Positions 1-47,757 of a stretch of 47,757 bases of DNA are shown piece after piece. This DNA comes from Myxococcota bacterium. GTDB taxonomy: Bacteria; Myxococcota; XYA12-FULL-58-9; JALHOP01. The stretch covers positions 1 to 47,757 of the forward strand of contig JBGGMJ010000163.1 of the NCBI GenBank assembly GCA_041288095.1, given 5' to 3'. The notes under the pieces were generated by a model. That model was given only the letters and a program-made list of their open reading frames with translations. It searched no databases and had not been told where the DNA came from. Numbering within the stretch: the first letter of the stretch is position 1; each line of letters starts with the position of its first letter. The translations under genes were made by a program, and so were the position numbers.

Positions 1-136
1 TGCCCTCGTCAGCCGCCTGCTTGAGGCGTGACTTGCGCGACGAGACGATCGCCATTTCGGCCATCGCGAAGAATCCGTTCACGAGAATCAGCGCGAGGAC
101 GACGATACATTCAACAATCGCTGCTGACGGGTCCAA
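1..136 (-). CDS. Hemolysin/CNNM (DUF21, TlyC/CorB-like) family membrane protein, N-terminal part only (runs off window edge)
   Basis: Not in the ORF track. Manual translation from TTG at 136 (GAGGAG upstream) gives MDPSAAIVECIVVLALILVNGFFAMAEMAIVSSRKSRLKQAADEG, the typical DUF21 N-terminus (NGFFxxxExAxVSxRxxRL). Confidence 0.85.
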   Translation of the reverse strand, partial: MDPSAAIVECIVVLALILVNGFFAMAEMAIVSSRKSRLKQAADEG

Positions 137-309
137 AGGCCCTACGCTCCTCGAATCGAGAATTCCGTGACGGGGAAACCTCGAGACTAACCCCTCGCCG
201 GCTCGCCTAGCAACCCGCGCTGCGCCTCAATTATCGGCCCAGCGCTCGTAATCGGGTGTTTCTCCGGCACAGGGGATGCAAGGTACGGCCCCCACCGAGG
301 TACGCCCGC

Positions 310-1854
310 ATGCTACTGGCAACCGCACTCATCGTCGCGACCCTCCCCCTCGGGGTCGTCCAGGTCGGCCCGGGGCGCACGTATACGACCATCCAGGCGG
401 GAATCGACGCCGCCGTGGACGGCGACACCATCGAGATCGATGCCGGGAATTACCCCAACACGGGGGTCAAGATCACCAAAAGCAACCTGACCCTCAAAGG
501 TGTGGGTGGTCGCCCTCATTTGTCGTTCACAGGCAACATTCCCAACGACAAGGGCATTCTCGTCGTCGAGTTGCCCACGGTCCACGACCTCACCATCGAG
601 AACCTCGAGATCTCCGGAGCCCAAGGCGCTTCGGGCAACGCGGCGGCGATTCGCTTCCAGGGCAAGAACCTGACGGTGCGCGACGCGTATCTGCACCACA
701 GCCAGAACGGCATCCTCGAGGGCCATGGGGACGTCAGCGGCAGCGTCGTGCTCATCGAGCGCACCGAGCTCGCCTTCAACGGCGTCGCCGACTCGGGCTA
801 CGAGCACAACATCTACATCAGCTCGAGCGTCGAGAGCTTCACGCTGCGCTACAGCTACTCGCACCACGCCAAGGAAGGGCACCTGGTGAAGTCGCGTGCC
901 CTCAATAACTTCATCATCGCGAACCGCATCATGGACGAGCTGCCGGTCGCCGATGGCGGAACCATGGACCAATCGAGCGCCCTCATCGATCTCCCGCAGG
1001 GCGGCCGTGGCTACATCATCGGCAACCTGCTGCACAAAGGCTCGAACAGCCAGAACAAGAACGCCGCCATCTGGTTCGCGCGCGAGAACGGCAACAACGC
1101 GCCGCACGAGCTCTACGTCGTCAACAACACTTACGTGAGCGCGACCGCGCTTGCTTCGACCGCGATGATCCTCGCGGCCCGCGTCGGCATCGCCTTCGTC
1201 GCCAACAACCTCGGCCTCGGCGACGGCGTCACCCTGTTGAACTTCGATCCCGCCGAGAGCGCCGCCGGCCGGGTCTTTACCGTCGTCAACAACTACGTCG
1301 ACGACGCACTCGGCCAGATCACGCTGTTCGACGGGGCAACATCCGCTCCAGCAGACATCACCTACAGCTATTCGGGCAACCAGCACATCCTCGATGCCAA
1401 GCTGGTGAACCGCGCCGGCTTCGATTGGCGTCTGGACACCGGCTCGCCGGCAATCAACAACGGCGTCGACCCGGGGAGCGCGCACGGCGTCGATCTGTCG
1501 CCGGTGGCGCAGTATCTTCACCCGACCACCGGTGAGACGCGACCACAGGCGGGCCCGCTCGACATCGGGGCGTACGAGGCGCAGGCCGGAACGCCCATCG
1601 TCGACGAGCCGGCAACGCCGACGCAGGAGGACGACGACGGGATCATCACCGGGCCGCCGAACCCGAACACCCCGCCCCCACCACCACCGGAGGCGGCGGA
1701 GAACACGGACGATATGCTGGCTGGAGGCGCGCGCATCGACGGTGTCTGCACCGAGGTCGGTGGTTCGTCGTGGCTCGCCATCGGCGTGCTCGCGGCTATT
1801 CTCGCCTTACGCGCTCGTTCAAGAAAGCGATGGTATCGCTCCAGTACGCTTTAG
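310..1854 (+). CDS. Secreted right-handed parallel beta-helix protein with choice-of-anchor-Q-like C-terminus, Pro/acidic linker and MYXO-CTERM-like tail
   Basis: GAGG then ATG at 310; motifs VGPGRTYTTIQAGID, GNAAAIRF, HNIY, GHLVKSRA, DIGAYE; PPPPPP linker; C-terminal GVC..hydrophobic helix..RARSRKR. Confidence 0.8.
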   Translation: MLLATALIVATLPLGVVQVGPGRTYTTIQAGIDAAVDGDTIEIDAGNYPNTGVKITKSNLTLKGVGGRPHLSFTGNIPNDKGILVVELPTVHDLTIENLEISGAQGASGNAAAIRFQGKNLTVRDAYLHHSQNGILEGHGDVSGSVVLIERTELAFNGVADSGYEHNIYISSSVESFTLRYSYSHHAKEGHLVKSRALNNFIIANRIMDELPVADGGTMDQSSALIDLPQGGRGYIIGNLLHKGSNSQNKNAAIWFARENGNNAPHELYVVNNTYVSATALASTAMILAARVGIAFVANNLGLGDGVTLLNFDPAESAAGRVFTVVNNYVDDALGQITLFDGATSAPADITYSYSGNQHILDAKLVNRAGFDWRLDTGSPAINNGVDPGSAHGVDLSPVAQYLHPTTGETRPQAGPLDIGAYEAQAGTPIVDEPATPTQEDDDGIITGPPNPNTPPPPPPEAAENTDDMLAGGARIDGVCTEVGGSSWLAIGVLAAILALRARSRKRWYRSSTL

Positions 1855-2761
1855 CGGCTTCTTGCCACACCAGCATCTGGAAAGCGTGACGGCCCTCGTA
1901 GACCCGCGCCGCGTGATCGACGCCTAGCTTGCTCAGCGCCTTGTCGAGTCGCTCGGTGTCGGCACGGATGGGATCACGGTCACCAACTCCAGCCGTCACC
2001 GCAGGGAAGGGGCGCTCCGGCGGACGGGTCTCTTCCTCGAGCACCCAGAGGGGATCGGCGAGGCTCGGCTCGTCCGGATGGTCGTCGGGAAGATAGGCGG
2101 CGCCGACGCCGGCGATGCGCCCGTAGATCAGCTCCGCGAGGCGTCCACTGGGCGCGTCGGTCTCGTCGCGGAAGCGCTCCGGCGAGCTCACTTGCAAAAT
2201 GCCGCAGGCGGGCGCGATGGCCGCCGGTACGATACCGCTGTTGTAGACGCGTCGGGCGTAGGGCTCGGACCGCTCGTAGGTCGCGGCGATGCTCCAAGCG
2301 AGGGCGAGGTTCGCTCCAGCGGACTCACCCGCCAGCACCAAGCGCGAGGTGTCGCCGCCATGGAACGGCGCGCTCTTCATCACCCACTCGATGGCCGCGG
2401 TCACGTCCTCGAACGCCGCCGGGAAACGATGCGCCGGCGACAGGCGGTAGTTGACGACGAAGGTTAGGTAACCGGCGCGCGCGAACTGCACGCCCGGGAT
2501 CCAGTGGGTGTCCTTCGAGAGGATACGGAAGCTGCCACCGTGGATGTAGACCACGACCGGCCAAGGCCCCGCGTGTCGCGTCGGACGGTAGATGTCGAGC
2601 AGGTGTGCGCGATGGCGGCCAGGTAGGTAGGGCACGTCGTGGACGATGTCCAAGGCGCGGCGCTGCTTGCGGGCACGCGGATGGAGTCGCGCGACGGCGG
2701 CGGCGCCCGTGAAGACGCGCTCGATGGCGACAGCGGCGATGCGATCAGCCAAAGCGGTCAA
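1796..2761 (-). CDS. Alpha/beta hydrolase (HSL-like esterase/lipase)
   Basis: HGGS oxyanion motif, GESAG nucleophile, GDRDP Asp, HAF His. TTG start overlaps the upstream stop codon. Confidence 0.9.
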   Translation of the reverse strand: MTALADRIAAVAIERVFTGAAAVARLHPRARKQRRALDIVHDVPYLPGRHRAHLLDIYRPTRHAGPWPVVVYIHGGSFRILSKDTHWIPGVQFARAGYLTFVVNYRLSPAHRFPAAFEDVTAAIEWVMKSAPFHGGDTSRLVLAGESAGANLALAWSIAATYERSEPYARRVYNSGIVPAAIAPACGILQVSSPERFRDETDAPSGRLAELIYGRIAGVGAAYLPDDHPDEPSLADPLWVLEEETRPPERPFPAVTAGVGDRDPIRADTERLDKALSKLGVDHAARVYEGRHAFQMLVWQEAAKAYWSDTIAFLNERVRRE

Positions 2762-3897
2762 TGCATGATCCTGTTGAGGTACCAGCGATTCCAGAGATCG
2801 AAAGGCGCGCGAAGCTGGATGACGTCACCGCGGATCTGGCGGTCGGCGACGCCGACATACTCGAGAAATTCGGCGTGCTCCTTGAGCGGTTTTACACCGA
2901 GATCGCGCTCGGCGTCCTTGAGGACGACTTCGCGCCGCGCGTCGATGAGATATTGCATGAGGGCGTGCTCGGGCGCCGCGTAGGCCCCGCGGTAGGTGAC
3001 GCCACGGCGGAGATCGAACTCGTCCCAAATGGCGTTGAAGACCGGCTCGATCTCGGGCCACGCGCCCTGCAGTGCCTGGTCGACGTCGAAGACGCCGCCG
3101 AGCGCCTCCATTTGGCCCAGCACGCGCTGCATGAGGTACGGGTGGCGGCCGGTCACGAACTTGATGAGCTCGAGGCCCTCGGGTGTCACCTCGGGCATGC
3201 CGGCGCGGACCAAGCTGTCGGCCTCACTGTTCCTGAGGAGGGCGAGCAACAAAGGTCGAGCCATGCGCAACGGGCTCGTCTTCTCGGTGATGAACTCGCG
3301 GAGCATGCGGCCGCCGGTGAGGACGGCGGCCGCTGGAGCGTACTGGACGTTCGAGCGCAAAAAGTCATTGAGCGGCGGCAGCGCCATGTCGAAGGTGCGC
3401 GTGGTCAGCTCGTCGCAGTTGTCGAGGAACAGCGCCGTGCGCGCCCAAGCTGGAGTGCCGGAGATGGTGTTCCAGAGCTCGTCGCACGACTTGTGAAAGA
3501 GTGCCCAAGGGTCCTTCTCGCGCGGGAAATCCGCCTTGGGAAACTTCGGAGGTTGGCTGTTGCCGTAGACGCGCGGGTCACTGATCGAGCGCGTCACGGC
3601 CTCCCAGAGCGCCTGCGCGAAGTTGCGCGACGCCTGCAGCGTCGTCTGCCCCGGATTGATCCGCGCGACGTCGAGGACGATGGGGACGAGCTTCGCCGCC
3701 TTCGGGTTACGCAACCATTGCAGCTGATTGGCGCCATAGAGCTGTTGCAGGACCGAGGTGCGACCCAGCTTCGGGCCGCCGCAGACCGCGAACATGCGGT
3801 TGGAAGCGAGACCCGTGGTGAGCGAGCGCATGGTGAGCTCGCGGCCGACGAAGAGGCCGGCTCCGCTGACGGGCCGATGGTAGACGTAGAAGCCCAC
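2758..3897 (-). CDS. STAND/AAA-like P-loop ATP-binding protein with variant Walker A
   Basis: FYVYHRPV..FVGRE N-terminus, GGPKLGRT, LFLDNCD Walker B, TGRHPYL (GxP), probable C-terminal winged helix. GAGGA SD before GTG at 3897. Confidence 0.7.
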   Translation of the reverse strand: MGFYVYHRPVSGAGLFVGRELTMRSLTTGLASNRMFAVCGGPKLGRTSVLQQLYGANQLQWLRNPKAAKLVPIVLDVARINPGQTTLQASRNFAQALWEAVTRSISDPRVYGNSQPPKFPKADFPREKDPWALFHKSCDELWNTISGTPAWARTALFLDNCDELTTRTFDMALPPLNDFLRSNVQYAPAAAVLTGGRMLREFITEKTSPLRMARPLLLALLRNSEADSLVRAGMPEVTPEGLELIKFVTGRHPYLMQRVLGQMEALGGVFDVDQALQGAWPEIEPVFNAIWDEFDLRRGVTYRGAYAAPEHALMQYLIDARREVVLKDAERDLGVKPLKEHAEFLEYVGVADRQIRGDVIQLRAPFDLWNRWYLNRIMH

Positions 3898-3980
3898 GCG
3901 GCAGTCCTCGCACAAACAGCGACGCGTTTCGAGGTGTGCGTGGGCGGACTGCCGCGCGGGCGGCCCGCGCCTTGCAGTCC
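3892..3980 (-). promoter_or_regulatory. Putative alternative RNA structures in the leader of the STAND-like gene
   Basis: Inverted repeats 3946-3952/3974-3980, 3946-3956/3897-3907 and 3938-3945/3892-3899. Confidence 0.35.
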
Positions 3981-4612
3981 TAGCCCAACGCGCTGACGAC
4001 GGCCCGGAAGAGATCGGCGCCGAGCGCCTCGGGGCCGAGATCGCGGGCCTCGACCAGCATCGTCTTGGCGCTCTCTTCGTCGATGCCTTGATCGCGCAGC
4101 GCCAACGCCAGCGTGTAGAGATAGAAGCCGCGCTCGCTTGCTTGTCCGCGAGAGCGGGCAGAGTCGATGAGCACCTCGAGTTGTTTGATGCGATCCTTGC
4201 GGGCGCGCTTGGCCTCGTCGGGCTGGCCCGATTGGTCGGCGATGCTCTCGATGAAGCCGAGCGCCGTCACCGAGTGGGAAGTCGGAGTCTCGGGGTAGGC
4301 GACCTTGCGCAGCTCGAGCAGCGCCTTCTGGCCACGTCCTTGGTGGTGATAGCAGAGCCCGAGCGAGGTGCGTGCCGCCGACGACCAGAAGGGGTGCTTG
4401 CGCTTGGCGGCCTCCTCGAAGCGCGCCACGGCCGCGACCAGGTCGCGCTCGCGGAACAGATGATCGAGGCCGATCTTGTAGAGCGCCTCGACCGCCGCTT
4501 CGCTGTCGGGATGCTCGCTGACGATGGTCTCACGCGTCTTCCGGAGGCCCTGCAGGTCGTGCTGGGCGTCGAAGTTCGCGAGGTCACTCAGGAGGTCGTC
4601 GAGCTTTGGCAT
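3980..4612 (-). CDS. Tetratricopeptide-repeat protein
   Basis: HPDSEAAVEALYKIG, AARTSLGLCYHHQG, YLYTLALAL helical repeats. Confidence 0.75.
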   Translation of the reverse strand: MPKLDDLLSDLANFDAQHDLQGLRKTRETIVSEHPDSEAAVEALYKIGLDHLFRERDLVAAVARFEEAAKRKHPFWSSAARTSLGLCYHHQGRGQKALLELRKVAYPETPTSHSVTALGFIESIADQSGQPDEAKRARKDRIKQLEVLIDSARSRGQASERGFYLYTLALALRDQGIDEESAKTMLVEARDLGPEALGADLFRAVVSALG

Positions 4613-4650
4613 GACGCTTTCGGCACCCTAACTAACAAACACCGCCCCGA

Positions 4651-5067
4651 CTAGGCGAGACCGAGCTCCTTCTTCAGGGCCTTGAGCCTCTTGAAGTACT
4701 CGTCGCGTTTGTACTTCACGTTCAGGATGTGGAAGTCCTTCTTGGCGAGGCCAACGCAGCCGAAGCAGTAGTTGCACTCGGTGCAACCGATGCTGCGAAT
4801 GAGATAAGCGCTCTTGCTGCAGCCCGTGCAGTCCGTGAGGTACGCCGACGAGTGGCACGAGGCGCAGCCGGTCGAGTGCGATAGGTTCGTGCTGTCGGTG
4901 CAGCTCGAGCAGTGCGTGCAGTGGTGGCAACCGGTGAGGTCGTCCGAAAACATGCAATGCGAGCACGCGCGGACGTTGGTGCTGGCGATGCAGCCCATAC
5001 TCGGCTGTTCGGCCTCGTAGGCGCGTTGGAGCTTGCCGAGCTCGCTCAAGAACTCCGTGCGATTCAT
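4651..5067 (-). CDS. Small Cys-rich CxxC-repeat (beta-solenoid-like) protein
   Basis: 138 aa, 15 Cys with a 3-residue C/S periodicity; ends CNYCFGCVGLAKKDFHILN..Y..DEY. ATG at 5067 chosen over the ORF-track start. Confidence 0.75.
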   Translation of the reverse strand: MNRTEFLSELGKLQRAYEAEQPSMGCIASTNVRACSHCMFSDDLTGCHHCTHCSSCTDSTNLSHSTGCASCHSSAYLTDCTGCSKSAYLIRSIGCTECNYCFGCVGLAKKDFHILNVKYKRDEYFKRLKALKKELGLA

Positions 5068-5147
5068 GGCGCCGGCACCGTAGCCCAAAACCTTTGGCTG
5101 CGGCAAAGAGTTGCGGCGGCCTCGATGGCGAAGGTAAATCGGCGCCC

Positions 5148-5693
5148 ATGAGCAGCGACGAGCGACGCGACCACGAGCGGATCGACATCCGCATGCCAAC
5201 ACGGATGTGGCTGGACGAGCAGTACCACGGCAAACCCATCCGCTTCGAAGGTCACTGCCGCACCCGCAACCTGGCCATCGGCGGCATCTTCCTCGATTCG
5301 AGCTACCTGCTGCCGAGAGGCTTCCCGCTCAACCTCGAGATCCAGCTCGAGACCGGCGAGCACCTGCTCGCCCGCGGCGAGATCAAGCACACGGTAAGCG
5401 TCGACGAAAACGCCGACGAGTCGGGCATGGGGCTCATCTTTACCCATGTCGACGCCGAAAACCGCGAGCGCTTGCTGCGCTTCTTCGTCTCCGATCGCAT
5501 CCGCTCGTTCTACGACGACCGCTTCATCGTCGAGTTCCCCCACCTCACGAACGTCCTGTCGCTTCAGGACATCGCCTTGGTGTTGAACCTCTGGGAGGAC
5601 CGCGACAATCGCCTCCTCGCCTTGAAGAACCTCGAGAAGGGCGGCACGTCGCTGCCGAAGCCCGCCCCCGTAGCCAAGAAGAAGGCGCGGTAG
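5148..5693 (+). CDS. PilZ domain protein (c-di-GMP receptor) with helical C-terminal extension
   Basis: RRDHER (RxxxR), NLAIGG (D/NxS/AxxG), GMGLIF. Confidence 0.85.
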   Translation: MSSDERRDHERIDIRMPTRMWLDEQYHGKPIRFEGHCRTRNLAIGGIFLDSSYLLPRGFPLNLEIQLETGEHLLARGEIKHTVSVDENADESGMGLIFTHVDAENRERLLRFFVSDRIRSFYDDRFIVEFPHLTNVLSLQDIALVLNLWEDRDNRLLALKNLEKGGTSLPKPAPVAKKKAR

Positions 5694-5708
5694 TATTCGA
5701 ACGCCACG

Positions 5709-7322
5709 ATGCGCGTGAAGATCCCCGAGTTGCCGCTGCCGCTGGAAGCGGCGGCCGACCCGATGCCGGCGTTGCACGCGCTCTTGAAGAAGAGCGGGCT
5801 TGGCGAAGGGGATTTGACGAGCGTGCGCATCTTGCAGCGTGCTCTCGACGCGCGCAAACGCCCGCCACGTTTCGTGTACACCGTTACAGCGGACTTGCAC
5901 GACAAGGTCGCAGGCAAGCTCGTTCGTAGCCGCAAGGCGGTGCCTTACACACCCGCCGAGCGCTACCGCTACCGCATCGCCAAGGCGCCCGATGGCCCAC
6001 GACCGGTCGTCGTTGGCGCGGGTCCCGCGGGGCTGTTCGCGGCGCTCACTCTCGCCGAGGCGGGGCTGCGACCCATCGTGCTCGAGCGCGGTCACGCCGT
6101 CGAGGAGCGAACGCGCGCCGTCAGCCGGCTCTACCAGCGCGGCGAGCTCGATCCCGATTCGAACGTTTGTTACGGCGAAGGCGGCGCCGGTACCTACTCC
6201 GACGGCAAGCTCTACACGCGCGTCGGCGATGCGCGCGTCGACCGCGTCCTCGAGCTCCTGGTCGAGCGCGGCGCCGACCCACTCATCCGCATCAACAACC
6301 GGCCGCACCTGGGCACCGACAAGCTCGTCCGTCTGCTGCGCAACATCCGCGCGCACCTCACCGAGCTCGGCACGACCTTTCGCTTCGACACCCCGCTCGA
6401 GGACTTCGACATCCGCGACGGCGCGCTCGCGGGCTTGAAGTTGCGCTCGGGCGAAAAGCTCGACGTGTCGCGGGCGGTGCTCGCGACCGGACACTCGGCA
6501 CGCGAGATCTGGCAGAAGCTCTTGGCGCACGGCCTGCCGCTCGAGTGCCGTCCGTTCGCCGTTGGCTTCCGCGTCGAGCATCCGCAGGCGCTGATCGACG
6601 ACGTCCGCTATGGTCAGCCGTCGGAGCGCGGTTACCTGCCAGCCGCTGATTACAGGCTCACCTACAACGAAGAGGATCGCGGCGTCTGGTCGTTCTGCAT
6701 GTGCCCCGGCGGCGTGGTGGTGACGACTCCGACGCACGCGAACGAGCTCTGCATCAACGGCATGAGCCACGCCTCGCGCTCGGGCAAATACGCGAACAGC
6801 GCGCTCGTCGTGTCGGTCGGACCTGCTGACTACGCGGCGGCCGGCCACGAAGGTGTCTTCGCCGGCGTGGAATTCCAGCTCGACGCCGAGCGCAAAGCCT
6901 ACGCCGCCGGTGGTGGCGACTTCGTGGCGCCCGCGAGCCGTGTCGCCGACTTCGTCGCTGGGACCGTTTCAGCGGACATCCCGGCGACGAGCTACCGTCG
7001 CGGGTTGCAGACCGCCGACCTCACGACGCTCTACCCCACGCCGGTCATCGAGGCGCTCAAGCGCGCCATGCAGCGCTTCAACCGCTCCCTCCCCGGCTTC
7101 ATCACCAACGAAGCGAAGCTCATCGGCGTCGAGACTCGCACTTCATCACCGGTGCGCGTGCCTCGCGACGACACCGATATGCAAGCCATCGGCGCGCGCG
7201 GTCTCTATCCGGCCGGCGAAGGCATGGGCTACGGCGGCGGGATCGTCAGTGCCGCCGTGGACGGGATCCGCGCCGCCGAAGCCGTGCTCGTCCATAGCGG
7301 CGCCGCACGCGAGGTTGTATAG
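5709..7322 (+). CDS. FAD-dependent oxidoreductase (COG2509-like NAD(P)/FAD-dependent dehydrogenase)
   Basis: VVGAGPAG, GEGGAGTYSDGKL, PHLGTDKL, FCMCPGG, GVETRTSSPVR, GLYPAGEGMGYGGGIVSAAVDG. Confidence 0.9.
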   Translation: MRVKIPELPLPLEAAADPMPALHALLKKSGLGEGDLTSVRILQRALDARKRPPRFVYTVTADLHDKVAGKLVRSRKAVPYTPAERYRYRIAKAPDGPRPVVVGAGPAGLFAALTLAEAGLRPIVLERGHAVEERTRAVSRLYQRGELDPDSNVCYGEGGAGTYSDGKLYTRVGDARVDRVLELLVERGADPLIRINNRPHLGTDKLVRLLRNIRAHLTELGTTFRFDTPLEDFDIRDGALAGLKLRSGEKLDVSRAVLATGHSAREIWQKLLAHGLPLECRPFAVGFRVEHPQALIDDVRYGQPSERGYLPAADYRLTYNEEDRGVWSFCMCPGGVVVTTPTHANELCINGMSHASRSGKYANSALVVSVGPADYAAAGHEGVFAGVEFQLDAERKAYAAGGGDFVAPASRVADFVAGTVSADIPATSYRRGLQTADLTTLYPTPVIEALKRAMQRFNRSLPGFITNEAKLIGVETRTSSPVRVPRDDTDMQAIGARGLYPAGEGMGYGGGIVSAAVDGIRAAEAVLVHSGAAREVV

Positions 7323-7332
7323 CGTGAGCCCC

Positions 7333-8343
7333 ATGCAGGCTATTTTGCTCTTCGGTGGCATGTCGGACGAGCGCCTCGTCGCGCTCGCCTCGGCACAAAA
7401 CGTCCTCTCGACCGTGCCCGGCTTCACGCCGTGGTTCATCGCGCCCAATGGCGCCGTCACCGAGGTGCCGGCCGCCGAGGTCATCGCGCACCAGAAACCC
7501 TTCGAGGTGCAGTTCGCACCCAAGGGTATGCCGTTCGCGGCCGACATCAAGACGGCGGTGAATAACGTCGCCGGCCGGCCGGTGTTCCTGTGCTTGCATG
7601 GTGATGAAGGTGAAAACGGCACCATCCAGAAGGTCTTCGAGGACGCCGGTGTCCACTATACCGGATCGGACTCGAAGGCCTCGGCGACCTGCTTCGACAA
7701 GCTCGCGACCAAGAAGGTCGTCGCTTCGCACCGCGTGCCCGTGGCCGAGCAAATCACCCTCTCCAAGGGCGACGCCAAGGCGGTCCAGGCGGCGATCACC
7801 GACTTCGTGGACAAGCACCAGAAGATCGTCGTGAAGCCAATCGCCAGCGGCTCGTCCGTGGGTCTGCACATCGTCGACCGTTCGAGCGATCTCCCCAAGG
7901 TCGCCTTCGCCGTGGCCACGTCCGGACACGCGTACATGGCCGAGATGTTCCTCGAGGGCCGCGAGATCACCGTCGGTGTCGCGCAACGCGGCGCCAAGCT
8001 CGAGCCGCTCTGCGCCTCCGAAGTCCTGGTACAAAAGGGCCGCGCCTTCGACTACCAGGGGAAGTACTTGGGCGACGGCATCACCGAGGTCACGCCCGCG
8101 AAGCTCGACACCGCCGAGACCAAGCAGTGCCTCGACTTGGGTGTCGCCGTACACCAGCACCTCGGGTGCTTCGGTTACTCGCGTAGCGACATGATCCTGA
8201 CCGCCAAGGGGCCGATCTTCCTCGAGACCAACACCCTGCCCGGCCTATCGAAATCCTCGTTCGTGCCGCAGCAGCTGGCGCACCGCGGCATCAAGCTCGC
8301 GGACTTCATTCAAGAGCAGTTGGCGTTAGCCCTGACACGCTGA
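7333..8343 (+). CDS. ddl: D-alanine--D-alanine ligase family protein
   Basis: FGGMSDER, LHGDEGENG, VVKP..SGSSVG, GREITVGV, FDYQGKY, ETNTLPG. Confidence 0.88.
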   Translation: MQAILLFGGMSDERLVALASAQNVLSTVPGFTPWFIAPNGAVTEVPAAEVIAHQKPFEVQFAPKGMPFAADIKTAVNNVAGRPVFLCLHGDEGENGTIQKVFEDAGVHYTGSDSKASATCFDKLATKKVVASHRVPVAEQITLSKGDAKAVQAAITDFVDKHQKIVVKPIASGSSVGLHIVDRSSDLPKVAFAVATSGHAYMAEMFLEGREITVGVAQRGAKLEPLCASEVLVQKGRAFDYQGKYLGDGITEVTPAKLDTAETKQCLDLGVAVHQHLGCFGYSRSDMILTAKGPIFLETNTLPGLSKSSFVPQQLAHRGIKLADFIQEQLALALTR

Positions 8344-8505
8344 CACCCTCGCCGAGCACGCCCCGCGTTGGCGCCGCCATCAGCCGCTGGTGGAACGGCA
8401 GTCCCGCGACCCTGCGGCCGCCTTCACCAACAGCGCTGCGCTCGAGCCCCCTGCCCGTCAGTCAGCGCCAATCGCTGCCGAAGCCGACCTCGGACAGCCT
8501 GCACA

Positions 8506-8853
8506 ATGAGCACACGCGCCACCGGCCGCATCAACGAGGCTGCTCCCGAGGATATCCAGAGGGTCTTCAACGCCGTCCGCGATAGCAACGTCGCGGGCTT
8601 GCACCGCCTCTCCACCTATGATCCCAAGAGCGAGTTCGGTCTGTGCTACGGCCGCGCCTTCTCCGGCTACGTCGAAGCGCTGCGCCACGGAATCTCGCGT
8701 GACGCCATCCGCAAGGTCTGGGTCGTCGGCCGACCGAACGGTCCGGTCACTCCGGGTGCCACGGTGCGGCACTTCTTGCGCGAAGACCGCGCCGACGTCG
8801 TTTTCTTCCGCGACCTGCTCGCCGAATTACGCAGGCGCGCCGGGCGCCAATAA
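8506..8853 (+). CDS. Small protein resembling a truncated protein-glutamine glutaminase-like (papain-fold) protein; possible pseudogene
   Basis: YDP..EFGLCYGRA and IRKVWVVG motifs, with no downstream W-x-x-H-V catalytic His motif. Coding-like GC3. Confidence 0.45.
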   Translation: MSTRATGRINEAAPEDIQRVFNAVRDSNVAGLHRLSTYDPKSEFGLCYGRAFSGYVEALRHGISRDAIRKVWVVGRPNGPVTPGATVRHFLREDRADVVFFRDLLAELRRRAGRQ

Positions 8854-9762
8854 CGTCGCTGCCTGACGTTCGACGTCGGCGACCAGCGGCAACATCTTGC
8901 GCAAGCGTGCCGCGTGACGCTCCCACTTGTCCGGACGAGGCGGCGACAGCGTATGTGTCGAGAGGGGCAGTGGACCCGTGGCGATCTGCGCGGCGACATC
9001 CGCGAAGTCGAGCTCCGCGAGCGCACCGATTCGCCGTAGCACCGCCGCTGGGTCATCGACGAGCTCGCGGTAGCCGACCGCGCACCAGTCGGCTCGCGGC
9101 ACCTCGTTTAGATCCGCTAAAACGACACGCATGGATTCGCGCCACTGGAACGCCACGCAGGCGTCGATGGGCTTGCCACTGACGCTCTGGTAGCCCTCGG
9201 GCAAGAGCATGGACCACGGACCACGAAAACCGGCGAGCGATGCATAGGTGATGAACTTGCCCGACTCCCACGCCTCGATCATGCTCGACATCGCCTCGCG
9301 GGCGTCGCGCACGAGCAACACGAAGCGCGCTCCGGGAAACACCGCGCGCATGAAGGGCACGCGCAACATGTTCTTCGGTGTCTTCTCGATGAAGCGTATC
9401 GCGGCCGGCCGCGCCGCCGGAGAGCAGTCGAGGTAGCGCACCCCGCGAACATCCCGGGCCCCAAGGAGGAAGCCGCTGCGAAGAGTGAGGACGGTATCGG
9501 GGTCGGCGTCGTGCTCGTTGAGTCTGTTCGAGCGGACACGACCGTCCATGGGGTCGAAGCCGCCCAGCTCCTCGATGACGCCGTGGCTCTCCCCACCGAG
9601 GCCGTAGACGGCGCTCGACCGCGTCAACAGCTCGTAGAGCAACGTGCTTCCCGAGCGCGGCGCGGAGAGGACGATCAGCGGCCGGTCGAAAAAGTCGGGC
9701 CGCTCGGCGATGCGTCGCGCCGCGCGTAGATCTCCGGGGTTGTAGCGGCCTGCATCGGTCAC
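8827..9762 (-). CDS. Sulfotransferase family protein
   Basis: LSAPRSGSTLL (5'-PSB loop), EKTPKN, LVRD..AMSS (3'-PB), YRELVDDP. Confidence 0.92.
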   Translation of the reverse strand: MTDAGRYNPGDLRAARRIAERPDFFDRPLIVLSAPRSGSTLLYELLTRSSAVYGLGGESHGVIEELGGFDPMDGRVRSNRLNEHDADPDTVLTLRSGFLLGARDVRGVRYLDCSPAARPAAIRFIEKTPKNMLRVPFMRAVFPGARFVLLVRDAREAMSSMIEAWESGKFITYASLAGFRGPWSMLLPEGYQSVSGKPIDACVAFQWRESMRVVLADLNEVPRADWCAVGYRELVDDPAAVLRRIGALAELDFADVAAQIATGPLPLSTHTLSPPRPDKWERHAARLRKMLPLVADVERQAATLLAPGAPA

Positions 9763-10604
9763 GTGGTGAACGGGTGGAAGGAGTGCTGCACGACTTCGGC
9801 GCGTACGAGGATATCGAGGACCTCGTTGATTTGCGACTCCGACAGCGACGGCACGCCTGCCCGCGCGTCATGCGGGGTGAACGCCTTCTTCTGCATGCGC
9901 AACCAGCGGGCCAAGGGCTCGAGCTCGCGCGTCAGCTCGAGCTCGACCGGGTCGACATCGGCGGCGGTCACCACCACGAGGTGCGGTCGCCCGAGCGGCG
10001 TTTCGACCTTGGCGCCGGGCGCGAGCCGCAAGTGCACGGTGAACTTCGGGTCCGGGCGAAAAAAGCGCAGCTCCCCCGGAATCACCCAATCGACGAGCAA
10101 GTGCACGCGATCGCGGTCACCCTGATTGTGACAAGAGTGCTCGCGCTGGTTGTTGATCTCCCAGAGCTCGCCGTACGGCACCGCTTTCGTCTCGCCTCCC
10201 ACTGTGAACCAAGCCGACGGGTGGGTGACCACGGGCAGGTGGACGCGATGCGAGTTGGTGAGCGAGAAGCCGGCGTCGGAGTGCGGATGAACGCGTGCTT
10301 CGGGAGGCAAGCGGGCAAACAAAGCGCGTACGGGATAGCCGGTGCCGTAGTGCCCTTCCAGCCGTCGATAGATGGCCTGCATTTCGGCGTCGAAGCGCGC
10401 ATGCGCCGCCAGCTTCGTCGGCGCGTCGTGGCGATAGTCCTTGTCGAACATCAGCAGGATCGTGTTCGACTCGCGATGCGGTCGATAGACGTGCTGGCGC
10501 CAGCCGTCTTCGAGCCAATCATCGGCGCCGAGCGCTTCGACCTTGGCCCGCAAGGCGTCCGTCGCGTGTGGGCCGATGAGGGAGAAACTCCCATCGAAAT
10601 CCAT
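9759..10604 (-). CDS. Aspartyl/asparaginyl beta-hydroxylase-type Fe(II)/2-oxoglutarate oxygenase with C-terminal helical extension
   Basis: HPHSD (HxD), RVHLP, WEINNQREHSCHN, RVHLLVD. GTGA-coupled to the sulfotransferase. Confidence 0.88.
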   Translation of the reverse strand: MDFDGSFSLIGPHATDALRAKVEALGADDWLEDGWRQHVYRPHRESNTILLMFDKDYRHDAPTKLAAHARFDAEMQAIYRRLEGHYGTGYPVRALFARLPPEARVHPHSDAGFSLTNSHRVHLPVVTHPSAWFTVGGETKAVPYGELWEINNQREHSCHNQGDRDRVHLLVDWVIPGELRFFRPDPKFTVHLRLAPGAKVETPLGRPHLVVVTAADVDPVELELTRELEPLARWLRMQKKAFTPHDARAGVPSLSESQINEVLDILVRAEVVQHSFHPFTT

Positions 10605-10623
10605 GGTTAGTTAGTACACGAAC

Positions 10624-10675
10624 GGAAACCCGGCGGCTGCTCCGACGTATTCGCAAAGCGGGTACGCGAGTTGTG
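10624..10675. promoter_or_regulatory. Overlapping divergent ECF-type promoters
   Basis: + strand GGAAAC(10624-29)-N16-CGTATT(10646-51); - strand CACAAC(10675-70)-N16-CGAATA(10653-48). Confidence 0.5.
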
Positions 10676-10707
10676 CCCGGCAACCTTTTGTGGTCCGGTG
10701 CGCGCGA

Positions 10708-11259
10708 GTGAACGCGCAGCCGACAGAGTTGGACGAGCTCATGGAGCGCTACGCCCACGGTGATGCCGCCGCATTCGAGCCGCTCTATGACGGGCTGGCG
10801 CCGCGCTTGCGCGGATTCCTGAGACGCTCCGTGAACGACGCGGCGCTCGCCGACGACCTCGTACAACAGACCTTCCTGCGCATGCACCGTGGCCGCGCGA
10901 GCTTCGAGCGCAACGGCGCCGTGCTCCCATGGGCTTACGCCATCGCCAGACGCCTCATGTTCGATGCCTTGCGCTCGCGCCGCCGCAAACCCGAGACCGC
11001 GATTCCCAACGAGGAGCTGCTCCCGTCGGCGGACGATCCCGAAGCCCGCGTCGCCGGCCGTGAGGACCTCGCGAAGCTCGCGGCCAAGCTCGCGACCCTC
11101 CCCGAGGACCACCGCACCGCGTTCGAGCTGGTGCGTGTCGAAGGGTTGTCGCTCGCCGAAGCGGCCGCGGTCGTCGGCGCCACGCCGGCGGCAATGAAGA
11201 TGCGTGCTCACCGTGCCTACGTAGCGCTCGGCATCGCGCACGGAGATAACGACTCATGA
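10708..11259 (+). CDS. ECF RNA polymerase sigma factor
   Basis: GDAAAFEPLY, ADDLVQQTFLRMH, WAYAIARR, sigma4 GLSLAEAA..KMRAHRA. GTG at 10708 is the likely start. Confidence 0.93.
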   Translation: MNAQPTELDELMERYAHGDAAAFEPLYDGLAPRLRGFLRRSVNDAALADDLVQQTFLRMHRGRASFERNGAVLPWAYAIARRLMFDALRSRRRKPETAIPNEELLPSADDPEARVAGREDLAKLAAKLATLPEDHRTAFELVRVEGLSLAEAAAVVGATPAAMKMRAHRAYVALGIAHGDNDS

Positions 11260-11876
11260 GCATGCCCGCGGAGCTCAAGGCGAAGCTCGCCGCCGAGATT
11301 CAACGCACTCCATCGCCGACGCGGTCGCAGCTTTCGTTGCGTACCGCTATTGCGGTCGTGGTCGGCCTCGTAGGCACCGCCATCATCCTCGGCCGCCACG
11401 GCATTCGTCCCGGCACGCGCGAGCCTTTCTTCATGGCCGCGGTCACGCTGATCATGCTGAGCTTCGCGGCCCGCACCTTGTTGGCGGCCATGGGCAGCCT
11501 CTGGACGAGCCCGCGAGGTACGCAGCGCTTGGTGGCGATGCCGTTCGTGCTCCTCTCGGCGGTCGCGATAGCGTACGCGCAAGCCCCAGCGCAGGCGCAT
11601 TCGCTGCGCGGCGATCTGCCCTGCGTCCTCATGACCCTCGCCATCGGCGGCATCGTTGGCGCCGCCGTCTTCGTGGCGCGCCGGGCAACCGAGCCGCTGC
11701 GGCCGACTCTCAACGGGCTCTTGCTCGCGAGCTTCTCAGCCGCGGTCGCCGGCGCCGCGGTGTTCCTTGCTTGTCCGCTGGCGGAGACCTGGCACTTCGC
11801 GATTGGTCATGTCGGCGGCGCGATACTGCTCGGCGGGCTGCTGGGCGCGATTGGCGCGCGAGTGATGCGAGCCTAA
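11256..11876 (+). CDS. NrsF/DUF1109-like membrane anti-sigma factor
   Basis: ATGA-coupled to the ECF; about 6 TM segments; conserved-type Cys (LPCV) and LACP...H motif. Confidence 0.75.
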   Translation: MSMPAELKAKLAAEIQRTPSPTRSQLSLRTAIAVVVGLVGTAIILGRHGIRPGTREPFFMAAVTLIMLSFAARTLLAAMGSLWTSPRGTQRLVAMPFVLLSAVAIAYAQAPAQAHSLRGDLPCVLMTLAIGGIVGAAVFVARRATEPLRPTLNGLLLASFSAAVAGAAVFLACPLAETWHFAIGHVGGAILLGGLLGAIGARVMRA

Positions 11877-12886
11877 CGACGGCCGCGATTGCGATCGAGT
11901 CTCGCGTTACGCGGTCGTGGCGTCATCTTCACGGGGTCCTCCGGCTCCGCCGGGGTCGCGAGCTCGCCGGGCGGGCCGACGAAGACATACGGCATCTCGA
12001 CGAAGTCGTCGGCCGTCCTGGAGTCGCGCATCGCCTTGACGGTGAAGACGCCGATGGTCGTGAGTACGAGCGCCGCGACGGCGATCACGAGCGCGCGCAC
12101 GGTCAAGAAGCGCGCGTAGTACGGTGCGTCTGTCATCGGTCGATCCATGCGCTCGGTGGGTGAACGGTCACGGCGCATGCGAGCTCCGGCCTTCTCGCTC
12201 TCGGCGGTTTCCGCGCGAGCCGGCCGCCACTCGATCTTCGCGGGCGTGTAGGTCCTGGCCATGGCTTCTTCGAAGGCCTTGAGCTCTTCGTCGCTGATCT
12301 CGACGGCTTCGTCGTCGAGGTCGCCGTACGGACCGATGAGCGTGTCGGCGCGCGATCGGGCAATCCGCTCGGGCGTCAGCTCGCCGCGCTCGGCGTCGAT
12401 CCGTTGCTTCAGCTCTTTGGTCGCCGCCTCGAACGCGCGCTCGACCGCATCGAGCTCGCTGGGCTCGACCTGCTCGATGATCGCTTCGACCACAGGAAGC
12501 GCTGGGACCGGCTCGGTGACGATCTCGCCCGGCCGGGCCGCCGCGTCATCACCGACCGCTGCAGCGGGCACGCTCTCCCCCGTGGCGTCGGTGGAGCGCT
12601 GCACGTTGGCTTGCGGTTGAGCACGGAGGCGAATGCGGCTCAGACGCCGGCTACGGCGCGCCAACCGCATGGCTTCGCTCTGGGCGTGCTCGACGTACGC
12701 CAGCAACCGCTCACGCTCTTCGGCGCGCTTCGCGGCATCGATGGGATCGCGCGGGACCTCCTGGATGCGGCCCTCGAGGGACTGCAACAAGGCAAAGGCC
12801 TCCTCGAGCTTGGCTTTCGCCTGCTCGAAGAGAACACGGTCGTCCGCCGTTCCGGAACCCAAGTGGCTGATCATGGGTGTTCGCAT
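11873..12886 (-). CDS. Hypothetical coiled-coil/acidic protein with a C-terminal transmembrane helix
   Basis: Long ORF with coding-like bias; N-terminal coiled coil; TM ALVIAVAALVLTTIGVFTV. Start uncertain (12874/12886/12907). Confidence 0.6.
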   Translation of the reverse strand: MRTPMISHLGSGTADDRVLFEQAKAKLEEAFALLQSLEGRIQEVPRDPIDAAKRAEERERLLAYVEHAQSEAMRLARRSRRLSRIRLRAQPQANVQRSTDATGESVPAAAVGDDAAARPGEIVTEPVPALPVVEAIIEQVEPSELDAVERAFEAATKELKQRIDAERGELTPERIARSRADTLIGPYGDLDDEAVEISDEELKAFEEAMARTYTPAKIEWRPARAETAESEKAGARMRRDRSPTERMDRPMTDAPYYARFLTVRALVIAVAALVLTTIGVFTVKAMRDSRTADDFVEMPYVFVGPPGELATPAEPEDPVKMTPRPRNARLDRNRGRR

Positions 12887-13000
12887 CAGAAGCAAGACTC
12901 GATCCAACGCCGAGTGCTCGTAAGATCACTGATTTGTGGGCGTTGTATGGCGCAGTGTGTGGCGTAACGTCAGAAAACTCTGGGGGGCAAAGGCAACGAA

Positions 13001-14350
13001 TCACCAACGGATGGCGACTAAACTCTTGGGGGCGAGGCTCGCTTGGACACCGCTCTCGAGCGCCACCAGCAATGGCTGCTCGGTCGGATTGTAGGTGAGC
13101 AGGACGCGTGAGCCGTCGGGGTTCTGGAAGGCGACGCAGTCGAGCGGCGCCGAGGTCGCCGTGTCGATGCGCACCGCGCCGCGCTTGATGGTGGTGCTGG
13201 CGACGCCCATCCCGAAGTGCTCTTGGTTCGCCTCGATCTTGTCGGGCGATACCACGCGGATGAAGGCCTTCAAGAAGTCGACGCCACCGTTCAATGGTCC
13301 GTTCTTGCCGTCGAGGACGATGTTCCACTTGAGACAGGCGCGGGCACCCTGCTTGAGCGCACCGACGAGGACGTTCTTCGCGTCCCACATGAGATCATCG
13401 GCGGCGGTCGTCTTGTCCCAATAGATGCCGGTGATCTCGGTGTAGTAGACCGGCAGGTTGGGATACTTGGGCGCGATGTGTCGCTGGTGATCGAGCGGCT
13501 CGCCCTCGTACCCGTGGTAGGCGATGCCGTCCGCGAAAGCACCCACGCCGTCGAGCACCTTCTTGGCGCCCTCCCAGAGCATCCAGTTGTGGTCGTGCGT
13601 GAGGAGCTTGACGCGCGGCCGCGCGCCTTCGTGCGCCCTGTTGTAGTCGCGGAGCTTGGGGCCGAGGTGATTCTTGATGAGCTCGATTTGGTCGTCCGCC
13701 GAGAGGAGGAGCGACGGGTAGTTCGCGGTGAAGAAGAAGGGCTCGTTCTGGCAGCTCATGGCCTCGAACAAGATGGGCGGCGAGAGCTTGGCGAAGGCAT
13801 CGAGTGTCTTCACCAGGTAGTCGGCGTAGAGCGCGAAGTTCTCCTTGGGGAGAATGCGCTCGTCCTTGGCGCTGCGCGCGCACATCCACTCGGGCGGCGC
13901 CCACGGCGAGATCATCAGCTTGATGTTCGGATTGATGGCGAGCGCGCGCTGCAACATGGGAATGACCGCGCGCTGATCGCGGTCGATGGAGAAGTGCTCG
14001 AGCTCGTTGCCGACGGGGCCTTTGACGTCGCAGTAGCTGTAGGTGCCCTCCGCGAAATCGGACGAGCCGAGCGGCACACGGATGAATGAGAAGCCCATAC
14101 CCGTGTCCGGGTCGAAGAGCTCGCGTAGCACCTTGCTCTGCTGCGGCTCCGGCAGGCGCGCGATGGTGATGGCCGCGGACTCCGTCATCGCGGCACCGAA
14201 GCCCTCGATCGTCTGGAAGGTCTTCTTGGGGTCGACGCTGACCTTGATGGCCGCGTCGCTCACCGGTCCGCGCCTGAGCTCGGTTGTCCGCATTTGCGGA
14301 CCAAACACCCCGACCGAAGCCGCAGTCATGGTTGGGGTGATGGCGCGCAT
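13001..14350 (-). CDS. Glycoside hydrolase family 30 (GH30_3-like endo-beta-1,6-glucanase/glucosylceramidase)
   Basis: FQTIEGFGAAMT, RVPLGSSDF, SPWAPP, QNEP acid/base, HNW, YTE nucleophile, WNIVLD, VAFQNPDG. Confidence 0.88.
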   Translation of the reverse strand: MRAITPTMTAASVGVFGPQMRTTELRRGPVSDAAIKVSVDPKKTFQTIEGFGAAMTESAAITIARLPEPQQSKVLRELFDPDTGMGFSFIRVPLGSSDFAEGTYSYCDVKGPVGNELEHFSIDRDQRAVIPMLQRALAINPNIKLMISPWAPPEWMCARSAKDERILPKENFALYADYLVKTLDAFAKLSPPILFEAMSCQNEPFFFTANYPSLLLSADDQIELIKNHLGPKLRDYNRAHEGARPRVKLLTHDHNWMLWEGAKKVLDGVGAFADGIAYHGYEGEPLDHQRHIAPKYPNLPVYYTEITGIYWDKTTAADDLMWDAKNVLVGALKQGARACLKWNIVLDGKNGPLNGGVDFLKAFIRVVSPDKIEANQEHFGMGVASTTIKRGAVRIDTATSAPLDCVAFQNPDGSRVLLTYNPTEQPLLVALESGVQASLAPKSLVAIRW

Positions 14351-14353
14351 GGA

Positions 14354-16858
14354 TCAACTCCGAGATTGAATTTCGTGGGGCCGGCCGAAATGCTGGTTGC
14401 CGACGACCTCGACGGTCGCCGTCAGCCAGCTCTTGGGGTCGGAGCTGGCACCGACGCCAATCAGCGATTTGCCGGGCTCTAGGACTCGAGCACCACCGGC
14501 ACGCTCACTGGCGAATTCGAATTCTTCGGCGGGAATGGTGATGCTCACCTGCTTTTCCTCGCCGGGCTCGAGTGCCACGATGACACTGCCGACGAGCCGC
14601 TTCTCGGGCTGGTTCTCGCTGGCGTTCCGAAGCTGCATGTACGCCTGCACGGCCTCGTGCTTGGCGCGCTTACCGTCATTGCGGACGGTGACGTGCACGG
14701 TGCAGCCCTTGTCCCACAGCTCGCGGCGGCTGACCTTCGCCGGCGCGGTGAGGCCGGCATAGCTCACGGGTGAGTACGACAAGCCAAAGCCGAACGGGAA
14801 GGCCGGCTTGTGCGCGACGTGCAGCGGGTGCGCCTTGGGGTGGGTGATCTGGTTGCCATCGCGGTCGTAGAACGCCGGGCCCCAGGTGTATTTGCCGTCG
14901 GCGTTTTCGACATCGGCGGGTCGGCCCGTGGTCTCACGCTCGTGATGCACGCTCAGCATGTCGATGGCTTCGCGCGGCAATTCGACGGAGAGCTTGCCGC
15001 TGAAGTTGACGAGTGAGCCGTCGGCCCGCTGCCCGGTGAGCAAGTTGACGATGGCGTTACCGGCCTCGGTGCCCGGCTGGAAACCCTGCACCAACGCGTG
15101 ACAGTACGGCTCGAGCTCGTGCATGCCCGGCTTTGGGCGGCCACTGATGTTGACGACGATCACTTTGTGACCGGCGGCATGCAGCGACTTTGCCAGCTCG
15201 ATGTCGTGTCTCTGCACCGAGAGCGCGTCGTTGGTGATCGAGGCGCCCTCGCCGCTCATGGCCGCGCTCTCGCCAATCACCATGACGACGGCGTCGGAAC
15301 CCAGCGCCTGCGCGTGGGCCTTGGCCCACATGAGGGTGTCGCCGCGCTCGAGCACGAAGTTGCCCTGGGCATGGCCGACGCGCGCCTTACCGAAGCGCTC
15401 CTCGAACGCGTCCTTCACGGTCGAGATGTGATCGTGGTTCGTCGGCTTGCCTTCGGCGGTGGGGCCGTTGATCTCGCCGCGACCGCGCCAGTGGCCGAGG
15501 TAGGCGACTGGGTTGTCCGCGATAGCACCCACGACCGCGATCTTGCTCAGCTCGCCGCCCAAGGGCAGCGCCGGCTTGCCGCCGAAGTCCGCGTTCTTGA
15601 GCAAGACCGTCGAGCGCTCGGCGATGGTGCGCACGGCGGCACGGTGCTCGGCGCCGAGGATGTGCTTCTGCTCGCTTTCCGCGTTGGGATTGCCGAGCTT
15701 CTCGGCAAAGAGGCCGCGCCGGAACTTGTAGCGCAGGACGCGGCGAACGGCCTCGTCGAGGTCGCGCTCGTCGATGACGCCTTCCTTCACGAGCCCACCG
15801 AGGTGCTCCGCATAGATGCCCGACGACATGTCGACGTCGACGCCGGCTTTGAACGCCAGCTCGGCCGCGTGTTTGCGATCGCGGGCAGTGCCGTGACGAA
15901 TGAGCTCCGCGATACCGGTCCAGTCGGAGATGACGACGCCGTCGAAGCCCCAGGCGCGCAACACTTTGAAGAGCTCGCCGTTCTCGTGCGAGGCGATGCC
16001 GTTGATGGTGTTGAACGACGCCATGATGGTGTCGGTGCCGTTCGCGACCGCTTCCTTGAAGGGGATGAGCGTGCGATCGTATTCGGCCTTCGACAAGGAA
16101 GCGCCGCCGTAGTCGATGCCCGTGCGCGGCTGACCGTAGCCGGCGAAGTGCTTGACGCAGGTCGCGAGCTTGCCGTCGTGGAAGCCGCGGATGTTGGCGG
16201 CCCCCATCTCCTTGATGAGGAACGGCGCCGAGCCCGAGCTCTCGATGGCGCGCCCGTAGCTCGACAAGCCCTTCGACACGTCGACGTTGGGCGCGAAGGT
16301 GAGATCGATGTCGCGAGCGCGCGCCTCGCGGGCCGAGACCAAGCCCTGGAGCCGCGCGAGCGTCGGGTCGAAGCTACAAGCGGTGCCCATGAGCTGCGGC
16401 CCGAGCGTGTAGTCGCCGGAGATGACGTCGAAGCCGATGGCTGTCGGGATGCCGAGACGCGTCTCGGTGGCACTGGTCTTCCGGATGATGCGGGCATCGA
16501 GGAGCGTGTTGGGGTTGAGGACCCAACCGGCGCCCTGGCGCAGCTGCCCGATGCTGCCGCCGCTCGGGGGCTCACCGGGCTTGGGACCCGTGAGGTTGCC
16601 GTCCCAGGGAATCATGACGAGCTGCATGACCTTCTCGTCGAGGGTCATCTGGCGCAGAAGCTTGGTGATCTCCTTCTCGCGGACAGGGTCGGGGGCATGG
16701 GCGCTGTCGACCTTCACCGACTTGGCGGGGTTGGTCGGGCGGAGGTCGGGGACCACGAAGGACGTGGGCCGGGCGGGAAAGGCCACCGCGGGGGCCACGG
16801 ACGCAGGGGTGCCCTCCACCAGGCGTGCCTGGGGCGGCAAAAGCTCAATTTTGCGCAT
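14354..16858 (-). CDS. Glycoside hydrolase family 3 beta-glucosidase (BglX-like) with Fn3-like C-terminal domain
   Basis: RLGIP, FAPNVDV, KHFAGYG, GFDGVVISDW nucleophile, VLLKN, SGEG, FPFGFGLSY. Confidence 0.92.
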   Translation of the reverse strand: MRKIELLPPQARLVEGTPASVAPAVAFPARPTSFVVPDLRPTNPAKSVKVDSAHAPDPVREKEITKLLRQMTLDEKVMQLVMIPWDGNLTGPKPGEPPSGGSIGQLRQGAGWVLNPNTLLDARIIRKTSATETRLGIPTAIGFDVISGDYTLGPQLMGTACSFDPTLARLQGLVSAREARARDIDLTFAPNVDVSKGLSSYGRAIESSGSAPFLIKEMGAANIRGFHDGKLATCVKHFAGYGQPRTGIDYGGASLSKAEYDRTLIPFKEAVANGTDTIMASFNTINGIASHENGELFKVLRAWGFDGVVISDWTGIAELIRHGTARDRKHAAELAFKAGVDVDMSSGIYAEHLGGLVKEGVIDERDLDEAVRRVLRYKFRRGLFAEKLGNPNAESEQKHILGAEHRAAVRTIAERSTVLLKNADFGGKPALPLGGELSKIAVVGAIADNPVAYLGHWRGRGEINGPTAEGKPTNHDHISTVKDAFEERFGKARVGHAQGNFVLERGDTLMWAKAHAQALGSDAVVMVIGESAAMSGEGASITNDALSVQRHDIELAKSLHAAGHKVIVVNISGRPKPGMHELEPYCHALVQGFQPGTEAGNAIVNLLTGQRADGSLVNFSGKLSVELPREAIDMLSVHHERETTGRPADVENADGKYTWGPAFYDRDGNQITHPKAHPLHVAHKPAFPFGFGLSYSPVSYAGLTAPAKVSRRELWDKGCTVHVTVRNDGKRAKHEAVQAYMQLRNASENQPEKRLVGSVIVALEPGEEKQVSITIPAEEFEFASERAGGARVLEPGKSLIGVGASSDPKSWLTATVEVVGNQHFGRPHEIQSRS

Positions 16859-16942
16859 GCTGCCTCATCGGCATCCTGGTGCGGCAGATGCGTGAAAAGC
16901 TTGGGGGCAACCGAAGGTTTCGGCACCCGATACTGGTCTTCC

Positions 16943-18001
16943 ATGGCCTGGCCTTTGGAACGCATTGCCGCAGGGGCCCGGAGCTGGCCCAACGGCGCCC
17001 CGGAACCCCTCGTGCTCGCGCAAGCCGCGCCCGCTCGACCGGCCGACGGTCGCGAGTCCCCGCGTTCAGTCTTGCGCACCGATCCCCCGGCGTCTCCCCT
17101 CATCGCCGCGCCCCATCACCTCGCGACCCCCGCGAGCCAACAAGAGCGCGTCGCCGAAGCCATCGCCCGGGCCCAACGTTCGGCGGTCAGCATCGAGACC
17201 GTCAACTCCGGCGGACCATCGCGCGGCGCCGGCACCGTCGTGCGCCCCGGCTACGCCACGACCGCGGCGCACATGGTCGAGAGCACGAGCCAAACCATCT
17301 ACTACGCGGCGCTCGACGCCCAGGGCCAGCGCACCGTCGGCCGCGCCACCGTCGTCGGCGTCGCGCCCGATCTCGACATCGCCCTCTTGCGCCTCGACAA
17401 CGACACCATTCCCGCTGCCCGCTTTAGCAGACGAGCGCCGCGCTTGGGCGACACGACCATTGTCCTGGGCGACCCTCGCGGTTACGAGAACAGCGCGACC
17501 GTCGGCGTGGTCTCCGGCCTGCACCGCAACCTCGGCAGTCCGATCTGCGATTGCGTCCAGACCGACGCACCGATCAACCCGGGTAACTCGGGCGCCGGCG
17601 CCTTCAACCTCGACGGCGAGCTGACTGGCCAAGTGGTCGGCTTGCTCGAGGGCGACCAGTCGATTGGGTTCATCACGAGTGGCACGACCTTCGAGCGCGT
17701 TATCGACCGCCTGATGCGCGGGAACCTCAGGATTACGGAGCCGGGTTTCACGCTCGGCAACCTCTCGCTGGCGCAGACCTTCAACTCGGGTCAGCGCGTC
17801 ATCGACGGCCCCGTGGTCACCGCGACGACCGTTCACGGCCTGCAGCAATACGACCGCGTCCTCGCCGTCGACGGCCAGCGCACCACCACCATCGCCGAGG
17901 CTCGAGCTCTGCTCGCTCTCGTCGAGCCGGGGCAGCAGTACCGTCTGCGGGTCGCGCGCGGCAATCAGATGCTCGAGCTCACACTCACCAAACCACGCTG
18001 A
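16943..18001 (+). CDS. HtrA/DegS-like trypsin serine protease with PDZ domain
   Basis: TAAHMV (His), DIALL (Asp), QTDAPINPGNSGA (Ser); C-terminal PDZ (GLQQYDRVLAVDG). The ORF-track 5' extension is antisense to the GH3 gene. Confidence 0.88.
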   Translation: MAWPLERIAAGARSWPNGAPEPLVLAQAAPARPADGRESPRSVLRTDPPASPLIAAPHHLATPASQQERVAEAIARAQRSAVSIETVNSGGPSRGAGTVVRPGYATTAAHMVESTSQTIYYAALDAQGQRTVGRATVVGVAPDLDIALLRLDNDTIPAARFSRRAPRLGDTTIVLGDPRGYENSATVGVVSGLHRNLGSPICDCVQTDAPINPGNSGAGAFNLDGELTGQVVGLLEGDQSIGFITSGTTFERVIDRLMRGNLRITEPGFTLGNLSLAQTFNSGQRVIDGPVVTATTVHGLQQYDRVLAVDGQRTTTIAEARALLALVEPGQQYRLRVARGNQMLELTLTKPR

Positions 18002-18015
18002 TCGAGGCATTCACG

Positions 18016-18669
18016 ATGCAAGTACGTCATGGCGGAGCATCAAAGTCGGTTTCCCCGGCGCCAACCAGCAAGACCACGGGTGGACTCGCGGGGTCGGGCC
18101 TCGTCATGCGACGCGAGGGACGCTCGATGATCTTCGAGCGCGCCGCTAGTGCCGACGGGTCGATGCGTCTGCTTGCGCCCGAGGCGGTTGGCTCGAGCAC
18201 CTACAAGGCGGCCTACAAGAACGGCGATGCCGTCTTTCTTAGCGGTAACCTCGACGACGCGTGGACCCAGAAAGAGTGGGACCGCTTCTACGGAGTCGCC
18301 AAGTGGCTCGTGAACCACGACTTCAGAGTGGTGATCAATCCGGTCGCCATGCTCGCGGATGTGCGCGCGACCGTTCAAGACGACAAGACGAAAGTGATCA
18401 TTTGGTCGAGCCACGCGAGTGACGATGGCGTGCTCTACGATGCCGCGAACAAGCCGTTGCCCGACGATATCTTGGCGGTCCTAGCCGGGAAGAACTTCAA
18501 GCAAGTCATCTTCAGCGCTTGCAGCGGCAAGGAAGTCACGACGCGCTACAAGACGGCCGAGCACGTCAGCGAGATCTATTGGGAAGGCAAGACGACGACC
18601 GACGACCTCTTCGCCTACCTCTACAGCGATCGTTGGAACCCCACGCAGTTTGGCGAGAACAAGGAGTGA
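18016..18669 (+). CDS. Hypothetical protein with a caspase/CHAT-like His-Cys dyad
   Basis: VIIWSSHA (His133) and VIFSAC (Cys169), each after a hydrophobic strand; GAGG SD. Confidence 0.55.
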   Translation: MQVRHGGASKSVSPAPTSKTTGGLAGSGLVMRREGRSMIFERAASADGSMRLLAPEAVGSSTYKAAYKNGDAVFLSGNLDDAWTQKEWDRFYGVAKWLVNHDFRVVINPVAMLADVRATVQDDKTKVIIWSSHASDDGVLYDAANKPLPDDILAVLAGKNFKQVIFSACSGKEVTTRYKTAEHVSEIYWEGKTTTDDLFAYLYSDRWNPTQFGENKE

Positions 18670-18674
18670 GCATC

Positions 18675-19091
18675 GTGACCCAAGCAATTCAACAACGCAC
18701 CACCATCGCCGCGGGGCCGGTATCCCAAGAAGTCGCCGATTCCCTCTCGGCCCTTTTCGTCGACCTCTCGTTGACGCGCACGAGCGCCGGCTTTCGTAGC
18801 GTCGTCGATCAAATCGGCATCCTAGCCGCGCGACCCGACTGCCCCGAGGCTTCCAAGCTCGCGGCCCTCGAGTGCTTGAGGCGCGAGGAGCAAACGACGC
18901 GTGCGCAAGAGAGTGTCACACCGCTTCCCGGAGTCGTGGCGCAAATCGGTCTGTCCGGAAGTCCCGAGGTTCGCCGCAAAGCGGTCCAGATCGTCGGCGA
19001 GTGGGCCATCAGCTGGCGCCACTTCGGGCCGCACCTCGACGCCCTCAACGCGGCGCGCGCCCGTCTCTTGATGAACAGCACGCCTGCCTAA
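18675..19091 (+). CDS. Small helical (HEAT-like) hypothetical protein
   Basis: AAGGAG at 18661-66, then GTG at 18675 (alternative GTG at 18666); SPEVRRKAVQIVG helix. Confidence 0.55.
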   Translation: MTQAIQQRTTIAAGPVSQEVADSLSALFVDLSLTRTSAGFRSVVDQIGILAARPDCPEASKLAALECLRREEQTTRAQESVTPLPGVVAQIGLSGSPEVRRKAVQIVGEWAISWRHFGPHLDALNAARARLLMNSTPA

Positions 19092-19105
19092 GCCCTCGTC
19101 GGCTC

Positions 19106-20725
19106 TCAGTCGTGGATGCCCGGGGCCTCGTGCCCCGACGCGCGCACGTACTCGTCGTAAGTTCCCTGGTAGACCTTCACCTGGTCGCCGTCGAGCTCGA
19201 GCACCTTGTTCGCTAGAGCCGACAGGAATTTTCGATCGTGGGACACGAAGAGCATACTGCCCTCGAAGTCCTTGAGCGCCGTGACCAGCATCTCCTTGGT
19301 TGCGATGTCCAAGTGATTCGTCGGCTCGTCGAACACCAGGAAGTTTGGTGAGTCGTAGAGCAAGCGCGCCATGACGAGACGCACCTTCTCGCCGCCGGAG
19401 AGGTTGCGGGTGCGCTTGTCGATGTCGTCGCCGGAGAAGCCGAAGCACCCGGCGAGGGTACGCAACGAACCGACGGACGCGAGCGGGAACTTCGCGACCA
19501 GGGTTTCCCACACGGTCTGCTCGGGGCTGAGCAGCTCCATGGCGTGCTGGGCGAAGTAGCCGAGCTTGACGCTGGGCCCGAGCACTACCCTACCGGCATC
19601 GGCGTTGATCTCGCCCGAGACGATCTTGAGCAGGGTCGATTTGCCGGCGCCGTTCTGGCCCATCACGCACCAGCGCTCACCGCGGCGCAGCAGGAAGTCG
19701 AGACCGTCGTAGATGGTACGCGTGTCGTAGCGCTTCTCGATGTGATCGCAGCGGACCACCTCTTCCCCGAGGCGCGGCGAATGTCCGAACTCGAACTGCA
19801 GCGTCTTGCGCTTCTTCGGCGGCTCGAGCTTCTCGATCTTGTCGAGCTTCTTGACGCGTGATTGCACTTGAGCCGCTTTAGCGGCCTGCGCCTTGAAGCG
19901 CTCGATGAAGCGACGCTCCTTGGCGAGCATGGCTTCTTGTCGGGCGAACTGCGCCTCGGCTTGCGCCTCCATGATGGCGCGCTGTTGCATGTAAAAGTCG
20001 TAGTTGCCGCTGTAGGTGATCAGCTCGCCGCCGTCGATCTCGATGATCTTGCCAACGATCCGATTCATGAGCTCGCGGTCGTGCGAGGTCATGAGAACGG
20101 CGCCGGGGTACTCCTTCAAGAAGCGCTCGAGCCAGATGAGCGACTCGATGTCCAAGTGGTTGGAGGGCTCGTCGAGCAGCATGACGTCCGGTTTCATCAG
20201 CAGGATGCGGGCGAGCGCGACGCGCATCTTCCAACCGCCGGAGAGGAGTCCGACGTCGCGGTCCATGACCTCTTCGCGGAAGCCGAGACCGCTCAAGATC
20301 TCGCGCGCCTGGGATTCGAGGGCGTAGCCACCGAGCTCGTAGAAGCGGGCTTGCACGTCGCCGTAACGCTCGAGGGTCTTCTCGAGATCGGGATTCTCTG
20401 GGTCCGCCATCGCGGCCTCGAGCTTGTGCAGCTCGGAGGCGACCTCGGAGACCATGCCGGCACCACGCAGCACCGCCTCGACCACGGTCTCACCCGACAT
20501 CTCACCGACGTCCTGCGAGAAGTGCCCGATAGTGACGTCGCGGTCGATGGTGACCTGGCCACCATCCGGCTCCTCTTCGCGCACGATGAGGCGGAAGATC
20601 GTCGACTTGCCGGCGCCGTTGGGGCCGACGAGACCGATCTTTTCGCCCTTGTTGATGGCGGCTGAAGCTTCGGTAAGCAGGATCTGCTTGCCGTAGCGCT
20701 GGTCGATGTTGTCGAGACGAATCAC
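19106..20725 (-). CDS. ABC-F family ATP-binding protein (ribosome-associated)
   Basis: Two NBDs (GPNGAGKST/LSGGW/LLDEPSNHLD and GQNGAGKST/LSGGE/DEPTNHLD), inter-domain linker, no TM segments. Confidence 0.95.
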   Translation of the reverse strand: MIRLDNIDQRYGKQILLTEASAAINKGEKIGLVGPNGAGKSTIFRLIVREEEPDGGQVTIDRDVTIGHFSQDVGEMSGETVVEAVLRGAGMVSEVASELHKLEAAMADPENPDLEKTLERYGDVQARFYELGGYALESQAREILSGLGFREEVMDRDVGLLSGGWKMRVALARILLMKPDVMLLDEPSNHLDIESLIWLERFLKEYPGAVLMTSHDRELMNRIVGKIIEIDGGELITYSGNYDFYMQQRAIMEAQAEAQFARQEAMLAKERRFIERFKAQAAKAAQVQSRVKKLDKIEKLEPPKKRKTLQFEFGHSPRLGEEVVRCDHIEKRYDTRTIYDGLDFLLRRGERWCVMGQNGAGKSTLLKIVSGEINADAGRVVLGPSVKLGYFAQHAMELLSPEQTVWETLVAKFPLASVGSLRTLAGCFGFSGDDIDKRTRNLSGGEKVRLVMARLLYDSPNFLVFDEPTNHLDIATKEMLVTALKDFEGSMLFVSHDRKFLSALANKVLELDGDQVKVYQGTYDEYVRASGHEAPGIHD

Positions 20726-20741
20726 GGCCTGCGATTACAGC

Positions 20742-21047
20742 CTAACGCGCCTGCTTGCCAGCCTTGTGCTGTGCCGCGTGCGTCAGCTTGTCCATGGCGC
20801 TTGTAAGGGCCTTGGACATGTCGGCGTCTTCGCTGTTGACCGCGATGGCGGGCAGACCGGCGATGTGCGCCTCGATGGTCACGTGTTTGTCGACGCCGCC
20901 CTTGCCGCCGTTCTGATCGCGCAGGTGCACCGTGACGTTGGTGACGCGCTCGTCGAAGCCGCGCAGGGCGTGCTTGATATCGTCGCGAACGCGGGGCTCG
21001 AGGTCGTCCGTGGAACCGACATTCACCGCATGGATCTTGATGTTCAT
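20742..21047 (-). CDS. HPF/RaiA family ribosome-associated protein
   Basis: RVTNVTVHLRDQNGGKGGVDK motif; 101 aa. Confidence 0.85.
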   Translation of the reverse strand: MNIKIHAVNVGSTDDLEPRVRDDIKHALRGFDERVTNVTVHLRDQNGGKGGVDKHVTIEAHIAGLPAIAVNSEDADMSKALTSAMDKLTHAAQHKAGKQAR

Positions 21048-21067
21048 GTCGCCACCATAATCACGTT

Positions 21068-21841
21068 CTAGGCGAGCTGCACAGAGCGCCGTGAAAACGA
21101 CGAGAGCCAGAAACCATCGATGGGAAACGTCGGCGCGGTCTTGAGGTCACTGGCACCCACGGCGACCAAGAGCGGTACGAAGTGCTCGTGGGTCGGCAAT
21201 GCCGTGGTCACCCCGGGCGCCTTGGCCTTGTAGTCGAGCAGGGCGTCGACGTCGTTACGCGTGAGCGCGTCCGCGGTCCAAGCGTCCATCTCGGACGCCC
21301 AGGACGGCGTCGGCGCGGAGCCGGTCCAATCGGCGCGGCGCAGGTTGTGCGTGATGAAACCACTGCCGGCAATCAGAACACCCTCGTCGCGTAGTGGCTT
21401 GAGAGCGCGGCCGAAGGCGAAGAGCTCCTTGGGATCCTCGCTCGGGAGCGACACCTGCAACACCGGGATGTCGGCTTTCGGGTACATGGCTACGAGCGGT
21501 ACGTAGGCACCGTGATCGAGACCGCGGTCAGGCGCTTGGGCGACGGGCTGCTTTTCTCCCAGGAGCGCGGCGACACGTTTGGCCACGGCGGGCGCGCCGG
21601 GCGAAGCGTATTGTTGCCGGTAGTAGTGCTCGGGGAAGCCGTAGAAATCGTAGACGAGCGGCACGGTCCGGGTCGCGCCGATGGTGATGGGGCGCTCTTC
21701 CCAATGCGCTGACAGCATCAAAACCGCCGAAGGCCGCGGCATGGCGTCGGCCCACGTTTTGAGCTCGCCGACCCAGCTGGGCATGTCGAGGAGGGGCGGC
21801 GCACCATGAGCGATGAAGACGCTGGGCATACGAGGGGGCAT
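21068..21841 (-). CDS. DODA-type (YgiD/LigB-like) extradiol dioxygenase
   Basis: FIAHGAP, SAHW, YDFYGFP, GLDHGAYVPL, GSGFITHNL, PTHEHFVPL. Confidence 0.93.
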   Translation of the reverse strand: MPPRMPSVFIAHGAPPLLDMPSWVGELKTWADAMPRPSAVLMLSAHWEERPITIGATRTVPLVYDFYGFPEHYYRQQYASPGAPAVAKRVAALLGEKQPVAQAPDRGLDHGAYVPLVAMYPKADIPVLQVSLPSEDPKELFAFGRALKPLRDEGVLIAGSGFITHNLRRADWTGSAPTPSWASEMDAWTADALTRNDVDALLDYKAKAPGVTTALPTHEHFVPLLVAVGASDLKTAPTFPIDGFWLSSFSRRSVQLA

Positions 21842-21861
21842 GCGCCCTATAATAAGTCGCC
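21842..21861. promoter_or_regulatory. Bidirectional -10 element for two leaderless divergent mRNAs
   Basis: + strand TATAAT(21848-53)-8 nt-ATG(21862); - strand TATTAT(21854-49)-7 nt-ATG(21841); no SD on either side. Confidence 0.7.
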
Positions 21862-23244
21862 ATGGGTTCCTTCGACTACGACTTGTTCACAATCGGCGCC
21901 GGCTCGGGCGGCACTCGCGCGTCGCGGCTCGCGGCCACCAAGGGGGCGCGCGTCGGCCTCGCCGAGGAGAGCCGCATCGGCGGCACCTGCGTGGTGCGCG
22001 GCTGCATCCCCAAGAAGTTCCTCGTTTTCGGCGCCGAGTTCGCGCAGGCGTTCCGCGACGCCGCCGGCTACGGCTGGACCGTGGGCGCCACCAAATTCGA
22101 CTGGGCGACGCTCCGCGATAACGTAGCGCGCGACGTCACACGCTTGTCCGCCATCTACGAACGCAACCTGGTGAACGCCGGCGTCGAGGTCTTCGCCGAG
22201 CGTGCCCGTATCGTCGGCCCCAACGAGGTGCGGCTCGCTTCCGGCAAGACGGTCAGCGCTCAGACCATCCTCGTTGCCGCCGGCGGCCGCCCGCGCCGGC
22301 CCAACGAGCTAACGGGCTGCGAGCTTGCCTTGGTGTCCGACGACGCTTTCGTGCTCGACGAGCTACCGAAGCGCATGGTGATCGTCGGTGGCGGTTACAT
22401 CGCGGTCGAGTTTGCGAACATCTTCAACGCGCTAGGCGTCGACGTCTGCCTCGTATATCGCGGCCACACCGTGCTGCAGGGCTTCGATGACGACCTGCGC
22501 ATCCAGGTCCACAGCGACCTCGAGCGTCACGGTGTGCGCGTCTCGTCCAACACCATGCTGACCAGCATCGAGGAGAAGAGCGGCGGCTTCAGCCTGCGCA
22601 CGACGACCGGCGTCCAACTCACCGCCGACAAGGTGCTGGTCGCAATCGGTCGCGACCCGAACACCGAAGGCATCGGGCTCGGCGAGGTTGGTGTAAAGCT
22701 CGACAGCACGGGCGCCATCGAGGTCGATGCCTACTCACGCACCAACGTGCCGTCGATCTACGCCATCGGCGACGTCACCGATCGCTTGAACCTGACGCCG
22801 GTCGCCATCCGCGAGGCGCATGCCTTCGTGGAGACGGTCTTCGACAAGCGCCCGTGCGCCTTCGACCACGCCGACGTCCCCACCGCCGTCTTCTGCTCGC
22901 CGCCCGCGGCCGCCGTCGGCTTCAGTGAAGGTCAAGCTCGCAAGACCTTCGGCGCCGTCGACATCTACCGCACGAATTTCCGGCCGATGCGCAACGTCCT
23001 CGCCGGCAACGAGGACCGCACCTTCATGAAGCTCGTGGTGCGCGGCGACACCCACGAGGTGGTCGGTGTGCACATGGTCGGTGACGTCGCCGCCGAGATC
23101 GTGCAGCTGGCCGCTATCGCGGTCAAAGCGAAGCTCACGAAAGATCAGTGGGACGCAACCTGTGCCTTGCATCCGACGGTCGCCGAGGAGCTGGTGTTGA
23201 TGCGCGAGAAGTACGTCCCTCCCGAGCTCAACACTATGGGTTAG
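21862..23244 (+). CDS. gor: Glutathione-disulfide reductase
   Basis: IGAGSGG, GGTCVVRGCIPKK redox CxxxxC, GGGYIAVE, LTPVAIRE, HPTVAEE. Confidence 0.92.
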   Translation: MGSFDYDLFTIGAGSGGTRASRLAATKGARVGLAEESRIGGTCVVRGCIPKKFLVFGAEFAQAFRDAAGYGWTVGATKFDWATLRDNVARDVTRLSAIYERNLVNAGVEVFAERARIVGPNEVRLASGKTVSAQTILVAAGGRPRRPNELTGCELALVSDDAFVLDELPKRMVIVGGGYIAVEFANIFNALGVDVCLVYRGHTVLQGFDDDLRIQVHSDLERHGVRVSSNTMLTSIEEKSGGFSLRTTTGVQLTADKVLVAIGRDPNTEGIGLGEVGVKLDSTGAIEVDAYSRTNVPSIYAIGDVTDRLNLTPVAIREAHAFVETVFDKRPCAFDHADVPTAVFCSPPAAAVGFSEGQARKTFGAVDIYRTNFRPMRNVLAGNEDRTFMKLVVRGDTHEVVGVHMVGDVAAEIVQLAAIAVKAKLTKDQWDATCALHPTVAEELVLMREKYVPPELNTMG

Positions 23245-23313
23245 CGACATCGCCGCCCTTGCGAACTGCACCGCAGCCAGTACAACCTCCATGTCGTTAG
23301 CTCGGAGGGCTTC

Positions 23314-23754
23314 GTGATCTCAACGATTGGCGTCACCAAGGCGGGCACGGGCCTGGACGGCATTGCTTGGAACGTGGTCGGGCACACCTATCGGCCCGTG
23401 TTTCGCAGCAAGGATGCGTTCGTGTGGAGCGCCGTGATGCCTGCCGGCACCTTCGTGCCTCCGCACATCCACCCGCTTCAAGACGAATGGCTGACCTTGA
23501 TGAGCGGCGAGATGGACGTCGAGATCGGCGACGGCAAGTTGACCGCGACCACGGGTGACACGATTCGCTTGCCGCGCGGCATCGCACACGGGCTGTTCAA
23601 CCGTTCAGGCGGCGAAACGACCGCGGTTTTTGGGGTCGCGCCGACGGGGAAATTGTTCGACCTCTTTGCCGCGCTACATGGGGTAAGCGACCCTCAGGAG
23701 CTCGTGAGCCTTTCGGCTGCGCACGACGTTCAGTTTTTGCCGCCGAAGCCATAG
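23314..23754 (+). CDS. Cupin domain protein
   Basis: PPHIHPLQDE..G and GD...PRGIAH motifs; GGAGG SD. Confidence 0.88.
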   Translation: MISTIGVTKAGTGLDGIAWNVVGHTYRPVFRSKDAFVWSAVMPAGTFVPPHIHPLQDEWLTLMSGEMDVEIGDGKLTATTGDTIRLPRGIAHGLFNRSGGETTAVFGVAPTGKLFDLFAALHGVSDPQELVSLSAAHDVQFLPPKP

Positions 23755-23765
23755 AGTGCGTCGCG

Positions 23766-24200
23766 ATGGCGACCGACTATTCGACGAAGTTTCGTCTCAC
23801 ACTGGCGGTAGCGCCCTGGATCCACGAGCTTCGTTTCAACGATTGCGTCGTCGCCACACCCGAGGACGCGGACGCTTTCGCGCGGGCACTGCAAGAACGC
23901 TACGAGACCTTCGAACGCCTCCTGGATGTCGTGCTTTGCCTCGACGGTCTCGACATCAAGTCAGGCGCTCGGGCGCGATTCGGGGTCCATCGCGCGGACC
24001 TCGTGCGCACATACTTTCGCTACTCGACTCGCTATAGCGGTGCTCCGTTGACGCGTGTGTTCATCGCCACGAGCGCGGTCTTACAAAACGTCGAGGGGGT
24101 CATTTACCCGTCGCGCGACGAGGCCATCGCCGCACTCATCGCCAATCGTCAGCGCGACGGTACGCCGGAGCTCCCGCCGCCGCGCAAGCAGCCGGCATAG
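23766..24200 (+). CDS. Hypothetical small alpha/beta protein (STAS/SEC14-like pattern)
   Basis: Coding-like ORF; VVLCLDGL and YPSRDEAIAAL patterns. Confidence 0.55.
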   Translation: MATDYSTKFRLTLAVAPWIHELRFNDCVVATPEDADAFARALQERYETFERLLDVVLCLDGLDIKSGARARFGVHRADLVRTYFRYSTRYSGAPLTRVFIATSAVLQNVEGVIYPSRDEAIAALIANRQRDGTPELPPPRKQPA

Positions 24201-24229
24201 GCTGCTACACCATGCTCCGCCGCACGGCC

Positions 24230-27200
24230 CTACTTCTGCTTGATGAGGAACTCGACACGCCGGTTCGCGGCGCGCGCCTCCTTCGAGGTGCCGGGCTCGA
24301 GCGGCTTGCTCTCGCCATAGCCCATGGCCGCGAGCCGCGCGCCGTCGACACCCTGCTTGACGAGATGAGCGACGACCGCCGCTGAGCGTTTTTGCGAGAG
24401 CACGAGGTTCTTCTCGTCGCTGCCGACGTCGTCGGTGTGACCGCCCACCTCGACCAGCTCGATCTCCGGGTGCACCTTGAGGACGGCGGCGATGTTGTTG
24501 AGCAAGGTGTAGCTGCGCTTGTCGATGATCGACTTGCCGGTGCGGAAGCGCACCGTTTCGGTGATCACCAGGCGGTCGCTCTCGATACGCACCTTCTGTG
24601 CCTCGGGACAGCCCTGGAAGTCCGGCAGGCCCGGGACATCGGGGCAGTTGTCGATGGCGTCAGGGACACCGTCGCCATCGCGGTCGATGATCACTGGCGC
24701 GGCCACGGGCTCGGGCGGCGGTGGCGGCGCGTCGGGGCAGCCGTCTTCGTCTTCGAATTGGTTGAAAACCTCGGGGGCGTCCGGGCACTGGTCGCGGTCG
24801 TCGAGGATCCCGTCGCCATCGCGGTCGGTGACCGGCGGCGGCGGTGGCGGCTCGGGCTGGGGCTCCGGCGGCTTCTCTTTCACCGGCGCGTAACGCAAGC
24901 CGCCCACGAGACGCCAGTCGGGCGTACCGTAACCATTGCCGACACCAACGCCGACGGCGGCGAAGAGGATGAAGTCCGAGGGCAAGAAGAACGAGAGGAT
25001 GCCGTCCACTTCAGCGGGCGTCTGATTGCGGTTCTGAAAGGGGTCTGATGCGCGCGTCGCGATCGAGCCACTGACGCCGAGCTCGGCGACGGGCCCCAAT
25101 ACCACCGCCATACCGAGCTTGCCGTAGAGCTCGTTGCCAACCGACAGGTCGAGCGATTCGCGATTGGGGCGCGTGGCGTAGCCCAGGTTCATGGCGATGC
25201 GGAAGGCGTCGATACGGCGCGACAACAGCAGCTCGGGTTGGAACGATACACCGTCCGACCCGCGGTAAGCGTCGCTGCCGCCGGTGGGGAAGGTGACGCC
25301 GGCGATGACCGCGATGTCGATGCCCGCGGTCTCCTGACCGACGAGCCCGATCTTGGGCACCAGGCGAAGGTCGCCGAGACCCGCGCTCGAGAGATCCGAA
25401 AGCGTCGCGTTCTGTACGCTATCGCGGCTCTGGTGGAGAATGACGGGCAGATCGATACCGAGCTGCAGGTGGTCCCACAACGCGATGGCGAAGACGAAGT
25501 TGCCGGAGACACGCGTGCCGATGAGCGAACCAACGCGCGTACGCGAGCCGTCGGCGTTCTGAACCTCGAGGACCAGCGGATCGTTCTCGACGCCCACCAT
25601 GAGACCGAGATCCCACGTGAGATGCTCGGGAATGTGACCGTACTCGACGTCGAGGATGCCGTTGCGGTCGATCGACATGCGCATGCGCTCGGCGGCGAAG
25701 CCTCGATTCTCTTGCGCCTGGGCCGACGTCGCGAAGAGCGACAGACCAACGACGAGGAACCATCCGCGAAAGCGGCGGAAGCGAGGAGCTACGGCAAGCA
25801 TCATGAGCACCACCATTGGAGACCACGGAGTCGTCGGGCCACCTTGGCAGCCGCCACCGATGACCTCGTAATTGTCGGGAATGCCGTCACCATCGGCGTC
25901 GACGAGGCCAGGCTCTTCGTCGACTGGGTCGAGCGGGTCAACAGGGCTCGGTGGCGGTGGTGGCACATCGTCGTCCGCGTCCAAGGGGTTCGTGCCCTCG
26001 GAGACCTCGGTGCCATCCGGCTTGCCGCCGCCGTCGGTGTCGGCGTCGAGCGGGTCGGTGCCGATCGCGTCCTCGACGCCGTCATCGAGGTCGTCGGCGT
26101 CACTGTCCGGGTCGTTGGGATCGGTCTCGCCCGGATCGACCACACCATCGTGGTCGACGTCTTCCTCGCCGTCCTCGAGGCCATCGTCGTCGGTGTCCGC
26201 GTCGTTCGGGTCGGTGCCGCCGATCGTTTCGACATGGTCAGGGATGCCGTCGCCGTCGCTGTCTTCGTCGCCGTCCGCGATGCCGTCCCCGTCGGTGTCG
26301 GCGTTGTTCGGATCGGTGCCGCCGTCGATCTCGTCGTCGTAGGGGATGCCGTCCTGGTCGTTGTCGTTGAAGAGCGTTTGGCCCTCGCCGACCAAGCTGT
26401 AGTCGTCCTCGTCTTCACCGTTGGTGGGAAAGAGCGCGACGGGATTGTTCCAATTGTCGACGACTCCGCGGAAGGGGTCATCGGTGTACTCGATGGCGCG
26501 GCTCGCGCCGATGCTCGGGTGCGTGGTGGTGCTGGCGGTGATGATGCCTTGCAACCGTTGCTCGCCGGTGGCGATCAAGCGCGCGCGGAAGACGATGTGG
26601 AAGGTGTGGCCCGGAGGCAGGCGGCCGAGCGTGACCTCGTTGCCGGCGACGGTTGCACCCGGTGGAACACTGGTAAAGCCGAGACCAGCGCCGGTGAGCG
26701 TGACGCCGCCCGGTGGATTGACGTCGAAGGTCACCGACTCGGCGGCCATCTGACCGTCATTGCGGACACGAACGAGCACCTCCATGATGTCGTCGTTCTG
26801 CATCGAGCCGCCGTCGATGTCGGTGACCGTCTGCAAGCCGACGAGGTCCGCGACCACGAGGTTCGGCGCGGTGAGAATGTCGTAGTCGGTGGTGCTGAAC
26901 ACCGTGCCCTCGGGCGCGCTCGACAGCTCGAGGCCCCACGAGCCGACGTCGCCGTAGGAAACGAGCTCGATGGGGAAGAGACCGCCCGCCGCCGGGAACT
27001 CGACCGACAGGAACGGGCCGGTCGTGAAGGCGCGGTTACCGTCCACTTCGGCGGTGAACAACGCGGTACCGTCGAACACGCGCAGGCGCACGCCGTCGAC
27101 GCTGCCGACCGCGAACGTGTAGTGCGTGCCCGGGACCGTCGCCGGTGGCACGACGATGTATCCCGAGAAGGCGCAAACCCAGGTATCGCGGTCGTCGCTC

Positions 27201-27736
27201 CACACGTCTTGCAAGGCGGTGCCACCGGCGAAAGCACCGTCCGCGTCGCCCGTGCCGTCTCCGTAATCCAAAGGCACGTAGCTCACGTACGAATGCAGGG
27301 CGTTGGGCGTCGTGGTCGCGAAAGCGGACTCGGCTTGGGCGAGGTTGGCGATGTTCGCGACGCTGTTGACGTCGACGAAGGTGGCAAGCAAGCCGCCGCC
27401 AAAGGTCGCGGTGCTGCCGTCGTCGGCGCCGGCCTTGGGATCGGTGTGGCGAACCAAGACTTCGATGCCGTCGCTGACGCCGCCATCATCGCTATCGGCG
27501 TCCATGGGATCGGTCCCGTGCGTTTTGACCTCGCGGCCGTCGGTGAGCCCGTCACCGTCGCTGTCGGGGTTGGTCGGCGAGGTGCCGTTGGTCGTCTCGT
27601 CGGCGTCCGAGAGCCCGTCGCGGTCGGTATCGACGATCGGCGCGGCGGTGGCCGGAGCCGGGGTCGAGAGCAGGCCTACGGCGAGGGCCAGCGTGAAGAA
27701 GACACGCGGGAGGTGAACGGGGGGGTAGTTCTGCAC
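24230..27736 (-). CDS. Large surface/outer-membrane protein: Asp-rich Ca-binding repeats, PA14-like domain, DUF11-like domain, internal MYXO-CTERM, TraB-like beta-barrel, TSP3 repeats, OmpA C-terminal domain
   Basis: Signal peptide; DxDGDGLxD..E repeats; FSGYI..YTFAVGSVDGVRL (PA14); GGGC plus TM plus RRFR; GLGDLRLVPK and GYGTPDWR barrel motifs; DRDGDG..D.CP; GHTD..N..LSQKRS and NRRVEF. Confidence 0.9.
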   Translation of the reverse strand: MQNYPPVHLPRVFFTLALAVGLLSTPAPATAAPIVDTDRDGLSDADETTNGTSPTNPDSDGDGLTDGREVKTHGTDPMDADSDDGGVSDGIEVLVRHTDPKAGADDGSTATFGGGLLATFVDVNSVANIANLAQAESAFATTTPNALHSYVSYVPLDYGDGTGDADGAFAGGTALQDVWSDDRDTWVCAFSGYIVVPPATVPGTHYTFAVGSVDGVRLRVFDGTALFTAEVDGNRAFTTGPFLSVEFPAAGGLFPIELVSYGDVGSWGLELSSAPEGTVFSTTDYDILTAPNLVVADLVGLQTVTDIDGGSMQNDDIMEVLVRVRNDGQMAAESVTFDVNPPGGVTLTGAGLGFTSVPPGATVAGNEVTLGRLPPGHTFHIVFRARLIATGEQRLQGIITASTTTHPSIGASRAIEYTDDPFRGVVDNWNNPVALFPTNGEDEDDYSLVGEGQTLFNDNDQDGIPYDDEIDGGTDPNNADTDGDGIADGDEDSDGDGIPDHVETIGGTDPNDADTDDDGLEDGEEDVDHDGVVDPGETDPNDPDSDADDLDDGVEDAIGTDPLDADTDGGGKPDGTEVSEGTNPLDADDDVPPPPPSPVDPLDPVDEEPGLVDADGDGIPDNYEVIGGGCQGGPTTPWSPMVVLMMLAVAPRFRRFRGWFLVVGLSLFATSAQAQENRGFAAERMRMSIDRNGILDVEYGHIPEHLTWDLGLMVGVENDPLVLEVQNADGSRTRVGSLIGTRVSGNFVFAIALWDHLQLGIDLPVILHQSRDSVQNATLSDLSSAGLGDLRLVPKIGLVGQETAGIDIAVIAGVTFPTGGSDAYRGSDGVSFQPELLLSRRIDAFRIAMNLGYATRPNRESLDLSVGNELYGKLGMAVVLGPVAELGVSGSIATRASDPFQNRNQTPAEVDGILSFFLPSDFILFAAVGVGVGNGYGTPDWRLVGGLRYAPVKEKPPEPQPEPPPPPPVTDRDGDGILDDRDQCPDAPEVFNQFEDEDGCPDAPPPPPEPVAAPVIIDRDGDGVPDAIDNCPDVPGLPDFQGCPEAQKVRIESDRLVITETVRFRTGKSIIDKRSYTLLNNIAAVLKVHPEIELVEVGGHTDDVGSDEKNLVLSQKRSAAVVAHLVKQGVDGARLAAMGYGESKPLEPGTSKEARAANRRVEFLIKQK

Positions 27737-27809
27737 GCGGGACGTATCGGGCTGAAAGTCCTAGGCGTTGCTCGGGTTTTCGGACCTGCGGGCACCCGCG
27801 CAAGACCCT

Positions 27810-28574
27810 TCAAATAGGCGGCATTCCCGGTCCCGCCAGGGGCTTCTGGGGGAAGTAGAGCTTGCGCACGAAGCGGGTGAACACCTGGTCGTTCGACCAC
27901 TGCCGCCGGACGGCCCCGTAAATGCCGGGCGCGGCTCGATCTTTCGCTTCGAAGGCGCTCTGGACCTCGCGCTCGGTGTAAATCGCGAAGGCCTCGTCCA
28001 TGGAGGCGCGCGACCCGAACGTCGGCCGCAGCATGTCGTAAATGCTCGAGCGCTCGGCGTCGCTGAACGCCAGATAGAACACCGCATGGCCGAGCTCGTG
28101 CGCCACCAGTGCCGGCGTGTCACCAAGGCGTTCGCGGCGGACGACGATGCGCGCCTTCGGCCATTCAGGCACGTCCCAAAACACTCCCGCGACGTGAGTG
28201 CTCATGGCCCGCGGTAGGCCGAGCTTGGTGAAGGCCGCACCCGGCGGCGCGATGTCGAGGCGCAAGGGTTTGGCGGCGGCCATTCGTTGCACGAGCGCGG
28301 GATTCCCCGCGAGGAGCTGCGTCGCGTCGCCGCGAACCTGCGCGATCTCGGGGCTGCTTGCGCCGTGACTCTCCAGCTCCAGCGCCGCGACGTATTGCTC
28401 CGCGGATCGGCGCGCGATGTCCGCTTTAGCGGCTGACCGTTCGAAGACATCGCCGCCACGCAAGATCGCGAACGCGGCAAGGGGGTGTTTCTTGGCCAAC
28501 GCCTCGGCGAGGCCCGCGGTCTCCGGGCGCGAGCCGTCCTGGGTCTCGAAGTAGTCGCGAAGCTCGTACGCCAT
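27810..28574 (-). CDS. HExxH zinc metallopeptidase-like protein (MtfA/lethal-factor-like arrangement)
   Basis: VAHELGHAV plus downstream MDEAFA third-ligand motif. Confidence 0.6.
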   Translation of the reverse strand: MAYELRDYFETQDGSRPETAGLAEALAKKHPLAAFAILRGGDVFERSAAKADIARRSAEQYVAALELESHGASSPEIAQVRGDATQLLAGNPALVQRMAAAKPLRLDIAPPGAAFTKLGLPRAMSTHVAGVFWDVPEWPKARIVVRRERLGDTPALVAHELGHAVFYLAFSDAERSSIYDMLRPTFGSRASMDEAFAIYTEREVQSAFEAKDRAAPGIYGAVRRQWSNDQVFTRFVRKLYFPQKPLAGPGMPPI

Positions 28575-29420
28575 TCACAGCGCCTGGAGGGTCTTGTCGA
28601 TGGAGTCGCAGATGCTCTCGAGAGGCAGATCGTTCGAATCCTTGCCGAAGGGATCTTCGATCTCGACCCCGATCTCCTCGATGCCGAAGAGCACGAAGGC
28701 GATCAGCGCGGAGGCGACGACACTCCAGAAGTGCATCGGCTTCACGAGCACGAACGGCAGCGTCATGCAGTAGATGAGCAGGGCGCGACGCAGGTGCACG
28801 ACATACGCGAAGGGAAGTGGCGTCTTGTGGATGCGCTCGCAAGCACCGACGTGATCGATGAGCTGTGCCACCAGGCCGTCGAGCTGCATCTGCTGGATGT
28901 CCGAGACGAGTCCGCGATCGCGGGCGTCTTTCAAGGCCCGGCTCATACGGAGCGCCACCGCCAGAGGCGGATGCTGCGCGACCAACACCTGAGCCTCCTC
29001 GGCGGGAGTGAGACCCACCGGCAACGCCGCCTTGCTGCCGCGGAGCTGATGCATGCACGCATATGGAAAAGCTCGGGCCCACAGGCACAACTCGTCGTAC
29101 GCCTTGTCTCGGGGAAAGAGGGCCGCGGCACCGCGCACGAGGTTGCGCGACGCATTGACGATGCCCCCCCAGAGCTTTCGACCTTCCCAGAAGCGGTCAT
29201 AAGAGGCGTTCGTGCGGAACACCAAGAGCAGTCCGAGCGCGACCCCGACCAAGGTGTGTGGTGTCGCCGGCGCATCGACCTCGTAACCGTACTCCGCCGC
29301 GACCGCGACGCCGGCCGCTACCGCCGTGCAAACGAGGATTCGCGACAAGAGCTCGGTCAACATCGAGCCCCGCACGGCGAAGAAGGTCGCCCACCAGTCG
29401 TGCGGATCGTAGTCGATCAT
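28575..29420 (-). CDS. Bestrophin family anion channel (YneE-like)
   Basis: LLVFRTNASYDRFWEGRKLWG, CERIHKTPLP, IEDPFG.D.NDLPL. Confidence 0.95.
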   Translation of the reverse strand: MIDYDPHDWWATFFAVRGSMLTELLSRILVCTAVAAGVAVAAEYGYEVDAPATPHTLVGVALGLLLVFRTNASYDRFWEGRKLWGGIVNASRNLVRGAAALFPRDKAYDELCLWARAFPYACMHQLRGSKAALPVGLTPAEEAQVLVAQHPPLAVALRMSRALKDARDRGLVSDIQQMQLDGLVAQLIDHVGACERIHKTPLPFAYVVHLRRALLIYCMTLPFVLVKPMHFWSVVASALIAFVLFGIEEIGVEIEDPFGKDSNDLPLESICDSIDKTLQAL

Positions 29421-29537
29421 CTACAGCTCATCTCATAACCCGCATTGAGGAGATTTGCAGCGCTGGCGGGTTATGAGCTGCGCTGTCGCCTTCGGCGCGT
29501 GTTTCGCTTCGCTAGCTGGCCGCCACTTGAGGCGGCA

Positions 29538-29876
29538 CTATCCGTCCAGGTTGATCCGAATACGCGTGGTACCGTCTTCGCGTCCAGCTTCGGCGGCGGC
29601 GCTGTCGACGACATTCTGGCCCTGGCGGGCTTCGACCTCGACGCGCAACCTCTCCGGGGTCTCCTCCCCGATCTCGAAGAGCACGGCGGCGGGAAAGGCG
29701 CTGGTCAAGCGCACCACGATGCTCCGCAAGATGTCGGTCTCATCGACATCGCTTACGGTGATGCGGAGCGAGTCCACCTCGGTCGGAACGATGCGGCGCG
29801 ACTGCACATCGACGACGAGGTCGTCGGCGCCGCAAGCACTGGTCGCGAGAACCGCTATGACGGTCAGCAGTCTCAC
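29538..29876 (-). CDS. Small putative lipoprotein
   Basis: GTGA-coupled start; MRLLTVIAVLATSAC lipobox-like sequence; beta-rich body. Confidence 0.7.
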   Translation of the reverse strand: MRLLTVIAVLATSACGADDLVVDVQSRRIVPTEVDSLRITVSDVDETDILRSIVVRLTSAFPAAVLFEIGEETPERLRVEVEARQGQNVVDSAAAEAGREDGTTRIRINLDG

Positions 29877-30361
29877 GGCAGGGCGTAGGGTCCGTAGTCG
29901 TGCTCGGGAGCGTGGTTGCTCGCGGCGATGCCGACGGCGACGATACTGCCCACGACCAAGGCGCCGACACCCGCCCAGAACCACCACTGTTTGGTCACGG
30001 GCGGCGCCGGCTTCACACCCATGGCGTCCCGCGCGGAGAGTGCGTCCTCGAACGCCAGGCGGATCTTGGGAGCGCTGCCGTCCGGCAGTTGGTAGCGCGG
30101 CTCGTACGCCAGGACCTCGAGAAAGCCGTTGCGAGCGAGCACCGGGCGTTCGTAGATGGCATGCATCACGGCCGTGAGCTCACGACGTCGCTGCTCCTCC
30201 TCGGGAGTCAGGGTTTCCCGGCCGGCCCTCGCCAACAGGGGCATTACTTGGTCGAAGTCGAGGGCCGCATAGGCTTGCTCGGCCTGGGCCAGCGACAGGC
30301 TACCGGCGAACGCGAGCGTCGGCGCTACGAACAGCAGCGTTGCCAGGGCCAGGGGGCGCAT
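29873..30361 (-). CDS. Secreted TPR-like protein with a C-terminal WWFW-TM segment (myxobacterial type)
   Basis: Signal peptide (LAFA), helical repeat, SAPKI motif, PVTKQWWFWAGVGALVVG. Confidence 0.7.
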   Translation of the reverse strand: MRPLALATLLFVAPTLAFAGSLSLAQAEQAYAALDFDQVMPLLARAGRETLTPEEEQRRRELTAVMHAIYERPVLARNGFLEVLAYEPRYQLPDGSAPKIRLAFEDALSARDAMGVKPAPPVTKQWWFWAGVGALVVGSIVAVGIAASNHAPEHDYGPYALP

Positions 30362-30405
30362 AGAGGCGCTTCATATCGAGGTTTCTGCACGGGTGCCAAT
30401 GCGGC

Positions 30406-30411
30406 TACACT
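30406..30411 (+). promoter_or_regulatory. -10 element of a leaderless kinase transcript
   Basis: TACACT-7 nt-ATG(30419); no SD. Confidence 0.55.
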
Positions 30412-30418
30412 CCCCGCC

Positions 30419-32176
30419 ATGGAGCGCAGCCAGTTCGGCCGATACGTGCTCGAGGAGCGCCTCGCCGTCGGCGGCATGGCGGAGCTCTTCCTCGCGAGCA
30501 TGGCTGGACCCGGCGGCTTCAAGAAATCCGTCGTGGTGAAGCGCCTGAACGCGAAGCTCGCGCAGCGCGACCAAACGGTGGCCATGTTCCTGCGCGAGGC
30601 GCGCCTCGCCGGCCGCTTCAAGCACCACAACCTCATCCAGGTGTACGAGCTCTTCGATGTCGACGGGCAATACGCCCTGGCCATGGAGCACCTAGAGGGC
30701 GTCGATCTGGGCCAAGTGCTCGCTCGCTCGGTGCAGAGCAAAGTGACGATTCCCGACGCCGTCGTCGCTCGAATCATCGCCGGCGCCGCGGCCGGCCTGC
30801 ACGCCGCGCACGAGCTTCGCGATGACGACTGGCGCTCGCTGGCCGTGGTGCATCGCGATGTATCGCCGACCAACGTGTTCGTGACCTGGCAGGGAGTGGT
30901 CAAGGTCGTGGACTTCGGCATCGCCACCGCGCGTGACGAGCTGGAGCTGACGCGAGCCGGCGTCCTCAAGGGGAAGATCGGCTACATGGCCCCCGAGCAA
31001 GCGCGTGGCATGACCGTCGATCGGCGCACCGACGTCTATGCGCTGGGCATCGTGCTCTATGAGCTGGTGACGCGGCGCCGCTGCTATGCGGGCGAAGATC
31101 AACTCGAGCTCTTGAACCGCGTGCGCGAAGGCAAACACACGCCGCTGACCGCGCTCAGGCCGGATTGCGATCCGGACCTCGCACGTCTGTGCGAGCAGAT
31201 GCTCTCCGTCGCGGTCGATGCACGGCCGGAGAGCTGCGATGCGGTGCGGCGGGAAGCCGGGCGGATCGCCAGCGTGCTCGGCAGCACCGGCGATGACGAC
31301 GTGGCGGCGATGGCGCGCGGCTTGTTTCCCGACGCACGGCCGAGTGACCTGCGGCGGCCGCCGACGGCGATGCGGGATATCCTGCTCGGGGAACGGACGC
31401 CGACACCGGCGAGCAAGTCGACGCGCACCGTGGTGGTGGGCGCGGCGTTGATGGCGGCGGTGTTGATCGTGGTGGGGATTGCGGCTTGGTATGAGCCGGA
31501 GGCGGAGATACCGACCGCCGACACGCGGATTGCAGAGAAGCCGATTGCCGAGAAGCCGATTGCCGAGAAACCGATTGTCGAGAAGCCGATTGCCGATAGG
31601 CCGATCGCCGATGGACCGATCGCCGATGGGCCGATGGCCGATGAGCCGATGGCCGACAAGCCGATTGCGGACAAGCCGATTGCCGCCAAACCGATCGCGG
31701 ATCCAGTGAAGCCCCCTGCCGTCGGCACGCGCCCTCCTCCTCCCCGCCGTCCCGACGTCGACAGGACCGCGCGCCTCTTCCTCTCGAGCGTCCCCGACGC
31801 CAATGTCTCGGTGAACGGCACTCCGCTCGGGCGGACTCCCATCACCGACAAGCGCATCGATGCCGGCCGCTGGACCATCCGCCTACGCGACGAGAAGTCC
31901 AGCTTCGACACGACCGTGCGGCTCAACACCAAGCCCGGCGACAGCGTTCGCAAGGAGCTCGTCTTCCGCACCGGACACGTCGTCGTCGACGCTCAGCCGT
32001 GGGCCGACGTTTACCTTGGGGGCAAGAAGCTCGGCAGCACGCCGCTGCCACCGACCCAATTGTACGAAGGCGTCTATTCCTTGCGCTTGGTCAACCCGGA
32101 GCTGCATAGCGAGCGCATCGTGTCGGTCACGGTGAGCCCAGGTCGGACGAGCAAGGTGACCGAAGTCTTGAAGTAG
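30419..32176 (+). CDS. Transmembrane Ser/Thr protein kinase with pentapeptide-repeat linker and PEGA domains
   Basis: LAVGGMAE, VVVKR, HRDVSPTN, DFGIA, GYMAPEQ, DVYALG; TM helix; two LGxTP PEGA-like units. Confidence 0.93.
   Translation: MERSQFGRYVLEERLAVGGMAELFLASMAGPGGFKKSVVVKRLNAKLAQRDQTVAMFLREARLAGRFKHHNLIQVYELFDVDGQYALAMEHLEGVDLGQVLARSVQSKVTIPDAVVARIIAGAAAGLHAAHELRDDDWRSLAVVHRDVSPTNVFVTWQGVVKVVDFGIATARDELELTRAGVLKGKIGYMAPEQARGMTVDRRTDVYALGIVLYELVTRRRCYAGEDQLELLNRVREGKHTPLTALRPDCDPDLARLCEQMLSVAVDARPESCDAVRREAGRIASVLGSTGDDDVAAMARGLFPDARPSDLRRPPTAMRDILLGERTPTPASKSTRTVVVGAALMAAVLIVVGIAAWYEPEAEIPTADTRIAEKPIAEKPIAEKPIVEKPIADRPIADGPIADGPMADEPMADKPIADKPIAAKPIADPVKPPAVGTRPPPPRRPDVDRTARLFLSSVPDANVSVNGTPLGRTPITDKRIDAGRWTIRLRDEKSSFDTTVRLNTKPGDSVRKELVFRTGHVVVDAQPWADVYLGGKKLGSTPLPPTQLYEGVYSLRLVNPELHSERIVSVTVSPGRTSKVTEVLK
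31526..31705 (+). repeat. 12 x 15-bp coding tandem repeat (CCGATyGCCGAnnnG-like; P-I/M-A-D/E-x)
   Basis: RIAEK PIAEK PIAEK PIVEK PIADR PIADG PIADG PMADE PMADK PIADK PIAAK PIADP. Confidence 0.92.
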
Positions 32177-32178
32177 TC

Positions 32179-33039
32179 TTGAACCGTCTCCTTGCGTTCG
32201 CGCTCATCACTCTCGCAGCCGGCTCGGCAGGCGCACAGTCGCGCCAAGACCGCGCCTACATCGCGCAAACTCTGCTCGGTGGGACGACGCGATCGGCGAG
32301 CACCGAGCTGGCCCTGGGCACCCCGCCGCTCCGGCTCACGGATCAATTCCTGGTGGGCGCGTCGATCTATGCGCGCCGCACCTGGCTAGAGGGCGCCGAT
32401 CCCGGCGACGGTGGCACCTTCGTCGGCAACGATCTCCAGGTCGGCCTGCTCTTGCTCGTGCCACTGAACGAGCGCTGGACGCTGAGCCTGGTGCCGGTGG
32501 CCGCGGGCCGATTCACCAGCGATGCCGACTTCCGGGTCCCCCGCGACCTCACCATCGCGGGCGTCGCCCTGGCGAGCTACGCCGTCTCGGGCAACCGCGA
32601 CTTCGTGGTGAGCTTCGGGTTGCTCTTCACCAACACCTTGCCTTTCTCCCCGGTGATTCCGATCGCCGGCCTGCGCTGGTCCAACGAATATTGGCGTGTC
32701 GAGGCGCTCTGGCCCCAACCGCAGGCGGTCCGTAGGGTAGGCGAGCGCTTCGAGGTGGGCGTCGCCCTGCGCTTCGACTATCCGCTATATCGGATTGTCG
32801 ACGTCGCGGTCGCCGACGGCACCGCCGCATACGCGCGGCTCACGAACCACTACTTCGGCGGCATCATCGCGGCGCGGCTGGTCTCGGACCTGTGGCTCGC
32901 CGCCAAGCCGGCGGTCAACCTCGGCCGGGTGGTGCGGCTCGCCGACGATGACCGCGACAACCTCGACGGTGGGCGCCAATCGCTCGATGCCGCGCCCGCC
33001 ATCACGTTCATCTTGAGCTGGCGCGGCGGTCGGCGGTAG
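32179..33039 (+). CDS. Outer-membrane beta-barrel protein (DUF6268-like)
   Basis: Signal peptide (AGA/Q), alternating amphipathic strands, PVIPIAGLRW..W..EALWP pattern, C-terminal LSW. Confidence 0.65.
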   Translation: MNRLLAFALITLAAGSAGAQSRQDRAYIAQTLLGGTTRSASTELALGTPPLRLTDQFLVGASIYARRTWLEGADPGDGGTFVGNDLQVGLLLLVPLNERWTLSLVPVAAGRFTSDADFRVPRDLTIAGVALASYAVSGNRDFVVSFGLLFTNTLPFSPVIPIAGLRWSNEYWRVEALWPQPQAVRRVGERFEVGVALRFDYPLYRIVDVAVADGTAAYARLTNHYFGGIIAARLVSDLWLAAKPAVNLGRVVRLADDDRDNLDGGRQSLDAAPAITFILSWRGGRR

Positions 33040-33047
33040 CGTTCCTC

Positions 33048-33947
33048 ATGCAGACTTCCGAGCTCGAGATCCGGCTCGACGGCAGCGACGTCAGCCGCCG
33101 CGTCATCATCGGCGGCGACGCGCTCCTCGGCGACTTGCACGCTCTCGTGCAGACCTCCATGGGCTGGAACGACACCGCCTTCCACAGCTTCGAGACCGGT
33201 GGCGCGACCTACGGGGACCTCGATGACGAGGACTTCGTCGACGGTCATCCCGACGCCCAACACGAAGACGACGTGAGCGTGGGAGAGGCGTTCCAAAACA
33301 GCAAGCAGCTCAAGTACCGCTACGGCTCCTGGACGCACACCATCGGTCTCATCGGCACCTCCGACCGCGATAGCGAACGGCCCGCTTGTCTCGACGGGCG
33401 CGGCGCGTGTCCCGGTGATCCAGAGGGCGAGCCGGAGGTCGCCTGGAACCGCGAGCAAGCAAACGCCCGCATCGCCGAGACCTTCGTCGACATTCCCGAG
33501 TATGACGCCGACGCGCCGCAAGAGCCCGCCATCTGGCGCGGTGTCGAGCTCGACGCCATGTTGCCCCCGGTCTTCGACTATCTCGAGCGTCGCGCCGAGG
33601 ACGACCCGGGTGACGCGCGCATCTTGCGGGCGCATCTCCAGGTCCTCGCGGAAGCCATGATCGCCGACGGAGACGCGCCGGAGCTCACCCACGCCGTTGG
33701 ACGCTTCACCAAGGGCGGCATGCGCCGCGCCGAAGCCGTGGACGCCATGGTCGCGCTCATGTGCGACTACCCGGAGGTGCTCGACCACGACGCCGAGGGC
33801 GCCTTCGACGACTATCTCGCGGCGGTGGACGCCTACGACGTCGCCACCTTCAAGCAGCGCTTTCCCGGTTCGGCCGCCGGCGCCGTAGCAGCTCTCGCGG
33901 CCAAGATCGCCTCGCGCGACCCCGGCAAGAAAGCAAAGCGGAACTGA
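33048..33947 (+). CDS. pRiA4b ORF-3-like domain fused to a DUF1841-like helical domain
   Basis: RRVII..L.DLH..VQ..MGW....H.F, WTHTI, PACLDGRGACP; C-terminal HLQVLAEAMIADGD..R....G..R.EA. Confidence 0.6.
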   Translation: MQTSELEIRLDGSDVSRRVIIGGDALLGDLHALVQTSMGWNDTAFHSFETGGATYGDLDDEDFVDGHPDAQHEDDVSVGEAFQNSKQLKYRYGSWTHTIGLIGTSDRDSERPACLDGRGACPGDPEGEPEVAWNREQANARIAETFVDIPEYDADAPQEPAIWRGVELDAMLPPVFDYLERRAEDDPGDARILRAHLQVLAEAMIADGDAPELTHAVGRFTKGGMRRAEAVDAMVALMCDYPEVLDHDAEGAFDDYLAAVDAYDVATFKQRFPGSAAGAVAALAAKIASRDPGKKAKRN

Positions 33948-34853
33948 GTGACTGCCCGCTTCCTCTCCTACCCGTTGCGCTTGTCGACGCGCTTCGAGAC
34001 TTTCGCGTCGACGCCGGTGCACATGGAGATGCTGCGTGACACGACGCGTTCGCTGACCTTCCAGCGCGCCATCAACGCCGTCGTCAAACCCGGCGTGCGG
34101 GTTCTCGACATCGGCGCCGGCTCGGGCATCCTAGGGCTGTGGGCGCTGACCGCCGGCGCTGCCCACCTCGACGCCATCGACGCCACCGACATCGGCGGCA
34201 CCTTGATGCGCACGTTCGCCGCCAACGGGTTCAGCGGACGCGCCGAGGCGCACATCGGCCACTCCGGCTCGGTGACGCTGAAGGAGCCGGCCGACGTCGT
34301 CATCGCCGAGGTGCTCGGCCACTTCGGCATCGACGAGGGGATCCTCGCGACCTGCGCTGATGCGCGACAGCGGCTCGCGAAGCCCGGCGCCGTGTTCATC
34401 CCGGCGCGGGTCGATGTCATCGCCTGGCCCGTCTGGGTGCCCGACTTCGAGAATGATCTCGTCGCCTTCTGGCGGCACAAGCCTTACGCCTACGAGCTCG
34501 ACGCGATGGGCGAGCTCTCGCGCCAAGCGACCTATGCCTGCAACGAGCACGACGGCCAGCGCATCGCCGCCAGCGCGGTGCTCGCGTCGTACGACGTCGG
34601 CGCGCCGCCACCCACTCGCTTCGCGGGTCGCGCGAGCTTCAACGTCGACTTCAAGAGCGACTGGAACGGTTTCTTCTTGAGCTTCACCGCCGACCTTGGC
34701 GCGGGTATCAGCCTCGATGGCTTCCGCACCCACAGCTGGAAGACGGTGTTCCTCCCCGCCCCCAAGATGACGAGCCTCGCTAAAGGCTCGGTCGTCACCT
34801 TGGAGATCGGCGAGGAAGCGGACGGCAGCGTCCGCTATAGCGCTACGCCCTAG
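33948..34853 (+). CDS. SAM-dependent methyltransferase, protein-arginine methyltransferase (PRMT)-like
   Basis: HMEMLRD..R..FQRAI, VLDIGAGSGILG, ADVVIAE..G....EG double-E loop, THSW. Confidence 0.8.
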   Translation: MTARFLSYPLRLSTRFETFASTPVHMEMLRDTTRSLTFQRAINAVVKPGVRVLDIGAGSGILGLWALTAGAAHLDAIDATDIGGTLMRTFAANGFSGRAEAHIGHSGSVTLKEPADVVIAEVLGHFGIDEGILATCADARQRLAKPGAVFIPARVDVIAWPVWVPDFENDLVAFWRHKPYAYELDAMGELSRQATYACNEHDGQRIAASAVLASYDVGAPPPTRFAGRASFNVDFKSDWNGFFLSFTADLGAGISLDGFRTHSWKTVFLPAPKMTSLAKGSVVTLEIGEEADGSVRYSATP

Positions 34854-34858
34854 GTCGA

Positions 34859-35908
34859 CTACAGCGTCTTCATGTCGATGACGAAGCGGTACTTCACGTC
34901 CTGCTTCAGCATGCGCTCGTAAGCATCGTTGATCTTCTCCATCGGGATCTTCTCGATGTCCGACGTGATGCCGTGCTTGCCGCAGAAGTCGAGCATCTCC
35001 TGCGTCTCCTTGATGCCGCCGATGAGCGAGCCCGCGAGGCTCTTGCGGCCGAAGATCATGTGGAAGATCGTCGGCGACGGATGCGGGTGCTCGGGTGCGC
35101 CGACCAGCACCAGCGTGCCGTCGCGCTTCAAGCAAGCGATTTCCGGGTCGAGATTGTGCGCCGCCGACACCGTGTCGATGATGAGATCGAGCTGCCCGGC
35201 CATCTTCGTCATGGCCTCGGCGTCCTTCGACACGACCACTTCCTTGGCACCGAGTCGCAGGCCGTCTTCCCGCTTGTTGGGCGAGCTGGTGAAGAGCACG
35301 ACGTGGGCGCCGAGCGCCGCGCCGAGCTTCACGCCCATGTGTCCGAGACCACCAAGGCCGACGATGCCGACCTTCTTGCCCGGGCCGGCGCCCCAGTGCT
35401 TGAGCGGCGACCAGGTGGTGATGCCGGCGCACAAGAGCGGCGCCGCGCCGGCGAGGTCCAACCCCTTCGGCATGCGGAGGACGAACTTCTCGTCGACGAC
35501 GACCTTGTCCGAGTAGCCGCCCAGCGTGTTGTCGCCGGTCTTGCGGTCGGGCGCGTTGTACGTGCCGGTGAAGCCGCGCTCGCAGAACTGCTCGAGACCG
35601 TCACTGCAAGCGGAGCACTCGCGGCAGGAGTCGACCATGCAGCCGACGCCGACGAGGTCGCCCTTCTTGAAGCTCTTCACGGAAGCGCCGACGGCACCGA
35701 CGGTACCGACGATCTCGTGCCCAGGCACGCACGGGTAAATGGTCCCACCACCCCATTCGTTACGGACGGTGTGGAGGTCGGAGTGGCAGACGCCGCAGAA
35801 AGCGATGTCGACCTGAACGTCGTTGGGGCGCAAATCACGGCGTTGGATTTGCAACGGAGCCATGGGGCTCTTGGCATTGGCGGCGGCGAAGGCTTTGGTT
35901 GGCAGCAT
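34859..35908 (-). CDS. Zn-dependent NAD(P)-dependent alcohol dehydrogenase (CAD/YahK family)
   Basis: CGVCHSD, GHEIVG, C..C..C.......C Zn site, [30 protein letters not shown]. Confidence 0.95.
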
Positions 35909-36002
35909 TTTCGAGGTTCCTTTTTTGGGGCGGGTGCACGTTGGTACCTCCGCGACCTCCGCGCAAGCACTTCGGAGCCTTCTCGTGTTAAGGAGGCCCG
36001 GC

Positions 36003-36938
36003 ATGTCTGGTTCCGATGCCATCATCACGGTCGAAAACCTTTCGAAAACCTATGCTTCCGGCGTTCGCTCCCTCGATGACGTGAGCCTCGAGATTCGTCG
36101 CGGAGAGATCCTCGCGCTGCTCGGTCCGAACGGCGCCGGCAAGACGACGCTCATCAACATCGTCTGCGGCATCGTCAAGCCGACGTCGGGAACTGTCCGC
36201 GTTGACGGACACGATGTGATGCGCTCCTTTCGCGGCGCCCGCAAGCTCATAGGTCTCGTACCGCAAGAGCTCGCGACCGACGCTTTCGAGTCGGTATGGT
36301 CGACGGTGCGTTTCAGCCGCGGCTTGTTCGGGAAGCCCGATAACCCGGCGCACCTCGAGAAGGTGCTGCGCGACCTATCGTTGTGGGACAAGAAGGACGC
36401 GAAGATCATGACGCTTTCGGGCGGCATGAAGCGGCGCGTGCTCATCGCCAAAGCCTTGGCGCACGAGCCGCGGATCTTGTTTCTCGACGAGCCGACCGCG
36501 GGTGTCGACGTCAACTTGCGGCGCGACATGTGGGCCATGGTGCGTAAGCTCCGTGAAAGCGGAGTCACGATCATCCTGACGACGCACTACATCGAGGAAG
36601 CGCAGGAGATGGCCGATCGCATCGGCATCATCAACAAGGCAAAGCTCCTCTTCATCGAAGACAAGGCGCAGCTCATGCGCAAGCTCGGCAAGAAAGAGCT
36701 CGCCATGCAGCTACAAGCGCCGCTGACAGCCGTGCCCGAGGCCCTTGCCGGCAGGAAGCTGACGCTCGGCGACGGTGGCAACTCGCTCATCTACACCTAC
36801 GACAGCAACGCAGCGGACACGGGCATCGCCGGCTTGCTCGACGAAGTCGAGCGCTCGGGCATCGTCTTCACCGATCTGCGCTCCCGTGAAAGCTCGCTCG
36901 AGGACATCTTCATCGACTTGGTGAAGGAGAGATCGTGA
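36003..36938 (+). CDS. ABC transporter ATP-binding protein (YadG-like)
   Basis: [40 protein letters not shown]. Confidence 0.95.
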
Positions 36939-37696
36939 ACCTCTACGCCATTCGCGCCATCTATCGTTTCGAGATGGCGCGCACCTTCCGCACCGTCACC
37001 CAGAGCATCGTCGCGCCCGTGCTCACGACGTCGCTCTACTTCGTGGTCTTCGGCTCGGCGATCGGCGGCCGTGTCGGCGGCATCGAGGGCGTGAGCTACG
37101 GGGCCTTCATCATCCCGGGGCTCGTGATGTTGTCGATGCTGTCCGAAAGCATCTCCAACGGTTCCTTTGGCATCTTCTTGCCCAAGTGGTCGGGCACCAT
37201 CTTCGAGCTGCTGTCGGCGCCGGTCGCGCCGATCGAGGCGATCATCGGCTACGTCGGCGCCGCGGCCTCGAAGTCGCTGATGCTCGGCGTGCTGATGCTG
37301 GCTACAGCGCGCTTTTTCGTGGCCTACGAGATCCATCATCCGTTCTGGATGGTGGGCTTCTTGATCTTGACCGCTATAACGGCCAGCACCTTTGGCTTCA
37401 TCATCGGCATCTGGGCCGACAGCTTCCAGAAGCTGCAGGTCATCCCAGTGCTCGTGGTGACGCCCCTCACCTTCCTAGGTGGCAGCTTCTATTCCATCTC
37501 GATGCTGCCGCCGATCTGGCAGAAGATCACGCTCGCGAATCCGGTCGTCTATCTGGTGAACGGATTCCGCTGGAGCTTCTATGGCGTATCGGATTTCGCC
37601 GTCGGTACGAGCTTCGCCGTCATCATGTCGCTGCTGGCGGCGTGTTTTCTTCTCATCTGGCGGATCTTCGTCACCGGCTACAAGCTGAAGGCCTGA
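36935..37696 (+). CDS. ABC-2 type transporter permease (YadH-like)
   Basis: [42 protein letters not shown] coupling. Confidence 0.93.
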
Positions 37697-37701
37697 TAGC
37701 G

Positions 37702-38151
37702 ATGAGCGAATCGTGCTCGATGTGCGCGGCTCTCGAGAAAGAGCGTCCGCTTTGGCAGAATGATCTCTGGGCCGTGCGGCATATCGAAGCCCCTTGGGGG
37801 CTCGCCGGTTGGATGCAGATGGTCGCGAAGCGCCACGTTACCGCGCTCGCCGCCATGAACGACGCCGAGAGCGCGAGCTTCGGACCGACCCTGCGCTGGC
37901 TCGAGAAGACGCTGCTCGAAGTGAGCGGCGCCGAGCGCATTTACACGGCGGCGCTAGGCGAGGCCGTGCCGCACCTCCACGTCCATATGGTGCCGCGCTA
38001 CGTCACCATGCCGAAGGGCGCCAAGGGCTGGCCTGTCTTCGACCTGCAGCGTGCCGGCAAAGTCGGAGAGATCGTCGTCCCGAGCGACCGCGTCGAGAAG
38101 ATCAGCCGCGCGTTTGCCGCGGCGCTGAGCCAACCGCCACGACGACGCTGA
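37702..38151 (+). CDS. HIT family protein
   Basis: CxxC, KRHV, VPHLHVHMVPRY histidine triad. Confidence 0.88.
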   Translation: MSESCSMCAALEKERPLWQNDLWAVRHIEAPWGLAGWMQMVAKRHVTALAAMNDAESASFGPTLRWLEKTLLEVSGAERIYTAALGEAVPHLHVHMVPRYVTMPKGAKGWPVFDLQRAGKVGEIVVPSDRVEKISRAFAAALSQPPRRR

Positions 38152-38185
38152 GCGGAGATCCGCCCACGCCTTGCAACCCAGCTCG

Positions 38186-38219
38186 GCAGTTGCCATACCT
38201 TGTACAAACCTTGTACACG
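38186..38219 (+). promoter_or_regulatory. CarH/CarA-type operator overlapping the crt operon promoter
   Basis: 11-bp tandem repeats GCAGTTGCCAT, ACCTTGTACAA, ACCTTGTACAC (nnnnTnnACAn pattern); TTGCCA(38190-95)-N18-TACACG. Confidence 0.8.
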
Positions 38220-38229
38220 GGTATGGGCA

Positions 38230-38847
38230 ATGACCATGGTGTTGGGAACGCTGCTCGTCATCGGCCTCATGGGTGCGACCTCGACCGTGGAAACCGGCGC
38301 CGCGCGCGCCGCCTACTGGGAAGGCAGGGCCGCGAGCGGTAAAGCCCGGCGGGAGCACTTCCAGCGCGGTGTCGACGCCGCCCGTGCCGTCCTCGCGGAG
38401 CATCCCGACGACCCCGAAGGCCTCTTGTGGTTGGCGGCGAACCTCGGCGCCGAGGCCCTCGAACGCGGGAAGCTTCGCGCGCTGCCGGTCATCCCCAAGA
38501 TGGTCGAGCTCCTGAACCGGCTCGACCGCGTCGCGCCGAGCTTCGAAAATGCCGCGGCCGCGCGCACGCTCGGACACCTCTACGCGGTGGCGCCACCGGT
38601 GATCTCGGTCGGCAGCGACACCAAGGCCCGAGACCACTTCGAACGGGCGCTCGCGCTCGCCCCCGACTTTCCTGGCAACTTGGCGCTCGCCGCCGACTTC
38701 TTCGACGACGAAGGCGACGAAGGCGACGAGGAACGAGCGCTCGAGCTGGCGCGGCGTTGTCTCCTCACGTTGCCGCATTTCTTCCGCGATCCCGAAGCCA
38801 AGGAATGGCGCGCCATCGCGGAACGCATCGTCGAGGACAACGGCTGA
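38230..38847 (+). CDS. Exported TPR-like protein (TatT/RMD-like helical repeats), first gene of the crt operon
   Basis: Hydrophobic N-terminus; HPDDPEGLLWLAANLG, RTLGHLY..APP..S.G....A..HFERAL..AP. Confidence 0.7.
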   Translation: MTMVLGTLLVIGLMGATSTVETGAARAAYWEGRAASGKARREHFQRGVDAARAVLAEHPDDPEGLLWLAANLGAEALERGKLRALPVIPKMVELLNRLDRVAPSFENAAAARTLGHLYAVAPPVISVGSDTKARDHFERALALAPDFPGNLALAADFFDDEGDEGDEERALELARRCLLTLPHFFRDPEAKEWRAIAERIVEDNG

Positions 38848-39971
38848 TGACCTACGACGTCGTCCTCGTGGGTGGCGGCCTCTCCAACGGGCTGATCATG
38901 CTCGCCCTCGTCCACGCGAGCCCACGAGGGCGTATCGCCATCGTCGAGCAAGACGAGAAGCTCGGCGGCAACCATCACTGGTCGTTTCACGCCGCCGACG
39001 TGCCGGATGCCGCATGGCCATGGTTCGAGCCGTTGGTCGCTCATCGCTGGCCAAGCTACGACGTACGCTTTCCAACGTTCGAACGACGCGTCGACTCCCC
39101 CTACGCCACCGTCACCAGCGCCACGTTGGACGCGGCGGTCCGGCGCGCCGCGGACCAAGCCGGCGCGACCGTCATCCTCGGCCACCGGGTCACCTCGGTG
39201 CAGGCCGACCATGTAACGCTCGATGACGGCACGCGCCTCGTCGGCAACCTCGTCGTCGATGCGCGCGGCCCAGCGGCGCCTGGCAAGGCTGGCCTCGCCT
39301 ATCAGAAATTCCTCGGGCTCACGCTCCGGGTCGCCGGCGATATCCCAGCGAGGCCCATCGTCATGGACGCCTGCGTCCCGCAAGAACGCGGGCTGCGCTT
39401 CGTCTACGTCTTGCCGTTGGGCGGCGACCGGGTGCTCATCGAGGACACCTATTACGACGAGTCGCCGGTCCTCGATCGCACGCCCTTGCGCGCCAACGTG
39501 CTCGACTACGCGCGGGCGCAGGGCCTTGCGGTCATCGACGTCTTGGGGTCGGAGCACGGCGTGTTGCCGCTTCCGCTAGAGCGGACGATGACACCGCGCA
39601 TGGCGCGCCCGTTGATCGCGGGCTACGCCGGAGGCTGGCTGCAGCCCACCACTGGCTATTCGCTGCCCGTCGCGGTGCGTCTGGCGCTGGCGCTCGCCTC
39701 CGCGGATCCCGATACCGCCGTCGCCGACCTCGCGGCGCGGCATTCCGAGCAGGCGGTCTTCCTGCGGCGCCTGAATCGCTGGCTGTTCCGCGGCATCGCA
39801 CCCGAGCATCGCTGGCGCTTGTTCGCGAAGTTCTATCACCTGCCCAACGACGTCGTGGCGCGCTTCTACGCCATGGAGCTGGGCCCGCTCGAGCGCTGGC
39901 GCGTCGTCGCCGGCGTACCTCCTCGGGGCATGCGCGTACGTGAGCTGCTGCGCGCCGTGGGGGATGCATGA
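38847..39971 (+). CDS. crtY: Lycopene beta-cyclase
   Basis: VGGGLSNG, GGNHHWSF, YQKFLG, P.VMDA.V.Q..G.RFVY.LP, LIEDTYY, PTTGYSLP, FY.L....VARFYA. Confidence 0.92.
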   Translation: MTYDVVLVGGGLSNGLIMLALVHASPRGRIAIVEQDEKLGGNHHWSFHAADVPDAAWPWFEPLVAHRWPSYDVRFPTFERRVDSPYATVTSATLDAAVRRAADQAGATVILGHRVTSVQADHVTLDDGTRLVGNLVVDARGPAAPGKAGLAYQKFLGLTLRVAGDIPARPIVMDACVPQERGLRFVYVLPLGGDRVLIEDTYYDESPVLDRTPLRANVLDYARAQGLAVIDVLGSEHGVLPLPLERTMTPRMARPLIAGYAGGWLQPTTGYSLPVAVRLALALASADPDTAVADLAARHSEQAVFLRRLNRWLFRGIAPEHRWRLFAKFYHLPNDVVARFYAMELGPLERWRVVAGVPPRGMRVRELLRAVGDA

Positions 39972-40942
39972 GCATCGCCGACCTCCTATCGCGCACCATC
40001 GGCTCCGAGAGCGGCGTCCTCCGCCCGTGGCTCGACGCGGCGCTGGTCTCGCCACTCGATGGCTTCGTTCGCCAACCGGGTAAGCGGTTCCGTGGCCGCC
40101 TCGTCCAAATCGCCTGGGACCTGGCAATGCCTCCCGGCTCGAGCAGAGTCTTGCCGCCCGAGCTGCCGCAGGTCCTCGAGCTCGTCCATGCCGGCTCACT
40201 CATCGTCGACGACATCGAGGACGGCTCGAGCTCCCGGCGCGGCGCGCCCACCCTGCACTCGAGCCACGGGGTGCCGCTCGCTCTCAACGCCGGGAACGCG
40301 CTCTACTTCCTGCCCATCGTCGGCCTGCCGGCCATAGGCCTGTCCGCCGACGCGGAGCTCGCGATTCATCGGGAGCTCGCGCGCACCATGTCGCGATGCC
40401 ACGCCGGCCAAGCGCTGGACATCTACGCGACCCTCGACCGCGTACCTGTCGATGAAGTGCCTGAGCTCGTCGAGAGCATCGCGGGTCTCAAGACCGGCAG
40501 CCTCATGAGCGCCGCGGCTCGCCTCGGCGCCATCGCCGCGGGCGCGCCGAGCGCGGTCATCGAGGCGCTAGGCGCCTTCGGCTGCGAGCTCGGCATCTGC
40601 TTGCAGTTGCTCGACGACCTCGCGAATCTCTCGAGCCAGAGCGATCCGCAAAAGCGGCTCGAAGACTTGCGGGCACGCCGAATCACCTGGGTCTGGTCGT
40701 GGCTCGCTCGCCACCGGCCACGTGAACAGGTGCTCGACCTGCGCCGGCGCATCCTCGAGGGCAACGGCACCGTCGAGCCCACGGCGGCGGAGATCGTCGC
40801 GATGCTCGGCGACGGTCCGCGCCTGGAGGTACGCGATCGCCTGCACACCGCATCCCTGAAGCTCGCCACCCTGCTTGGCGAGCATCCAACCTTCGAAGTC
40901 CTCTTCGCCGAGGTCCGACGCCTGGAGGCAAGTTATGGGTGA
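39968..40942 (+). CDS. crtE: Polyprenyl (GGPP) synthase
   Basis: GKRFR, ELVHAGSLIVDDIED..RRG, GQALD, KTG, QLLDDLAN. Confidence 0.85.
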   Translation: MSIADLLSRTIGSESGVLRPWLDAALVSPLDGFVRQPGKRFRGRLVQIAWDLAMPPGSSRVLPPELPQVLELVHAGSLIVDDIEDGSSSRRGAPTLHSSHGVPLALNAGNALYFLPIVGLPAIGLSADAELAIHRELARTMSRCHAGQALDIYATLDRVPVDEVPELVESIAGLKTGSLMSAAARLGAIAAGAPSAVIEALGAFGCELGICLQLLDDLANLSSQSDPQKRLEDLRARRITWVWSWLARHRPREQVLDLRRRILEGNGTVEPTAAEIVAMLGDGPRLEVRDRLHTASLKLATLLGEHPTFEVLFAEVRRLEASYG

Positions 40943-42404
40943 GTCCCGCCGCGTCGCGGTGATCGGCAGCGGCTTCGGTGGGCTCGCCGCCGCCATTCGC
41001 TTGCAGACCGCCGGCATGCAGGTCACCGTCTTCGAAGCGCGCGACAAGCCCGGTGGCCGCGCCTACGTCTACGAAGATCAGGGTTTCACCTTCGACGCGG
41101 GGCCCACGGTCATCACCGCGCCCGATTGCATCGAGGAGCTCTTCCGCTTGAGCGGACGCAAGATGCGCGACTACGTCGAGCTCCTACCCGTCAGCCCCTT
41201 CTACCGCCTCCGTTGGGAGGATGGCGACAGCCTCGACTACGACCAGGACTTCGGCGAACGCATCGGGGCCAAGTGGCCGACCGAACGAGCAGGCTACGAG
41301 CGGTTCCTCGGCTACAGCCGCGACGTGTTCGCCAAAGGCTACACCGAGCTCGCCGCCACGCCGTTCCTGCGTTTCTGGGACATGGTGCGTGTCGCGCCCG
41401 AGCTGGCCCGCTTGCGCGCCGACCGCTCGGTGTATGACACGGTCGCGCGGTTCATCGGTAACGAGAAGCTACGCCAGGCGTTGTCGTTCCACGCGCTGCT
41501 GGTTGGCGGCAATCCGTTCGAGACCAGCGCCATCTACACCCTCATTCACTACCTCGAGCGTCAGTGGGGGGTGCATTTCCCACGCGGCGGCACCGGAGCG
41601 TTGGTGCAAGCGCTCGTGCGACTCCTGCGCGAGCTAGGCGGCGAGCTGCATCTGGGGCTTGCGGTCCGCCGTGTCCGCTTGAGCGGTGGAAAGCATTTTG
41701 TCACGACCGATACGGGCGAGACGGCCTTCGACGCCGTGGTTTCGAACGCCGACCTGGCGCACACCTACGCCGACCTCCTACGCGGCGAAGGGCGGGCCGA
41801 GCCCATGCGCAAGCGGCTCACCGGCATGGAATGGTCGATGTCGCTCTTCGTCATCTACTTCGGCACCAACCGCCGCTGGCCTGACCTCGCGCACCACACC
41901 GTGCTCTTCGGGCCGCGCTACCAAGAGCTCCTGCGCGATATCTTCCGCGGCAGCATCCTTCCCGACGACTTCTCGCTGTACCTACACGCGCCAACGGTGA
42001 CCGATCCATCGCTCGCGCCCGTCGGCTGCGAAGCATTCTACGTTTTGAGTCCCGTGCCGCATCTCGGGAACGCCGACCTCGATTGGGAGGCCATCGCGCC
42101 CGCATACGCGGACCGCATCCTCGCGTATCTCGAGCGTGACCTGCCTGGGCTCACTTCGAGCATCGTCACCAAGCGCTGGTTCACGCCGCGCGACTTCGCA
42201 TCGGAGCTGTCGGCGCACCACGGCTCGGCGTTTTCGGTCGCGCCGCGCCTGACGCAGAGCGCTTGGTTCCGGCCGCACAACCGCGACCCCAACATTCCCG
42301 GCCTCTATCTGGTCGGAGCCGGAACCCACCCCGGCGCCGGCGTGCCCGGAGTCATCAACTCGGCGAAGGCGACGGCACAGCTCATGGTTCGTGATTTCGC
42401 ATGA
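40935..42404 (+). CDS. crtI: Phytoene desaturase
   Basis: IGSGFGGL, FDAGPTVIT, LLVGGNP, SLYLHAP, WFRPHNRD, GAGTHPGAGVPG. Confidence 0.95.
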   Translation: MGESRRVAVIGSGFGGLAAAIRLQTAGMQVTVFEARDKPGGRAYVYEDQGFTFDAGPTVITAPDCIEELFRLSGRKMRDYVELLPVSPFYRLRWEDGDSLDYDQDFGERIGAKWPTERAGYERFLGYSRDVFAKGYTELAATPFLRFWDMVRVAPELARLRADRSVYDTVARFIGNEKLRQALSFHALLVGGNPFETSAIYTLIHYLERQWGVHFPRGGTGALVQALVRLLRELGGELHLGLAVRRVRLSGGKHFVTTDTGETAFDAVVSNADLAHTYADLLRGEGRAEPMRKRLTGMEWSMSLFVIYFGTNRRWPDLAHHTVLFGPRYQELLRDIFRGSILPDDFSLYLHAPTVTDPSLAPVGCEAFYVLSPVPHLGNADLDWEAIAPAYADRILAYLERDLPGLTSSIVTKRWFTPRDFASELSAHHGSAFSVAPRLTQSAWFRPHNRDPNIPGLYLVGAGTHPGAGVPGVINSAKATAQLMVRDFA

Positions 42405-43348
42405 ACCGCCCGTTCGACGATGAGGCGCTGCGCCTGTGCCGCGAGTCGCTGCGGCGCAACTCGCGCAGCTTCAGCTGGGCGTCGCTCCTATTGCCGGCCG
42501 CGGCGCGCGATCCGGTCGCCGTGATCTATGCCTGGTGCCGGCGCTGCGACGACGCTATCGACGACGTCCACGCAGGCGAGCAAGCCGAGGCCCTCGAGCG
42601 CCTGGCCGCCGAGGTCGATGCCATCTACGCCGGGGAGCCGATGCGTGACGTCGTGCTCACCGCCTTCCAGGTCGTCGTGCGGCGCCACCGCATCCCGCGC
42701 GTCTACGTCGACGAGCTACTCCTGGGCTTCTCCATGGACCTCGGCGTCGTCCGCTATGCCACGCGCGAGGAGCTCTTGCTCTATTGCTACCGTGTAGCCG
42801 GCGTCGTCGGACTGATGCTCTGTCACGTCATCGGCCTCGGGGATCAGACCCTTCTCGGGCGCGCCGCTCATCTCGGGATGGCGATGCAGCTCACGAACAT
42901 CTGCCGCGACGTCGCGGAGGATTGGGGACGGGGCCGCCGCTATGTTCCGAGCGAGCTGTTGCCCGCCGGGTCGCCCGAACCAGGTGGACCCGAGCCCTTT
43001 CCGCCTGGGCTCGCGCCGGCGTATGTCGAGCCGCTGCGGCATCTGCTCGCGATAGCGGATCGATACTACACTTCAGCCGACGCGGGCATCGTGGCGCTCG
43101 GCTTCCGCTCGGCGCTCGCGGTTCGCATGGCTCGTCGCGTTTACGCCGCCATCGGTTCGGTGATCGGCAAGCGCAACCACGACGTCGCGAGCGGGCGCGC
43201 CGTCGTCAGCGGCGCCGCCAAGCTCGGCATCATGTTGCGCGCCATCGCCGCCACTATCGCCGAGCTGCCTCGACGGTTGGCGACCAGGAGTCGACTCGCG
43301 CCGCCGCGGAAGATCGTGAGGTTCGAAGATGCAACTCTTGCCGCGTGA
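42401..43348 (+). CDS. crtB: Phytoene synthase
   Basis: SRSF, YAWCRRCDDAID, YCYRVAGVVG, LGMAMQLTNICRDVAED..GRRYVP. Confidence 0.95.
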   Translation: MNRPFDDEALRLCRESLRRNSRSFSWASLLLPAAARDPVAVIYAWCRRCDDAIDDVHAGEQAEALERLAAEVDAIYAGEPMRDVVLTAFQVVVRRHRIPRVYVDELLLGFSMDLGVVRYATREELLLYCYRVAGVVGLMLCHVIGLGDQTLLGRAAHLGMAMQLTNICRDVAEDWGRGRRYVPSELLPAGSPEPGGPEPFPPGLAPAYVEPLRHLLAIADRYYTSADAGIVALGFRSALAVRMARRVYAAIGSVIGKRNHDVASGRAVVSGAAKLGIMLRAIAATIAELPRRLATRSRLAPPRKIVRFEDATLAA

Positions 43349-43907
43349 GCTCGTGGTCTACGTCGGCCGCATCCGCGAGTTCGATCGCGCCGACTGGGCG
43401 GTCTACTTGTTTTGGGTCGTGGGCATGGTCGGGCTTGGGGTCGTCATCGCCGCGTTCCAACTGTTCGGGCGCGCTCACGGCGCCGTCTTTCCCGCCGAGG
43501 CATATCTCGTCCCCATCGGGGTGGCGATCTTCGCGGCCGCTATCGCGGTCGACACCATCGGTCACCGCACCATCTACAAGGAAGCGCTGCGGGGCGGCGA
43601 GCAGCTCGTGCATCACGTCATCATCGCGCTCGGCATCGCCAGCTGTGTCTTGCTGTGCCTCGCCTACGAGCATCCGCGCACCTACGCCATCCCGGCGGCG
43701 GTAGTTACTTCTCTCAGCTTCGTCTATTCGCTGGTCGACGAGGCCATGCACTGGCGCCGTTACATCAAGGCGAAATCGGACAGGGTCGAGATGTGGAGCC
43801 ACGTCTTCATTCTCACCGGCCACAGCATCATGATGCTCGGCTGGTGGCGGTGGTTCATGCTCGGCTACCCGGGAGTGGCCGAAACCTTGCGAGCCATCTC
43901 CGCGTGA
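43329..43907 (+). CDS. Uncharacterised 5-TM membrane protein with four [D/E]xxxH motifs; candidate carotenoid-modifying metalloenzyme
   Basis: DTIGH, EQLVHH, DEAMH, EMWSH; overlaps crtB and is coupled to the GT. Confidence 0.7.
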   Translation: MQLLPRELVVYVGRIREFDRADWAVYLFWVVGMVGLGVVIAAFQLFGRAHGAVFPAEAYLVPIGVAIFAAAIAVDTIGHRTIYKEALRGGEQLVHHVIIALGIASCVLLCLAYEHPRTYAIPAAVVTSLSFVYSLVDEAMHWRRYIKAKSDRVEMWSHVFILTGHSIMMLGWWRWFMLGYPGVAETLRAISA

Positions 43908-45100
43908 CGCGAAAGCGGATTCTCTTCGTCGCCGAGGCCGTGACGTTGGCTCAAGTCGTGCGGCTTCGCGTCCTGGCGGCTTCCCTCGACCCCGCGCGCT
44001 ACGACGTGCACTTCGCCAGCAGCACCTTCGATCCGCTCGTCTTCGCCGGCACGCATTTCACCCGCTGGCATATCGCGTCGCTTACGCCGCATCAGGTCGA
44101 GCGCGCCGTGGCACGAGGGTCACGCATCTATTCCGCCGCGACGCTGTCCAGCTACGTCGACGCGGAGCTGGGATTGTTCGACCGCGTGCGGCCGGATCTG
44201 GTGGTGGGAGATCTTCGCTGGTCGCTCGCGGTCTCCGCTCCCCATGCCGGCGTTCCACTCGCGTCGCTCATCAACGCGTACTGGAGCCCCTTCGCCCAGC
44301 GCGACGGTTTCCCGATGCCCGACCATCCGGTGCTACGCCTCCTCGCCGAGGCCACCGCTGAGCGCTACTTCCCGCGGGCGCTGCCGTGGGTCTTCCAGCT
44401 CTTCGCTCGCCCGCTGAACGTCGTGCGCCGGCGCTACGGCTTGCCGCCACTCGGCGACCTGCTCGAGCTGCTCACCTATGGTGACTACACCGTCCATCCG
44501 GATGTCTCCGAGCTCACGCCCCTTCGTGGCGCGCCCCATTCACACGTCTTCTTGGGGCCGGTGTTGTGGTCGGCGGCCGTCGCGTGTCCGGCGCTGGCCC
44601 AGCTCGGCGGCAAGCGCCCGCTGGTCTACGTGACGCTGGGCTCGTCGGGTCACTTGGCGGCGTTGAACGCGGTCCTCGATGGCCTGGGGGCGCTCGACGT
44701 CGACGTGCTCCTCGCGACCGCGGGGCGGGTGCGCCCGATGAACCTGCCCGCCAACGTGCACGTCGCGGATTTCGTACCCGGCGATGAAGCAGCCCGGCGT
44801 GCGTCCCTCGTCGTCTGCAATGGAGGAAGCACGACGGCCTACCAAGCCCTCGCCGCGGGCACACCCGTGCTCGGCGTTGCTTTCAACTTCGATCAACACC
44901 TGGCGATGCAAGCCATCGACCGCTACGGCGCCGGCGTGCGACTGCGCGCCACGACGCTCGAGCCCGCGCAGGTTCGCAACGCGGCGACCCACATGCTGGC
45001 GAGCACGAGCTTCAGGGCGCGGGCGGCGAGCTTGCGCGATTGCTTCGCGACTTACGACTACCGGAAGACTTTCGCGAGCCTCGTGTCCGCGGCGACCTGA
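43904..45100 (+). CDS. GT1 family glycosyltransferase (resembles mycobacterial PGL/p-HBAD rhamnosyltransferase type)
   Basis: RILFVAEAVTLAQVVR, PDLVVGD.R, YVTLGSSG, VCNGGS, DQ motif. Confidence 0.85.
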   Translation: MTRKRILFVAEAVTLAQVVRLRVLAASLDPARYDVHFASSTFDPLVFAGTHFTRWHIASLTPHQVERAVARGSRIYSAATLSSYVDAELGLFDRVRPDLVVGDLRWSLAVSAPHAGVPLASLINAYWSPFAQRDGFPMPDHPVLRLLAEATAERYFPRALPWVFQLFARPLNVVRRRYGLPPLGDLLELLTYGDYTVHPDVSELTPLRGAPHSHVFLGPVLWSAAVACPALAQLGGKRPLVYVTLGSSGHLAALNAVLDGLGALDVDVLLATAGRVRPMNLPANVHVADFVPGDEAARRASLVVCNGGSTTAYQALAAGTPVLGVAFNFDQHLAMQAIDRYGAGVRLRATTLEPAQVRNAATHMLASTSFRARAASLRDCFATYDYRKTFASLVSAAT

Positions 45101-45965
45101 GCGTCGCGAGCAGGTCTTGCGCGCCGATACCGGCGGATCGGACTCCGCGTGGCAACGCACCGAGGCTCGCGACACCCTGCCCGCCCACCCAGAGTGGTCG
45201 ACCAGCGCAGGCGGTCTTGTATGCGGCGACTGCTCGGCGGTCGGCCGCGGTCGCCGGGTTCGTGAGCGACAAGCAGACCATCGCCGGGGATAGGTCGCGC
45301 ACCGCCACGGCGAGCGCCTCGGGGGGCGTTCTCGCACCGAGCACCACTGGGCGCAGCCCCCTTGCCGCGAGATGCACCGCGACGACGTAGCAAGCGACGT
45401 CGTGCTCCTCGTCAGGGAAACACGCGACCACCGCGACGCCCCGTAGGGGACGCGCACGCATGCCCGCGACGAGCGATGCGAGATGCGCACGCAGCCGTTG
45501 CACCAGCCAATGCTCGTGCGCGACACCGATGCGGCCGTCTGCCCAACGGTCGCCGAGCTCGACCAGCGCCGGCGCGAGCACATGGAGCACGGCTTCTTCG
45601 GCCGCGTAAGCGTGCGTCACCTCGGTGAGCACTCTCTCCAAGGTGGCGCCATCGAAGACGCATGCCGCGTCGAGCAGGCGGTCACGCAGCGTGTCCGCGT
45701 TAGCGAACGGCAGCGCCTTGGCGCCACGCTGCTCGCGAAGCACCTGCTCGGCGGCCTCGTGGGCCGCCATGCCGGAGCTGACTAGATCCTTCATGCGCGA
45801 TAGGGAGCGCAGATCGATCTCGCTATAGAGCCGGTAGCCGCTGTCGGTGCGCGCCGGCCGAGGAATGCCATATCGGCGCTCCCAGGCACGCAGTGTCGAC
45901 GCGCCGATGCCCGCGCGTTCGGCGGCTTCCACGATGCGGTATTTCGGCCGGAGCTCGCGCGCCAT
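45012..45965 (-). CDS. carH: B12-dependent MerR-family photoreceptor/repressor (CarH/LitR type)
   Basis: LRAWERRYG..P.RT..GYRLY; W-x9-EH (WADGRIGVAHEH); EEHDVA cobalamin motif; LG..TP, VGGQG. Confidence 0.82.
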   Translation of the reverse strand: MARELRPKYRIVEAAERAGIGASTLRAWERRYGIPRPARTDSGYRLYSEIDLRSLSRMKDLVSSGMAAHEAAEQVLREQRGAKALPFANADTLRDRLLDAACVFDGATLERVLTEVTHAYAAEEAVLHVLAPALVELGDRWADGRIGVAHEHWLVQRLRAHLASLVAGMRARPLRGVAVVACFPDEEHDVACYVVAVHLAARGLRPVVLGARTPPEALAVAVRDLSPAMVCLSLTNPATAADRRAVAAYKTACAGRPLWVGGQGVASLGALPRGVRSAGIGAQDLLATLRSPRTRGSRKSSGSRKSRSNRASSPPAP

Positions 45966-45999
45966 CAGTCGCTATTATGACGGCTCCGGGGCGCCGACA

Positions 46000-47295
46000 C
46001 TACCGATTGTGTTGTGCGAAGACGTCGAGGGGACGCGCTGGGCGGCAGCGGTGAGTCGCCTGGAAGACCCCGTAGTGCGCGTCGATCTCGGCGTCCTGGC
46101 CGGGCTCGAGGAAGGCGAGACACGGGCGAGTGCGATCGCCGAACAGACCCTCGGAGTCGAAGAGGAAGGCGCGGCCGTCGCGCAGGCGGCCGAAGGTGAC
46201 CGCGTGGCCTCGACCTTCGAGCAAGAAGGCGTCTCCCGCCGCCGCGGTGCGCGCAAGACCCGTCCACGGCACGGAACGGCCGGTGGGCTCGACATTGATG
46301 CCGCAGGCGCGCAGCGCTTGCCCGGTCTCATAGGCGTTGAGGCCCGAGGTGTGCTGCTGCGTGACCAGCAAGCTATCGGCGAGCTGTTGTAGCAGCGGTG
46401 CCGTGACCCGGCGGGGCGTCTGTCGCAGCGTCGCCAGCGTCGCTTTGGCCTTGTCGAGCTCCGCTTCGAGACAGGTGATGACGCGCTCGAGCAGCTTCAG
46501 CTCGTCGCCCGTGAGCTGGTACAGCGCGAGCATCTGACCAGCGGTCGCGAGATCGAGCTGGCGCTCGCCCAAGGTGACGCTGGACTCCCCACCTTTTGGA
46601 GCATCGACTCGGTACCAGGGAAGGTTCGCGCGCGTCGCGGGCACGGCGATGCGCTTGGTATTCTCGATACCAACGCCATCGCGGACGAACCACTTGAGCA
46701 TCTCGGCGTCCGGGCGCGCGACGCCGAGGATCACCTCGGTGCTTTGCAGCGCGACCGCGGCGACACTCACGGCGCGACTGCCGTCGGCGACGAAAAACGC
46801 GGTATCACCCAACCGCGGTGGCACACCGACCCCGATGCCCGGCGACTTCGCGAGGTCGTAGCCAAGCTCGAAGAGCGCGTTCTCGGGGGTCAAGCGGAAG
46901 GCGTCGATGTGTCGCTGCAGCTCCGGCAGCAAGGTCGCGCGCGCCTTTGCCCGCACGGATGCGTCGGGCGCGTCGAGCTCGTCGATGATGCCCCACAAGC
47001 TCTGAACGCGCGCTTCGAGCTCGCGCACCACGAAACCCGCCATGCCATCCACGTAGGGGGCGCCGGCCATGGACACAATCGCTATCGCGGACGATGCCGA
47101 GCACCGCGTGGTGTCCCAGTTGGTGGTGATGAGATCGTCGATCTGGTGGGTCTTGGAGACGGTGGCGACGACCTGCTCGAAGGCGTCGGTACCCTGCGCC
47201 CCGCTCTCACGCGCGTCGGCGGCGCCCGGGCCCCCGGCGGCAGCGGACGGACGCGGCGCGCCCGAAGGTGCCGTTACAGGGCGAAGCTGAACCAC
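46000..47295 (-). CDS. Hypothetical effector-like protein with a papain-fold Cys/His/Asp arrangement
   Basis: Disordered N-terminus ending TDAFE; TRCSASS (C65), GHAVTFG (H364), FLFDS (D380). Confidence 0.55.
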   Translation of the reverse strand: MVQLRPVTAPSGAPRPSAAAGGPGAADARESGAQGTDAFEQVVATVSKTHQIDDLITTNWDTTRCSASSAIAIVSMAGAPYVDGMAGFVVRELEARVQSLWGIIDELDAPDASVRAKARATLLPELQRHIDAFRLTPENALFELGYDLAKSPGIGVGVPPRLGDTAFFVADGSRAVSVAAVALQSTEVILGVARPDAEMLKWFVRDGVGIENTKRIAVPATRANLPWYRVDAPKGGESSVTLGERQLDLATAGQMLALYQLTGDELKLLERVITCLEAELDKAKATLATLRQTPRRVTAPLLQQLADSLLVTQQHTSGLNAYETGQALRACGINVEPTGRSVPWTGLARTAAAGDAFLLEGRGHAVTFGRLRDGRAFLFDSEGLFGDRTRPCLAFLEPGQDAEIDAHYGVFQATHRCRPARPLDVFAQHNR

Positions 47296-47366
47296 GGGCC
47301 TTTATCGCCCGGAGGGTTCCGCGGGTTGCGCCACAACTACCGCGATTCCCGCGCGATAACTGCTTC

Positions 47367-47699
47367 ATGGGCAGCTTTCGCATCGGTGATCTCAAGGTTC
47401 CCTGCTGGCGCCGCGACGACCGCGCGCCACGCTCCATGGGCCGCCAAGTCGGCGCCTTGGTCACCGTCTTCGACCGCCAGAAGGATATGCGCTCGATCGG
47501 CGCGTTGATGCAGGGCATTCGCTGGATCGACGAGACCCATACGAAAGACGACACCATCGACGCCGCCGAGTGGCAGGCGGTGACCCGCGCCATGCGCAAG
47601 GCCCTTGGCGACGGCAACCGCGTCCACGACCTCGAAGGCCGCGCGGAGCGCCTCGAGCAGGCATTCGCGCAGGAAGCCGCGGCGCTTCGAAAGGCCTGA
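47367..47699 (+). CDS. Small hypothetical protein
   Basis: Coding-like bias from ATG at 47367; degenerate EF-hand-like DDTIDAAEW; followed by a terminator-like hairpin. Confidence 0.55.
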   Translation: MGSFRIGDLKVPCWRRDDRAPRSMGRQVGALVTVFDRQKDMRSIGALMQGIRWIDETHTKDDTIDAAEWQAVTRAMRKALGDGNRVHDLEGRAERLEQAFAQEAAALRKA

Positions 47700-47725
47700 G
47701 CGGCTGGAGCCGCGGGGGGCCTTTT
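47690..47725 (+). terminator. Putative intrinsic terminator
   Basis: AAAGGCC...GCGGCT-GG-AGCCGC...GGCCTTTT nested inverted repeat ending in a T run. Confidence 0.45.
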
Positions 47726-47757
47726 GCTCGCCGCGCGAGTTTGGGCCACAACCTCGG

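Follow-up and report, generated by a model that had tools for sequence, protein, structure and literature searches.

An orphan five-helix membrane protein as a candidate oxygen-introducing enzyme in a CarH-type carotenoid operon of uncultured Myxococcota

Where does the oxygen come from in a carotenoid operon that has genes for making a cyclic carotene, a gene for a glycosyltransferase, and none for a known oxygen-adding enzyme? The question is raised by a stretch of 47,757 nucleotides (the window) from an uncultured Myxococcota bacterium, whose source assembly comprises 5.85 Mb and is 90% complete. A first-pass annotation had described positions 38186-45965 as a carotenoid glycoside operon with a hole in its pathway and two unknown genes. 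Gene identities were assigned by Pfam and NCBIfam profile searches. These assignments and a reading of the sequence bear out the layout as first described (gene order, overlapping junctions, a CarH-type operator in front and carH convergent at the end); profile searches likewise find no canonical hydroxylase or hydratase in the window. The features are:

38186..38218, + strand: CarH-type operator, one pseudo-repeat and two perfect tandem 11-bp direct repeats
38230..38847, + strand: TPR protein of the TatT/BstC superfamily, 205 aa (PF16811 TAtT over cut-off)
38847..39971, + strand: crtY, lycopene beta-cyclase (TIGR01789; identity to Pantoea and Comamonas CrtY)
39968..40942, + strand: crtE-like polyprenyl (putative GGPP) synthase (PF00348; role suggested by position)
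40935..42404, + strand: crtI, phytoene desaturase (TIGR02734)
42401..43348, + strand: crtB, phytoene synthase (PF00494)
43329..43907, + strand: orphan membrane protein with five predicted transmembrane helices (5-TM), 192 aa, no family in Pfam or NCBIfam
43904..45100, + strand: GT1-family (GT-B) glycosyltransferase (PF06722, PF00201, PF04101)
45012..45965, - strand: carH, predicted MerR-type AdoCbl photoreceptor repressor (MerR_1, B12-binding_2 and B12-binding domains)

The junctions from the TPR gene to the GT1 gene are, in order, TGATG, ATGA, an 8-nt overlap, ATGA, a 20-nt overlap (the 5-TM start with the crtB stop) and GTGA; GT1 and carH converge with an 89-nt overlap. A start for crtI at 40875 was rejected in favor of the ATG at 40935, which is preceded by GGAGG. 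A scan for a sigma-70 consensus promoter found none.

Four genes would form the carotene. CrtY scores 315.4 bits with TIGR01789 (cut-off 215.2); its best match is the bicyclic-type CrtY equivalog, and it shares 37-42% identity with the CrtY proteins annotated in Pantoea and Comamonas. Of 16 CrtI-family matches in the genome, CrtI (653 bits) alone clears the cut-off, and there is no CrtD-type desaturase among them. CrtB matches PF00494 at E 2.1e-66, and the crtE-like product matches PF00348 at E 3e-38, with no NCBIfam equivalog over cut-off.

The operator lies 12 nt upstream of the first ATG, that of the TPR gene, and consists of GCAGTTGCCAT (38186-38196, the pseudo-repeat), ACCTTGTACAA (38197-38207) and ACCTTGTACAC (38208-38218); the last two fit perfectly the 11-bp CarH operator consensus nnnnTnnACAn, as it is given in PMC9304148. 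TGTACA-N5-TGTACA has a single occurrence in the whole assembly (5.85 Mb), against 17 on both strands for the looser TnnACA-N5-TnnACA. The operator repeats are kept in both congeners and are enriched before the operon in relatives. In a comparison set of 80 related Myxococcota loci (51 with full flanks), 24 of 27 sites of the looser type lie within 250 bp of the start of crtY, carH, crtE or the TPR or GT1 gene, and tandem repeats stand upstream of the operon at 16 of the 80 loci: at 14 of 27 with an adjacent carH versus 2 of 53 without one. The carH product itself combines a MerR helix-turn-helix (PF13411, E 9.6e-14; RAWERRY at residues 26-32), a four-helix-bundle subdomain (PF02607, E 2e-10) with an intact Wx9EH motif, WADGRIGVAHEH at residue 141, and a B12-binding domain (PF02310, E 8.7e-9). 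According to PMC9304148, RxWERRY is the recognition-helix motif, Wx9EH separates CarH from CarA, and the Rossmann B12 motif is defined as D/ExHx2G/P-x41-SxT/V-x22-27-GG; here the last reads E186-E-H-D-V-A, x41, SLT, x25, GG, with spacing and histidine kept and alanine at the Gly/Pro position. The best-scoring NCBIfam equivalog, NF052513, stays below its cut-off (126.9 bits against 400). By its domains and motifs the protein is a distant member of the CarH family; together with the operator they suggest an operon repressed by CarH and controlled by light.

What could add oxygen? The window's contig has no match to a hydroxylase or hydratase family. Elsewhere in the source genome the "hole" of the first-pass annotation survives in part: there is no Pantoea-like CrtZ (tblastn) and no CruF (PF04240, by a search that was positive in 3 control genomes), and the single CrtC-family match proved to be an AttH-like lipocalin overlapping a MacB/FtsX ABC-transporter operon. 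The genome does have 3 P450 genes away from the locus, 2 of them terpene-oxidase-like, and 4 FA_hydroxylase genes, OlsE-like or unnamed, none at the locus; any of these seven might act as a hydroxylase here. A canonical hydroxylase elsewhere under the same operator, which the annotation had named as a finding that would count against its reading, did not turn up: 0 of 8 candidate oxygen-adding genes lie within 3 kb of a tandem CarH-type repeat. Canonical hydroxylases, ketolases and hydratases are likewise absent from those neighbors that recur at 3 or more of the 80 related loci and were scanned with Pfam. The nearest oxygenase-like recurrent neighbor is an FMO-like monooxygenase, at 4 of 80.

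The related loci also define what the conserved unit is. Wherever the sequence reaches 1 kb or more upstream of the 5-TM gene, the gene directly before it is crtB (75/75 loci); the full set crtY, E, I and B is there at 65/65 loci with 5 kb or more upstream, and the core with the 5-TM gene recurs in 8/8 loci of a phylum sample. A natural in-frame CrtB-5TM fusion (P0209) points the same way. The unit is thus crtY-E-I-B-5TM, and the 5-TM gene is part of the core pathway, independent of the glycosyltransferase; GT1 and the TPR gene are optional. "Carotenoid glycoside operon" is accordingly not a fitting name for the conserved unit. GT1 is found at 27 of 80 loci, in 22 of those 27 beside a TatT-like gene, and at 20 of the 51 with full flanks, usually accompanied by the TatT-like gene. 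Genomes with the core and no adjacent GT1 have no GT1 orthologue elsewhere (5/5; best matches 29-33% identical and partial). In other lineages a GT2 stands there instead, at 8 of 51 full-flank loci and never together with GT1; among the named NCBIfam families it comes closest to HpnB and to the carotenoid 2'-O-glycosyltransferase CruG (E 4.5e-35, under the cut-off). The remaining 23 of the 51 have no glycosyltransferase at all, which means that a hydroxyl is not demanded there. With two unrelated glycosyltransferases recruited beside one core, the source of an acceptor hydroxyl must be sought among the genes that these loci share, and of those the 5-TM gene alone has no assigned role.

The 5-TM family is large, with 1996 homologues (about 2000 clusters) in 233 species genomes, and sequence searches find for the window's protein no relative in Pfam, NCBIfam or the PDB. 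An AF2 model (pLDDT 92) has five transmembrane helices. Four (D/E)x3H motifs, D75/H79, E91/H95, D137-E138/H141 and E154/H158, sit at the ends of TM2-TM5, predicted to be cytoplasmic on the evidence of loop K+R counts (4, 3 and 5 versus 1, 1 and 1). At least 97% of 130 homologues retain each of the nine residues. In a set of 19 sequences that includes relatives only 23-28% identical, seven residues (H79, E91, D137, E138, H141, E154 and H158) do not vary at all, and at least 90% of the sequences have D75 and H95. The motifs suggest metal binding. The internal repeat, though in register, falls short of significance (hhalign E 0.11), and fold searches return generic helical bundles only (Foldseek E 0.48 or higher; VIA Z 9.1 or lower). 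TspO/CrtK falls in that range, with BcTSPO at VIA Z 8.5 (rmsd 3.9 over 143 residues) and Foldseek E 0.64-0.71, and there is no PF03073 match and no PDB sequence match.

CrtZ, CrtW, CrtR and CrtG are small polytopic di-iron membrane oxygenases with conserved histidines at the cytoplasmic face, and act on carotene rings. The 5-TM protein is likewise small, polytopic and histidine-bearing. Its motifs differ: HxxxxH and HxxHH boxes mark the known enzymes, which are FA_hydroxylase or FA_desaturase family members, whereas the 5-TM protein carries its four (D/E)x3H pairs and matches neither family significantly. A CrtZ/FA_hydroxylase identity was rejected (none of the 19 members matches PF04116 even with an E limit of 5; hhalign probability 0.3% for Pantoea CrtZ), as was CruF (PF04240 in 0 of 19). 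The FA_desaturase profile PF00487 reaches one of the 19 members, P0132, below cut-off (25.9 against 29.7 bits, E 9.9e-6), while the tally says 2/19. That sub-threshold match might be put to the credit of a carotene oxygenase of a different sort, for instance a 4-ketolase, an epoxidase, or an enzyme like Blh that cleaves carotene to retinal. Retinal operons of the crtEIBY-blh type exist, and crtE-I-B-Y with a small histidine-bearing membrane protein recalls them. A keto group or a cleavage product, however, offers no acceptor for a sugar; rhodopsin (PF01036) was not found in the source genome or in 5 others with the 5-TM gene, nor heliorhodopsin or the BCD family in the source genome, in searches that are unvalidated, since no control genome matched these profiles either. 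We consider this reading very unlikely.

Another reading is a third type of carotenoid 1',2'-hydratase, beside CrtC and CruF, that would add water by acid-base chemistry to the open end of gamma-carotene and so provide a tertiary 1'-OH for glycosylation. Monocyclic tertiary carotenoid glycosides have been reported from myxobacteria. The cruF and cruG genes form an adjacent pair in cyanobacteria, where the route to myxol glycoside runs through a hydroxyl-making membrane protein and then a GT2; the 8 of 51 loci with 5-TM and GT2 have the same succession, and the GT2 directly follows the 5-TM gene in 7-11 loci, an echo of the cruF-cruG pair. The differences are that the 5-TM protein has no PF04240 match and that the window uses a GT1 instead. 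PF04240 and the 5-TM gene are distributed in complementary fashion: of 9 genomes that have the 5-TM gene one has PF04240, versus 31 of 43 CrtY-positive genomes that lack the gene. The contrast is not independent, since 39 of the 43 come from one family; the matches there are weak, moreover (E 1e-8 to 1e-13), and unlinked to crtY where this is visible (67 kb apart in G227). In the one exception with both, G066, CruF lies inside a three-gene insert (UbiA, desaturase, CruF), a bacterioruberin-type module and no context for a gamma-carotene hydratase. Conserved Asp, Glu, His and Tyr in a membrane protein would suit proton chemistry too, but four (D/E)x3H pairs at helix ends resemble a metal site more than a hydratase site. 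The bicyclic-type CrtY that fits best would leave no open end, and a CrtD-type desaturase is missing. On balance the hydratase is an unlikely reading.

Might the 5-TM protein not be the oxygen-adding enzyme at all, and serve instead as anchor, scaffold or redox/metal partner of CrtB, CrtI or CrtY, with the acceptor coming from an unlinked P450 or FA_hydroxylase, or with GT1 acting on something other than a carotenoid? The 20-nt overlap with crtB, the 23 loci free of glycosyltransferases and the seven P450 and FA_hydroxylase genes would all be accommodated, as would the natural CrtB-5TM fusion, although this is a single sequence. The GT1 adds to the case. It is a GT-B protein with a C-terminal nucleotide-sugar domain (PDB match CalG1, E 5.9e-21), and its closest cultured homologues belong to non-carotenoid clusters of isonitrile or phenolic type; it was rejected as a CrtX orthologue (only 23% of 295 aligned residues are identical in the Pantoea enzyme), and no Pantoea record is among its 38 plasmid matches at E 1e-5 or lower. 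Its designation at first pass as a carotenoid glycosyltransferase is favored by gene context, which makes a carotenoid its putative acceptor, and weakened by these homologues and the distance from CrtX. Against a structural role, nine near-invariant charged or histidine residues, retained even in relatives only 23% identical, are more than an anchor would require; none of the candidate hydroxylases recurs beside the 80 loci or has a CarH-type repeat within 3 kb; and two unrelated glycosyltransferase families both attach to the cluster. We regard a purely structural or partner role as quite unlikely.

The first gene of the operon is less of an unknown than the annotation had it; of its two unknown genes, only the 5-TM gene lacks a family. 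The TPR protein matches PF16811 TAtT at 32.2 bits (cut-off 26.5, E 9.2e-8) over profile positions 106-199 of 263, the BstC family NF045602 below cut-off (E 3.9e-7), and BstC 7t1s (E 8.2e-6) and Es_TatT 8g52 (E 2.2e-4) in the PDB; it has a hydrophobic N-terminal segment and no visible lipobox Cys. These matches place it in the lipid-binding TatT/BstC superfamily as a short member, which probably carries the lipid product. Roughly one in four TatTs has a partner other than TRAP and is encoded next to lipid biosynthesis genes (PMC11713862). The window's protein differs in its partial cover of the profile, its GT1 partner and its carotenoid neighbors; the known BstC/TatT ligands are sterols and fatty acids, and no carotenoids.

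Two characterized clusters offer the closest comparison. The Pantoea crtE-X-Y-I-B-Z cluster for zeaxanthin glucoside (its layout was read in pEA320) shares CrtE, B, I and Y (37-40% identity for CrtY), a GT1, and a small membrane protein beside crtB; its hydroxylase, however, is CrtZ (FA_hydroxylase), unrelated to the 5-TM protein, and it lacks CarH and a TatT-like gene. The Myxococcus xanthus carB operon, as described in PMC9304148, shares a MerR-B12 repressor, tandem 11-bp operators and, as predicted for the window, photoregulation and a pathway that ends in glycosylated carotenoids. As the annotation had noted, the gene sets differ: the same source lists CrtC, CrtD, CrtYc/Yd, two CrtI, orf6 and orf9 for M. 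xanthus, whereas the window has one CrtI, a CrtY-type cyclase and the orphan 5-TM gene, without CrtC and CrtD.

The scheme that we tentatively prefer, at somewhat less than an even chance, makes the 5-TM protein the missing oxygen-introducing enzyme of a CarH-repressed carotenoid operon. In the dark CarH would occupy the tandem 11-bp repeats before the first gene, and light would release it. CrtE, CrtB, CrtI and CrtY would then assemble beta- or gamma-carotene, a cyclic carotene, on the inner side of the cytoplasmic membrane. Oxygen would be added to it by the 5-TM protein, whose translation is coupled to that of crtB and which would most likely be a novel membrane metallo-oxygenase (a hydroxylase), with the four (D/E)x3H motifs forming a di-metal site. 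In the source genome the cytoplasmic GT1 would go on to glycosylate the hydroxylated carotenoid, and the TatT/BstC-like protein would handle the glycoside as lipid carrier. The reaction, the acceptor, the carrier role, the light control, the metal binding and the product are all proposals. Several observations have been counted against an oxygenase: the 5-TM protein resembles none in Pfam, NCBIfam, PDB, hhalign or fold comparisons, P450s and FA_hydroxylases are encoded elsewhere, the GT1 homologues sit in non-carotenoid clusters, and the assembly is 90% complete.

The broader claim, that the 5-TM protein founds a new membrane carotenoid-modifying class with a di-metal center and that the TatT/BstC-type protein extends its superfamily to carotenoid glycosides, is one that we would back with slightly more reserve. 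If true, the class would be unrelated to CrtZ, CrtR, CrtW, P450, CrtC or CruF, and the 5-TM protein would hydroxylate cyclic carotenes across hundreds of uncultured Myxococcota species. In a putatively CarH-controlled cluster without any known oxygen-adding enzyme, the small unclassified membrane protein that always accompanies the core is, in any event, a testable candidate for a new family of carotenoid-modifying enzymes.

The first-pass annotation had read 38186-45965 as a carotenoid operon with carH convergent at its end, and its gene list proves correct against Pfam and NCBIfam:

Genes of the operon and the adjoining carH (identified with Pfam and NCBIfam, except the 192-aa membrane protein)
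38230-38847, plus strand: TPR protein
38847-39971, plus strand: crtY
39968-40942, plus strand: crtE-like polyprenyl synthase
40935-42404, plus strand: crtI
42401-43348, plus strand: crtB
43329-43907, plus strand: 192-aa membrane protein (the 5-TM protein)
43904-45100, plus strand: GT1 glycosyltransferase
45012-45965, minus strand: carH

All of the plus-strand junctions overlap (in gene order: TGATG, ATGA, 8 nt, ATGA, 20 nt, GTGA), and the convergent coding regions of GT1 and carH share 89 nt (45012-45100), an overlap kept in both congeners (L045 and L046). The source assembly amounts to 5.85 Mb in 212 contigs and is 90% complete; the window has a GC content of ~66%, and the MAGs nearest to it among public records are labelled Myxococcota, Bdellovibrionales, Kofleriaceae, Polyangia and Haliangiales. 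The DNA directly upstream of the operon carries genes for an ABC ATPase with an ABC-2 permease (35823-37696) and then a HIT-domain ORF, which ends at 38151. At 23 of 80 related loci (L045-L124) a homologue of the ATPase is encoded next to the crt genes, as it also is in a cluster that lacks the 5-TM gene (L161); the ATPase and permease may be a carotenoid or lipid exporter. A 431-aa ORF beside carH (46000-47295, minus strand) belongs to no Pfam or NCBIfam family, and its homologues were seen only in the two congeners, at 73-78% identity.

The carH product joins a MerR HTH with RAWERRY to a four-helix bundle with Wx9EH and a Rossmann B12 motif (E-x-H-x2-A, x41, SLT, x25, GG) in which the spacing is correct and Ala replaces the usual Gly or Pro (motifs as defined in the available text of PMC9304148). 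NCBIfam CarH is its best-scoring family, at 126.9 bits against an equivalog cut-off of 400; falling so far under that cut-off marks the protein as a distant CarH. The operator, 12 nt upstream of the first ATG, consists of one pseudo-repeat and two perfect 11-bp repeats: GCAGTTGCCAT (38186-38196), ACCTTGTACAA (38197-38207) and ACCTTGTACAC (38208-38218). The repeat appears as nnnnTnnACAn in the available text of PMC9304148. TGTACA-N5-TGTACA occurs once in the assembly, the looser TnnACA-N5-TnnACA 17 times on both strands, and the three-repeat form twice, the second copy lying within the rpmB coding sequence. Across the 80 related loci (2.55 Mb, both strands) there are 27 tandem sites, 24 of them no more than 250 bp from the start of crtY, TPR, carH, crtE or GT1; the loci that have them number 16/80, comprising 14 of the 27 in which carH is adjacent versus 2 of the 53 in which it is not. 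The operator upstream of the operon is no chance match. A scan for consensus sigma-70 promoters returned 0 sites. Light control of the operon is a prediction well supported by inference.

The constant element of these clusters is the unit crtY-E-I-B-5TM, which is conserved in 233 species-level genomes, mostly of uncultured Myxococcota, and contains no member of a known hydroxylase, ketolase or hydratase family. The gene-neighbourhood conservation that the first-pass annotation had suggested looking for is strict in the related loci: among the best 80, crtB stands directly upstream of the 5-TM gene in all 75 with at least 1 kb of upstream DNA, and each of the 65 with at least 5 kb has the complete set of crtY, E, I and B. 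If one argues by elimination and association, the 5-TM protein becomes the candidate for an oxygen-adding step, for three reasons: 1) it is the product of the only conserved gene of unknown role; 2) two unrelated glycosyltransferases have been recruited beside its gene; 3) no recurrent Pfam-tested neighbour is a canonical hydroxylase (none among those recurring in at least 3 of the 80 loci, the tested neighbours being part of the recurrent clusters; the nearest is an FMO-like gene, in 4/80).

Of 401 sampled genomes of the phylum, nine have the 5-TM gene; they are spread over four families, and six weaker matches are left out of the tally. Weak matches in five genomes of one family (f17) were inspected, and four of them are CDP-alcohol phosphatidyltransferases, and spurious. 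The fifth (L196, ~9400-10100, on G232:C134) is a 187-aa membrane protein that shows ~30% identity to the 5-TM protein and resembles it in part of its motifs (D..HH / DE...H / E...H / TGH); its gene follows dTDP-rhamnose genes (RmlA, RmlD and a dehydratase), outside any carotenoid cluster. The crtY clusters of another family (f10) that lack the 5-TM gene offer no informative substitute, a 250-aa ORF there looking non-coding. The recurrent flanking genes of the 80 loci, of light-related and regulatory kinds, encode an ECF sigma factor (15 loci), a photolyase (5), TudS/DUF1722 (5) and an FMO-like monooxygenase (4), and in 5 loci the crt cluster is flanked by a MurJ-like flippase, which comes together with an ABC ATPase and an OmpA-domain protein. 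One locus with the full crtY-E-I-B-5TM-TPR order (L067) comes from a record labelled as a Verrucomicrobiia MAG, which may reflect misbinning or gene transfer.

Might a familiar enzyme act from elsewhere in the genome? PF04240 (CruF) was not found there (controls were positive), nor was a Pantoea-type CrtZ (by tblastn), and the CrtI family is represented by one gene only. Other families supply eight candidates: four FA_hydroxylase proteins (three OlsE-like, one unnamed), three P450s and one protein of the CrtC family. None of the eight lies on the window's contig, and none is within 3 kb of a tandem repeat. The first-pass annotation had pointed to a missing canonical hydroxylase, and none was found under the same operator in the rest of the 90%-complete assembly. 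It is possible that an unlinked P450 performs the chemistry and that the 5-TM protein has a scaffold or partner role. The CrtC-family protein (CrtC_N + Lipocalin_9; L040 8844-9905, on contig C96) has an AttH-like two-lipocalin architecture, and the 5' end of its gene overlaps the stop codon of a gene for a MacB/FtsX ABC permease, itself preceded by an ABC ATPase gene; this AttH-like arrangement shows that a PF07143 match alone is no sign of a carotenoid hydratase. (On the same contig a transketolase, L040 2715-4721, is divided between adjacent ORFs of 216 and 440 aa, with the break in the N-terminal TPP domain; a split gene, a frameshift or an error of assembly may account for this.) A sister genome, G066, has a strong CruF-family gene (PF04240, E 7e-43) within a 3.4-kb insert that encodes a UbiA prenyltransferase, an amine-oxidase-type desaturase and CruF (L195 9597-12714, G066:C3), an order that we take to be that of the bacterioruberin-type C50 carotenoid module lyeJ-crtD-cruF. 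The insert site is syntenic to 11825-11870 of the window, whose genome is cleanly without the insert; this CruF was rejected as a filler of the pathway hole, the three-gene insert being absent.

The 5-TM protein itself falls outside every Pfam and NCBIfam family, and a scan of 19 diverse members turned up nothing beyond scattered sub-threshold matches, one of them to FA_desaturase (25.9 bits versus a cut-off of 29.7). Homologues form 1996 clusters at E <=1e-3 among 5.8 billion proteins, all of them unnamed or "hypothetical", and reduce to 87 representatives at 50% identity, only ~8 of which are full length. A cluster look-up for the distant (23-28% identical) homologues gave no names, the plasmid collection contained no homologue, a metagenome scan with one distant homologue (P0176) returned one locus, which was spurious, and no description of the family was found in the literature covered, that of non-subscription journals. 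Twenty residues are each at least 97% conserved among 130 homologues: D22, P55, F68, D75, H79, Y83, E91, H95, L109, P122, Y133, S134, D137, E138, H141, R144, E154, H158, W172 and Y180. Over 19 sequences that include the 23-28% identical ones, no variation occurs at H79, E91, D137, E138, H141, E154 or H158, and conservation at D75 and H95 is at least 90%.

In the AF2 model, predicted with high confidence (pLDDT 92, pTM 0.85), five long helices are flanked by an amphipathic helix at the N-terminus and a further helix at the C-terminus. The K+R content of the loops (4, 3 and 5 on one side of the membrane; 1, 1 and 1 on the opposite side) assigns the four (D/E)x3H pairs to the cytoplasmic ends of helices 2-5. 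A metagenomic protein of 480 aa (P0209; a single sequence, on a 23.8-kb contig), in which CrtB (PF00494) is fused in frame with a complete 5-TM protein, fits an N-terminus-in topology. No specific fold relative emerged from Foldseek (E >=0.48) or VIA-align (Z <=9.1), and a PDB profile search was empty. In the Atlas the look-alike clusters, which come from Myxococcota, Bacteroidota and Acidobacteriota, are all unnamed, and limiting that search to named clusters left no usable match. Three further readings were tried and not adopted: TSPO/CrtK identity (VIA-align Z 8.5, in the generic-bundle range, and no sequence signal); a PhoU-like metal bundle (VIA Z 8.6, in the same range, and Atlas TM 0.59, suggestive only); and internal duplication (aligned in register, though at an hhalign E of 0.11). 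The four (D/E)x3H pairs at the helix ends make a putative metal-dependent hydroxylase the favoured reading.

The genes around the core are more variable. The order proposed for a glycoside operon stands as listed; GT1 and TPR do not hold up as core components, GT1 orthologues (at least 40% identity) being present in 20 of the 51 loci whose flanks reach at least 5.5 kb upstream and 5 kb downstream. Eight of these 51 instead have GT2, none has both and 23 have neither. Five genomes that have the core but lack a neighbouring GT1 yielded no GT1 orthologue at any other position (0/5), so that the 5-TM protein does not depend on the glycosyltransferase; this speaks against a function such as sugar acylation. 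GT1 itself, a GT-B enzyme of the natural-product type (CalG1 match, E 5.9e-21), is 23% identical to Pantoea CrtX, and its closest cultured homologues are in non-carotenoid clusters. A TatT-like gene accompanies it in 22/27 GT1 loci; the window's TPR protein exceeds the PF16811 cut-off and matches BstC (7t1s) and E. salina TatT (8g52) in sequence. For the TatT superfamily the available text of PMC11713862 describes binding of sterols or long-chain fatty acids, a periplasm-facing location and non-TRAP partners in about a quarter.

GT2, which directly follows the 5-TM gene, has HpnB and the carotenoid glycosyltransferase CruG as its best named matches, both under cut-off. Pairing of 5-TM with a CruG-like GT2 is analogous to cruF-cruG, and makes a hydratase a serious rival to the hydroxylase. 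This rival also draws on the distribution of PF04240, found in one of the nine genomes with the 5-TM gene versus 31 of 43 CrtY-positive genomes without it, but the contrast is weak, with 39 of the 43 coming from one family and the counts (52/401, 43 and 12/43) resting partly on a genome flagged unpublished (G195). A retinal (Blh) reading was rejected in the absence of rhodopsin, heliorhodopsin or BCD matches, a weak result since no control genome matched.

The most economical reading is a scheme of three steps: 1) in the dark, CarH with AdoCbl would repress the operon; 2) under light, a cyclic carotene would be made by CrtE, B, I and Y and given an oxygen function by the 5-TM protein; 3) in clusters that have them, GT1 (or GT2) would glycosylate the product and the TatT-like protein would carry it. 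A CarH-operated carotenoid operon is of a kind already known. Functionally this operon resembles Pantoea crtEXYIBZ and M. xanthus carB, but the gene set is neither that of Pantoea nor that of M. xanthus. What is new is a constant and unclassified membrane protein of catalytic appearance that takes the place of CrtZ, CruF or CrtC, together with the GT1/TatT pair. To our knowledge, the bacterial carotene hydroxylases, ketolases and hydratases all fall within a few families, and genome-based pigment prediction and pathway engineering depend on that short list. The GT1 and TatT/BstC-like pairing offers a concrete candidate for the trafficking of carotenoids across the envelope, a step that is, as far as we know, poorly understood. 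If the 5-TM protein is an oxygen-adding enzyme, it would represent a new class of enzymes and give xanthophyll engineering a part that is small and portable; it would also explain the production of polar carotenoids in the lineages that bear it, and correct their annotation as producers of beta-carotene.

Follow-up and report, generated by a model that had tools for sequence, protein, structure and literature searches.

A membrane protein family of beta-carotene operons that is mutually exclusive with CrtZ: a candidate new class of beta-carotene hydroxylase

Hydroxylation of C–H bonds of the beta-ring is attributed to three enzyme families (PMC3111180). The known 3-hydroxylases are CrtZ, CrtR and CYP175A1, and CrtG acts at C2 (PMC3111180, PMC3324416). 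CrtR illustrates that the 3-hydroxylase job is filled by more than one family, and the Thermus P450 CYP175A1 shows that a non-homologous enzyme can take the place of CrtZ (PMC3111180). In the bicyclic-xanthophyll clusters of Proteobacteria, zeaxanthin is formed via CrtZ (PMC2889829).

The window, by which we mean the whole stretch of 47,757 nucleotides of Myxococcota DNA analysed here, carries a carotenoid operon with the gene order TPR/TAtT-like gene, crtY, crtE, crtI, crtB, a gene here called X, and a GT1-family glycosyltransferase gene, with a CarH-like repressor gene convergent to it. Its CrtI is 60% identical to the type found in proteobacterial bicyclic-xanthophyll clusters. The features are listed below.

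38201..38217, plus strand: two TGTACA motifs 11 bp apart, just 5′ of the operon, fitting the CarH repeat nnnnTnnACAn
38224..38847, plus strand: TPR protein (TAtT/BstC-like); PF16811 E 8e-8, BstC E 4e-7 (below cut-off)
38847..39971, plus strand: crtY, lycopene beta-cyclase; TIGR01789 315 bits, cut-off 215
39968..40942, plus strand: crtE-type polyprenyl (GGPP) synthase; PF00348 E 3e-38
40935..42404, plus strand: crtI, phytoene desaturase; TIGR02734 653 bits, 60% identity to Pantoea CrtI
42401..43348, plus strand: crtB, phytoene synthase; PF00494 E 2e-66
43329..43907, plus strand: X, candidate CrtZ-replacing di-metal beta-carotene hydroxylase; 192 aa, five-helix membrane protein of an unnamed family; putative ligands D75, H79, E91, H95, D137, E138, H141, E154 and H158
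43904..45100, plus strand: GT1-family glycosyltransferase, candidate xanthophyll glycosyltransferase; PF06722 E 1e-16
45012..45965, minus strand: CarH-like B12-dependent MerR repressor, convergent to the operon; PF13411, PF02607 and PF02310, CarH model E 9e-37 (below cut-off)

The TPR gene is the probable first gene of the operon, and its product is possibly a lipid or carotenoid carrier. The TGTACA pair is the only such match in the window, was found in none of 100 shuffles, and is conserved in loci of the same genus. Its fit to the CarH operator repeat consensus (PMC9304148) suggests that the operon is likely to be light-regulated. The carH gene lies at the far end of the operon, and its tandem 11-bp repeats at the upstream end. 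A search for a sigma-70 promoter consensus gave none.

The genome containing the window (90% complete) carries single copies of X, of crtY and of a CrtI-family gene (CrtI cut-off E <= 1e-40). A Pantoea CrtZ query found no CrtZ in it, and the best match to a profile of eight CrtZ sequences (E 0.008) was an unlinked fatty acid hydroxylase. CruF was not found, the CrtR model gave only weak matches to unlinked desaturases, and a PF07143 lipocalin gene follows a membrane transporter-like gene, in surroundings free of crt genes. Three P450 genes and four PF04116 genes are present, all unlinked to the operon; they are possible hydroxylases and, like the incompleteness of the genome, count against the reading of X that we prefer below.

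The X gene starts at an ATG that overlaps the 3′ end of crtB by 20 nt, and its TGA stop overlaps the GTG start of the glycosyltransferase gene, exactly in the slot between these genes where a preliminary description of this DNA had placed it. That description had read the product as a 192-residue protein with five hydrophobic helices. The reading frame was confirmed, the hydropathy profile has five peaks, of which the fifth is weak (~1.0), and an AlphaFold2 model (pLDDT 93.7, pTM 0.87, 40-row alignment) has five long helices, at residues 20-49, 56-81, 84-111, 116-146 and 152-177. The four [D/E]xxxH motifs described earlier are present with the spacings given, as D75TIGH79-x11-E91QLVH95H96 and D137EAMH141-x12-E154MWSH158; of 20,000 shuffled versions of X, 17 contained at least four motifs of this kind. 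The patterns HxxxxH, HxxHH and HxxxHH do not occur in X, in agreement with the claim that it lacks the boxes of CrtZ and of fatty-acid hydroxylases. The motifs flank two loops that are rich in K and R (family means 2.9 and 3.1 residues, versus 0.7 and 0.6 in the other two loops), which suggests that all of them lie on one face of the membrane, as had been proposed, and that this face is probably cytoplasmic. An internal two-fold repeat had also been claimed. It holds at the level of the motifs. Pairwise comparison of the halves gave p = 0.018 (2000 shuffles), and profile-profile comparison of the halves was not significant (probability 0.4%, E 0.16); judged by these comparisons, the repeat is weak outside the motifs. 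A predicted complex of X, CrtB and two Fe scored 0.00, which tells neither for nor against.

X represents a real, widespread and unannotated family. It is matched by 1,996 clusters at 90% identity, and among the 120 matches listed the named clusters are called only "hypothetical". Clustering at 50% identity gave 87 representatives, many of them fragmentary and three of them full-length at 26-29% identity to X. By name, the loci come from metagenome-assembled genomes (MAGs) of Myxococcota and Bdellovibrionota, some being labelled just "proteobacterium"; the plasmids and viral contigs searched contain no X. Among 260 distinct full-length homologs (23-100% identity), the columns kept in at least 259 sequences are D22, F68, D75, H79, E91, H95, S134, D137, E138, H141, R144, E154, H158, W172 and Y180. 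Nine of these 15 are His, Asp or Glu residues of the motifs, so that the motifs of the preliminary description are conserved apart from H96, kept in only 218 of 260. On helical wheels of helices 2-5, eight of the motif residues lie within 50 degrees of the conserved face, and E138 lies at 88 degrees.

Searches for relatives of X were negative. Pfam gave no match above cut-off, the sole row being a sub-cut-off 7TMR-DISM, and NCBIfam gave none; a profile search of the PDB found no solved relative (best E 1.1), and no curated family (Pfam and others) was found among those listed for 40 members. Foldseek, run with the model, returned nothing at E <= 0.001. The best structural rows from VIA were PhoU and McpS (Z 9.0), then TSPO (Z 8.7), in a range (Z below about 13) that is unspecific for helical bundles. 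The family was not found described in a full-text literature search whose coverage leaves out most subscription journals and bioRxiv supplements, so that an earlier description is possible; the accessible portions of PMC10576062, of PMC3539863, where the pigment of a yellow Bdellovibrio is described, and of PMC9304148 name no X-like gene.

An Atlas feature search found, besides the unnamed cluster to which the family itself belongs, two further unnamed clusters scoring < 0.9, one of 155 aa from Bacteroidota and one of 129 aa from Acidobacteriota. The 155-aa cluster (333 members) scored 0.87-0.89 against both near and distant members of the family, and may be a remote relative. For the distant clade (P0171, P0176 and P0195; 23-29% identity) the searches gave only the query and a main-clade locus, and its gene context was not recovered. 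A single contig carries an in-frame CrtB-X fusion of 480 aa (P0227), and the X of one Bdellovibrionota genome (G686:C232:2512-3079) is split by a frameshift, which is either a real break or an assembly error.

Of 105 loci with X, 80 were retained. The gene immediately 5′ of X is crtB in 73 of the 74 loci with at least 400 bp of upstream flank. With at least 5.2 kb upstream, crtY, crtE, crtI and crtB are all found near X (59/59 loci), and the order is Y-E-I-B-X in 58 of 59 loci with enough flank. Homologs of X are thus almost restricted to crt operons. The only X unlinked to crtB or other crt genes (L078:2108-2698) follows a peptidase M23 gene in a Polyangiales MAG, and counts against our preferred reading. 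Glycosyltransferase genes are less regular companions: among 48 well-flanked loci, 18 have a GT1 gene, 11 a GT2 gene, 19 neither and none both, and in Bdellovibrionota 34 of 38 X stretches have no glycosyltransferase gene. These loci also weigh against the preferred reading. The preliminary description had proposed that X, lying between crtB and the glycosyltransferase gene, supplies the missing hydroxyl; a hydroxylase is supported by the exclusion of crtZ described below, but the argument from the glycosyltransferase does not hold generally.

In a sample of 301 genomes of the window's own phylum, X was found in 7, and relatives of the window's GT1 with at least 49% identity in six of these seven; four of the 294 non-X genomes have GT1 relatives, at only 27-42% identity, and the short stretches inspected around these contained no crt genes. 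A match to crtY above cut-off was present in 34 genomes of the sample, a tally that includes one genome (G180) excluded from the crtZ search. That search found crtZ in none of 37 genomes, neither in the seven with X nor in the 30 without. Since crtZ is equally absent from crtY genomes that have no X (0/30; 0/10), exclusivity within Myxococcota says little. The genomes of the 80-locus set also gave no crtZ (0/49, G346 included), and the positive control was found.

Genomes were further sampled by crtY alone around one Kofleriaceae and one Bdellovibrio genome (50 of 251 each), and 80 new handles were searched for X and crtZ after exclusion of the centre genome, 18 known X genomes and G756. In the Polyangia-type class X was present in 22 of 32 and crtZ in none of 32. 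Nine of the ten non-X genomes of this class were inspected: three have a CrtU-like gene in its place, two have an empty slot, and in the other four the stretch is truncated or has another architecture. Of 48 Bdellovibrionota genomes with a crtY match, 39 have X only (counting the frameshifted G686), seven have crtZ only, none has both and two have neither; the last two contain a crtY-like gene (28%) whose neighbourhood lacks crtI and crtB. Fisher's test gives p = 4.9e-7 for the exclusion, a value overstated by kinship. On a tree of CrtI plus CrtB (46 rows, G802 and G598 excluded) the X and crtZ labels change five times on the best tree (four to six times in bootstrap replicates, never just one time); well-supported branches force two changes, and only two firm independent pairs could be drawn, not enough for a sign test to reach significance. 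Over all X handles crtZ was found in none of 7, 49 and 61, or about 116 distinct genomes, and a CrtZ profile found none in nine X genomes while detecting the control G692. The mutually exclusive profile that the preliminary description had put forward as support is thus what was observed.

All seven Bdellovibrionota CrtZ proteins carry the full set of His boxes. One of these genomes, G692, provides an exact exchange: its order carH, TPR, Y, E, (E), I, B, crtZ, GT1 is the gene set of the window with crtZ occupying the slot of X, and its GT1 nests within the X-linked GT1 clade (SH-aLRT 91/94 in a quick tree). G802 has the order Y, I, B, crtW, crtZ, GT1, TPR, and its GT1 is a long branch outside that clade. 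In G754 the order is Y, I, B, crtZ with crtZ on the opposite strand; crtZ lies five genes after crtB in G687, adjoins crtY in G662, and lies elsewhere, adjoining crtW, in G716 and G768. The swap follows crtZ and not crtW, because four crtZ-only genomes (G692, G687, G754 and G662) have no crtW; crtW adjoins crtZ in three of the seven. No crtW was found beside X in the inspected X loci, or in any of five single-contig X genomes. As crtZ tends to appear where X is missing, X is probably an unrelated enzyme doing the same job.

X is thus a core gene of a beta-carotene operon, its product carries invariant His and carboxylate residues on one face of the membrane, and crtZ displaces it. On this genomic evidence it is a strong candidate for a new class of beta-carotene hydroxylase. 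We consider it likely that X is a non-homologous replacement for CrtZ, a candidate membrane di-metal (probably di-iron) beta-ring hydroxylase that would most likely convert beta-carotene to zeaxanthin. We incline, with less assurance, to the broader view that it would constitute a fourth class of beta-carotene 3-hydroxylase and the first of a group of undescribed integral-membrane oxygenases, with a di-iron site formed by four [D/E]xxxH helix ends and unrelated to any entry of Pfam, NCBIfam or the PDB. The scarcity of other sources of hydroxyl groups supports a hydroxylase: among 56 X handles (55 genomes, G164 and G344 being the same place) the CruF family is present in four, one of them below cut-off, and a second CrtI/CrtD-type gene in two.

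The proposed enzyme would be an integral membrane, O2-dependent beta-ring hydroxylase acting on beta-carotene made by CrtE, CrtB, CrtI and CrtY, with C3/C3′ the most likely positions, giving beta-cryptoxanthin and then zeaxanthin. Helices 2-5 would pack as an antiparallel bundle, and at its cytoplasmic ends two His and two carboxylates would make up each of two layers, a deeper one of D75, H95, D137 and H158 and an outer one of H79, E91, H141 and E154, with E138 bridging or shifting. Such a site may bind a pair of metal ions, probably Fe. Once reduced, this centre would activate O2 and remove a hydrogen from the ring of a carotenoid in the bilayer. The electron donor of CrtZ is ferredoxin-type; that of X could be ferredoxin-type or a quinol, and no electron-donor gene is consistently encoded near X. 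In clusters with a GT1 or GT2 gene, the hydroxylated product would then be glycosylated.

Like X, CrtZ is a small integral membrane protein that occupies the same slot in Y-E-I-B clusters and is followed by the same GT1 clade; the two are mutually exclusive and probably catalyse the same reaction. They differ in sequence and in their sites. Eight aligned CrtZ (PF04116) proteins have His boxes and X has none; the putative ligands of X are four His and five carboxylates on helix ends, whereas the site of CrtZ is His-only. No homology between them was detectable (hhalign probability 0.2-0.5%, E 0.11), and PF04116 matched neither X nor any of 40 members in the families listed for them. CrtR and CrtW (PF00487) are also membrane beta-ring oxygenases, with three His boxes that X lacks, and their profile comparison with X was not significant (hhalign probability 0.9%, E 0.063); one of 40 members (P0132) had a sub-cut-off PF00487 match (E 1e-5). 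By these comparisons X is outside the CrtZ family, though CrtZ-like in its inferred role, and outside CrtR and CrtW too. CYP175A1 has the heme-thiolate P450 fold, unlike the five-helix X, which has no P450 match. The ferritin-like di-iron carboxylate oxidases and hydroxylases (AOX/PTOX, Coq7) are four-helix bundles with paired acid and His ligands and a rough two-fold symmetry, features that the proposed site of X would share. Their ligands come as E...ExxH pairs, and the helices bearing them are not transmembrane. In X, by contrast, the [D/E]xxxH motifs (i, i+4) are single, one to a helix on four membrane helices, and only E138xxH141 fits the ferritin-like ExxH; among Foldseek and VIA rows for the model, ferritin-like proteins were not significant (best E 1.8).

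An oxygenase of similar chemistry acting elsewhere on the ring, a C4 hydroxylase or ketolase or a C2 enzyme whose xanthophyll fills the niche of zeaxanthin, is unlikely, although it is the foremost of the alternatives. C4 is allylic and chemically easy, X has no homology to CrtZ, and the finding of crtW with crtZ and never with X, which counts against our preferred reading, is compatible with C4 activity. A ketolase would be expected alongside CrtZ, as CrtW is, but all seven crtZ genomes lack X and four of these lack crtW as well; the same GT1 clade follows either gene, and a CrtG-like gene already accompanies X in four clusters. Scarcely behind it in probability is the view that X is an accessory membrane protein, whether a metal or carotenoid binder, a TspO-like ligand binder, or a protein that anchors CrtB in the membrane or accepts electrons from CrtI. 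TspO/CrtK is a five-helix membrane bundle, as X is predicted to be, and occurs in some crt clusters. TSPO ranks near the top in the structural comparison (Z 8.7, rmsd 3.9, 145 residues aligned, 10% identity; Foldseek E 0.39), which also weighs against our preferred reading, and the CrtB-X fusion and the scarcity of glycosyltransferases in Bdellovibrionota clusters would suit such a role. The Z score is unspecific, however, with PhoU and a chemoreceptor domain scoring as high, and the Pfam families listed for 40 members do not include TspO; the invariant His/acid set distinguishes X from TspO/CrtK, and an accessory role leaves unexplained both the nine invariant His and acidic residues and the loss of X exactly where crtZ appears.

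The two alternatives named in the preliminary description, a hydratase and a cleavage oxygenase, fared worse. It is very improbable that X is a CruF/CrtC-like 1′,2′-hydratase that places a tertiary hydroxyl on a psi end, to be used by the glycosyltransferase: the rarity of CruF in X genomes and the CruG/HpnB-like GT2 and methyltransferase genes of some clusters would fit, but CrtY, which normally cyclises both ends, is always present, 54 of 56 X handles have no CrtD partner, a swap with crtZ would not be expected, and neither PF04240 nor PF07143 matched X as query or is among the families listed for 40 members. Least probable of all is a Blh-like cleavage oxygenase making retinal or other apocarotenoids. 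Blh, too, is encoded last in crt operons and works with iron bound by His, yet rhodopsin occurs in only three of 56 X handles, two of these three have a true Blh (PF15461) adjoining the rhodopsin gene, and X has no BCD match, as query or in the families listed for 40 members.

If X is the hydroxylase that we propose, xanthophyll formation by the CrtY-type clusters of Bdellovibrionota and uncultured Myxococcota would depend mainly on it, and pigment predictions for these two predatory lineages, whose CrtY clusters now seem to end at beta-carotene, would be revised. A name would be gained for a family that comprises about 2,000 protein clusters, all so far without annotation. A fourth scaffold, of 192 aa and with a new His/carboxylate di-metal arrangement, would be added to the classes of membrane metalloenzymes, and X could serve as an alternative part for zeaxanthin engineering.

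Several other genes recur around these operons. A TAtT/BstC-related TPR protein is encoded in 19 of 80 X loci (for example L037:2953-3831), often beside GT1, and a second TAtT type in 12 of 80; a TAtT/BstC-like TPR gene is also present in the crtZ clusters of G692 and G802. Proteins of this kind may carry xanthophylls across the periplasm. GT2 (CruG/HpnB-like) and SAM methyltransferase genes occur together in 13 of 80 loci (L016, L017, L029, L045 and others; L005:12513-13607), a pairing that suggests methylated carotenoid glycosides. The CrtG-like candidate is a 260-aa sterol desaturase, found once with crtZ (G687) and four times with X (G691, G699, G753 and L080); this shared companion speaks for our preferred reading. 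Its best plasmid match lies outside any crt cluster. Relatives of the window's GT1 at 38-42% identity with no crt gene nearby were seen at L180, L181, L184 and L185, four copies in G093; one follows a gene that we take to resemble an N-acyl amino acid synthase.

The crtY genes of own-phylum genomes without X are mostly orphans or lie beside an FAD protein, which we take to be CrtU-like and whose only Pfam match is PF01593. In many own-phylum genomes (family f16, L123-L132) an orphan crtY adjoins aspartokinase, protease and ABC genes and is separate from crtI and crtB. Two other non-X crtY clusters (L235:3525-6498 and L237) combine DUF2141 with a CrtU-like FAD protein and with a Rieske-DUF5914 gene. 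Some of the X clusters with GT2 are likewise followed by DUF2141, as is a sterol desaturase gene on a Sphingomonas plasmid (L284).
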